Source of the DNA: Trichoplax adhaerens | Taxonomy: Eukaryota; Animalia; Placozoa | DNA length: 64,000 bases | Assembly: GCF_000150275.1 (NCBI RefSeq) | Contig: NW_002060948.1 | Span: 1,784,772 to 1,848,771 of the forward strand | Direction of reading: 5' to 3' | In this document: piece by piece, positions 1 through 64,000 of the stretch | Layout of the letters: each line of letters opens with the position of its first letter | Numbering within the stretch: the first letter of the stretch is position 1 | Position numbers and translations under genes: made by a program | Notes under the pieces: generated by a model | Database searches by the model: none | The model's input: the letters and a program-made list of their open reading frames with translations, nothing else | What the model was told of the DNA's origin: nothing

Positions 1-48
1 GACGCTTGTAAGGGTGGCGTATACGCGTCTATGTCGCATCTCTGTCAT
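1..48 (-). CDS. Possible first coding exon of an unidentified gene running off the left edge (MTEMRHRRVYATLTSV...)
   Basis: On the minus strand a strong acceptor (tcctccttttttactcag) opens an exon at 69. An upstream donor (CATG|gtaggt) lies at 415/414, and the ATG at 48 is open to the window edge. It diverges from AVEN across the GTAC cluster. Too short to assign a product. Confidence 0.3.
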   Translation of the reverse strand, partial: MTEMRHRRVYATLTSV

Positions 49-789
49 TCCTTGTCGATGGTAGGACTACTGAGTAAAAAAGGAGGATAAAAAGTCTGTC
101 CTAAGGGAAGATAGGCTAGCAAGGATAGATGCAAATAGTAATCATCGACGAGGTTAGCGGCTACTTTACAGCATCGTTTATCGTTTATCTACATAACGGT
201 AGCAAGAGCCCATTCAAGCGGGTAGAATCGAGTACCCACTACACCGTAGACTGAGGGTAGCATTGGGGTGGGTGAGATGGTTAAATTGTCCCCCTGGGCT
301 AGGTCTACGCCAGTACTGTAGTCTATAAAGTACCGACCAGGGTGGCAATGTGGGTTGGTCATGGCAGATCGTGATTTGCTTTCCATCCAATCTATTTTAG
401 CTTTAGTTACCTACCATGTCTTGTATCCATTGCAGACTAGAAGTGATTGAACTTGATGATGATTTGCAGGGCGGATAGACGAGGAGATTTCAAAACTTTT
501 GCAATTGCTTGGGCTCACTCTTCTGACTGGAGGCGTACTGTCCTTGCTGTAGGGTGTATACTGAATAATTATTGTCCGACGCTGATCCCTTTTGGGAGCA
601 TATACACATACACAGACTGCGACTTGCAGCCCTGTACGAGTGGGTCAAGTAGGTAGCATGAAAATGGCGAAAGGTGTTTTACCCCTACCTCATGCCTGAG
701 GTACCCCCCCCCCCCCGGTACACAGCCACCCCGGGCGCAAAGGTTGCTTCTGAATGTCATTTTTCAAAAGTGACAATATCACTGTCATT

Positions 790-1230
790 CATGTATACGG
801 CCAGTACTGTTCTCGACCCAAGCCAGTCATTGTAACCGCTAGCTGGTGACCAGTACCATACAGCAATCTCCCCTCTTTCGGTTGTCCTTGCATACAGTAC
901 AGTACCGCACACCCTACAGTGTATCTCCATGCTAAGAATTTTGAATACTGTACAGTACTGTACAGTACAGTATTCAAAACTGTACAGTACTGTACACTGT
1001 AAAGTAGACTTTAGTCCTGTGCTGTACTGTACTGTACAGTACAGTACGCCAACTACAAATTTCAGGCTCTCGATTGTGTACTGTACAGTACAGTACAATA
1101 CTGTAGCCTATTGTACTGTACACTGTGCAGCAGACAGACAGCAGACAGACCCATCGATTCTGTACAGTGTACAGTACAATACTGTAGCATATTATACTGT
1201 ACACTGTGCAGCAGACAGACAACAGACTCA
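790..1230. promoter_or_regulatory. GTAC-motif cluster (CTGTACAGTAC-like units) directly upstream of AVEN; probable bidirectional promoter; includes an ~84-bp tandem duplication (1070-1230)
   Basis: Dense overlapping TGTACA/CAGTACTG/ACAGTAC words end ~30-50 nt before the AVEN ATG at 1261. A YY1-like AAAATGGCG is at 661-669 and a C13 tract at 704-716. The promoter role is inferred from position. Confidence 0.6.
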
Positions 1231-1260
1231 TAGTGGAACCTCTTCAAAACGGTCGTCAAC

Positions 1261-3875
1261 ATGTCCTTCAATAAAAGCAGTAAAAGCAAAGTCAAGAATA
1301 AACGTAACACTTCTGCAATAAAAAGTGAAAAAAATCGAAATAATCAGGTTATGTTTATTCAAGTACTATGTACGTCTTTCTGCATATTTTTAATTTGAAC
1401 ACTGTAGATTGATTATTCGCTTGCATCGACCGCTGATTCTGAAAGTAGTTTATCAATTTGCATAAGGATGGAGATATGAGCTCTGTGACAATAACAATAC
1501 TGAAGCCCAAAGTATACTGACAATCTACCAATGCCATTGAAATCACTGATCGACTTATGGATAACAAATAAATTTCAAGGCACTTTGCTGTATAAAGTTG
1601 AAATAAGTATGATCTTAATTGTGTCGTAGGCAGGAAATTTTCCACCGAGAAGCAACGATAAATATAAAAGAGCAATTACCGATAATCACCATCGATATAG
1701 TGAACCATCAGGTATTGTACAACGTCCTACCTTGCAAACATCTCAATTGCTCCATGCTAGTGCTATATCCTGCTGATGTATTGATTTAGACTAATAATTT
1801 AACTGACTATCCAGCATTTTACAAATTCCTCTACCAATAGACTGTACTTGTTATCATATGGATCGATACGATTCGTATATTAATCACCTACTCGTATTCA
1901 TTTTAGAGGAATTTTATCAAGACGAGGATGATGGTACTATCATAACGCATGAGAATATCCGGTCATCTTTAACATTGGGTAAGAATAGGTGTAGAGCTGC
2001 CAATGATGACATACAATTCCATTGTTAAAAATACCTACACTTATTACTGTTAGCTGTGCTAAGGTAGTTCTGCGATCGACGGGTAAATAAGATACTACAT
2101 TTCTTAATCTTCTTTCTGTAACTTTAAAATAATACGGATGACATATTGGGAATAAAGAATACCAAGGTTATACTAGCGGTACTTGGATGCAAATTCTTCT
2201 TTAAGTTAGCAGTATAATATTGATCGTAGCTGAGTAAAGTTAATTATCCATATTGTAATGGAGAATTCCTAGTTCAGTACACGCCTGTTCATCTACTAAA
2301 GCACTTTGAAACGAATGGTATTATTCTACAGTACTGTATAGCACCTGGGAGTATTATTTGTACAGTATAATTTTATAGTAGGGATTGCACCTGTAAAAAA
2401 TTTTGACTTAACCTTAATAATCATACTTGAATGCATAACAGCAGTATTTACCGGTAAAAAAATTTTAAAATTACTTTAACATGGTACTGTTCATAGAATA
2501 TATACTGTAGTCTATGATACATAATCGTTATTGAATTGATAATATATTCACATTGTTCTATATACAAACAGCTAATTTAGTCACTCTCGATGTTATATTC
2601 AGCTAATAGCAGTTCTTACCTTCGATTTGATGAATGTGAAAAGGAATGGGATAAGATTAAAGATAATCAGGTATTTGCAATACTGGAAATCTAATTGCAA
2701 GGATATCTTTGGCAAAGTATACAATTTAAGAAAGTAACTTTTAAAAAGCGATGATGTTAAATTTGTCTAATTAATTATTTTTACCAACGCATGAATTGAA
2801 AGGGTACAAAATTTTACGCTATTTATTCGTTAGTAACTACACCTTAAACGTTGATATAAAAGCTGATTATTATTCTGTATAGTCATGATATTTTTCTACG
2901 CCTTGTTTGATTAATAGTTTTCATCAGTGATGAAAATCAATTTATCGGGGTTAGCAAAGTCTTTAGAAACTATTCCTTTGCACACCTTACTCAAAATAGA
3001 TGATGCAGATTTCATGGTTAGTAGCTTTAACATAATATTTGTTCTTTTATTAATTTGCTAGAGTTAATATTTTTTATAATACTGTTATACTGTATTATGC
3101 TGTTTTAACCCTTAAAAGTATACAACTCTTAATGTACCCTATAATAGAATCAATTTTTCGTGTAAATAAATAAAAATAGTGATGTTGTTGCATCTGCACT
3201 CTTTTTCTCTCTAATAGCCATATATTACATTAGAGACGCATCAATCGACAACTACTTCACAATCAAATATAGTGCCCGTCGAAAATGTTGAATCTGAAGA
3301 ATTGAAAAAAGAAAATGAGAATAGCTCTTTAGGCAGCAAAAAGCGCCGTGAAAAGATAAAAGAATCAAGTTTGCATATTAAGCTATCTAATATAGACAGC
3401 CGCAGTTATGCAATAGAGGATAATCAGAAGGAAAATGAAGAATTAGATCAATTATTAGCATTGGATGAACTCGATTTGCAAGAGCCAGCCGTGAATGAAA
3501 ATGGTTGTTGCAACAGTCATAAATTCATAGTTTAACAATTGCATAGACTGTTTTCGTAGATAGATTAGCATCTAAAAATATGTTACAAGCATAAGAATGT
3601 GATTGAATCTTGTATAATTTCTTGATTAATACTTAGTAATATCCGATGACGTGCCTACTAATCCTGTAGCTGTTGAACAAATCCCAAACGTATCTGCAAA
3701 TTCGGAGCCTGAGGAAATTACGACCGTAGCTTCTAGCGATAATGTGAGTGAATAAACGAATAGGAATTATATTTCCAGTGTAATCACTTACATTGGCTAT
3801 TTTAAACAGGATCAGGTCTCGAAAAAAGAAAGCGTGGACGATCTAGAGTCCTGGCTAGACAGCATCATTGATTAG
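1261..3875 (+). CDS. AVEN: Cell death regulator Aven homolog, ~9 exons
   Basis: Manual GT-AG splicing: 1261-1347, 1630-1711, 1907-1978, (2068-2082), 2603-2670, 2918-3016, 3218-3503, 3637-3743, 3810-3875. Blocks KYKRAITDNHHRY, SYLRFDECEKEWD, LAKSLETIPLHTLLKI, EELDQLL and C-terminal DDLESWLDSIID* match the Aven family blocks (SNWDRY, FRFAEEKEWD, LPL.LRL, LEDWLDSMI) in order. Confidence 0.85.
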
Positions 3876-5350
3876 ACTATACGTGAAGATTGGTAAAAGA
3901 AGAATTATATCTTCTGTAGAACCTTTGACTCTTGTAATGCTGATTTATAGTTTTATTGGAGAATAATGAAGACGCATGAATAATGTATAATATTGTATAA
4001 ATCATTGAGAGATTCTTTACATTAGCAACTATCAATGTAAATTTTTATTATTGATATATATATAATCTTAGCCTAAGTACTATATTGGCAAGGACTTCTA
4101 GGTTGCATAATGAAATCTTTGTGCTAAATTTTATGTCAACTTGAATTATCTGGTACCCACCTTAATATTTGTCGACCAATTAGTTACAATTGAGATATTT
4201 ATATTGTATTCAGCGATGATGTTAAGATAAAAAAATTTTCCATTTCAATGACGAAGCGAAAATAAAAATATAAACAATATTTTTATTGATAATAGATCAA
4301 AAATATTTGACTCCTTAATGGTGCAAGTACATGCATAAGCGGCTTACAAGGATTTAACATGACAATACTACCTTTAATTAAAACAATAATGCTTATTCTT
4401 ACTTTACTAGTATGTGGAAAAGGTAACAGTCTTAGAAATATAGTAAAGCAACTAGCACAGTCTAGTCAGATATCAAGAGGATAACTGTAATAGAACAATA
4501 TTGATCAAATTTGCGTAGCACTTAAACGTATCGAATACTACCATTACTTACGTTACTACAAGATAACTACAAGTACGCCATTTTTGCACGATTGAATTAT
4601 CATTATGGTTGATAAGTTGAATCTTATGCTACCTTGTTCATTAGTACTATTTAATGCAAGATTAATAACGTATACGTACTTTAATTTGATAATTATGTTC
4701 ATTACACATATGTTAGCTATCAATTTATCATCATACTTTTTAAGTACTTGGATAGTGATGGCTACATCTTTGGTTAAATTAAAGTTGATTAACGCTAAGA
4801 ATAATTTTCCTTGTAGACAACGACGACGTACTGTTTGATAGAATTGTCTACGCATTCACTTAATATCATGTAGGTTGCGACATAACTCACAAGGTTATAT
4901 ACTGCAATAATATTTGAAAGTTTCTCAAAGAAAGGACCAGCTCTTCTCTTTCTAGGAGCAGTCTTGGCTACTAAGTCAATAATTACAATGGAGGAATGAT
5001 GCCCATCAGTCTCGTCAAATTTCTCCACTTAGAGTAACTACTGGAAGAAGTAATAACGTCGCGTAGGCTCAATATAACCATTCTGCTTATACTATAACAT
5101 AATGTATAAGACTTTTGAAAGATTACTCGCAAGGTTATTACTATCAAGACATGAATATCTGAATCGGGGTTGTCTTGCGCATAATGGGCTTCATAAATTT
5201 CTGTTACAGCAACTTTGTATACGCGAATGGAGTATTTCATGAGGTAAAAAAAAAGTTATTGATGTAGAATCGACTTTCATCCATCTTTTCATCACAGAAA
5301 TTGACAACTACACATCTATATATATTTAAATTATTGTTTTTCGGTGTAAG

Positions 5351-5866
5351 TTACAGTAGCTCAAATAATATTTTCAGTAACGTTACAAAAATACGATGAA
5401 AGGTATCTGAAGCAGAGCCATGTTTATTCGAGTTATACTTTTCAGCTGCGGCATTAATGGCGTCATCTTTTTCTCCCATTACTACTGTTAATTGGTAAAC
5501 TGATTGTTCATATGACACATGACCATAAATTGCAACGCCAATAGGTCGCTTGGCACTTGAAGAGATGGTGATTATATCTCGTCCGCACGTATTGGAAACA
5601 TGAGAGTAGTGATCGAAGTCAGGCTTTTCGTTCCCTTCATCAGCGTATATATCAGCATCTCCGGATATGGAATCTAAGATTAGTGTATATGTTCCACCTT
5701 TTGTGATAGTATAGTAAGTATAATTACCTCGTCCTATAGCCCCGTCAAATACCTTGACATTGCCATTTGCGTCGACCGTCCTAACAATGGCCATAGAAAG
5801 GAAGAACATGGTCATAAAAGCCATTGCTAAGTTTGAACGGCAATTTTGACGAAAAGACCATGTCAT
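5351..5866 (-). CDS. C6orf120: UPF0669 / C6orf120-family protein, single coding exon
   Basis: Signal-peptide-like N-terminus, motifs GNYTYY, L.S..GDADIY, TCGRD and RPIGVAIYGH, and C-terminal IFVTLLKILFELL typical of UPF0669. The first in-frame ATG is at 5866; the ORF track starts at a TTG at 5887. Confidence 0.88.
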   Translation of the reverse strand: MTWSFRQNCRSNLAMAFMTMFFLSMAIVRTVDANGNVKVFDGAIGRGNYTYYTITKGGTYTLILDSISGDADIYADEGNEKPDFDHYSHVSNTCGRDIITISSSAKRPIGVAIYGHVSYEQSVYQLTVVMGEKDDAINAAAEKYNSNKHGSASDTFHRIFVTLLKILFELL

Positions 5867-6480
5867 GATGAATGATGTTATGCTCAATTTGACTTGTGTT
5901 TCAATATAAGAATTCTATTCGAATACAATCACTTTCGGCCAAGATCAAGTCTTTAATTGCATACACGATGTCAATAAGTCTATTGTTGTACTTGTCTTGG
6001 CACTAAGAAAAAATCTCTTCCATTCCAAGTTGATTGTATTTCCTGACTAAAAAAATGGAGGCCAATGTCCAGTTCTTAATAAATCACTCTTATTCTAACA
6101 TACATCTACGCATCTAGAATAAGCAAGAATTGCAATTCTATTGACCTTGATACTATATGATATCAATTATCTTTCTTTCCTTGATAACTGACGACACCAA
6201 TTTTAATCATCAAAATCCAGTGCACTACTTGCATGCATGTAGGAGAAAATGGCCACCTTTACGCGTCTCTTTCAAAATGGATGCTGATCATCGATGCGTA
6301 TAGTATGTATTGGATAACTGATCACCAAATCCACAATATCCTAATTGATTGTCTGATGTACTCGATCCGATTGCTTAAATAGTAAACTAAAACCTTCAAT
6401 ATAAATCTAGTCAACAAATGGATTGCTCGAAGTTAACGAGAATTTTGAAGGGCCGAATTTGAGGAAGGCGCAGCTTTGAG

Positions 6481-6640
6481 AGTACGGTACAATACTATAC
6501 ACTACATTACGGTAATGTACGGTGAGTACACGGTACAGTACCCTTATCGTTAACCTGATACGGTACAGCGCAGTACGCATGTCCAATATTGCACAAAGTT
6601 ACACTGGTACAGTAGCTTTTAGGTCCGTACGGACTGGACT
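6481..6640. promoter_or_regulatory. GTAC-motif cluster upstream of C6orf120
   Basis: Repeated GTACGGTAC/GGTACAGTAC/CAGTAC words ~600 nt 5' of the minus-strand ATG. The promoter role is inferred from position. Confidence 0.5.
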
Positions 6641-7499
6641 GTCTGTATGTAGTCTGTGCAAAAATAATATCATTGGTAGCAATTCATTTCCTACTAGTTT
6701 GATGTCGGTGAATCTTGAACGAACCTTAAAAACCTCACGTTCAATTTAATTTTTAATTTTTATACGAAGTTGCGACTGTCTAAGCATTGGTGTACTTTAC
6801 CAGTATATCCAGCATAATGCTATTCAATAATATCGAATAATACAGATTTATTACAGATCAAAAAGAATATTTATTTTACTTATATCCGATAGCATGATTG
6901 AATGGTGAGCAAAACATGATATCACCGTACCTCAATGGAAGGTACACCGTGCCAGTCTCTATTAATATGGACTACTAGTACAAATAGTTGATCTCCTCAC
7001 TTGTTCTGCTTTGCCTGTCATACTGTACCAACTATAGTTATACATCTGTTTACGGTTAATATGCGTAGTAGTGTACTGTAATTAATTAATTTTATTAAAT
7101 GGAAATTCGACCGGTGATTCCACCTTTCCTAGGATTTCATTTCGATCCCCTTATTTAGTTGTCTTTGGCAATGATGGCGTAGTATCAAACAGGCCCCTCC
7201 GAATATGGTATTGGTAATAATGCTAATAACTACAGTATTTCATGTTCACAACATTTAGTAATTCATGATCCAGGCTGTAGTACAATATCATTGATCTTGA
7301 ACGCACCAATATCTACTATAGTGACTAGTGCTAAACGTTCATCTACCCTAGGCCTGAAGTCGCAGTTGGAATTCCAAACATTGTAGGCTATTAAAAATAA
7401 ACACTATCATATAAATTCGACATTTAGTCACAGCTTAGTTTTATTGAGCTATCTACAATAGAAATAACTACAATATATATTAACTTCCTCTTTGTAATT

Positions 7500-7718
7500 G
7501 ACATGATTGGGTTTATAAAATTTTTAAAACTTCTCGATGATATAATAATAAAGGAAAATGTAATATTGGAAACTTGATGAGTCACTAACGGTCATAGTCG
7601 TAACGTAGACATTATTGGGTTTATAAAATTTTTAAAACTTCTCGATGATATAATAATAACGGAAAATGTAATATTGGAAACTTGACGAATCACTAACAGA
7701 CATAGTTGCAACGTAGAT
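7500..7718. repeat. Direct tandem duplication, 2 x ~108 bp
   Basis: The unit gacat(g/t)attgggtttataaaatttttaaaacttctcgatgatataataataa...aacgtaga begins at 7500 and again at 7608 with few mismatches. Confidence 0.9.
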
Positions 7719-8198
7719 ATTTCTAATAATTGTCTATACAATAACTTATCATTTTTCTTGGCTCCTTAATAAGGTACCGTTCATTTTTACAGTCATTAAA
7801 TATTAAAATTGATGTTACGGAAGCGTGTAAAAGGCAAAATTCAAGTATTGAATCTCATCTATTTCACGTCGCCTCCGCAATAACTCGATTGTGAAATCAT
7901 AGTATTACTCCAATATATAAACAGTAATACAATTTGTACCAAATAGGTAGACACGTATTATCAAATAACAGATATACACATGCTGTACACTATATGCAAA
8001 ATTTTCACTTTGTTTTACAACTGACGGGTTGAAAACAATATAACATGCATAGCTTAACAGATTGATAAACTAAAAATTACAATTTCTGAGCACGTCCTAC
8101 AAACATCTCATCGTAAATAGATATAAGCAATATCATAAAAAGCAGTCTCTACTTGTAGATCAGAATGGATATAAGAGTATCAGAGTGGTGTTAGGGAA

Positions 8199-9275
8199 TT
8201 AGCTATCTGTATGCTTTTGTTGATGCTTACTTAAGTTTCTCTTAACGCGAAAAGATAAATCACAGTCACTGCATTTATACGGTTTTTCATTTGTATGCAA
8301 ACGAATATGCTGTCTTAAATTAGAGAGTACAGAAAATGCTTTAGCACAATATTCACAAATGTACGGCTTTTCTCCCGTATGAGTTCTAGTGTGTACTTTC
8401 AAGCTTTGCCTTGTTGTAAACGCCTTGGTACAATCGTGGCATTCAAACAGATTCTTCTTTTTGTGTATATCTTTAGCGTGTAATAAAAGTTGAGGTTTAG
8501 CATCGAAGGTTTTTTTACAAATTGTGCATTCGAAAACGTTCAGATTATGAGTTTTAGCGTGCATAGTTAGATTGCGGCTTGCATCATATTTCGTTTTGTA
8601 AATGGTAAATTTTTGGACTCCACCGGTTTTTAGAACGTTCGATGCTGACTCATCACCAGCTATTTCGCCATTTAATGCAGCTGTCTCCTCTCTTTGCTCT
8701 GTTCCCTCTGTGGTACGATTGGGTATTTCCTCAGCGTTATCTGAATCTATATCCATTTCTTTCGCCAAAGATTGCGGAGCAACTTCGCCATCGTTTGTAC
8801 ACGATATTTCATCTTCATTCTCTTCCTCCTGGTAATTTGCAGTTGCAAACGCAGTAACGTGGGAAATAATAGTAGTGAGCAGCGTTGCTAATGCAATACA
8901 GGTTTGGCCATAATCGATTTCTTCGCTGTCTCCTAGTTCGCTGCCAATGCATTTCAACAACATCGTTGACCAATAGGTTAACTGTGATAAAACGATATGT
9001 CTGAAGGTAGGCATTTGACGATTAATCACAAACAGTTGTGCAGTAAGTTGTTCCGCAATATCATGTAAGACCTGTTGTAAATGCTGAACATTTTGTAAGG
9101 TCTCCTTTCTAGATTGGCTATGTATTGAATCAGTATTAGATCGTGAAGCTACTGCCACTTTTTCCGTCACTTTTTCCAAAGTTTCTACCAACTTGTAACA
9201 AGATAGACCTAAAACTTCTGCTGTGGTATCATCTCTTGTTAGAGTCGATTTTAGATCGCATAGTTTGGTCGATAG
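8199..9275 (-). CDS. C2H2 zinc-finger protein, terminal exon (4 intact fingers plus 1 degenerate; upstream exons unresolved)
   Basis: Fingers CTIC..HAKDIH, CHDC..HTRTH, TGEKP-YICEYC..HIRLH and TNEKP-YKCSDC..HQQKH. The acceptor tttttatacag at 9276 extends the ORF in frame (LSTKLCDLK...). Confidence 0.88.
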   Translation of the reverse strand, partial: LSTKLCDLKSTLTRDDTTAEVLGLSCYKLVETLEKVTEKVAVASRSNTDSIHSQSRKETLQNVQHLQQVLHDIAEQLTAQLFVINRQMPTFRHIVLSQLTYWSTMLLKCIGSELGDSEEIDYGQTCIALATLLTTIISHVTAFATANYQEEENEDEISCTNDGEVAPQSLAKEMDIDSDNAEEIPNRTTEGTEQREETAALNGEIAGDESASNVLKTGGVQKFTIYKTKYDASRNLTMHAKTHNLNVFECTICKKTFDAKPQLLLHAKDIHKKKNLFECHDCTKAFTTRQSLKVHTRTHTGEKPYICEYCAKAFSVLSNLRQHIRLHTNEKPYKCSDCDLSFRVKRNLSKHQQKHTDS

Positions 9276-11899
9276 CTGTATAAAAATAATATTATATCAT
9301 TAACATTGCAATAGTACTATTAGTAGATTAGACTGTCTTACTATTCTTTCTTTGCTAAAAGTATGTATTTCGCAATGGTTTTACAATAGACTTTAGAACT
9401 TCTACCGGTTTCTGTAGAATAGATGTATGCGTAGGTATAATAGTCAGTAAAATAAATTGTCTTTATGATTGCGAATTCGTAGCTAATTATAGTCAGAATG
9501 CTTTTTTTAATGTTGGTGTCGTTTATGGTAGTATAGAATAGGTACTACGGGAAATGAGATATTGTTGGTAGGATAAATTTACAAGCTATACAATATAGTT
9601 ACTACAGTAGATTGTATTGGAAATAAAGGAATCAAGTTCTTGCACTATTTTGATAAATCACTCGGTAGAATTGCAATATTGCGGCGTTCGCTGTTGGCAT
9701 TGGAGGAATAACGAGGAAAATTTGTCTCAATAATGGAGTTACAGTACCGTAGAAGAAGTAGGATCCAAACAGTAATCTTTATTTTCTGTGAAGAATAACG
9801 CAACAGCGTACGTCATCAATTCTGAATTGCAGTGATTCTGCATGTCGACGGCAAATTACTCATACTATTTTAAAACCAGTACATAATCTAATTGAAGCAA
9901 ATGTCGATTTAGGGTGATAACTAGCGGGTAAAGACGGTCAATATGATTGTATAAGCTACAAGCTGGATGAGGAATGGATACTAGAATGGAGTAAGTGCAA
10001 TCGTAATTGTGAAATCGGTTGAATAAATAAATAAAAAAGTGATTCAATTATTCAGGGCACCAAGGGTATTGAACTCTAACATTAAGAGGTCATTGGTTGC
10101 CACCACGTTGCATCTAAAGGCTTTATAAAACATCAGGATGTTGTACTAAAATTTTACAGCTAGCTTCATTTGATGAGTTACTTGACGTATCTGTAGTTCC
10201 ATTGAGTAATTTAATCCCAAAAGCAATATTTGAAGGGCTTTCTCGCGTATTAGTGCGCAGAATTTGTAAGTTTAATGAAGACTCATATCGCGAGAAAGGA
10301 ACTGGTCCCTCTCGCCTTATTATAGTTGAATCATAGACCAGTCGATTCTCCCACTATTTCGATAAAATTACGACTTTATTTAATCATCATCTAGCGAATA
10401 ATAAACTGCCAAAGTGCTCACGCTATGCTCACTCCTTGTTCTTAGTGTAGTGGTATTGTGCATGCATACCAGAATCATCCTTATTATCTCGAATTTCTCT
10501 CAGCGATCAAAGAGTAATGATGGATTGACATTATAATGAATATTCATGATCTTATACGAGAAATTAGGAAATTGCTTATTAAGTTAACCATCCTAGAGCA
10601 GATTCTCGTTTATTACTCGTTCATTACTAGGGTATTGTCATCATAACAAAAATAAATACAGTGGTGAAGTCTTCAATGAATGAAGACTGAAAAGTTGTAT
10701 TTTGGGCAGAGTCTTTCCTCTTTGAGTTGATACTAAATTCAAGAGTGCATGGCATTGATGTTTGAGTTTGCAAATTGACAATGTTGCAATATCTTGATAA
10801 GCCATAAAAATCTTTTTACTATCCTTAATGAACAGTACACACGTTCTCAATTGCAAACTCTGCTATAACACGGTAGTCTATTACGCTTTATTACGACCGC
10901 TATCTTCGTAGTCAACGCGATCAATTAGATTAGAAATAACAGATAATCAGTCAATGTTAGTCTAGTATAATCAAGTATCATCTGCCTCTTTATCTCAGCT
11001 TTGATAAAGTCTCATAGTACAGTAAGTTAGTCAACAATTTGATGGCAGGGTAGATACTACAAATATTACTGGTATAGCAATCAACGATGAGGATCCATTG
11101 AAAGAAAGTAAAATATCCTTGTAGTCAGTTATGCTTAGCCGATGTCTTACTGTACAGTGTACAGTTCGGTAGAGTACTGTATGAGGTGATCGTCTGCATT
11201 CTTCTTATTCATGGCCAATTTCATCGTTGGTCAGATAGGACTATACTCGTACCCATTATAAATTGAATCTACTGTATCAACTGTATCAATAGAGTTTCTA
11301 TTAACTTGGATATACAATGTTAAGGAATTTTGATTTCCTTCATTTTCTACCAAGTATAATTGCATCATTCAACCTATCCGAAACTTACATCCGATACACA
11401 TTCACCGGTATTTGGACTGTGTTCTTTGGTGATTTCATTCTCCATGGCAAAACTACTGCTATATCGTGTACGAACAGTACAGTTGATCGATAATGTATGT
11501 AATCAACGTAATTCTATCTGTGGCTATGAATACTGTAAAAATTTTATGACGAGATGGTAAAGGAGGAACTTCCTCCAAGGAAGACTTTGGAAAATATATT
11601 TCACCTTTCCCTTTAGGTAGAATAGTAGAATCCAGTAAGTACGAGGTTATGACGAAGACTGATATGATTTTGCGCACAGTGTCCAGTCTACTACAGTACT
11701 TACTACTGTATGAAGTCGATCGGACCCGAGTCGTAAGAAATGGAGATTTCAATCCATTTTTGATTTATTTCTCTGTTTATTTTTTATTCAATTCCATTCC
11801 TGAATTGGTCCATTCACACGACGGACTCTTTAGCACTGGCGATTTTGAAAATAAAATAAAATAAGAGAAAAGAGACCATTTCTGATAGACAAGTCTTGT

Positions 11900-12180
11900 C
11901 ATAGCCTAACTGTACAGTACCTCTCACAGTACTGTACACTGTACAGTACCTAAATCTAGTGCAGTACTGGACCGCTACTACTAGAATCCGTTATGGTCTG
12001 GAACGGTCCGGTTCCGATCAGTTCGTACCGGTATGACAGACTGACGGAAGCTCATCGCACTAGCATAATAAGAGGACTGTCGCGCAGGACACGTTAACCG
12101 GTACCGTGTAGTTGACGTGCCGTGCCGTAGCGAGCCCAAACGATCCAAAGTCAGTACGGTGCTGTACTGTATATGACTAC
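11900..12180. promoter_or_regulatory. GTAC-motif cluster; probable bidirectional promoter of the zinc-finger gene (-) and UBR1/2 (+)
   Basis: The run actgtacagtac...cagtactgtacactgtacagtac and further GTAC/CCGG words form a locally GC-richer patch ~200-450 nt upstream of the UBR ATG. A minus-strand donor (gtaagt) near 11700 fits a 5' UTR exon of the zinc-finger gene. Confidence 0.55.
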
Positions 12181-12362
12181 TAAGACTGGATATCATTTTT
12201 TTTTATTTATTTATACTACTGTGCTACGACTGTCTTAAAGCAGAGAGTGTGGATACCTAGCCGACCATACTGTTCCTCTTCGTTGTTGGATTTGTAAACG
12301 CCGAGTTGGCAAGGATACTTCTATCATTCAAGAAATAGTCGCCAGTAAAAGGTTGGGGTAAC

Positions 12363-15300
12363 ATGGATTCAAGCAATTTAGTGGCCAGAAAATGGCTGCA
12401 AGAATATGCATCAGGTTATTCGGATAATCAAATAAGCGATAGGATTGTCCATCACTTGGAAAATTTACATACGTTATTGGCCGACAAGACACCTGATCTC
12501 AAGTCCATGTTGACGGAGAATATCATCCGATATTTTACAACTCCTTTAGATTACTTCATCAGTAATGGACAAATGAAAGAATTGAAAGACTATCTGAGCA
12601 CTAGTAATAAATCGGCAATATGTGGTAAAGTTTTCAACGCCGGTGAACCAACTTACACATGCAGGTATAGCATGGTCGGACTCTACAATGGCAAGAGTAG
12701 ATTCACTGTCAATAATAAATTCCATTTTGTAATGCAGTATTATTATGATGATGACGATGATGATGATCAACATAAATAATTATTTTCATTGCTATCCATC
12801 TCCTATCGCGCTTTTATGCCTTCTACTCGATACACTAGACCTACGTTATCAATAGTACCAAAAGCATACTCTACATATTGCCTAAATAAGGAAAAATATC
12901 TTGTTGCTGAAAAGACCTGTGTCATCTTAACCATTGCATTAATTAGACATCATCGCCCCCCCCATCTTTGTTCTAGCTAAAAAATCACATCTTTTCTACA
13001 ACAGCGTCTTGATCAACGCTCGAAAGATCATTTCTAGTTGGATCATACATACATCCTTTAACGTATTGTAGATCCATCACGGATAGTAGCAGTACATAGT
13101 AGGTATACATGAGATTTGTCCATTTGAACAGCTGGACGATCGTTCAAAGTAGGATTGCAAAGTCTGATACGACTACATGAATGGGATAAATTACTATATA
13201 AATAATAAACTGCGTAAAACTTCAATCACTGACTCAATAGCTGATGACTAGTGAATAGTTAGTTAGTTAATCATCAAGCTCGTTTGATTTGACATCAGCC
13301 CAATCGGTATTCAATGGGATAATCATATCGGATCATATTGACGCATATTCTGCCTTGATCAAGCAAAATTTCACGTCGTCTGTACGGCACTGTTTGCGCT
13401 TGCATGTTTACAAGATGGACATGATACACGTACATACAGTATGTCGCGGGTAAATCCAATGTTTAACCCACCAAAGTATAGAGTAGATTTAATAATTATA
13501 ATTGGTTCATGGACCATTATAGTTTGTAAGTTAGAAGAAATCGGACAATCCAATATTTCTCAGCCGTTATCTAAAAATTTTACAACAAACGCAATTCGAT
13601 AATATTTTATTTTTTCTCCATTGATCAGTTCTGCCATGTCATCTCGCATGTCTATTTTTACGATCTGTTATGAGCGAATGTTACTATTAGTCTAGAGAAG
13701 AGATTTGATTTTACTGAATTCGTTTGATCGTATCTACAAATTGATTCCCCTGCGCTCACTCTATGTACGCGTATATTTTCCAATCCACGCAATGATACTT
13801 CCTTGTTGATTCTGGACAACACACTACTATTGGTATAATAAGGGACAATATTCTGCACCATATATTCTGTTCATTCTGAAAAAGTTCCTAAAATGATGCA
13901 TCATTGTTCATTCTTGACAGCACACTATTGGTGTAATAAGGACAATATTCTGCTCATTCTGAAACAGTTTCTAAAACGATGCATCATTGTTCATTCTTGA
14001 CAGCACACTATTGGTGTAATATGGGACAATATTCTGCTCATTCTGAAAGAGTTCCTAAAACGATACATTAGTCAAGTCAAGATTGAGGCTTGTTGCAACA
14101 TGTTTTATTTTCTATTCTTAGTTATAACATCAATATCAAAAATTACTACCATATAAGCGGACTAGAAGTATTATCCTATTTCTTGTTAGTGCAATGCTTC
14201 CATGTAGGTTAAAATAGTTGGCTAGGACACATGAATACTTGGATAGATCTATAGAGTCAGGAAGTGATGTACGACATGATGCCATAAAGCCTGTCGACAG
14301 TACTGTAGTAGTTCATGGTAATGGAGGAATTTGCTATATTCTGTATGTTGAGATAGAGTTGATAATGGCACTAAAACTAATGGTAATAACCAAGACCAGA
14401 TGGGTTTTCGGTTACTATTTTTAATGATTTTTACTTTCCCTTCCGTTTTAATTCTGTCCGTAATAAACTATAGTACAATTGCTTCTGTAATCCATGCTAG
14501 AATCTGACGCGACAATTTCTTGACTGTTTTTTATTATTTTTCGTTTACCAGACACTAAGCTAGGATCAGTTATTTACAGTATTTATTTGTAAACTTTAAT
14601 ACCGAGTAGACCCGATCTCGGCCATTTGTCAAGACTCAGCAAACACCCACTTTCTATTGCTTGAAACCGTTTCTGAAAAGTACTGAGTACAGTCGGTACA
14701 AACGAAATACAATTAGAGTATGCCACAGTTGAAATAAAAAGTCAATGAAAACGATAAGAGTTAGACAACCTATGCATAATATACTGTACTGGTAAATTGC
14801 AATCGCTTGTGGACATCATCTTACGCCAGTTGCAGGGTTTTAGTAGTCGATTAGGTTGGATAATTCTGAATATAGAATTATTATGAATGTACTCAAGCAA
14901 TGCTTATAATTCAATTGAATATATAAGAATAGAATAGAGCAAAAATTGAATTACAAATACTGTACATTAGTTTAGACTTCCTTTGCAAGTCAATACACTT
15001 GATCAAGTTTGTTCAACTGTACAATATTCAATAGCTTGTAAACTTACTCAATCTTTGGGGGGCTATAGTTTACGTAATTTAGCGCTATTAAACTCTACGG
15101 ATAGGCCGCAATGATCTATACGTATAACTATAACAAAGTAAGAATAGCGATAATAAATTAGAATGAAACGATTAAATATTTTATCTTCTCTATGGGAAAA
15201 TACTTTGCAATAGAAATTGTCATGCGCCAGCAATACTGGTGTATCATGTACTGCAAAGCAGATTTCTCAATTGAAATTGTACAGTAGTATAGATGGCGTA

Positions 15301-18300
15301 CCGTGCCATGCTGTGCATAAGATTGACATTGTCGCTGTAGTATAGTAAGATGATTATAACAAATATAACTCGCTCCATTTAATTAGAATTGAATTGAATC
15401 ACTTAATAAATGATCCATTTAATTTTTTATATTCGTTACACTGTCACATGCTCGATACTATTGAAAGCTAGACGTGGGATAACTCACAGCGTTCGTTGAG
15501 TATGCCACAGATCGCGTTTAGCAATAGCCTGGTACAAGGATTTCACACCTGATCATCAGTCGAGCATAAAAAAGGCGCATTCTGTATAGTATGCTAGACT
15601 GCTATACTATCGAAATATTACATTCCACGATTAGATAGTGCAGTACGCTGCAACGGTATTGTTATGGAGAAAAAAAGTGGTATTGAGTTAGATCATATTA
15701 TTATGTTTATTTTATTAATGCTAAAACATTGATTTTATGATCGATAAATTAAATTTTACATTAATAAGATAGAAAAAAAAATTGAGTATTAAGCACTGCA
15801 GAAAGCTTGATTAGTGGCTATCCTGACTGTATTGATCGCTTATAATGCTTGCATCGATGATTTACTTTAGTAAAATTAGGCTATATAAAAGCTCAACTTT
15901 TAGTAAGAGCGACGTGAATGTCTTGTCTATTTTAATTCAATTCAATGTCGACGTAGATGATTACTGATAATCTGTAAAAAAAATTGAAGTTTCTGATATT
16001 TTTTAACAATCTCGTCATTCGGTATTCATCTGCATTTTTGTTACAATAGTTTAATCTTATGCTAATAGTACCGAATTATTTGTATACTATATCCTTTATT
16101 TGCTTTATCAGGGATTGTGCCATGGATCCTACCTGTGTGATGTGTAATCAATGCTTTCAAAACAGTATTCATAAAGATCATCGTTATCGGGTTAGTAGCT
16201 AACAATATCACTGTATACTAGTATTACTCAGTCGATTATAATTTTAAAAAGATCCCCAATATCCGTAAAAGCAGGATAGAGAGTAAAAACTAAAGCAGCG
16301 TAATTATTAAATTATATTTACATCACAATGATCCTCTAATATGACAACATAAATTATATGTACAGATGCATACCTCAGCAGGAGGCGCAGGATGTTGCGA
16401 TTGTGGTGATGCCGAAGCTTGGAAATCCGGATATGCATGCGATTTTCATCTAGCAAATGATGTTGAGGCAGCTCCGGTATGCTATATAAATTGGTTATGA
16501 GATGAGAATGGCAGTCTTTGTATATCATGATGCGAGTATATTGTCGCAAATATTATTGCTATTGGTATTTCTACTACATTTAGCTCGCTTTAAAAATATG
16601 AAATATTAATGTACTAGAGTATGTTAGTCCTAACATGATATTCAATTGATTTAGGTGCAATTACCGCTTGACGTGGAAAGAAGATGTTCAATAGTATTTG
16701 ATGCTGTCCTTAGATATGCTATTACGGTGCTATTGTATGATGGTCCGGATGATATGCCTGCCGAATTATTTCAAATGTTGGTGGTGTTTTAGATGTTTAT
16801 TTCATATAACACAAAATAGCCTGGACTACTTTATTTTTTGGGTATCATTTTTGCGCACTAATTCTATATTTAACATATCCAATATTCATAGGTCATTGCC
16901 ACCGCTATATGTTACTACATTATATAACGATGAAGTCCATACATATCAAGAGGTGTGCCAACAAAACGAATTCGTTGACTGTAGACAAACTTAAAAGTTG
17001 TATTTGCATGTAAAATTTACTAGTTATTTCAATAATTGTTATGGTTATCATCAAATAGGTCATAAGACAGTTACAATTGGCCATTAGTTGTACTGAACTG
17101 CAAGCGTCTCAGATTGCTGGCATAGTTGATCGAACGGTTAGGATTTATACGTGTATTCTTTAATCGTCAACTTGTGTTTTATATAGTGACTATATTCCTA
17201 ATTTGTTGCCATCCTTTACACCCATAGGGTAGAGCGAGAATAGGAGTTGGCGATGCTATTGAATGCAACAGAATTCGAAGGATTATACAAAAGGTTGTGT
17301 ATGATAAAATTCAATTGTATTTTATATTCGTTTTGCAATTAGCAAATATTGCTACTCGATAATGGTTAATAATCGACTACCAGTTCGACTTACGTATTGC
17401 AACTATTACTCTGACAGCGCAATTCAGAATTGCCTCATATACCGATAAGAGGAGCTAAACCGCTTGTAATCAAGATATTACATACGACTCTATTTGAACA
17501 TCAAGAATTGGCTATCAACCTGCTTAATTGGCTGAATGATTTTACATCTTCATCTAGTAGGCAGATAATAATAAAATTTTACATGCATGCTAGATACATT
17601 TGCTACTTATCACTAAAATTAAATGGTATTGAAGTGGTAATAAAACTACATAATTTATTGACTGATGCATCCTTCTAATTTTACTTACAGGTGCTTTGAT
17701 TTTATTATTCGGTAAAATTGCTATGGACTCTAATAGTCATTTTGATAAAAGCTACTTAGAAATACTATTACATTCTGATACACAGCTTTGGAAGGGTAAT
17801 GATCGAATTTAAAATTTCATCGATACTAGTGATAATTTACCTGTATATCAGAAAATAGTATTAATTACTACTTGGTCTGTATACTTAGATGCAAGAACTG
17901 CTTGGCATCAATTGTGTATGGCATGGTAATGATGTGGTTTATGATGTTATTTTTGTCTGTATTATTCCTATGCTATACTTACTTGTATAATAATTGTTTC
18001 TTTATTTAGTATTTTAGGAAGTTCTGATCTCAAACATCAATTTAGTGTATTATACGTAAAGGTAAGGCATTGCTCAAGTTTAAATGGTCATCATTAATTA
18101 AGGATTGAAATCTAAAGTACAAAGTGTGTGCCATAAGTCCCTTATTTGATCAAGCTCTCTTTACTGTTGCAGGAGTATGCTAAAATCCAGAAAGATTTCA
18201 TAGAGGACGATCATCTTCATTCAGTATCGGTAATTTTTTTTCCAAATCATAATGGAATACAAAGTTCGATCCGCATATTTACGCTTATTTTGTTCATGAT

Positions 18301-21300
18301 ACAGATCACATCGATGTCGGTTCAGCTATTTACTTCTAATTCATTGGTAAGACAAAATTTGAGAAATATAACTTTTAACGTCATGAATATTACTGCTAAA
18401 TACATAAACCTTGTTTTACTAAAGAAAAATTTTTAAATTTTCCTATTAGTCGCGCTACTTAGTGATAGAACATGATTGCTTGGCTAAAATTTTATCGACG
18501 TTTTGCAATGCAATTAAACCTAGTATAAATCCCGGTAAAACATTGTAAATCTACAGCCTATATTCGTCAATTCAATTCTAGAGATGTCGAATTTGACTAA
18601 GATTTAATGTTTAAACTTCATTTTTAGTTGCCGCAAGAGATGGAAGACTAGCCCAACTTCGAATTCACGAACTATCCAGATTAGAATATATGATAATAGA
18701 CGTAAAGTAAGTTATCTATTTAGATCTTATGCTTGGTTTATAGTATTGATTGACATTCATATTAAATAGTACAAAAATATACAATAAAGTAGTTTTACTA
18801 GATATCTTAATTCGTCCAACTAAATGACTTTTCCAGATATATCTTAAGTCAAGTACCTGATGCAGAGTCATGGACTGATGACTTAAAACATGCATTTTTA
18901 CGTGGTTTTGATGAATATCTCAAGTTGTTATCCATACTTGAGGTGATGATAAATTTGTGTGATTAATTTTAACTATATTGTTGTTATAACCTGTACTCAA
19001 CTGATACATACTTCGTATTTGAATCTTTCAGGGCATGGAAAGTTCCAAACGTGTTTCTGGCCGTCATATTGAATATGAACCCAATTGGGAATTTTCTGTC
19101 CGAATTTATATAACTTTATGCATTATTGCACCTTTAATATTACAGTGGTGTACCAGCAATGTATGTAAACTAGCAGATCGTTGTCACTATCCCAGTTAAA
19201 GTATAATTGTTATAATAATATTGATTAATTTAGTTAATATACGCATAGGTAACTACGGCATCGGAAAAAATAATTTAATTCGTTGCGTTAATTTGTTGGA
19301 TTAAAAATTATTACCATTTAGTTGGAAATTCTGAAAGAAGCGACAGGAAGAACAATAAAAATATTGTGTGAAACTTGTTATAGCGATTCAAAGTCTCTAC
19401 TAGACCATGCAATAGGTTATAATTAGTTTTATCAAATAGTATTAATTGATCATTTTAAAATATTATAGAAATTTATTTTGATTTTTATTGTGTCCATTAA
19501 CCGACGATCATAGTTGATTCTATTGAGTACCAAACCATCAACTATGATGTCTCTTCGGAACTAGTGTCATTGGTGTATCCTCTTTCTCGATTGTTAGCTG
19601 GTATGTCTATAAAGATACTAAGAATCAATTAAAGTTAACATTTATGTTACGACAAAGTTATGGATATTTTAAAGAAGGTATACTCTTTGATTGCAGGCCT
19701 AATGTCCTCTGGAAGCCGGCATAATCATGAATCTATATGCGAGCTTCTTCCTACTGGCGTAAGGGATTTATCAGCAACAATTAATGATCGTGATCACTAT
19801 ATGTTAGTAAATCTCAAGACAAATTTCGTTCTGTTCATTTTTAGAGGGAAGAAATACTTCCAATTCTGTTAATGGAGCATTCCGTAAGAGCTTTAGTATT
19901 AGCAGCCCAGGTTGCTTCCTCTATGTGGAAATTTAATGGTTATTACATTGTTAATCAGGTAACCTTTTAGATTTCTACGAATGAGAAATGGTTATTACAA
20001 CTATATCGGATGTGATTAGATCTATCTTATTGCAGGTTCATCATTACAAAGTTGGCAAATGTCGCTCTCAAGCCTATGATAAAGATATACTTATGCTTCA
20101 GGTAATGCTATGTTTACTCTAGTAGTAGAGCATTATAGGATGCATGAAAGATTTTGTATTCTTCCTGAAAACTACATTTGACATTTCTGTTGCTCTTACC
20201 GAAATATTTATTCGTAAATAGATCGTCGGTTCTATAGTAGATCCGGATTGGTTCCTTGCTTGCCTTTTGCAGAAATTTAAGTTATTAGATTGGGTGGAGT
20301 AAGTTTTAAACTTTTAATTAATGGATGATATCTTGTTTATGGCACGAAATCTATAAGAGCCACTCTATCTTCTACTTATTCGCATAGTAATATTTATTTC
20401 CCTTATCTTTAGTATTCAAGGTGGCTCTCGCATTGACAACTTGAAAGAGGTGCATGCAAATAATTTTATAAGAAGTTACCTCTAGAATTACATTTTTTCA
20501 TTGAACAAGCTGTTTATATATAAAAAGAGTTTTACGTTTTGCTAATTTATGACGTTCTCAACGTAGGATATTTGGGTTGCTAGATCATCTTTAGCCAGAG
20601 AATTTTTATTATTATTAATTGCGGTTATAGGTGAGTGAATAAGCAACAGCGCAATATTCCGCTATCTTAAAATTATAGGTGTCGAAAAGTACTTACGTAA
20701 ATGATGAACAGCTAAAAGTTATCTTTCTATTATTAAGGTGAGAGATATCATGTAGGCATTGGAGACGTCACTCCTGCAGATACCGTAAGACACGAAATAC
20801 TACATTATCTCTATGTCAGTCCAAAAGCTCACAGTGAAATTACCAAATTTTTATCAACGTCTCAAGTAAGATAATACAAATTTAAGCTATTGGAAAAAAT
20901 TTTGCTTTATTGAAATTACTCATTAACACAACCCTTGCTAATTTTCAATCTCATAGGAGGATTGCGCAGAAGTTGACATTGATGAAGTATTATCTACTAT
21001 AGCCAACTATAGGTAGATCGGTTCTATTGATTGTATTTTTCGAGGTATAATATATGTAGCTCTTAAAATGGTTGTATTTTTAATTCCGAAAGAAAACCTG
21101 GATTAACTGGTAGAGGGGTATACGAATTAAAACCAGAATATTATGAAGAATATAACCCTTTCTTCTATCATTACTCTGTTTCGGATCATTCTAAGGTATT
21201 TTAGTTCCATAATTTATGTAGTTTCATTAACAGTGATCCCTGCCGCAAGATTTGTAAAGTTTAGATTTGAAAATATTTTTGTAGGCAGAGGAAAGACGAA

Positions 21301-24300
21301 AAAGAATTAAAACGGAAAGCGATAATCGCAGTACGTTTTATGCTTGACATCACTTATAATAGTAATCTTTCGTTACTAATATTGTTAATGTATATGGCTA
21401 ATATTTTGCTATGTAGATCAATCGCCGCCATCTTTACCGAAACTTACAAAACCTTTCTATAGCTTGAATAGAATTCTTCAATCCTCTCTCTTACGTAGAA
21501 TGCTACTAACAATATTAACTCGTTGTTGTGAGGATTCACAGAAGAATTGGATCGATCCTCTATTACATCCCACTCTATTCTTGATAGCTATGAATTTTGG
21601 AGAAATAGAAAGTGCTTATCGAGAAGGATTTATTAACTTAAATTCGGAATTAAGTATGTACAATTAGATGTTATTGTAACGGCACTAATATATTGGATAT
21701 TATGTAATTGATTATTCGATGTTTCGATGCGAAAGTTACGAATTATCGTTGCAATTGTAGGCCTTCTTTCAGAGATCATATCGAAAATAGATATATTAAA
21801 GAATGAAACGTCAGCAAGCGATTTTTCAAAGTTAATAAATTGGATTATATCGGTAAGTAGTTTTGAATGTGGGATCTATGAAAAACTTATTTCATGCTTG
21901 CCTCGGAAATAAATTTTATTCCGTTTATCTGGTAGCAATGTGATAATTGTAATGTTTGTATGCTGTGATCATGCTTAAATCGTAAGTGATAAAAATGATA
22001 TAATTTTTCGATATTAAAAACAGACTTATCGAAAGTTGGTATCTTTCACTGCTGGTTCTAATTCAGTTACTAATGTAACTAGTGAGACTACTGGAAAAAA
22101 TAGATTTGAAGAAGCAAAAAGAGCAAGAGCACGGTTAGCTGCGCAACAGCGAAATAAAATCATGGCACAGATGTCTGCTATGCAAAAAAATTTCCTAACA
22201 CGAAATGCTGATATCCTGAGTACTTTACAAACTGACTCTCTCACCGATCCTGAATCTAGGTATCGAATTATATAATCATTCCAGTACTTTTTCTACAAAC
22301 ATTTAATACAGATTCTTTACAATATTGTTATTAATATTACTGTAATACAGAACTTATAATGATGCATGCAAGGAGCTGCTGCGACTTCTACGGTCGACCA
22401 TAATATAATCTTTTATAATAATTGTTACGTCTGTAGTTGTAATGCGTGTAGAGTAACGTGCAATACAGTTGCAGTACCAGTAAACCTTGTAATTGTAATA
22501 TAACTTCATGATGTGTACATCTTTATGGAATAGATTACGGTACAATGTTGGGTATCGTACTGTTACGACATGCATAGATACAGTATATAAAGTCGCGAAC
22601 AACTTGAATAAAATCACTTCTTTTCTTTACACTAGAATTGAGGAGTCTATGCGTTAAGTTATATTACTCGTCTCGGAGCAGTTCTTTAACAATAATCAAT
22701 TTTTAATATAGTGAGACATTAATGGAAATGAACGAAACTGATGAAGTTATTGCTGTTGGTGCCTCTCGTTCATGTTTCCATATCGGCGCGCCTGAGACGA
22801 TATCCTGTATTCTCTGCCAAGAAGATGAACAAATAAAATTAAGTGATCGTCCTATGGTTTTGACGGGATTATCGCATAGGTAGGTTATTACTGTTAGCAA
22901 TTACCAAGTACTAGACTTTAAAACATTTTTATTAACTTTATACCGTAATTAAGTTAACTTAACTATTTCATATTGTAAATACTATATACAATAACGTTGA
23001 TATATATTGAAAAGGTCGGTAGTTTTATCTCAACTCGGTTCAGAAAATGATACTAAATTAGGTAGGCAATGCAATGTTTTGTATTTCCATTAACTTTAAA
23101 ACGAAATTATCGCATTTAAGTGATCTATTCAATGTTACTTTATGTATATTTTAAAAATATATTTTATGTCTTTAGAATTTAAACCTCTGTGGACGGATAC
23201 AGCAATAGCTATCGGCGTACATACTGGCTCGTGTGCGCACGCTATGCATTCTAGCTGTTGGCAAAAGTACGCATTGTAGTTAAATTGCTGGCGCCAATTA
23301 TATTCTAAATTGTTATCTTTTCGTCTTTAGTTATTTTGTTGCAACAGTTGACAGGCAGCAAATTAGGAGATTTAACGCAAGAGCTCCACCTAGTATCAAT
23401 GTTACTAAAGGCGAATATTTATGCCCGTTATGCGAGGGCTTATGCAATTGTGCCATACCTATTTTACCTCCCTTACCCTACTTCATCAAGTAAATCTAGA
23501 ATCTGGCTATGGTAAAGTACTTAGAACATTCTTAGGCATCTAATAATATTAATTTTTTATGTTACTATATTTAGTAATGACAACATGAAGGAATATCCGA
23601 AATGGCTTGAAGATCTCCGTGTACATACGATAAATGAGCTGCAAAATATTAGAGGACATACAGGATCAAATGCAGGTGAGTAATTCTTTGTTGCTGCAAC
23701 TGCTTAATACGCGATATCATTGTCGAAAGTACCAATTTTTAGCTATAAAAGTTTACTAAATTGTCATAATTTTACTAGCGATGATAGATTCGTCAATATC
23801 CTTATTTACTCCGCTGGACCTTCTAAATCGAAAATCTTCTCCGGAATTAAATCAGTTAAGGTACATTGTTAAGCTGACTGTAAATTTCGTCGTATCGATA
23901 TTGTTTTTAAGGCTATAGTAACATGTATATCCCATTTAAATTGACATTGCAGGTACGAATTACCGGAAGCTGCTATCGAGGCAATTAAGGCATTCTCTCA
24001 ATCAGTTTATACCGTGAGTACTACTATAACGTTTATTGTATGCAAAGATAACTTTCCAAAATCTATCGACAAGTTGTCCTACCAAGGCGCGGAAAGTTCC
24101 AACGGCTAAGACGTAAAAACTTTCTTTATATTGTAGTCTGGCTTGCTTGCTAAACCATGTGCCGATAATGAACGTATACTTTATGCGCTATGGAGTTCAT
24201 GTGCTTATTGCATTGGTGTCGCAGGTTAGATGAATCTTTGCAATGCGATGAAGAAATAGACATACGTAGCTATACTAGTAATGCACTTTTATCACTGAAC

Positions 24301-26471
24301 TATTTTCGTTTTCTCTGCAGTAAACTTTTTATCATTTAGATCAAAATCTGTAGAAGAAGGACTCACCACTAGACAGGTATAATAAGCTATTTATCTAGTA
24401 AAATATTGTGATATCAGTGAAAACTAATTATTTATCCATATGAATTAAGATTTCAAGCATGTCTGCACTGTTGAGAGCAGCTGTTGCCTATACGTCAGTT
24501 AATTCGATCAGGTTTCAGACGTGGAAAACTTTACACAACCATATTCTTAGTGGTAAATATCATCTCCAACAAAAAATGTTGGGTTCAATTTATGATATGA
24601 ACTATTCAGAACTAAAAGCGTTAAGTCAATACATTGACCGTGTTACTTTTACATTGACAGTTACTATTGGCTATGAAGTTGAAGGTGTACCATCTGTGTT
24701 GAATTTGGATCCATTTCATTTAATGGCACGTATTTTTTTTTGTAAAGGTTACATGGAAATGTCTGCATGTGTGATAATGTTATCGTTTGTGTTTCTTGTT
24801 CTATCACTAGGTAAATTTAATCTTTTCGCTGCAAGCATTGAGTGATAGCCCTGGAATAGTTGCTTTTGGTACAGATCCTGTTATGCATCACTACTGTTTA
24901 AAAATTGCATTTATGCTAAAAATTACTCAATCTCTGTTAGCGATAACTGACATTGATGGTTAGTAAGTTGAACTGTTAAATTGGTTTCTTGTTTGTATTT
25001 GACTTCTTAAGTTCATCAGCCTATTTTTTGTAAAATTTTTTAAGACTAAAATGTAATAGAGGCTTTTAAAATTATATATTATAGTTTCTTCAGAAAATGA
25101 CGAGAGCAGTGACGATGACTCATCATTTTTAGTACAATATTGGCAATTCTTACAGATGCATACTGGGTAAGTCGCTTATTTTATTTAGACTAGCAATTTT
25201 CCTAACTATGTATCGAAAAAAGTAGTAAATAATCCACGTATCTTTATTATCCATGCAGTAAAGGAGCGATCTCCTTTCCATATTCAGCTTCGATTACCTT
25301 ATGCAGAAAAGTCAAAGAAGTATGCTTACCATTTCTTCGCATGGCCTCATTATTTTTTCATCTAATAACTTCAGTACCAGTACCAAAATTTGATCTCGAT
25401 GGTATGTATCGGTCTTAATGTTCTAGGAAGATGACAGTATAAAATATAACTTTAACTATTATTTGTAGCTGCTCAAGAATATAGTCATCTGCTAAAGTAT
25501 CTCGATCTTCCGGCAAAATTATCAACGCTACTTGACTTATCTAACTCTGAAATATCAGGACTTGTCATAAGGTAATGTGTATAACTTGTAATAAAACTTT
25601 TGACGTTATCTTTAAAAGTAGCCGCTTACGTATTTTTAAAAAATTACTTTTCAGATGGTGTAATACAAAAAATGTAATTCTTCCTATCAGGTTAGGAAAG
25701 AAAGTTGTCTCTTTATTACTATTTCTTTATTGAAATCACAATTTAATGATGTAAATACAATTATATGTTTAATATAGAGAATTATCTCCATGTTCTACGT
25801 TAATCAATTTACCTCGCAATTACGGAGAACTAATCTGTGGGACAGCCAATTATAGGTTAACTTTCTATTCTATTATAGCTAAAGTATGCTGAATAACTTG
25901 TAATTTATTGCTCAATGTTATTATTTTTGATACTTGTAGATGTAGCAACTCCAAAGCAAGTTTGAATTCATCTCCTGCAATGTGTTTAATTTGTGGCAAA
26001 CTTGTATGTGCACAAAATTACTGCTGCCAAGGGACTCTTGGAGATGACAAGGTTGGGTCGATTACTAGCCATATTTATGAATGCGGCGCCGGAGTTGGAA
26101 TATTGTTGTTTGTGAGGGAATGTCGCATCATTCTGAGATTTGGCCAACGTAGGGGCTGTTTTTACTCACCGCCTTATTTAGATGAGCATGGCGAAACTGA
26201 TGAAGGATTAAGGTATTGTTAATGACTCATTATTGTTACTAGACTAAGTCAATCAATCAAATGAATAGTACGACTGGGTATGGTATTTACTATATACTTA
26301 TCGTTACTGAATATTTTGCTGTTAAGACGTGGTAATCCTCTCTTCTTGGATGACGAACGGTATAGCAAATTACAAAACATGTGGCTATTACACGAGGTAT
26401 CTGGAGAAGTTGTTCGCAATATGGAACATAATACACGTCACGCCGCTTATATCGATTGGAGTAATATGTAG
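12363..26471 (+). CDS. UBR1: E3 ubiquitin ligase UBR1/UBR2 ortholog (N-recognin, Arg/N-degron pathway), many short exons
   Basis: UBR box across exons: [16 protein letters not shown]|[26 protein letters not shown]|[20 protein letters not shown]. ClpS-like N-domain [12 protein letters not shown]; [16 protein letters not shown]...NPFFYHYS; basic region [16 protein letters not shown]. Split RING CILCQE...SCAHAMH..CW...EYLCPLC. C-terminal CLICG...[10 protein letters not shown]...[19 protein letters not shown], stop at 26471. Intron 1 is 12665-16111. Probably co-orthologous to vertebrate UBR1 and UBR2. Confidence 0.95.
13795..14069. repeat. Tandem repeat, ~3 x 83 bp, in UBR intron 1
   Basis: The unit cattgttcattcttgacagcacactattggtgtaata..ggacaatattctgctcattctgaaa.agttcctaaaacgatgcat occurs three times. 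Confidence 0.9.
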
Positions 26472-28363
26472 TATTTCTTTAATCGTCTGAAACTTGTGGA
26501 ATTTATGAATGCAGGTTTTGTTTCTGTAATAGCTTTGTTCGATAATAAGTTCTCTGTACTATGGTATATTATATTTTATACATACTTATTCTATATATAT
26601 ATACTCGTATATAGGCAGATTGTTAAAGTACCGATTGTATTTCTGTATACTGCTTGCAATAGTACACAAGCTATGATTATGGAAATTATAGAATTGCTTT
26701 TCCACAAAGATCCAGTGGGTTAATGACATAATTTGAATAGTAGCATACCTTCATTTATCAAAACCATTCTGGTATTAAGAATGACATACTTTCCGCTTTG
26801 TGTACAAACGAATTTTGTTACATTTTGTTAACAGCACTATACGCGTACGTAGTACCGGACTTTATATCATTTTTCTTGTATTGCAGTTTACACTTTCTAC
26901 GCTCTGTTTACATTATGGTCATTAGAATCTTGATAGATTTAAGTATCCTACTTGCGCTATAAATAACGTACAATTAAATAATCAATTGCGATTGAATTGA
27001 TTGTACTATGTACAGTATCCTAAGATTGCATCTAATTTTAGTATTGTTAGGGTTGAAGGTATTCCTAGGCAAGCATACGCTTAGAATACTCATATAACAA
27101 ATTAAGCAATTCTGTTAATATTTCCCGCCAAGATATTAGTTGTGTATAACGTATTAACTATAGTTACGATTTAAGCTTGGATTGAATCTATAGAATACGC
27201 AGCGATAGTATACTTCATGCAGTAGTTTAAAGTGCAAAAGTTGCTCTGTCTTTATATAACAAATGGAATTGTGTTTTTCCTTTATCCATGTTATTGATTC
27301 ATTGATAACGGACCATTTAGCATTTTACACATCCATAAAATACTATGAAGTAAATAAATTGTGAATGCTATCGTATTATTATTGTAAGTAATGATGCTGT
27401 AATTAACGAGATTGTATTGTTAGTAACAGGTCATATTGGGCCTAACGGGTTTCTCAGTTTTACCCAATAAATTTATTTTTATTTCATTGATAGTAACTGC
27501 GGAGCAAGCACACATTGCAATCGATTTTCTATCCTTTCATCCTCAAGCGTAATTTAAATATCATGTTGTTTGAAAGGGTTGCTATTTTATTCTATCACCT
27601 ACAGTTGTGTATGCCGGGAATATTTGTATTTTATAGAAATAGATGTTCTACATATTGCAGGAGCGACAAGTTAGTTACAATACCATGATAACCGTAGTCA
27701 ATTTTCCGATTTTCCTTCTTCGCTCATATACTCGTATAAGTGTTCAGAACTGGTCGATGACGAGTAATCTGCCTTAATACATAGACTCCTCGACTCTAGT
27801 GTGAAGAAAGAGATGATTTCATTGAAGTTGTGCGCGACTTTCTATACCTTACTTATGTATACCAGTAACACTTCTATTTCGTTAGAATATCATTATAAGG
27901 GGATGCTCGATTCTATAATTGTCTTATTTTACTTAATTAAGTAATATTTCACGTTATCAATGTTCTTGAAGGAGTAGAAGTGATTACGAAATATTGACAC
28001 AGAAGATTTGATACTGACTGGAAGTAACTTAATTTTCGAAATTTCTACCCATTTGATCGAAAAGTCTGTCCGTCTGAGAGTTTCCTTCTACAGTCGTGCA
28101 TTATGTCTATTGTAAGGGTCAGAGCAGGGACTACTCGACCTATATCATGGATCTCTCGAATCGAGGGATTCTACAGGTCCATGCCCATATTCACTCACTT
28201 TCACCCCGTTACAGTCCTCCTCAGACAAAATTGGATTTTCAACTGTTTTGCCTCTTCCCTACCTTAGTCAAAATTCAGCCGATTTTCTAGTAAAAAAGAA
28301 AGCCATAGCATGACCAATTGGCCATAAACACTGCTATTTAGTTGTCCAAGGTAGTGTACAGCG

Positions 28364-28664
28364 ACAGGACCAGTACAGAACCACTTCATTGCGTCTAGCC
28401 ATTTGTCCTGACGTCCTGACTTCCGTCAACTTGAGTGTAAAAGAGAGAAGAGTAGTACCAGTACAGTACCAGATCCGTCCCAGTACAGGACCAGTACAGA
28501 ACCACTTCATTGCGTCTAGCCGCTTGTCCTGACGTCCTGACTTCCGTAAACTTGGGTGTAAAAGAGGGAAGTGTAGTACCAGTACAGTACCAGTACAGTA
28601 CCAGTACATGGCAGCTTGCCGCTTGTCCTAACTTTCGTCAACTTGAGTGTAAAAACAGAGGAAG
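28364..28664. repeat. GTAC-rich tandem repeat (2 x 121 bp plus a partial copy) in the NUDT14 promoter region
   Basis: The unit acaggaccagtacagaaccacttcattgcgtctagcc...cctgacgtcctgacttccgt.aacttg.gtgtaaaagag starts at 28364 and 28485, with a partial third copy at ~28618-28664. Confidence 0.85.
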
Positions 28665-29142
28665 AGAAAATCTTTCATACAGAGTGCTGGACGCTACCGC
28701 GTACATCAGTAGTAGCCCTTACATAACTTTAGGGGTCAGCAGAGGTTGACGTTGAAGCAGCATGTGCTTGCTGGTCCGGTCTGCCCACATGCGTAGACAG
28801 CCCCCCCACGATCCACTTCCAAGCCATACTGTAGCCTATAGTTGTAATCACCGCGGAAGGGTGGCACTATTAAGGCGCGGCGACCTCATCTGGCGTTCTT
28901 GCATACTAGGTCTCGAGGTCTAGCAAACTGATTTGCTTCGCCATTCATTCAATTTTGTCTTTCCACTGTAGTCTAGGCTAAAATCTTGATTGATTCTCCA
29001 TTTTTATCGACTACCAACACATTGGACAAGGTGCAATACAACCCAATTTATGTGATACCCTGGTAATCCATTGAAATCAAGTACGAAATTGGGGTTCAAT
29101 TGGACCTGACTGCAGTGAACAGAATTCTCGGACAGAGGCAAA

Positions 29143-32100
29143 ATGGATCAAATTCGAAATGTCATCGTTGGCCCTTGCGGCGATTCTGCATTTGTTAAAC
29201 CACGTAGATTAACATTTGAACAAGTAAGTGAGGACTGCTTCCATGACCAAAATAATTGAAAATCGAGAACAAGTTGTGTATAGGCTTGTCACGTTTAGTT
29301 GTGTAGCCGTTGATGTTGTTGATGTTCTGGATATTGACGCTGGAGGAGGAGGATGATGAATTTGGTTAGTATCGAAAATACGCCTAATGTTGGTGCCACC
29401 AACATATTACTTGTACGAGATGGTCGAAAAAATGGCCTACAGCAGAGCTCCATTTACTGTAGTAATATTGTGCCACTCTCTTCCACTTTACTGAACTAAT
29501 TTGATTTCGTACCTGACTTGAATCGTGTCAAAGGATAGGAGATCCATGATGTTGATTGGGAATACTGTACTTGCACCCGCCTGGGCATCACCATCAAAAA
29601 TCAAAAGCTGGCTAGTCGATATACACTGCACTCTCAGGTCTCAACCATGACTTGTACTGTTTACAAGGACTCTTGATTTGATGCTTGTGGAATAAATGAC
29701 TTGTAGGACATGCAATCATGTTGTTTTCCATCTTATAGTACACGTTTATCCACATTCCTTGCTGTATAAAAGAGTTTTCACGTTGATCCTGTGGAGCTTT
29801 TTAGTCTAGCAATTCTCCATGCATACGCTTGGCATGATTTGCATGTTAAATTAGATACTCAACGCTCTCAGTTTTACAGTATACGGCCGGAATAAATGAC
29901 TTGTGGGACGTAGAATCACCTTTTTTCCATCTTATTTTTCACGTTATCTACTTTCCTTGTTGTGTAGAAGAGTTCTCCGTTTGATACGGTAAAAGTTTTT
30001 TGTAGAGCAATTCTATATACAAGACGTACAATCACGTTTTTACCACCTTATTTTCCATGTCGTCAACTTAGCTGTCGAGAAGAGCTCTCTCACTTTGATG
30101 CTCGTAGAATGAATGATTTGAACGACGTGCAATCACGCTTTTCCACCTTATTTTTCATGTCATCAACTTTCCTTAAGAGCTCTCAGTTTGATGCTTATGG
30201 AATAAGTCAAGAAGTCAAAAGTATACGCGTGTATTACGCCATCCAATTTGGTAAATGCTGTAAAGAGAGAAATAACGCTAATCCTCTTCTAGATAGGCTA
30301 AGCGATATGTTATAGACGATATACACCGCCATTGTTATGCCACAATATTTGCATTTATATGCGTCAATATATTTCATCATAACACATCCATTCTAGGGTA
30401 ATAGCCGTCAGGAATCCATGAATGTCTTTATACTTACATAAATAATTTTATACTTTTCTTGTAGAACGGAAGGAAAAGGCAATGGGATTATATCATTATG
30501 CACGACAGGTAGGGTCCAAAATTTCATTACAGTATATGGAAACAATCATAGATTAACTCAGTTAAGCCTTATACTTTATAGGATAAAAAGGAGATTATTT
30601 TTAAAATTTCATCGAGAAACACTTTTTGTTTCTTAAACTTGCATGCGATCTTGACTAGAACAAGGTCAAATTAGATTCTTTACTAAATCAGTAACATTTT
30701 TATCTCGTTATATGCATAGCGTTATAATAGAATGCTTGAAAATGTTGTAATTTTGGCTAGCATGACTTAGCCATGACATAGATCTGAAAATTATACGAAG
30801 ATGTATTCGTATTGTGTGTCATTATATATACAATGATAAGAAGATAATTGCTAATGGCTATTTTCTTGATTACTACCTTAATATAAACTGGTCAGCGTAT
30901 CCATCCTGCTGTTGAATACTACCAGACAAGCTTTTATTTTGGTGAAACAATTGAGACCAGGTAATGTATAATACGGTCTTTATAAGTTAAATATTGGATG
31001 CGCAGCTTAGTTAAAATTCAGTTCTGGATCGTTTTTAACACATTGATGTTGCAGCGATACTGTAGAACCTACAGTAGTTCCTGGTAATTCCTTCATGTTA
31101 ATATTATACTTACTAGTTGAAACCTCTGATCTTGATACTTCGCATTAATCATGCTCGTTAATAAGCAAATTTAAACTATTTGACATTGATATCATGGAAG
31201 TTAGTGTTTTAAGTTAATGATAGGGCTGTCTTGATGAACCATTCGATACATTAGCAGTTGTCAAGACTGTAATTGTTAAGCATTTCAACGATTTGACTGT
31301 AAAATGCCGCAAGGTAGTATAATATTTATAATAGTTCTGCCATTAAGCAAACAAATTAATTCATTACAAACCATCAACAAAGTTTTAATTACTGTAATTG
31401 ACATTCATATTTCACAAGTAATACCATATCATCACTGCATTAACAAACAAAGTGATACCGTAGCAGTCATCAATAACATGATCAACTTTTAATTACTTGA
31501 CATTCTATCTCGTAATGCATAGCATGATGATAATGAGCCATTGAGCACCTTAATGGTCACCTTTAAATAATATTCTTGTTACCGTATAATGTTAATATCT
31601 CATAAATTAATGCATGATGGAACCGTCATTGATAACAAACTGCAGCCGAACCCATAAAATGATTAACCCTTTGACACCGTTATCTCGTAAGATAATAGCA
31701 TGATATATTGCAACGTTGAATAAATTGATACTCTAGAATCAGTAGCATGCCTAGGAATTGTTAGTAATCAATTTACCTTTCAATATCATCCCAATAGCCA
31801 CGCATTTATTTAAGAAATTGCAATTTTCTTGATAATTTCCATTAGTCCTCTTTCCATATCTACATGGAGACGAGATACCATCGCTCTTAAATGACAAAGA
31901 TGCCCAACCGAGACGTGAATTGCCAATGGAAATAGCTAATAATGCTATTACTTATGAATTATGTTCTGGTATTGTCGATAAAGATAAATCACTAGTTAAA
32001 ATTGCGCAAGATGAGATTCTCGAAGAATGCGGTTACTTCATCCCTGAAGATAAAATTCATCGGATTACTTCCGGTCGTCGTGTTGGCACTTCGGGTTGTA

Positions 32101-32339
32101 AGCAAACATACTTTTACGCAGAATGTACAGACGATATGATAGTTAGTTCTGGTGGCGGTGTTGAAGCTGAAGGTGAAATGATTGATGTTTATTATTTACC
32201 CATAGATGAAGCTAGAGAGTTTATTTTCGATGATAGTCTAATTAAGCCAGCTGGTTTAATCATGGCATTTCTATGGTTTTTTCAGTATTCACCAAATTTG
32301 AATGGTATTAATGACTTTGTTAATGCTAAAAATAAGTAG
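29143..32339 (+). CDS. NUDT14: Nudix hydrolase 14 (UDP-glucose pyrophosphatase), 4 coding exons
   Basis: Exons 29143-29223 (MDQIRNV...FVKPRRLTFEQ), 30465-30508 (NGRKRQWDYIIMHDS), 30896-30960 (VSILLLN...LVKQLRP) and 31846-32339 (TYELCSGIVDK..IAQDEILEECGY Nudix box; VGTSG.KQT.FYAE; GGG...EGEMIDV). All are GT-AG and phase-compatible. Confidence 0.93.
29668..30205. repeat. Degenerate tandem repeat (~100-200 bp period, about 4 copies) in NUDT14 intron 1
   Basis: Recurrent ggaataaatgacttgt..gac.tgcaatcac...ttttcca.cttatttt.ca.g...aagag.t.tc....ttgat blocks at ~29689, 29889, 30020 and 30106. Confidence 0.7.
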
Positions 32340-34293
32340 CGTATGCATATTGAAACCCTTTATGGTGTATCATTGTAATTACAATTCAACATTAGACTGA
32401 TGTACTTATTCTAATGCAATTAACTGTGCAACGATCTACATTTATAAAAGTATAGAAAAAATTGCGATATAATTTGAATATGTTTACGGTTAGGTTCCAA
32501 GTTCAACAGATATCATTGTCTAATTGTATATCACTAGTCCTGTAGTTAAATGACTTTATTATATTTATTTCGATTTGGTAACTAATAACTGAAATGAGAG
32601 CTGCTTGCTGTAATTGTCTTAAGAATAAGCTATTATCAAACCTTGTAAGTTCCTAACGAAATATTCAATTCATACAATGCTTATAGTGATGCAAAATATA
32701 TTCTTAATGTATTGCTGATTTAGGATTTATTTGTTTCAGCTAAAATCAGAAGACTACTGTACTTGCGTTTCCATTTGTTATGGACTACATCTTATTTGTA
32801 GCTTTATATCAAATTTTCATTTTAGATTTGCTACTGTTATAATAATTAAGCAAAGCAGTCGATGTTGAGTTAGATGCATACGTGTTCTTGTATATAATTT
32901 CTTATTTAAATATATTCTGATTAATTATTATTATCAATTTTTACGCTAAACGTTAGCTGTCTGATATATTGCGGTCTAAGCGGTATAAAATCCATACTAC
33001 TAGCATTAACTATAATTTACATCAGTAGGCAGAATCATTTCACTTTAAACAATTTATTTCGGAATTTTATATGAAAATTGATTATGATTACGTTGATAGC
33101 ATACTGTATCATGATTGTCTTATTTGCAAATTGGATTAAAAAAGATAGCAATCAAGTTAAGTCATAAATAACGGACGACTATCGACTTTAATTTGTCAGT
33201 AATAACGTGGGAAGATCACCCTATGATAACTATATATTTCATTATTTGTAGTTTATTCTTGCATGCTCTATTTCATTGCTGATTGGATTTACAAAGGTCA
33301 GTTATTACGTTATCGCTAATAAAGTATAAGCAGTAATGATTATATTGATACTGAGAGTTTTTAAGTTATTACATTTACTAGATATTGTTAAAAGTCATGC
33401 AGTAAATGAAGTTGATACCTGGATCTGTAAGATATACTAAAACGATACTCATGGCTTAATTAACCGATCACTCACGATATTAGCAAGGATCAATTTAAAC
33501 ATAGTTAGGAATTTAACTATTAATAATTTCTAGTCTAAATAAATATAACTGCCAAAACAGTACGATAAGATAGTATTTGGTAACCATAGACGATTTAAAT
33601 TATGCATTCTATTGGCATTGTTAATAAATAGTTTATCGATCATTTCCTAATTGAAATCAATCCGGAAAATATAGTATAACTAGCAATACTCATGCAGGGT
33701 AACTACAATTCAAGCAAGGAATTCAACAGTTATTTGCCAATCCTTCCGTAATGGTTGCGATCAAGTATTTCATGAATATTTTACAATAAAACCATAACCG
33801 ACTTGTGCTCCTTGCCATGGTCAATCAAGATGAAATGAAGACTAGAAAGAAATTTCTAGTATAATAGTAGCTTAATGATAAAGAACATTTATAGGGAAAA
33901 TTATAATAGATTTACATCTCTACCTAGTATGTTTTATATATCTTATAGTATCGATACAACAACATTCATATCTTGGATTTTAATTTTAAACATTTCTATA
34001 AGGCAGTTACATAATAGTATTTACAATACATGCAACAATTATATTATATACCTTGATTGTAAAAATTGTTTAATATTTACTCTGAGAGGAAATAGCTAAT
34101 AGATAGTCTATACAGATAAATGAAACATTCATTAGTTGTTTATATATATATATAATTATGATTCATGTTTTATATACAAATATTCGTTAGAAAACACCAT
34201 CAAGCGTATGCGTAAGCTAAAACTATAAGTAACAAATTTCATCAGAAAATACCGCTTTCTGTTCCGGATAAGACTACAAATTTAATTCAATGG

Positions 34294-37200
34294 TTAAGTA
34301 TAATTTGTTAATCGTTCGTATATATGGTCATCTTGCTCGTTACGTTGATTAACTGTTGCTTGGTGAGTTTGAGAATTGCGTCGGCTATTAGATGGTCGGT
34401 AATACAGGGAATCATAAACATGTACCGATGAATCATCCGTTTGATCAAAGTTCGGATTAATATAAGCACCTGAAGAATCTTCCTTTAGTTCAAACTCCAT
34501 AATAGAATCTACATCCCCTTCCTCAGAACTAACCGATATTCGGAATTCGTTGGATCTTGTAGTAGCGTTTGAGACTGTATTATCATCTTCATCTGAATCG
34601 GATTCAAGGTGTTGATATTCACCATGAAGTGAAAAAATTGGATTACGATAAGGTTGAATCTTTTCCCGATCATGATTAACTCTACGTTTACGAAAGAGTA
34701 AGCTTTTAAACGTCATTTTTCGTCTTCTGTGGACACAAGTATAATAGGTTGCTAGTAACGCAATGAGTATACTCCCACCCAGTCCAAAGATAATGAAAAG
34801 CATGATGGAATGGGATTCTATTTCCAGAAAGCGGAAGGAAATAGTGTAAATTACTATTCTTAAGTACTGAAGCTATTTAGAATTTGATCATACTATTACC
34901 TCCTTTCTCTTATATGAAATTTACTAGGTTAATGTATAGAAATAAAATAATTTTAAAGTTTACTACATGCATGCTACTACAGTAAATTAAGTTAGTGCTT
35001 ATTTTACTTTCAAATCATTTTTCTCCTAGGATAACGACATGCGATGATTTTGTCAATGTTGAAATATTTTCGTTAACGTACCTTGGCCAGTGTGTTTTAG
35101 CGTACCAATAGATGATAGGCTCAATGACTTAGATGCAGAAGTGGAAAATAAACCTGTTTGAAGAATTTTAACATTATTATAAATGTTACTAAGAAATAAA
35201 TGTAATTAAAATAGTTAGAACTATCACGGTACAAACGGTAAACATCGTCTACCTTTAACTTTAAATGAATAGGTTGCATAATGAACGAAATATTACGGCT
35301 ATATCTTAACGAAGAAACCGTTTCTCTCAATATCATAGACAAGCTACTACATAATATTAATGAAAAGATTTTCTAAATTTATCTGTATCTAAACTTTAAA
35401 ATATTAATTAAGGATGATTATATTTTTATTTTAGTGTTAAATAGATCTAGTTATATAAGCTAATCTTTCTCTCTTTTTATTTAGTTACCATATTTAACAC
35501 GTATTGCAAGATAACGTTTACTAAATTATTCTAATTTCTATAAATACAGCATTTTAGATACGTGTATATTCTCTTTAATTTTCTTGTGCCTTCTTTTGAC
35601 TATAACAAACGTAAATAATATTTGCCTCATTCTAATTTTATATAGATGCGCTACAGTACAGTAGATATATTACTTACAGTATTTGCATACGCTAGTTTGA
35701 TTATAAATATTGCAATATGAAGGTCAAATTACATTCTAATATTAAATGCCGCTACTAAATCATTTATCCAAATTCTCTACGTCTACATGTAATTGTAAAA
35801 TAATAAGTATGCTCATTTTATTATGAAAGATTGATCAAGATATACTTGCCATACTGTAATTTTCAGTAACGTAATTAGGTATTCGTCTCATATCTCTACA
35901 TAAGTTTAATTGTATCTTATGCCAGGACATGTTTATCCGTTCTATGTATTACTAGATATTTTATGGCAATTTTTGTTTATGTAATTGCATCTTTGCAGAA
36001 CTTAGTAGCACTCAGAACTATAAAATAATTTCTATAGAAACTAACCTTGCTGGCATAATTCTCCAATGTATCCATCGCGACATTGGCAAGTATAGTTACT
36101 TTTACCCTCTAAGCAAGTTCCACCGTTGCTACACGGATTTGGATCACATCTTTTTATTGCTGTTAAAAATGAAAACAGTTTAACAAATGTAAGATTCAAT
36201 TTGTAGCTAGTGATTCCAACAGTTCACAAGAAGAATTTAATTGGTATATGAATACAAAAAAAACAAATATGTAATCTCATACCTCTTTGACATAACAGCC
36301 CCGTATAACCGGGATCGCAGTTACATTTATATCCATCTGTAAGGCTAATGCAAGTACCATAATCACCACATGCCAATGAAGGAATCAGCATGGTGCCATT
36401 AGATGTAGAACAATAATCAATTCCTATATTTCAAGTACGAAACAACAGAAATAAAAGTTAGCTATTAAGCTTGGCAATTAATAAATTGATCGTTAAAAAC
36501 AAATGGATATGGAATAGTTAAAAAGGACTAACTTTGTTCACAAAATCGGCTAGTAAATTCTTCTGTACATTTGCAGATATAACCGTTAAACTCATCTATA
36601 CAACTAGCACCATTTTGGCATTGATTTGCAAGACACTCGTCAACTTCAAGGCTGCAATCATTTGTTGTCCAGCCAGGTGGGCAATGGCATGTATAACCAT
36701 TAATTTCATCACGGCATGTAGCATTATTAAAGCATGGCATTGAAGAACATTCGTTCATATTAATTTGGCAATGAACACCAGTATAACCCAATCGACATGA
36801 ACACTGATATTGGTTGATTAAGTTATGACAAGTTGCACCATGTTGGCAAGGTTGATTGGCTACTTGGCATTCATCAATATCAGTTTGACAATGGCTTCCA
36901 GTAAATCCAGGCCTAAATATGATTTAATTAATTATACAATGCAGTATTATCCATTATAAACAAGTTTTATTGGAAATGGGCTTCAATTTTTTGGTACGAT
37001 CTACAACTTTCTCAGTAATTTAATGCCATCCATTACAAATTTACATAATTTAGCACACTGTTAAGTCTGACTAAATCTATTCTCATTGCAATATGTATCC
37101 TATGCAATATTATGTGCTATACGGCAATGTTAAATAATACATAAGTTGTTCCTATTTTGTGGTCTAATTTACCTGCATTGGCAATGATAACCATTAATGG

Positions 37201-40200
37201 AATCATTACATGTGGCATAATTGAGACATGGGTTGGATTGACATTCGTTGATTTCCAACTGGCAACGAATACCGTGGTAGCCAGATTGGCAATGGCATTG
37301 ATAGCCATCAACTAAATCAGTGCAATTACCGTTATGAAGACAAGGTTGACTAAGGCATTGATTAATGTTGGTCTCGCAATGGAGACCAGTAAAATCTTGA
37401 TGGCATAAGCAATGGTAACTGTCAACATTGTCCATACATGTGCCTTGATTTAAGCAAGGTTGGCTGTGACATTCATTGATATTAATTTCGCAGTGTCGAC
37501 CAGTAAAGCCAGATTGACATTGGCAAGAATAATTTGCTTGCAAATCGTGGCATTTGCCACCATTTAAGCAATAATTATCTTCATGAAGACATTCATTAAT
37601 ATCATTTTGGCATTGATTACCAACATAACCAGGTTGGCATTGGCATTGATAGCCGTTAATTAAATCGACGCATTGGCCACCATGTTGACATGGTAAAGAT
37701 GCACATTCGTTAATATTAACTTGACAGTTTCGATCGATAAAACCACGCTGGCAACGACAAATATATTGGCGGATTAAATCTTCACATTGGCCGTGAACAC
37801 AAGGTGAACTTAAGCATTCATTAATTTCATTTTGACAGCGTTGACCTTGATAACCAGTTCCATTACAATCACATCGATATTGATTAATGCCTTGATAGCA
37901 TAATCCACGATGTAAACATGGTGAACTTTGGCATTCATCAATATCATGTTGGCATTGCTTACCATCGTAACCTAATGGACACTGGCAGCTATAATCAGCT
38001 AATAAATCTTGGCAATGGCCACCATTTTGGCAAGGTCGGCTTTGGCATTCATCTATTTCAACATGGCAATTTCTACCGGTATAACCAGGTCGGCAATGGC
38101 ACTGATAGGAATGAATGCCATCAATGCAAATACCTCCATTTTGACATGGTTTGCTATGACATTCGTTAATGTTGATTTGGCAGTCAGATCCATTATAACC
38201 AGGCTGGCATTGGCAATGGTATCCTTGAGCAAGATCACTACATATACCACTGTGTTGGCATGGTGCATCAGCACAACTATCGATACAAGATTTGCCTTTA
38301 ATACCCCTAGGGCAATCGCATTGATAATCATCTACTAAATCGCTACATTTTGCATTAGAATGGCATGGATTAGGTGTACAATCGTCAATATTAATTTGGC
38401 AATTTTTGCCTGTATAACCTGCTTGGCATATGCATTGATATTGATTCAATAAATTTAAGCAAGTACCATTATGATGGCAGGTATGATATTGACATTCATC
38501 AATATCACTTTGGCAGTGGATACCTGTATAGCCAGGTTTGCATAAGCATCGATATTGATTGATTTGATCGATACATTGGCTATTATGGAGACATGGAGAG
38601 CTAGCGCATTCATCGATATTAATTTGACAATTTTGACCCATAAATCCAGCTGGACATTGGCATTGATATTGATTCACTAAATCTCGACATTGACCACCAT
38701 GATAACATGGTACTGATTGGCATTCATTGATATCACTTTGGCAACTATTACCTGTAAATCCTGGCCTACAATAGCATTGATAGCCATTTAACTGATCTTG
38801 GCATGTGCCATTATTTAAGCATGGTGAACTTGCACATTCATTAATTTCAGTTTGGCATGATTTACCCGTATAACCTGATTGGCATGAGCAATGATAATCA
38901 TTTACTAAATCACTGCAATTGCCATGAATGCATGGCGCTGAAAAACATTCATCGTGATTGATTTGGCAATTGAATCCGCCATAACCTGGTTGGCATGAGC
39001 ATCGATATGAATTCGCTAAATCATGGCACGTTGCTCCATGTTGACAAGGCTGAGAGCCGCACTCATTAATATCCAGCTCACATTTTTTACCTGTATAACC
39101 TTTTGCACATGCACATTGATAAAAGTTGAATTGATTGATGCAGATTGCATTATTTTGGCATGGATTACTGGTACATTCGTTGATATCTATATTACAACTT
39201 CGACCTTTTACTCCATCTGGACAATTGCAAGTGAAGTTATTAATTTCATCCTATGTATGGATAAAGATAAGAAATTTTATTAAGTTTGAGTCTTTCGGTT
39301 TATTTAAGGTGATCGCTTTCTTGTAGGTAGAGTAAGGCGCTCAAAGTATATCTTTATAACTGATTCAACTTCTACATTTAATCAGATGTAGGTTCATTTT
39401 TAACGACATTTTTTATCTGTTTGAGCAATAGTTTAAATGGTCTCAACTTTTAATAATCTAGTAACTATAGTTTTATGTAACAAGATATAGTTTTATAACG
39501 GTATTTTTGATCTGTTTAAGCTATAGTTCAATTAAATGATCTCACTTTTCAGCAATCTAGTAATAATGATTTTATGTTATAAGATATAGTTATATAGTTA
39601 TAGTTCTATTTTTGGCAGTATTTTTGATCTGTTTAAGTTATTGTTTACATGAATTCATTCTTCAGTAATCTAGTAATGATAATTTTATATAAAAGAGATT
39701 ATATACCTTACAAGTGCCATTATGATAGCAAGGATTAGGGGAGCAATCGTCGATATCTGTATTATTTTTTCAAATTGTGTTCAATATGAATTAATTAGAA
39801 ACTCTAGAAAATCCATACGGTATGTATAGTCATACGTGATATTTAAGTTAGTAAAAATTTGACTCTGTAATATGTTGAATTTATTACAATCTTACTTGTT
39901 TCACAATAATATCCAGTAAATCCTTGCAGGCATTGGCAACGATAATCATCCAGCAAATCGATACATTTTGCATTATTCTTGCATCGATGCTTAAGGCAAT
40001 CGTTAATATCTTAGGTTATAGGGAAGAAAAAATGAGTAAGATTCGTTTTTATAAATGATATAAAGTGGTAATAGACAATCATGGCGTATCCCTGACTAAC
40101 GGAAACTGTTGTAAATCTCTTAATCTATATACTTACTTTTCTGGCAGTGATCACCTTGAAACCCACTTCCCGTACAGTTACACGTATAACCATTAATGCC

Positions 40201-43200
40201 ATCAACACAATTTCCACCATTTAAGCAAGGAAATGATTGACATTCGTTTATGTTAATATGGCAATAAGTGTCATGAAATCCTGGCATGCAACTACATTGA
40301 TAACCATGATTACCATCAACACATGTAGCATTATTCATACAAGGTTGGCTAGAACATTCATCAATATTAACTTGACAATGATGACCAGTAAATCCTGCAG
40401 GACAGTAACATTGATAGCTGTCGACTCCATCAATACAGGTGGCAGAATTTTGGCAAGGTGATGATTGACAGTTATTGATATTAGTCTCACAATGGATACC
40501 TGTAAATCCTCTCTTACAAGTGCAAGAATAAGACCCCATAGTATCGTGGCACTTTCCTTGATGATGACAGGTAGTTGGTGTACAATCGATAATGTCTAAA
40601 TAATTTTTAGTAGATTAGTTAGTGTATAGCTTAGAAACACCAGCTATGGATAATGTAGAATAGATAATAACTTCAACGAAATATAATAGACATTGTCACC
40701 ATTATATCCTTCACATACAAAATGATTTTACCTTCTTCGCAGTGGCTACCAGTAATTCCTACGGGACAATTGCAAGAGTAGCTACCAAATCGATTAATGC
40801 AAGTACCATTATGCATGCATGGATGTCGTAAACATTCATTAATATCTGAACGATAGTGCAGGATAATATTTTTAAGGCATGCTGAATTTTTCGTTTATTT
40901 ATTGTAAATATTATTCTTACCTCCTCGACATCTTGATCCTGTTAATCCTTTTGGACATTGGCACTTATATGTATTCACTTGAGTATTGGTACATTTAGCA
41001 TTATTTTCGCATGGAAAACTACGACATGGATTCATATCTAGAGTATAACAAATGGGAGGAAAATATAACTAACAGCATATAATGCTACTTACTGCCAAAT
41101 AAATAGTTACTGTAACAACGTTATCCATGTATCTATTAATTAGTATTAACATATTACTATCAGCTGTAAGCTTATTAAAGATTTATATGTATACCTTTCA
41201 TGCTACGATTGTTATATTAAATATGATAGAATTAATGAATTTATAAAATTGACATAAAAATGTTAAAATTATTTGGCTGGTATTTGGTATAGAACTAGTA
41301 ATAATATCCTAATTATTCCTATAACCAATCATAGCATTTTCTCTTTAAAATAGAATCAGTATAGAATTTTAGGTTTTAATCCCATCTATAGGACAATATT
41401 TTAATATCAATTCGGGGAGGAGAGCATTCTATCATACAAACAATTTCAATCTTTATTAAGCGAAATCATATATAAAATTTCTTATTGAGTAGAGTTGATA
41501 TCTTACCGTCGCTACAAGTCTTTCCTGTCCAAGATACTGGACATATGCAATGAAAATCATTTATTCTATCAATACACGTGCCATTATTCCCACAAGGATT
41601 GGATACACATTCATTAATATCTAAAGTTAAAAGAAGACACTCGTAAATAATGCTGAATACACGTATGACGGCTCTACCCACGAGGATGAAAAAGTTTGTC
41701 ATGACATCGCTTATGAGAGAAGATTTAGCTATGGTACTTTACATTTGCATTATACTTAAATATGAGAATTACCATTCTGGCAACGTTGTCCTTCATATCC
41801 TTGAAGACACTGACATTTATAGAGATCTGGGCCATCATTTTGACAGCTTCCTTCATTAAAACATGGGCTTAAACGACATGAGTTCATATCTAATTTTAAT
41901 AGACAAGGGTAATTGCAATTTAAGTGCAATAAATTCAACATAAATAACGATATTAAACATCAACTAGTCGCTAAATAGTATTTCACATTTTATTGCATGT
42001 AGACATAAATTTAATTCATTTGCTACATAAATTATTATTGCTCAAGGTTTAGCCTACAGTTAATTTTTGCATTCTTGTTACCTTTTTCGCAGTTTTCTCC
42101 CGTCCAATTAGCAGAACATGTACATTGATACTGTTCAATACCGACATTTGTACAAGATCCCCCATTTTTGCAAGGCGAGCTACGGCAACTATTTAGATCT
42201 ATATATATATATATATACATTATCCAGGAGAGATTTCATACAAATTATTTCATAGATAAATAATTACTGACACGTGTAAACTTAAGCTTGCGATCAACTT
42301 CCAGTGAATGATTTATACAAGAGAAGACAATCAATTAGATTCATATTAAGACAATCACCTTGGTCGCAATGCTTTCCTGTCCAATCGGAAGGGCACAAGC
42401 ATTGGTAATTATTAATTTTATCGATACATTTTGCGTAGATATGCTTGCAAGGATTTGACTTACAATCATCAATATCGACTATAAAATGTAATATAGGAAA
42501 TTTTATCACGGTTAACCTGAAATTTACACTATTTATATCGACAGACTAGACACTGGATTAATTTGATACCACTTAGAGAAACTTACATGTCTCACAATAC
42601 GATCCGGTATGATTACTAGGACACTGGCACTTAAAACTATCAGGACCGGTATTATCACACTTTCCACCATTTCTGCATGGGCTACTTTGACAGGAATTTA
42701 GATCTATATTTAATTATTTACGTTTTAGATTCGATCGATGTACGAGTCTAAAATCGGTGTAGTATAATAATTGCGAAAATACCCTATATGTTTACGCTAA
42801 GTCATCTGATATGAAATTGCTTTTATCATGGTTAAATTGTGATGTAAGAATACATGAAATGCCTGTATTAAACAACGTTATTCAATATAAGAGCGAATAA
42901 ATGATCTCGTCCAAGAAGTACTAGAGTCTAAATCGGTATAGTATAACAATTATGAAAATATCTTGTATATTTAAAACTTTAGTAGAAGAAATATTTAAAC
43001 TCACCACTATCACAGTTAATTCCTGTCCATTGATAAGTGCAATTACAATAATATTTATCTGGACCAGTATTGTTACAACTACCGTGTTTACAAGGTGAAC
43101 TTCTACAAGAGTATAAATCTAAAGCATGATAGAATATCAGAGATATGTGAAATCATAAATGATAATAAATATATTGGCTTTAGCCATAATTTAGGCTAAT

Positions 43201-46200
43201 TTAGAAATTGTTAAACATTTGGTAGATTGCACTGTATGAATATTGGGAATAATTGATCTAAACTTTTAAAAACTATAAAATTGGCCTATCTTACCTGATT
43301 GGCATTGTTTGCCTGTCCAGCCTGAAGGACAGTGGCAAGTATAGGATTGTATACCATCTACACAAGTTGAATAAACATGCTTGCATGGATTCGGATAGCA
43401 ATCATCGATATCAACTGCAAATATAAATATCCATAATTGATGTGCTTAAGCTTTAAAGACGAGTACCGATTTCAATTTATCAAGGATATTATTAGTCTAA
43501 CTGAAAGATTAAATACCAACATGTTTCACAAGTAGATCCTGTGTAATTGGTTAAGCAATTACAAGAAAACTGATCTGGCCCAGTATTAAAGCAAGTTCCT
43601 TGATGTTTACATGGATTACTTCTGCAGGTATTTAGATCTATTAATAGATTAATCAAGTTATTTTCTGCCATTATTTGATTGTACATATAATACTAATGCT
43701 AATAATAATCCTTTTCAGCCATCTTTATATTTGTATATAGTCTACCTAATTATCAATTATTAAAATTGCTGATTCTCACTCTTATGCCTAAATGAGTGCT
43801 GATCGATGCAACACCAATTCTATCTATCGCCTATAGTTAAACTTGTTAAGCCAATTTATTATATGAGTAAAGCAAAACCAATAACTGCTGGCTTGATGCA
43901 AAGAAATACTATATTAATTTTTTATAATTATTATTCTGATTTAATGTTCTTTCATCTATAGTAGTCATAATTCTTTCCTGCCAATCAGTGATATATTGTA
44001 AGTTTAGGAAATAAACGTATGTCCTTCAATTGGGATATGTAAGATAGTTTATTGAGATCGTAAATTTTCATCGTATATTCTTTACTGATACTGTAATACA
44101 GTTATAGATTCCAATTCTTTGCAGGACATTATAACATCTTCTATCTATCAATCGGTGTAGTTGCTATCCAGCATTTGGTAGTTGTAATTTTCTGAAATAA
44201 TAACCTTGTTCGCAATGTTTTCCAGTCCAATCTGATGGACATAAACATTCATAACCATGAATTCTATCTAGGCATTTTGAACCCTGTCGATGACACGGAT
44301 TTGAAGCACATTCATTGATATCTGCAGATAAAATATTTTCTCAAGATTTTTCCTAATTAACACTAATAATTATCTAGCTCAAATAGTAATCAACCTAGAA
44401 TACCTGTCTGACAATGTTGGCCAGTAAAGCCAGCTCTACAAAGACACTTATACTGATTAGCCCCGTTATTATGGCAACTTCCGCCGTTATCGCAGGGTTC
44501 GTTTCTGCAAGCGTTGAGATCTAATTAAAGGAGAACCATCGCGTATAAGAATAACTCATAGTATTCTCTATCCAATTTATGATAAACAATAAGCTATCAC
44601 ATTTGTCGTAAACAAGTATTGCAGATTATTTATAAGCATATTGCATATCGGCCTGAATTTACGTCTCATGTAAAATTTCGAAATTGAAAATTATCTAAAA
44701 ATCTGTATACATTAACGTGCATAACATACTGGTTAATATCCGTAACAAAATAATCTTAAACTTATTGTAAACATAGCATCCATTTTGAGCTACAAGGTGC
44801 TTTCAGCTTTCAACCTTTACAGTCTTTATAAGTAAGAGTATATTAAAACATTTCTTAAAGTATAATAAATATAAAATCCTATTACAAGACATTTGATATC
44901 CTTTAATTCTTTTGTCTACACCCAGGTTCGATTTTGTAGAATTTAATACTCTAACATAGTCAACTTTCCCACTGGATATGGATAGAGTAAACTGCTCACA
45001 TTATCATTATATTTTTTTAAATTTAAAAATTAAAATCTGATTGCTATACATTCAATTTGAGCTACTTATTACCATTATGGCAATGTACGCCGGTGTAATT
45101 GGTAGCGCAAACACAACGATATCCATTAATATCATCGACGCAAGTAGAAAATCTGGAACATGGACCGGATGCACATTCATCAATTTCTGTCAATAATTAC
45201 AAATTATCTAATTAGCGCCATACTAATGCTTTATAGACAAATTGGCAATGAATGAATACGATTTAGACTTGTATGAAATTAATTAGGATGATGATTAAGC
45301 TCCTAAAATCTAAATTAATCAAGGATATGTAATTGTCCTTTAGTCATACTTATAGTACAATTCTTTCCAGTATAACCCGGTTGACATTGACAACTGTAGC
45401 TGTCTCGTCCAGTGTTAGAGCAGGTAGCACTGTGCTTGCATGGATTATGGCGACAAAAATTTAAATCTAAATACAGGTATATTGACTTTGTTAAATCTCA
45501 TAACAGAATTATTCCATTAATATTGACCGGATACTAGTAAATCATGATAGATTTTAAAGATAGCATAGGTGAAATTGAATATTGATGTAATTGAAATTGC
45601 ATTTATAAATTCGATTTATATCTCCATGTTTTTATACAATGTGAATTTACCATGTTGGCATAAGTTCCCTGTTCTATCGTTAGGGCATAGGCAGCGAAAA
45701 TGATTAACATTGTCTTGACACGTAGCGTAAGAAGGACATGGGCTTGAGGCACATTCATTAATATCTTCATTTATTAATTTAATAATAGTCATAAAGATTG
45801 CGTCAGATTATGAGCATTCTCTTCAATTAAACATAACTATTATCTAGTGCAGCAGAAATTTACCATATTGGATATGCTATAGTACCAATAAGATTTAAAC
45901 GCTGACAGGAAAATTTCGTTTAAATATCAATGACAAAGCCAAGTGTAACTTACTTATGGAACAGTCTGAACCATTATGTCCAGGAAGGCAATTACATCGA
46001 AATTGATTGATACCAATGTTGAAGCAAGTTCCACCATTGCGACAAGGTAAACTTCGGCAGGAATTTAAATCTATCGACATTTAAAATAAATTAGGCAGGA
46101 TATTATTGTTACAGAAACTTTCATTAAAATAGATCGATATTATAGATGCATGCACAACGACATTTTTAGTTTAGAATAAGTGCAACATGCTATTTCTAGA

Positions 46201-49200
46201 ATTACTTTAATTTTGTGTTAATTAAACATCATAGGCAATTATATTTGAATTTTTATGAGTAGAATAAGATTTCTAAAATAAAATCTGAAATAATTTGCAT
46301 TTCTAACTAGGAATAATTGCATACCTTGCTCACAGTGTCGACCAGTAAATGAATGGAAGCAAATACAAGTATATGCATCTGGTCCTGTATTGCGGCAAAA
46401 TCCTCCATTTTGACATGGTGATTTTCGGCAGATATGAAGATCTGTTTTCAAGAAATAGAAAAATTAAGTCTCGACTTACTTGAAAAGCGATTTATCCTGC
46501 TTATTATTCATTATTACTGTATAAGATCTGTTTCAAGATATAGAAAAATAAGCCTAAAATTGATCTGATAATAATTGATTTTACATATTTTGCGTGCTGT
46601 TATACATATTGCTCGTTGTTACTGTTTTTTCAAAATGATACCCATTAGTTTTTACTTTAGCCGCTGTTGAAATAACTTTTAAATATATTAGACGAATCGT
46701 GTCTTAATCCATATGCTACTATAGCTGTAAACTTGATATCATTCATATCAAAAATAGGTAAAATGACGGATGTAATAGTAGAAATGCGAAAATTGATCTG
46801 AATGTGCAGTTATAGGAAAGAAATAATTCAACAAATATGGAAGCAACCTTTTTCACATCGAATTCCAGTCCAATCATTAGGACATTGGCATGTATAACCA
46901 TTAATACCATCAATACAGGTTCCGCCAGAGAGACAAGGGCTAGATAAGCACTCATTAACATCTATATAGTGACATAAGTTCGTTATATTTAGAAAATATC
47001 CCAAAAAGCAGGAATGATATTGCTTATTAATAACTACATAAATATTCGATTTTGGCACTGCTACAACTTAAATACATTTTCAATAATCGAATATCCGTAA
47101 GTAACAAACATATTTATTCTAGATAGAGTAAATCTTTCAAATATAAAATAATAATACTGCATATTCGAATAGTGTGTATGGAACAGCAAAATATCAAGCT
47201 AAAAAAAAATGTATTTTGATATGATCATAAACGGATTTGATATAGCTTTTATGTATTTCTAGAGCTCCATCATGAACTATTTCAATGAGTACTATGGGAA
47301 AAAATACTTACTATTTTCGCAGTTTTTCCCCGTATATCCTGGAAGGCACGAACAAAAGTATTTATTTATACCTGTATTCATACAAGCAGCTCCATTTCGG
47401 CAAGGATTTGTTCGACACATCCTGTAATCTGTCAAGTAGATACAAGTTTATACGCAGGGATGGAATATAGTACTAGGGATGATGATGCAAAAATTTATTT
47501 CAAAAATACCATCTTGACATCTGCTGCCGCTATAACCATTAGCACATTGCATCTGGACCTTGATGCGAAAAATAGATTTGTAATTTATTGGTCGCTGACC
47601 GGTTAAGACAAATGTCTTGGTATGACCAGGTGAGACGTCAATATTATTATTAAATCTATCTAGGAGATCGTCTTGTCCATCAAAATAATCTTGATCATAG
47701 GCCGTGATATGAAGTCGAAATTTACCCTATCAGTAAATTCAATAACGTGAATAAAGTTTCTATTTGCATAGAGTAATCGAACGTTTAAAGCTATCATTCA
47801 ACGAAATTGTTATCATTTTATACCGTCCAAGGCTCGTGAATTGGAAAGATAATTGGGTTTTTACGGCCACTATCAGTTAATTTTACATCCGATGGAAAAT
47901 TGACATTTTCACTTCCATCAAACATAATGGTAGTAAAAGCTGCATATTGGCAGCCATATTGATTGGATTTACCGATACAAAAGTAAAAATAGTAATTACA
48001 AGCAGAGAATGTATCGCATTTCCCCCCAGTCCAATCTCTTTCGTGTTGATTGTAATACTTGAGCAAGTGGATTGTCACATAGCCACGAATTTCAGCTGAC
48101 CAGACGATCTTAATACATCCCTAGGATAACATAATTGAAAGAATGGGAGAATGAGATATGTAACTTGGATGATAACTGAAATATAGATTGCGAAGAGCCA
48201 ATGTTTCAGATAGAAAAATATTTATGCTGTACTAGCTTACATAATCATAGTGATGAAAAGTAAAAGAGAATAACACTCTAGTTAGCAAATAATGGGACAC
48301 GAGACTGATGCGTACGTATACATGATCCGACTAAAATCCAAATTAAATGCAAAAATATTAGAATTTGGGGCTTTAGTGGGCTATGCCAGTACTTTAAGTA
48401 TAATGTTAATTATACTAATAGATTTTATTGCTCTACGTAAATGTTTAATAATACGTAGTTTGGTTTTTTTTCTTTAGCAAATAGTCCTTCTTGAACTATA
48501 GGACTATGAGTACTCCTAATTCGAATTTTAGCGGTCTATTGTAAATAACAGCCGGGATTTGGGTTGCAGCTGTAACATATACAAGGTCTATAAAAGTAGC
48601 TACATGATTGAACAACTTTTAAATATTAAATTTTATTGGAGTTGTTTTGATAAATTAACAGCAACAGTCGTGTTTAGGGCCTAGCTGGATGTAAATATGC
48701 AGATACTTGTAGAAACATATTTGATATTTACGAAAAGCAAAACTGTACTAGATATACCGTACGACATTGCTAAATTATAAGGTAGTCTTCTTAAAATGTA
48801 TTGATTCCAGTATTTCTAAATTAGCAATAACTACAGATCAACATTAAAGATCGTAAGCTAATACATAAAGTAATTTAAATATGGCATGTTATACCGGAAC
48901 TATAATCCTCTTAAATGTCTTGATACTAGTATTACTGAATTAGCAACAGCTACAGATCAGTATTGAAGATCGTAAGCTAATATTTAAAGTGATTGATGAT
49001 CTGTTACATACCTTTTTGAGCTTGAATGTTTAATAGATAATCTATAATTGACAACGGTATTCGTACCTTACTCGTACAGCTGAACGTGTGCATTGCTAAT
49101 ACTAACATAAACTGAATATTTTTACTAGATACTCGTACATATGGTATATTTTATATAGTAATTTTATAAAAATTTATTCTGAAATAGCTTTAAATCAACA

Positions 49201-51990
49201 ATGCTGATTAGTAGGCTGTTGTATAAGACCTTGAATTTAGAGCTTATATTATCAACTAATATTATTTATGCGCTGGGCTATAATATTGGAATTTCATTAA
49301 AATTTTGACTATACTTTTAAATTGCATCAATTGTAAACTAGAATTAGTTTTATTAATAACTAATGTATTATATTGTGAAAATTATACAATCGTTACAACC
49401 ATCTACTGTCATAATGAGGATAGATGTAGGCGATACAATTTTGTGGTTACTTTAGTTTGATAGAAGTTACTTTTATTTATCCGCATGTAGTGGAATAATA
49501 ATTCTAAAATCTACCCTAATAAAATTTATTTTTCTATCCGCTAAGTATATGTTGTTGTTTTTTGGTTATAGTTAGCGCTTATAAAGGCCCTTTTGATTGA
49601 TCCTTTTAAGCTACCTCAATTTTCAGGATAGAAATGAAGTGTTGCCGTTAGTTCTTGTATAAAATAATTTATACTTACGGAGTTGCATTGTTATTGATAT
49701 AAATAATAAAATCAACATGAGCTTCCTACTAGGTTTACAGGAAAGTAATTCAATAAATATACAAGTACTGCTACAGCTAATAAATAAGTTGATACGGTGA
49801 AAAATCATGAAAGATCTTGATAAATGAATATGCATAGATGTTATAATTTATTCCGTTCTTTATGTAAGTTTAATTTGTAGGGATAGATCGAAGTGTGAAG
49901 GTCGAATGTCGATATATGAATTAATGTAAACTAAGTAAAAATTAACCATGTCCCACAATTGCAATCATCTGTTGCTAACATCTATGATAGACTTTTCTGA
50001 ACAAAGAATACAATGACATTTTATGAATTAATTAATGTACTTAGGGAGGACATAGTTCTTTTCGAAATTAATAATGTTTATATTTTTATACTATAAGGTA
50101 ATTGTATATGAAAAATCTTATAAAGCATATACACGTATATCAATATCAAACATACTTAGATTGGAGACTTTGAGTTAATTTTCATAAATACATACGTTAT
50201 AATTTCAAGTTATAACAACTATTAACAAGTGCCAATAATATTGTTACATAAAACTATATAGTACTGAAATCATGCTACGTAGCTCACAAGTTAACCGAAA
50301 ATGACATTTTCGGAAATTTAGTAATAAATATACATAAGTTACTCATCATGATGAAATTACTAAGCAAGAAATCTCCAAATATATTAACACAATATATCGA
50401 GTTATTCAGTTTAATCCTAGATATTGAATAAAGCATTTCCTATAATTGAGACAGATAGTAAAGGTGCTATTAATGCTATTTATAATAATTCCTACTTAGC
50501 AGTATAGAATACAAGTTGCCATTAAAATCAATCCCTTCTATTTTCGTTCTGTAATTAAATAGATGATCTCATCTAATCTCCTTGATATGCTAATAATTGA
50601 TCAATCAACTGTGAAGTGATTATGATGATCTACAAGTATTTCTATTTTGAAATACAACTAGGTCAATCATAGATTACATCTATTTGATTTATCATACGAA
50701 TGTAATTATAAATCTACACGTAATTTCTCAAGTTTGGTTCTTGTATAGTTAACTTGAGTCATGGCCAATTTCACATATTTTTTTTACCTTATTATTTAAG
50801 TAATCAATACTGGTCTTAATAAAGTACTAGGTAGATCTGTATTATCCAAGTCTTTATTGCCCTTAATATATAGTATAGCCCATATAGAAGATAAAGTAAT
50901 GGACGTGGCACGAAACTAGATGATTTATTTTAAGGTTAAATTTGACTGCATAAGTTGCATTAAGAGTGGTTGGATCATATATGCAAGTCTCTATCTTTCT
51001 CAAAAAATGCTAGAGTCAATACTGTAGTAGTTAATTTCTGTGGGTTAAATCAGACTTTATCATACATGATTTTAGACACTAAAAGAAATATAATAGGCAG
51101 GTAGAAATGCTTTGGTAGCAAAATTTCCCATTAAATTGGATCTTGATGAGACAGCATAGATGAAAGAAGTACCGATCTACTTGATGTTTAATTTCTCACT
51201 ATATTTCTAAAGATACTAGCTAACGAAGGTAAAATATTAAACAAGTGGGAATCGCGTAAGGATACATATTTCGGTTGAATTTAGTTTTGGTGGGATACAT
51301 TGGGTAAAATTTTAGTTTCGTGTGAATTTTCATTTCAATAGAAACTTTAATCAATACCGAAGACATGATAGACAAGCAGTAATATTGTAGTAATTGATTT
51401 TATCATATAATTAACAAGACCTAGATGATATTAGTCTTGATCAATTTCAAATATGTTTACTTCCTTAAAATATGTCCAAGGAATACTAGATGTAGGCAGA
51501 TACATATACGATATTACTGCAGTAGTTAACTTTCTTGCTAATCATGAAGTTTAGCTTGGCACATTAACAAACTAAACATATTCCCAAAATAGAACAACAA
51601 GGCAGATTGCATAGTAAACTAATGGATGGACGTAGTGCTTTCGTCAGTAAACGTAACTATCGCTAATAGTACTATCAACGCCGTATTTTGGCCATTGCTA
51701 TTTATGCTAATAAATTATCACTCATAAGATCACGCTAACCTTAAAAGTTATCGCACTTTGATCGTATGATCAAGGTTAGATATAATGATCCTTACTAATA
51801 CTACATATATATGTATAGTAGTTTACGATATTTGAAATAATTTAAAGTAGATATACAATAGACAGCAGCCTAACAGCAGCCTAACATAAGTTAATGACAG
51901 AAAAATGGTGTTCAAATTTTCAGTTTATGTATATATTTTACTTACTGAAAAGATTGTGATCCATATTAATAGTAACTTTAAGAACAGCAT
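34294..51990 (-). CDS. Delta/Jagged-related type I membrane protein: signal peptide, MNNL/C2 domain, truncated DSL, ~48 EGF repeats, TM, tyrosine-motif tail (~2250 aa)
   Basis: Exons: 51990-51946 ([15 protein letters not shown]); 48120-47824 and 47726-47510 (C2: [36 protein letters not shown]|[11 protein letters not shown]); 19 single-EGF phase-1 exons between 47428 and ~40732; a 4-EGF exon ~40596-40136; two small exons ~40009-39707; a large exon 39250-37173; 36912-~36533; 36423-36283; ~36159-36046; Ser-rich stalk 35153-35082; TM plus tail 34817-34294. All are GT-AG with consistent phases. Confidence 0.88.
39407..39700. repeat. Degenerate intronic tandem repeat, ~3 x 95-115 bp
   Basis: The block attttt.atctgttt.ag..at.gtt...ca.ttttcag.aatctagtaa...a.ttttat occurs three times. 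Confidence 0.75.
48776..48995. repeat. Degenerate tandem duplication, 2 x ~120 bp, in intron 1 of the ligand-like gene
   Basis: The block tcttaaa.tgt.ttgat...agtatt.ct.aattagcaa.a.ctacagatca..att.aagatcgtaagctaata..taaagt.att occurs twice. Confidence 0.8.
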
Positions 51991-54872
51991 GATTTGTCCC
52001 TAGTAAGCGGGCAATAATCGCACGGACAAATATTTTGAAGCTGTGGATCGGAATGAAGATCATGCTAAGATATAGCCAAGAGTTTACCTGCCTATTTGCC
52101 AATATTATTATTTTTATTGGTCAAAAGAAATTCCTGTGGTGTTCATAAATATTTACATACCTAAATTTATTTATTAACATAAATATCCATATTATAATGA
52201 GATTCTAAAACTATCGTACCAGTGATAAATATTAGATTAGATCAATAGAAGGATCAAAATTATGTTATGATAGTTTCTATGTGACTGATTTGTTATGCTT
52301 AAGGTTAATAATTCTTGACGTATATTTTTTGTTACATTTTGTTTAAATGTAATTTTACTACCTTATCTCGACATCGATCAATAATTTTATGCGCGATATG
52401 TTATGAAAATCACTAAAAGAACTAAGAAGAACAACAATTTGTACAGAAAATGTCTTAAAGGGATTTTATTATCAAATGTTATATATGGGTATGCAATATT
52501 TTTGGTCTATGCGCATTCTGCCTGAGCAGTATGGAATTAGTTATTTCATATCATAAAAATGTTAATGTAACCATAAGAATTTGAATCTACCGCAAAATTA
52601 GAAAATTTAATTTGCTACTGCCTATAGTTATAATTATAATTAATTATGCAATTATATAGGGGAACTACTCTAATTATTCGATACATCATTACTTATTTAT
52701 TATTACAAAGAAAACTAATTTTGATTTATTTATGGCTTTGAAACAAATTAAAATCAATGGTAGTAACTGCTAATACTGTACTTGTTAGCGCAATTAATGA
52801 TCTACTGATCCGGTATTGGATACTTTCATGATTTACTATTATGCCGTGATAGTTTTCAGATATTCTAACTAACACTGCATCAAAATATAGATATACTATT
52901 AGAAGTGTGTAAATCTATAAGAACCCATCAAGATATGAAGCTGTTTAGTATATGTATTCTGCGTTCTTAAATTGCGCGCTTAAAATGGATAGCGACTAAA
53001 TTGCTATAGAAAGAGTTTTTCTGAACTTGGTTGAATTAATCTTATTTCCTGAACTAAAACTAGTAGAAATCCTTTAAGCTCATTGCCACTGTATTTAAAA
53101 ATTATTTGCAGTTCAGAATCTAATAATGGTAGAATGTGCTATGAGGAGAATATTGTAAGTCTATAATTTACCCTATTCGCTAGTTTTCAATCTATACAAA
53201 CTTTATTTAAGAAAGCAAAACAGAATGTGCAACATATAAATGCTTACCTCTGGAAGTATAAAAGTTTATGAGACTATAATATGAGCAGTATCTTTTAACT
53301 TACTCACGAATAATTACTACAAGTAATGATAATATAGCAAATATTAGAGGATATAACAAAATATTTCCAGAGGCGGTTGTCGCCGAAAATATCCTGGATA
53401 TTCATAATTTAAGGAAAGATAGAATAAATCCTATAATGTATTATTTTTATTATCTAGATATTCATGTTGGATTTGAAGAGTAAATTAAGTTAGCTATTTA
53501 TTTAAAGAAATCATGTTCATGAGGAAAAGGTGTTGCTCAATTAGATTAAAAACTCTGTAGCTAACCCATCTACTTAGGTTCAGTCAATGTAGTCGATCAT
53601 TGCAAATGCATTTGATTTTAGGGAAATAACTTACTGTATCATTTAAATAGGTGCCAAAGAAAGCGAAGGCTATTTCTTGATATGTGAATACTGTCTTGGT
53701 TTTGGGTCATAATATGACAGTAAGTGGGGATCTAGTTGATGATAAAGAAGTATACTATTTAGAAGATAAATCAAGAATCTCCAGGATGGATTGCCATATA
53801 ACTTGAAATTATACGTAAGGCAACAACCCATAAGACACCAATTCTTGAAATATCTACTTCTGACTAAAATTCACGATAGTGGATAATACTATAAACAATC
53901 GTAGAGATGCAAAGATTTAAAGATTAAATGGAATATTTCGGGCTATAACAGTTACTATAACTACCTTATATACTTGTGATATATCACATTGAAAAGTAGG
54001 ATGATGCAGTTGTATGAGACTTTATAGTTACATTGCCATCGATTTTTTTGCAGCTAAATATTCTAATCAGGTCGAAATTATCTCATTCGGAAATAATCCG
54101 ACTATTGATTTAAAGAAGATTACATGAATGCTACTTCTGTTGCTTGCTATGTTTGTATTATCTTAATTATGGATGCTACAAATGCTATTAAGAAGGAAGT
54201 AAAGGTTAGAATGACGAAGTGAAATATTTCCGGATATGATCGTGGCATAAACTGTCATTTAGACCTAGTTATGTGTGGTGTTGAAAATTAAAATGGATAG
54301 TGATTTAAATTCTATGCTATTCTATTTCTAAAGTTAAATACTTAAGAGAAAACAAAGAAACTATAAGATTAAATTTATTATAATCAGCCAATTTGTTTGA
54401 ATTAGAATCTTCAGTATCTTTAAATACTTTTATCAGGGAGATCTTAGTCTAATATCTTCAAGGAAAGCATTTGATAACTACTGGTACTATTTGTACTATT
54501 TATACTGCTATATTATTAAGTATTAATGATAGTATCAGAATAAAAAATGATCTAAAATTATTATTATTACAAGTTATACTAATATTTAAATTCAATAAAT
54601 TGCATATTATTAGAATAGTAGAAATAGACTGAATTTATCCAACTAGTAATTTTATTTATTCAATATATTTTGACGCCACTTTACGGTTGTTCCTTCTACG
54701 AGTATTATACGCTGTTGGTTAAAATAGGTGAAATCGTTCAGAAGTCATCATTACACCTAAAAGTTAATTATATTAAATATAATATATCCTTTATACTGTA
54801 CAAAAGTAAGCAAGCAGTTCTTCTATAATATAGGTTGTTTTGTAAACAGTTTGAATGCTTCAAAAAGTATTT

Positions 54873-55050
54873 ATTTTAACTGAAAGCTAAATAATATTAT
54901 TTCCTACTTGCTCAAATTAAGTATTATAAACCCTTCCATAATATATGCTGTCTAATGAATAGTTTAAATAATTCAAAAAATATTCACTTTAACTGAAAAA
55001 AATATAAGATATTGGTTCCTACTAGCTTGAGCTAAGCATTATAAACTCTC
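54873..55050. repeat. Degenerate tandem duplication, 2 x ~115 bp
   Basis: The block tttaactgaaa...atatt..ttcctact.gct....taag.attataaac.ct.c.ata occurs twice. Confidence 0.55.
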
Positions 55051-58000
55051 CTATATTACTGTGAAAACTGTTGGATGATTTACTTTAGACAATGCTATAA
55101 GCATTTATTCAACGACAAATTATAACTATGTTCGGATAAAATTATATTATTATCGTAATTTGAATAAAATAAATTATACCCATTAAATTAGGTTTCTAAG
55201 AGTTGCTGCATCTCTATGTGAAATTCTTTCATAGTTTAAAATCATTAAAACTGAATATATGCATTACTTATTGAACGTCAAGTATTAAAGATGGATAAAA
55301 TGGAGGACATTTATGTTGTTGGTAAAATTTCAGCCCATACACTTTGTTTAAAACTTATAAATTTTATTTTTTTAACCAGCTTTTGCTCCAAGAACTCTGA
55401 AAAAGTCGACTGTTGCCATGAATAATATAATATCTTCTAGACTAAGGTCTCTTTTCTGGGAACTCTACCGTACGTTTATGATCAAGATAGGAAGACTCCG
55501 AGCATTTTGGCGCCCTATTTTGTCGGAAGAATTTATTTATTATTCTTACATCGATGATTTATTGTTATGCTTAATATGGTTGTCACGTCACTAAAGTTAC
55601 TCAATGATCACACTAAATTGCTTAGCGATTTTACAAAATGCCTAATTTTTCATATAGACAGTAGCGTTATGGGAAGTAACTAATAGAAAAAATCGTTCAA
55701 ATTAGTTCCTAGTAGCCAAGCAAGATTAACATAAATAAATCCTATGGCAATTTTACAATAACATCTATCTTCGTTGTAGTCACGCTAATTGCATTATTCT
55801 TGCTCTAATTGTTTTTCAAATCATTGAATGAAGTTTCGTGCTAGGCTTTTAGGTAGCCGCCATAGTTATGACTACCTTCGTCTTTTCTCACCTTAGTGAC
55901 AAATTCTTTGGCTTAATGCATTCCTTGATTTATCATGTAAATCTAAATTACTTTCTTAAATATAATATATTACATTTATTTATTTGCTGATGAATTCATA
56001 CATTGACACAGCATTAGCATTATGGAATAATTTTATTTAATCTTATAAAAGTACCCCGTTCTTTGATGTGTATTGTTTCAAGTATTCATTTCAATCAATA
56101 AAGCTTGTTTAAATAGTTAGACCCTTTTTACTTAAAGGAATTTTGATTCCTGTTTTTCTTTGTAAATCGCCCAAATTTTATGATTATGTAGTATGTAGAT
56201 CTGGATGTAAGGTGAGTTATGACCTGGATAGAAATTAGTTGGTGTAATGGACTCGTATGCATATTATAACTCATGAATTTCTTCTTAGGTCGAAACAAGT
56301 TGCAGAGGTAAAATACTCTCTAGACTTTGAATAAATGCAAATCTACCTTACATTTAGTAGTATCTCAAATTCCCAGAGTAAAGATTTTAGAGCTACTTGT
56401 ATGCAGATATCCTATCTAAACATGCAGAATCGATTAGTTAGATTGAAATAAATTTCTTTGAATAAATTTAAATAAGTTTAAAATTCGATCTATTTTACGT
56501 TTAAGAATGGTCTGGATGATTAGGAGGATCAAGACGTTATTCATACGAAAGTTAGCACTATAAATGTAAAGAATCATAGCCTCGATTACGATTAGTTTAC
56601 TGCTATATTCGTATTATATGTATACCTTAGCTATATGAGCACTAAATAAACATATGTCCGATACCTTTAATGATTGCAATTTGGATTCACATTTTAAGAA
56701 TACTTTAAATATCTCGGGTCAAAGGCTTGTTTTTGTCTGTTTACGTATATTAGGCATACCAAACGTAAATATGCGCATAAAAAATAGATGATTTAGGTCA
56801 TATTTTAGGTTACTTTGTACAGTAAGTAGTCATGATAGCTGATTTTTTCTACCCCCTACGTGGTAATCTACTGGTTAAGATTTTATGCATATATTTTAAT
56901 ACCAAGAATAAAGATTGATAAATGGATAAACTTTATTAATTCGAGCTGTTCAATGCCTAAACAAGGCCATCAAAATTATCAATTCTCATCAATAAAATTA
57001 AATCATAAAGATAACTCGTGTACCTATTTCCTACTGATTTAGTTCGCTTAGTTGCATGTCAGAATTTAAGCCACCGTTCTCCTGATTGGATAATTTCAAC
57101 AAGGTCTTTACAAAGTTACTTGGCAATGAAAATTGCAGCCTTTTAATTGCTACATAACAAATAAGCTGGGCTAAATTATCATTTAAATTAAATCCAAATT
57201 TTTATAATTACAGCATAATTCTTATCTTAAAGTATATCAAACGATATTGGTCTTATAAGCTTGATTTTTTGTGCGATTTTTAAATATAGAAATGACTAAT
57301 AATAGACTATTTACGTACAATTTTAGAGAATAAGATGCAGAATTCCTCTTTTTTTCGTTAACTCAAAATAAAGTAATTTTATATAGAAAATAGAAAACAG
57401 CGGAATTTATATCTACTTGTATGATACAAATATTTTTAACGCGGGTAAAAGTCTATCTAGTCTTACTAATATAATACCCAACTATTGGTTTTCGTCAAAA
57501 AGTTTTAATCAGCTAGGGATCTCTTTTCCATATCATTTTAATAGTGACGATTATTAATCTAGATATTCAAGAAGATTAAAAGAGCTTTCAATTGACATTA
57601 TTTCCATTTAAACAAAGTTTCCCATCTATTTTATCTAATAGCGCTGTAAACTATTTACATTATTGTCAAATGGTGTCGTAATATTCCTATCTTTAAATTT
57701 ATCGACATTTCAAGGCTAAATGGTCGTGAAAAATTGTAAGACATTTGCTATAACTTGGTTTATGAATCGACTACCGTACTCATTTTCTTAGCAAGTATGT
57801 TGACAGGCTAAATTTTATTATTCTAGTATTCGATATTAAAATCGAAAATCCATAATGGATCGTTGACTTTCGTTAATAACATAATTTAGCGATGGTAGTA
57901 CATCTATAATAGCATGTCATAATTTTATACAACACTCATAATAAATGTAAAGATAAGAAATACACAAGTAAATCCATGGAAAAATTAGAAAGTAGAAATC

Positions 58001-61000
58001 CTAATATCCATGGTTCACGTTATTTCAACATTACAAATAAGGAATTTTTTTAATATTTGTAAGAGGACTGATACAACATCCGAGTACTATATTCACGAAA
58101 AATTAGAATATGGACCAAAATTAGCAATTATTTGATGCTTAGTTCTACGATATTCTAAGAGAGTAATCATCAATCAAATTTTATTTATATAATGAGCAGG
58201 TGCGAATTTCCGTCTTCATTGATAAAGTGATAGTCTAAACTGTTTCCTTTATTGATAGTTGAGTGATAATCAGCTAGAAATGCCTAAAAAATACAAAAAT
58301 AAGCGGAAAACATAGCAGTACTTTCTAATATCGCTACAAATGACTAAAATATTTCTTGTCTTCGATTAAGACATTTCAGATTACAATTTTTAAGACATAA
58401 TATGCAATAGATTCCTTCCATTATTATTTAATTGTATAGTGAAAGTAATAAAGGACAGTATTGGCTATAAAAATTACATTGCAAACACTTATAGTATTGG
58501 CTAATATGATCTTCGATTTGATGCTGTACAACTTTGAATAGCAATGATAATTAGAAAGTTATTATGAATTAATGAATTAACCGAATATTCTGCTGCAAGT
58601 GTACGAATGAACCTATTTCTTCTTGAAGGTAGTCAATTAAAGCATTTCTAAGTTACCACTACAGTATTTGACTATCAATTGAGAAAGTTGCAAAAGAAAT
58701 AAATTGAAGAATAGAGTTCAATCTATTCTAGCTTTTTGCTTTGCAAGTCAGTTCTTAACTACCACAGCAAATTACAGTAAAGAATTCTTGCTCAAATAGT
58801 GCAAAATTCAATCTTACATATGGCTAGCCAGTCTAAATCTAGAAAATTGGCCTATTTTCCACTGTAAGTTACAATCAATTAAAATTCTCTTTTAGGTAGT
58901 GTAGTGATGTTCCTATATTTAATTATACGGATAGCTATATTTGATATAGTTAGGCTACTTTGAGTAGATATTATCGTGAAGCTAATATTCGATGATTACT
59001 AATTACTATATTCGAAATAATTGATGACTAATAGTAGCCAGTTGACTAATTATGGTACAAGATTTATGCAGCTAGAAATACTGTAGTTGTTAAAATGCTC
59101 TTCGGAGAATAGAGCTAGAAGTTAATATAAGAGTAGTGAAATCTTAAGTAGAATGATTTATATTGTAGAAGATAATAATGTACTATTTGAGAAAAGTATT
59201 TTGTTTGATGACTCATGTCTGATGTCTGATTGTAGATTAATCAAGTTGTCGTAAATGAATGTAAGGAAACGTTTATAAGAACTGCAGAGATGATCTCAGG
59301 AGAGAGAAGAGGCTTGTATTCGCTTTGAGCTCGGAATATTTTAGGCTAAATTCTTGTAGTAATTAGTTATTGCTCTACTATTCATAAAACCTTGTAATAA
59401 AAGCCTTTTAGAAAATATCATTTGATGAAGAGTTATTGTAAGACACATTTTTTACAAGTAGAAACTGATTTTACTTTATCCAGCTAGCCATGTCTTACAA
59501 GTCAGTCAAACGTTCGATCTCAAATTGCAAGCAATCATTATCGAGCACTGGCTCAAACTAATTAAATAAATAACATCAAATTCGAGATATTTACTTAAAG
59601 AAGAGAATGATTGTAGTTATTTCAGTCATTTATATCTTACAAACTGGCTCTATCTTGCTGTGAGTTCAATTGCAGCCGTAATAGTTATTTTGGTAAATAC
59701 TGTTCAATTTCAGCAGCAAATTGTGGTTAATTATATTTACTAACGCGTAAGTATAGGTAACTGAATCCATTCTAAGACTAGCCATTTATGTATGTTTCAT
59801 ACTAGCTCGATTTTTCTACAGTTAATTACTATATTTATCTGTCTTATTTTTATTAGAGTAAGATATGTTATATTATATTTGTTCTCTTATACCTGATCGA
59901 TAATTTTCATTAATTGAACCTGAGTTGAGACGGTTAGTACAAAAATTGCAAGAGAATAATTATCCTCAAATTTTTATTTTAATCTTCATCTGTATAGTTC
60001 CTTACATAGCGCTTTTGTAATTCAGATTGTAAATCTATTTTAAATAAATTTTTTCTAACTGATACTCGATCAGAAATAATTGTCCAAGATAGTTGATGGA
60101 ATAACTGATCTGATAATGATGATGATCTATGCTATTGTTATTGCTGTTTACTTACTCGTTGTTGTGATCTTAGTTTTGTAATCAAGAACGGTTTAGAATA
60201 TAAATGATGCGTAAAGGATGTATCAGTCTTGTCAGTACGCAAGTGCCATCACGAATATATGTATTTAAATAGTATATATTCGATTTTCAGCATTCAGTTG
60301 TTTCCTCAGAGCTCGTGATCAAGCGTGTGCGATTAGTAAGTTTAAATTTCTCCTCAGAGATTGTAAGTCCTGCATCGCCAGGCAATAATTTAGGATTCGT
60401 GTGCATTGCATTATTTTTAGCTCGCGGTTACAGTTTATAAAGAATCCTAGATTACGCTCGCAAATATATTAATACCTATATTCTATATGTTGGATATTTG
60501 TTTGTTTCCTGATTTACAGTCTTGATAGTCGTATGATCTACTATCAGTAAGTATCATACTGAAAAATTAAAAATATTGATCGATGATTTTGTCAATATAT
60601 TTACATCTGCATTGTTAAAAATATCAATATTTCGTTCATTCCATGACTAATAGGCAATGTTACCGATCATCAGGCTTACGATTACGATTGGAATCATCTT
60701 GATAAGTAAATTATCTATCGTTGATGATAATTCCACATTTATCTTACTTAGTTAATCTATGAGACATCTTAATTTCCCTTGTCAATAAATTTGGAAGGAA
60801 AGCATCTTGACGTCGAAAGTACCGCCATAAGATGATATCGATAGTCTTATATCAACCTTGTAAATTTTAAGAATTTTATTTTTGATCTTCATCGATTAGC
60901 TATTCTGATAGTGCAGATATCAATATCATAGTTTGATGTTTTGATGAATTCAATAATCTTGTAAATAATGTATAAATAAAATTAAAAATACTCTCGTTTG

Positions 61001-62792
61001 TTAGATTTCAAATTGTATTGATTGATTACGAAGTGGTAACCGGTTTATTATTTGTCATCGGCACAACATTTAAAATCTACTGAAATAAAGATGACAACAG
61101 AATTTTATTGTTGTTAGCCAGAATTCATCAATAAAAACAAGTGAATAATTAAATTACCAAAATGGATTATAGAATATTTTATACTATTTTTTTCGGATAT
61201 ACTAATCAACTATAGACTACTTATCGATTTATATCGTCACGATCATGAATAGCAATAGAAGTAGAGATCAAAATCTGATCTTAAGAAATTTTCTAAACCT
61301 TTTTCACACCAAGCTATAAAAGATAACAAAAATGTATTGCGTCCTCATGTTTATATCGCCCAGTTTCAATATTATATCTATTTTTCATCCATGAACTTTT
61401 TGTCAATTTAGCAATTACTCTCTCCTCACTATAATTACGTAGATTGTCTACAGCTGTTTCGTAAGAATTAATTAGATAAACTGGATTAAACTAGTTACAT
61501 ATCTTAGCTACATAATTGTAATTATCGCTAAAGGCTTTGTACTACAAACCTGCAATACTGTACAGGAGATGCTTTATGATTTTTGTGCTTGTTTATTTAC
61601 GATATTTTCAGAGAAGTGTGCAGCACTACAATCGGATATCGTGTTGCGGTACAGTCCCAAATATAGCTAAGATTAAGATTGTACGACTGTACAAGAATTG
61701 CTTACCTTTATACCTTAGATTGTGCAAGAATATGTAATTGTATTTGTGAGAGATAATTGCAGTACGTTTTGCAACAATTCTATTTTTATTTATTTAAAGA
61801 TTGGGAGGAATAAAGAGATTGCAGTAAGTATCGTGAGTGCTTTGAGATGTTTATTATAACGCTTTAACTTGTGATTAAGCATAGAATATTGGAGCCTAGT
61901 GGAACTGATTCTTTTCATTGTATATTTTTGTTTAACTTATAGTATTATGACTTGAAGCTGTCTTTCTTTATAGATCCACATATCCTATTTTTATAAGATT
62001 ATTAACCTAGAAGAAGGCATCTTATGTATTCAAATCATTGGATCTCGACGAAAGATACCGATAGCTAGTCGATCGAAGGCAGAAAAGAAAAAGTTATTAC
62101 GCTATTGCAGTCTGATAAGCATCTCTAAAAACTTTTATTGCAATACTAGTTTTTAAAATAATTAGATTATCTAAAAGTATTTTACTGCATTACTTTACAG
62201 CTCTGAAGCAATTTCTGAACAGCGATAAACCAGTTGATAGCCCATACATCTTTAATTGATTAACTATCATAAATCTAACGCTATTTACTTCTCTATTTTG
62301 CAGTCATATTTAAGTTAGCCGAAGGATATAGAAGTATGTTAGAAATGAATAAAAATAGACAGCAAACTAAATAACTAGTCTTAATGGTGCGAGGAATGGG
62401 AATGAAATTTTGCACCTCATTGCCATCATAGTAATCACTCTTTATATAATTTACAATTTAAAACTATACCATGAAAATTTAATTTTACGTCCGTCTAAGT
62501 TACTGTATAAGATGTTAAGAAGGCAATAAAGTATCAGAATCAGTTAAAGTAATTCCCTATGATGTAAGAATTAGCTCTATGATATATTTGACACGTTGCG
62601 ATATCAGTTTAGGAAAGAGGGTTTGCTAAAATCAACAAATCTCTTTTACGTAGTATATCAAAATATAAATTTTCCCAGACTGAAGCCATTATTCCTGCAA
62701 TTAATTAAATTTCAATTGAAATTGATTATTGTACTAGTCATAATATTCATATTTTACGAAATGGAAGAATGTGCAACTTTTATTTTCTTTCT

Positions 62793-64000
62793 TTACTCAT
62801 CGCTACCGTCATCACCAGGTGAATTCTTCTCTTGATAATTTTCAGCTCCAACTTGATTTTGTTTACGCCCATAAATTGCATGGAAGATATCATCATAATT
62901 GCCACTACTACTGCTAGCAACAGAACTAGAATCTGAATGATGATCTTCATCACTCTCATCCTTGTGATCAGCTTGCTTGTTTGATTCAGTTTGAGCTGAA
63001 GGAATATCCTTAGATGTTGTGTCAGCTTCTTCTACTGGTTGCTTCTTGGCAGAAAGCGGACTATCCTTAATTTGATTCTGTTTTACATCATTATCCTCTC
63101 TCTTATCATTGACGTTTGCAGATTCAGGTCCAATATCGAATGCTTGATTAACATATGCAGTAGAAAATAGATCTTCAGTATCATTCTCAATCGGATCATT
63201 TTCAAATGGACCTGGTCCACTACCAAAAGGCGAATGATCTTCGCCGGTAGTTGGAGGTTTATCACAGGATTGGAGGGGTGCATCATAATCACTTACTGTT
63301 GTCTCGAGATTATGAGTCGCATTTTGTGTTGATTTTACTTCAACTTCAAGTCCAGGATTATCAAAACCGCCTGCACCACTGTTGGTAGTTTTATGATCTA
63401 ATTTATCATAATCCACTAATTGTGTTGATTCAGCTTCAACTTCAAGTCCAAGATTATCAAAACCAACTGCGTCACTACTTGTATTTTTATCATCTAATTT
63501 ATCATAATCTACTAATGGTCCGCATGGACTATCGCCTTGCGTATCCTCTGAGCTAGTACCATAGACAACATTGAGGACATCATTTAAATTACCACTACTA
63601 CCGCTAACCAAGGAGCCTGCATCATCTTTGTTATGGTTAGTAAGTTTAGCATCCTGATTATCAATAAAGGTAGTTTCCGCTTCAAGAGTAGTATCGGAAA
63701 ACGCTTGAGGTTTTACCATCGAATCGTTCTCTTGATTAGATGATTGTTCAGTAACAGTATCATTTAAAGTATCGTCTGACTTATAGTTAAAATCTAATTT
63801 CATGTAATTGCCTGAATCGCGTCGGATAAATTTTCGCTTGCTAATTGGAGTTTCATCACGCTCTTGGTGGGATAAGTTTAAGATACGAGGTTCCGATCGA
63901 TTGGTTAATGCATTGCTAGTCGATCCAGATGATAGTAAGGTCGTACTGTTATCATTTCTAAATGGTCGATCATAATCACTGCTACTACCATTCAAGCCTC
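62793..64000 (-). CDS. 3' portion (large exon) of an unidentified acidic, low-complexity protein rich in tyrosine motifs; runs off the right edge
   Basis: A 400-codon uninterrupted ORF in AT-rich DNA, D/S/N/E-rich, with motifs DYDRP, NYMKL, DYDKL x2, GFDNPGL, DYDAP, YVNQAF and NYDDI. The TAA at 62793 overlaps a possible donor (GA|gtaaag), so the 3' end is uncertain. Confidence 0.75.
   Translation of the reverse strand, partial: GLNGSSSDYDRPFRNDNSTTLLSSGSTSNALTNRSEPRILNLSHQERDETPISKRKFIRRDSGNYMKLDFNYKSDDTLNDTVTEQSSNQENDSMVKPQAFSDTTLEAETTFIDNQDAKLTNHNKDDAGSLVSGSSGNLNDVLNVVYGTSSEDTQGDSPCGPLVDYDKLDDKNTSSDAVGFDNLGLEVEAESTQLVDYDKLDHKTTNSGAGGFDNPGLEVEVKSTQNATHNLETTVSDYDAPLQSCDKPPTTGEDHSPFGSGPGPFENDPIENDTEDLFSTAYVNQAFDIGPESANVNDKREDNDVKQNQIKDSPLSAKKQPVEEADTTSKDIPSAQTESNKQADHKDESDEDHHSDSSSVASSSSGNYDDIFHAIYGRKQNQVGAENYQEKNSPGDDGSDE
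63324..63515 (-). repeat. In-frame 96-bp (32-aa) tandem duplication
   Basis: LVDYDKLDDKNTSSDAVGFDNLGLEVEAESTQ is followed by LVDYDKLDHKTTNSGAGGFDNPGLEVEVKSTQ. Confidence 0.92.

Follow-up and report, generated by a model that had tools for sequence, protein, structure and literature searches.

Notch ligands and their divergent relatives

Ligands of the Delta and Jagged type engage Notch at two places, with the C2 domain contacting EGF12 at site 1 and the DSL domain contacting EGF11 at site 2 (PMC5538765). The C2 domain also binds liposomes, and in the same work DLL3 N-EGF1, which served as negative control, showed no binding to liposomes or to Notch (PMC5538765). EGF repeats average 7 in Delta (range 0-75) and 14 in Jagged (range 12-18) (Gazave 2009, PMC2770060). 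Surveys of Notch-pathway evolution assign Trichoplax one Delta and no Jagged (PMC2770060, PMC12166595), and a recent placozoan cell atlas tracks a single Delta (PMC10580291).

Relatives without a recognizable DSL domain have been described, and DLL3 sets an example of a ligand paralogue departing from canonical signalling. DLL3 has only about 6 EGFs, and DLK1/2 and DNER are not known to carry a C2/MNNL domain either. In DLL3 the MNNL is kept and the DSL is reported absent or undetectable (PMC12166595), while Drosophila Aspr is without both a DSL domain and a transmembrane (TM) helix (PMC7299344); the Trichoplax gene described here keeps its C2 domain and its TM helix.

This gene lies in a 64,000-nucleotide stretch of Trichoplax adhaerens DNA, hereafter the window. 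An earlier note on the window had described a giant Notch-ligand-like protein that keeps MNNL/C2 but lacks the DSL and EGF1-2 module. That reading was supported in part: the architecture stands, but the gene is not an isolated case, the proposed origin of its loop is probably wrong, and its closest paralogues resemble Jagged and have VWC-like exons.

Structure of the giant gene

The Trichoplax adhaerens locus is a real, intact gene for a 2,208-aa type I membrane protein. The local model runs on the minus strand from 51990 to 34294 and comprises 30 exons with a coding sequence of 6,627 nt, free of internal stops, and introns that all have a GT donor and an AG acceptor. The encoded protein proceeds from a signal peptide through a two-exon C2/MNNL domain, a 10-residue two-cysteine loop and 48 EGFs to a TM helix and a 145-aa tail.

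Exon 1 (51946..51990), which would supply the ATG and the first 15 signal-peptide residues, was chosen because no other hydrophobic exon with an ATG lies upstream and ends at a consensus donor (GTAAGT) in phase 0. Exon 2 (47824..48120) completes the signal peptide and encodes the N-terminal half of C2/MNNL with four conserved cysteines and an NP motif, and exon 3 (47510..47726) encodes the C-terminal half of C2 with the single two-cysteine loop at its end. This putative vestigial DSL loop (47517..47546, minus strand as are all features here) reads C-x3-Y-x-G-x2-C, and the exon ends two residues and one base further. A phase 1 GT-AG intron of 81 nt (47429..47509) lies between the loop and the first EGF in exon 4 (47312..47428), so that the predicted direct splice from the loop to an EGF3-type repeat is as first read; the intron was also rightly judged far too short to hide the missing region, as 81 nt cannot hold a DSL exon. 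EGF 1 is of the Delta EGF3 type (DYRMC..PC.NG..C.NTG, reading on NTGINKY), matches Pfam EGF with E=2.4e-9, and aligns to EGF3 of Trichoplax Delta with a score of 106.

Exons 5-22 (40732..46961) are 18 exons of 111-120 nt, in phase 1 at both ends, each encoding one EGF (EGF 2-19); here EGF3-type and calcium-binding-type repeats mostly alternate, and the first 18 EGFs are enriched in EGF3-type repeats similar to the one in Trichoplax Delta. Exons 23-29 (36046..40595), including one of 2,078 nt (39250-37173), encode EGF 20-48, mainly calcium-binding EGFs with linkers uniform at 6 residues. The roughly 48 EGFs estimated earlier proved to be exactly 48, and every one retains its six cysteines (288 in total). 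The calcium-binding consensus occurs in 31 of the 48, the O-glucose consensus in 30 and the O-fucose consensus in 24.

The putative 3' exon, exon 30 (34294..34817), would encode the 4-residue stalk, the TM helix (34806-34732), the cytoplasmic tail and the stop codon. The single helix is a hydrophobic 25-mer followed by HRRRK, and together with the short tail it agrees with the layout of DSL ligands. The tail contains NPIF and NPNF (NPxF), YQHL, YDSL and YERL (YxxPhi) and an acidic cluster, and its motifs are of the endocytic type. Pfam recognized no family in the 145-aa tail, and a tblastn search with it against the next 70 kb recovered no paralogous tail.

The C2/MNNL domain

Profile comparisons indicate that the N-terminal domain of the giant protein is homologous to the C2 domain of Notch ligands, as the earlier note had held. 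The assignment rests on profile evidence because Pfam MNNL (PF07657) is silent on exon 2 and on exon 3, each scanned singly, and neither exon matches any other Pfam family. The HMM scan that had been suggested, run exon by exon, thus returned the expected lack of a DSL match on exon 3 but not the expected MNNL match. The same MNNL model matches paralogue L008 at 35.5 bits. When the family profile of the exon 2 half was searched against the PDB, Drosophila Delta (7ALK, E=2.7e-7) and DLL4 (4XL1/4XLW, about 4e-4) were the only significant matches. Furthermore, hhalign aligned the family profile of the C2 N-half to DSL-bearing ligands with 98.5% probability (E=1.5e-15), and the exon 3 half to the corresponding region of canonical ligands, the C2 C-half with the first DSL loop, with 97.9% probability (E=4.4e-13). 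Searched against 1.84e9 proteins, a profile of three paralogues retrieved named DSL ligands, an annelid Delta-like protein and a crinoid delta-like D being two of them. When a small database was searched, the C2 exon of the giant gene matched this annelid protein at 2.8e-11.

BLASTP yielded no alignment between the C2 N-half of the giant gene and the C2 of Trichoplax Delta, and a protein homologue search with exon 2 gave no candidate, nor any orthologue of this gene from another placozoan. Exon 2 aligned to paralogue L009 by BLASTP with E=4e-18. Against the PDB, the C-half profile without the loop matched no ligand, and with the loop its Jagged and Delta matches were non-significant (E about 1-10). 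Across the family the four C2 cysteines are conserved, and the C2 strand 2-3 loop differs between members in both length and sequence.

Absence of the DSL and EGF1-2 region

Canonical DSL ligands, represented by Trichoplax Delta (at C1403, the one canonical Delta of the genome, with a full DSL), Drosophila Delta (7ALK) and DLL4 (4XL1), share with the giant protein the type I topology, a C2/MNNL in which the four cysteines and the NP motif are identical, the first DSL loop, an EGF3-type repeat and tandem EGFs, and a C2 C-half that closes its exon in phase 1. Unlike them, the giant protein has no DSL C3-C6 with its PRDD..GH face, no EGF1-2 (DOS region), and 48 EGFs. In profile-profile alignment only the C1-C2 (YYG) loop of the DSL finds a counterpart; the giant protein differs from DLL3 in lacking four of the six DSL cysteines altogether.

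The reported absence of DSL and EGF1-2 was borne out. The Pfam DSL model did not match exon 3. When the genome was scanned for DSL in six frames, Trichoplax Delta scored 71 bits and nothing inside the window was hit. Atypical EGF1-2 modules were sought across all 48 EGFs and not found, the cysteine spacing being the ordinary 4/5/8-9/1/8 with no C-x3-C module. The absence of ankyrin, LNR, LamG and VWC domains was likewise upheld: Pfam returned only EGF-type families on the large ectodomain exons, with no LNR, NOD/NODP or ankyrin in the tested ectodomain exons and tail. A Notch receptor, a Crumbs-like protein and an unrelated EGF protein were rejected since their domains are wrong or missing by Pfam. 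In Jagged and Serrate the EGFs are separated from the membrane by a VWC or cysteine-rich region, a feature that the giant gene lacks: there is no VWC match in the window, the last intron (1,228 nt) contains no cysteine-rich frame, and only 4 residues separate EGF48 from the TM helix.

A placozoan gene family

The giant gene is not alone. A genome search gave 18 exon matches, corresponding to about 15 genes with the two-exon C2-plus-loop module. The 'repurposed family member' of the earlier note was a fair description. In all family genes inspected, the second C2 exon ends C-x8-C-x2-G. The giant gene conforms to the family pattern, a two-exon C2 that ends C-x8-C-x2-(G) in phase 1 and precedes an EGF exon. 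Exon 3 has a counterpart in 13 paralogues, and three family genes sit 30-70 kb outside the window. A contig that, judged by similarity and GC content, apparently comes from another placozoan shows the same exon end; a metagenome search with a profile (A3) recovered no confirmed relative. In the literature searched, this family of about 15 genes is not described.

The nearest relatives are Jagged-like paralogues on the same contig (the L018 and L023 genes), which have the same cap, the same long EGF array and the same odd 3-residue linker between EGF33 and EGF34. They differ in having VWC-like cysteine-rich exons before the membrane, where the giant gene passes from EGF48 through 4 residues to the TM helix. 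Another member, TRIADDRAFT_55383 (XP_002111403.1, UniProt B3RUR4), is annotated only as an FN3-domain protein and encoded in the genome at 99% identity. It has the same two-exon C2 with one loop (CTEGWQDSKC) but comprises 574 aa, with an EGF1-like module, a mucin-like stretch and FN3 after the loop and no giant EGF array. A phylogeny of the C2 domain, which had been proposed as a check, places the giant gene within a 10-member placozoan clade with 86/97 support; its deep nodes are unresolved, and it does not indicate whether the family is closer to Delta or to Jagged.

Origin and possible role of the one-loop cap

The giant gene is probably a descendant of a Delta/Jagged-type ligand that retains C2 and the first DSL loop and would act as a long tether or receptor. 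That the missing domain merely reflects an artefact, namely a DSL exon lost by misassembly, a mis-spliced model or a decaying pseudogene, is very improbable. Paralogue L025 does look decayed, but in the giant gene the frame stays open over 6.6 kb, none of the 48 EGFs has lost any of its six cysteines, the 81-nt intron has canonical ends, and no DSL-like frame occurs anywhere in the window. Misassembly in particular was rejected, since 13 independent loci have this architecture, as does the contig resembling another placozoan, and about 15 genes carry the C2-plus-loop module. As to how the cap arose, the loop had been read as the DSL start fused to the EGF2 end, which is probably incorrect: it falls on the first DSL loop (C1-C2), and exon 3 ends in phase 1 two residues past the second cysteine, exactly as the DSL exon of Trichoplax Delta does. 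Moreover, TRIADDRAFT_55383 retains its EGF1-like module past the loop with the spacing and phase of Delta's DSL-to-EGF1 junction. The more economical account is therefore that part of the DSL was deleted first and that the giant subfamily later lost EGF1-2 as well, and the cap would most likely derive from such a deletion in an ancestral, probably Jagged-like, ligand. An opposite polarity, in which the family preserves a ligand type older than the DSL and that domain is a later product of loop expansion, seems improbable. At the C1-C2 position the loop forms a C-x8-C unit complete in itself, and the deep nodes of the C2 tree would accommodate such a history; Trichoplax nevertheless possesses a canonical Delta whose DSL is complete, DSL ligands are present in sponges (PMC2770060), the family core is a placozoan-only clade, and the TRIADDRAFT_55383 junction is what a DSL-internal deletion predicts.

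Without DSL C3-C6, which makes the site 2 contact to Notch EGF11, canonical two-site Notch engagement becomes impossible. In the tether or receptor reading, the C2 tip may bind lipid, as ligand C2 domains do, and a calcium-stiffened EGF rod, of order 100 nm if fully extended, would show it to neighbouring membranes. The giant protein would then be a tether for adhesion or recognition, or else an endocytic receptor, rather than an activating ligand. A retained role in the Notch pathway is possible but less probable: the protein might be a non-canonical ligand or modulator working through C2 site 1 or EGF-EGF contacts, or its glycosylated EGF array might bind canonical Delta, making it a weak activator, a cis-inhibitor or a decoy in the manner of DLL3, DLK1 and DNER. 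In favour of such a role, site 1, the strand 2-3 loop held by a disulfide, reaches Notch EGF12 without involvement of the DSL (PMC5538765), the four C2 cysteines are conserved, the frequent O-glucose and O-fucose consensus sites resemble those of a Notch receptor, the early EGFs are rich in Delta-like EGF3-type repeats, and Notch-tuning ligands without DSL are known (PMC7299344). Against this role, the Notch-dependent rise in liposome binding by Jagged1 disappeared when an anti-DSL antibody was present or Notch binding was lost (PMC5538765), the DLL3 control bound neither partner, the variable strand 2-3 loop argues against one conserved partner, and about 15 paralogues seem excessive for a single Notch gene. 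More speculatively, and with rather little likelihood, the C2-plus-one-loop cap could be a self-sufficient recognition module mounted on varied stalks (giant EGF rods, Jagged-like VWC proteins, mucin/FN3 proteins), forming a second, DSL-independent class of surface partners that reach more than 100 nm to membranes or to the single Notch via C2-EGF12 alone.

Implications

Pfam MNNL misses most members of this family, so domain censuses undercount such genes. The 'EGF plus VWC' Trichoplax proteins of Gazave et al. may be 3' parts of family genes. The family bears on the timing of Jagged-type architecture, which would predate the cnidarian-bilaterian ancestor if the cap is indeed a self-sufficient module. 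In conclusion, the giant gene and its approximately 14 relatives indicate that the ligand C2 domain was re-employed many times without DSL, in some cases with a Jagged-like VWC region, and the family constitutes a natural experiment that parts C2 membrane recognition from DSL receptor binding.

Gene structure and EGF array

The window is AT-rich eukaryotic DNA whose minus strand carries, in stop-to-stop frames between about 48100 and 34297, an unbroken series of EGF-type cysteine patterns followed by a hydrophobic segment and a tail. Scripted assembly gave the giant Notch-ligand-like gene (minus strand, 51990-34294) 30 exons, with AG at all acceptors and GT at all donors, and a coding sequence of 6,627 nt (2,208 aa) free of internal stops; a scripted count found 296 cysteines and 48 EGFs, exactly the number that the earlier note had put at about 48. 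Exon 1 (51990-51946, minus strand) is putative, chosen because no other hydrophobic ATG exon upstream has a phase-compatible consensus donor. Direct reading of the DNA showed that exon 3 runs to its coding end plus one base and then a GT donor, and that 81 nt past exon 3 an AG acceptor precedes exon 4, coding ...NTGINKY, which bears out the proposed junction from the C2 exon over an 81-nt intron into an EGF3-type exon. The joined protein served for module counts only, and every database test was run exon by exon.

Eighteen consecutive exons of 111-120 nt hold one EGF each, with both ends in phase 1. EGFs 1-19 (window 40732-47428) lie on separate exons of this size and phase, along which a Delta EGF3 type (DLN.C..PC.NGG.C.NTG) and a calcium-binding type (DINEC) largely alternate; skipping of a single such exon could keep the reading frame. 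A 50-nt exon (39756-39707, minus strand) completes a split EGF. Cysteine spacing is ordinary in 48/48 EGFs, none of which has the atypical spacing of EGF1/2, and the linkers are of 6 residues with few exceptions. At the EGF33-34 junction (window 38270-38290) an odd 3-residue linker, C-IDS-C, follows a ...G.KGKSC ending; it is kept in the L023 paralogue and marks orthologous array positions. Consensus sites were counted for calcium binding in 31/48 EGFs, O-glucose in 30/48 and O-fucose in 24/48, and in Pfam the large exons matched EGF-type families alone. Four residues separate EGF48 from the 25-residue transmembrane helix, and HRRRK and then the 145-aa tail follow the helix. The tail matched no Pfam family; it has an acidic cluster together with NPxF (two) and YxxPhi (three) motifs.

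Two neighbouring minus-strand frames (window 5354-5887 and 8202-9191) belong to unrelated genes, one for a UPF0669/C6orf120-like protein (Pfam 2.3e-25) and one for a C2H2 zinc-finger protein. Directly after the window end, C1409:1848772-1858917 (same contig) consists of 10,146 bases, all read as N, which may mark a gap in the assembly.

Identity of the N-terminal domain

An MNNL match had been expected for the spliced protein. In Pfam neither C2 exon, each scanned alone, matched MNNL, and scanning the genome for MNNL in six frames reached three places, the window gene not among them; the homology itself was recovered by profile comparison. Two of the three places lie on the same contig just past the window end, and the exons there align with the window C2 exons (BLASTP E=4e-18 for window vs locus L009). 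A profile of three N-half exons gave 123 matches among 1.84 billion representative proteins, including full-length proteins with a complete DSL after the matched region, an annelid Delta-like protein and a crinoid delta-like protein D being named among them; against a small database, the window C2 exon by itself recovered the annelid protein (2.8e-11). The 15-member family profile had only three significant PDB matches, Drosophila Delta 7ALK (2.7e-7) and rat DLL4 4XL1 and 4XLW (~4e-4), all on the N-terminal C2 region. When compared profile to profile with nine DSL-bearing ligands, the N half reached 98.5% probability (E=1.5e-15) and the C half plus loop 97.9% (E=4.4e-13). Because of these profile, PDB and profile-profile matches to DSL ligands, the N-terminal domain is assigned as a homologue of the Notch-ligand C2, and the earlier assignment stands, the domain grouping with ligand C2 domains.

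The placozoan family

The N-half profile found 18 exon matches, or about 15 genes, in the searched genome of 105.6 Mb and 1,414 contigs, clustered on C1409 (1.83-1.90 Mb and 4.27-4.38 Mb) and on contig C1411; the short paralogue TRIADDRAFT_55383 is encoded in the same genome at 99% identity, which identifies the genome as that of Trichoplax adhaerens. In the C2 N-half tree, whose deep nodes are without resolution, the window gene falls within a 10-member placozoan clade (support 86/97). The neighbouring paralogues are Jagged-like by their predicted domains. Both the L023 gene and a gene at 4.26 Mb carry VWC-like matches at the 3' end, and L018 combines a VWC-like exon with a cysteine-rich one; the window gene contains neither.

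Closely related to the window gene is L018/L011/L012 (C1409:1863242-1878784, minus strand), 15-30 kb past the window end. It has a C2, the loop CCSQWTGSNC and 38 or more EGFs, followed by a VWC-like exon, whose 20 bits fall under the cut-off, and by another cysteine-rich exon; the predicted architecture is Jagged-like and DSL-less. Tandem C2-plus-loop genes follow on the plus strand, L020 (C1409:1888178-1895388) and L023 (C1409:1901921-1920176, >50 EGFs up to the VWC-like match at 1920081-1920176), in a region whose parts are separated by a run of N. L022 and L021 (C1409:4272588 and 4308217), near-identical members about 36 kb apart, are probably a recent segmental duplication, and L025 between them (4287006), whose EGF exons show cysteine replacements, may be a copy in decay. 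L019, on a 1.8-kb contig (C1165:1-1771), is almost identical to L018 in its C2 exon and is probably an unplaced haplotype fragment.

Gazave 2009 (PMC2770060) described for Trichoplax Delta alone plus unexplained EGF+VWC proteins, and one Delta is mentioned in both a 2025 survey (PMC12166595) and the 2023 placozoan cell atlas (PMC10580291). A literature search for DSL-less MNNL proteins found nothing comparable. Since P0075 and P0098, proteins of about 420 aa from metagenome or transcript contigs, have MNNL, a DSL reduced to its first three cysteines, and then stalk, transmembrane helix and tail, predicted truncated-DSL C2 proteins occur beyond this genome too.

Absence of the DSL and proposed origin of the loop

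The claim that no full DSL is present was upheld: Pfam DSL did not match exon 3, whose flanking introns measure 97 and 81 nt, and a six-frame DSL scan found nothing within the 64-kb window; its one strong match genome-wide, at 71 bits, was the canonical Delta (contig C1403). Misassembly as the cause was ruled out, because the second C2 exon ends in one two-cysteine loop plus x-x-G, followed by an EGF exon, at all family loci with a readable next exon, and the same exon end occurs in a metagenome contig resembling a different placozoan (by similarity, 31% GC), whereas in Trichoplax Delta and the non-placozoan contig L039 a single exon holds the C2 C-half and the full DSL.

In profile-profile alignment the loop, C-x3-[YW]-x-G-x2-C, falls on the first DSL loop, C..N.YG..C, and the portion with C3-C6 is missing. 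The Delta DSL exon ends in phase 1, two residues and one base past C6, and Delta EGF1 begins one residue ahead of its first cysteine; TRIADDRAFT_55383 has identical post-loop spacing, with an EGF1-like module next. A deletion within the DSL, running from the C1-C2 loop to the similar C5-C6 loop, would leave just such an arrangement. In the giant subfamily, window gene included, EGF1-2 appear to have been lost or displaced as well, because the exon after the loop is of the EGF3 type; scored against Delta EGF3, the first post-loop EGF of the window gene reaches 106, and the first 18 EGFs of the gene are enriched in EGF3-like repeats. The earlier note had likened the loop to a fusion of the DSL start with the EGF2 end, a single event that is less likely given the loop alignment and the Delta/TRIADDRAFT_55383 spacing; an intra-DSL deletion plus loss or displacement of EGF1-2 seems the more likely course.

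Possible function

Canonical ligands contact Notch EGF12 via the C2 platform (site 1) and EGF11 via the DSL (site 2); Arg203 of Jagged1, a residue of the Notch-binding site, lies within the C3-C6 part of the DSL, C2 binds liposomes, and DLL3 N-EGF1, a negative control, bound neither Notch nor liposomes (PMC5538765). With site 2 deleted, canonical Notch activation by the window protein is therefore unlikely. A modulator or decoy of the Notch pathway, for which the Notch-like glycosylation consensus in the EGFs is the main support, is a tentative second reading, at some way below even chances. In the favoured reading, held at about even odds, the window protein would act as a tether or endocytic receptor with a C2 tip and a calcium-stiffened stalk.
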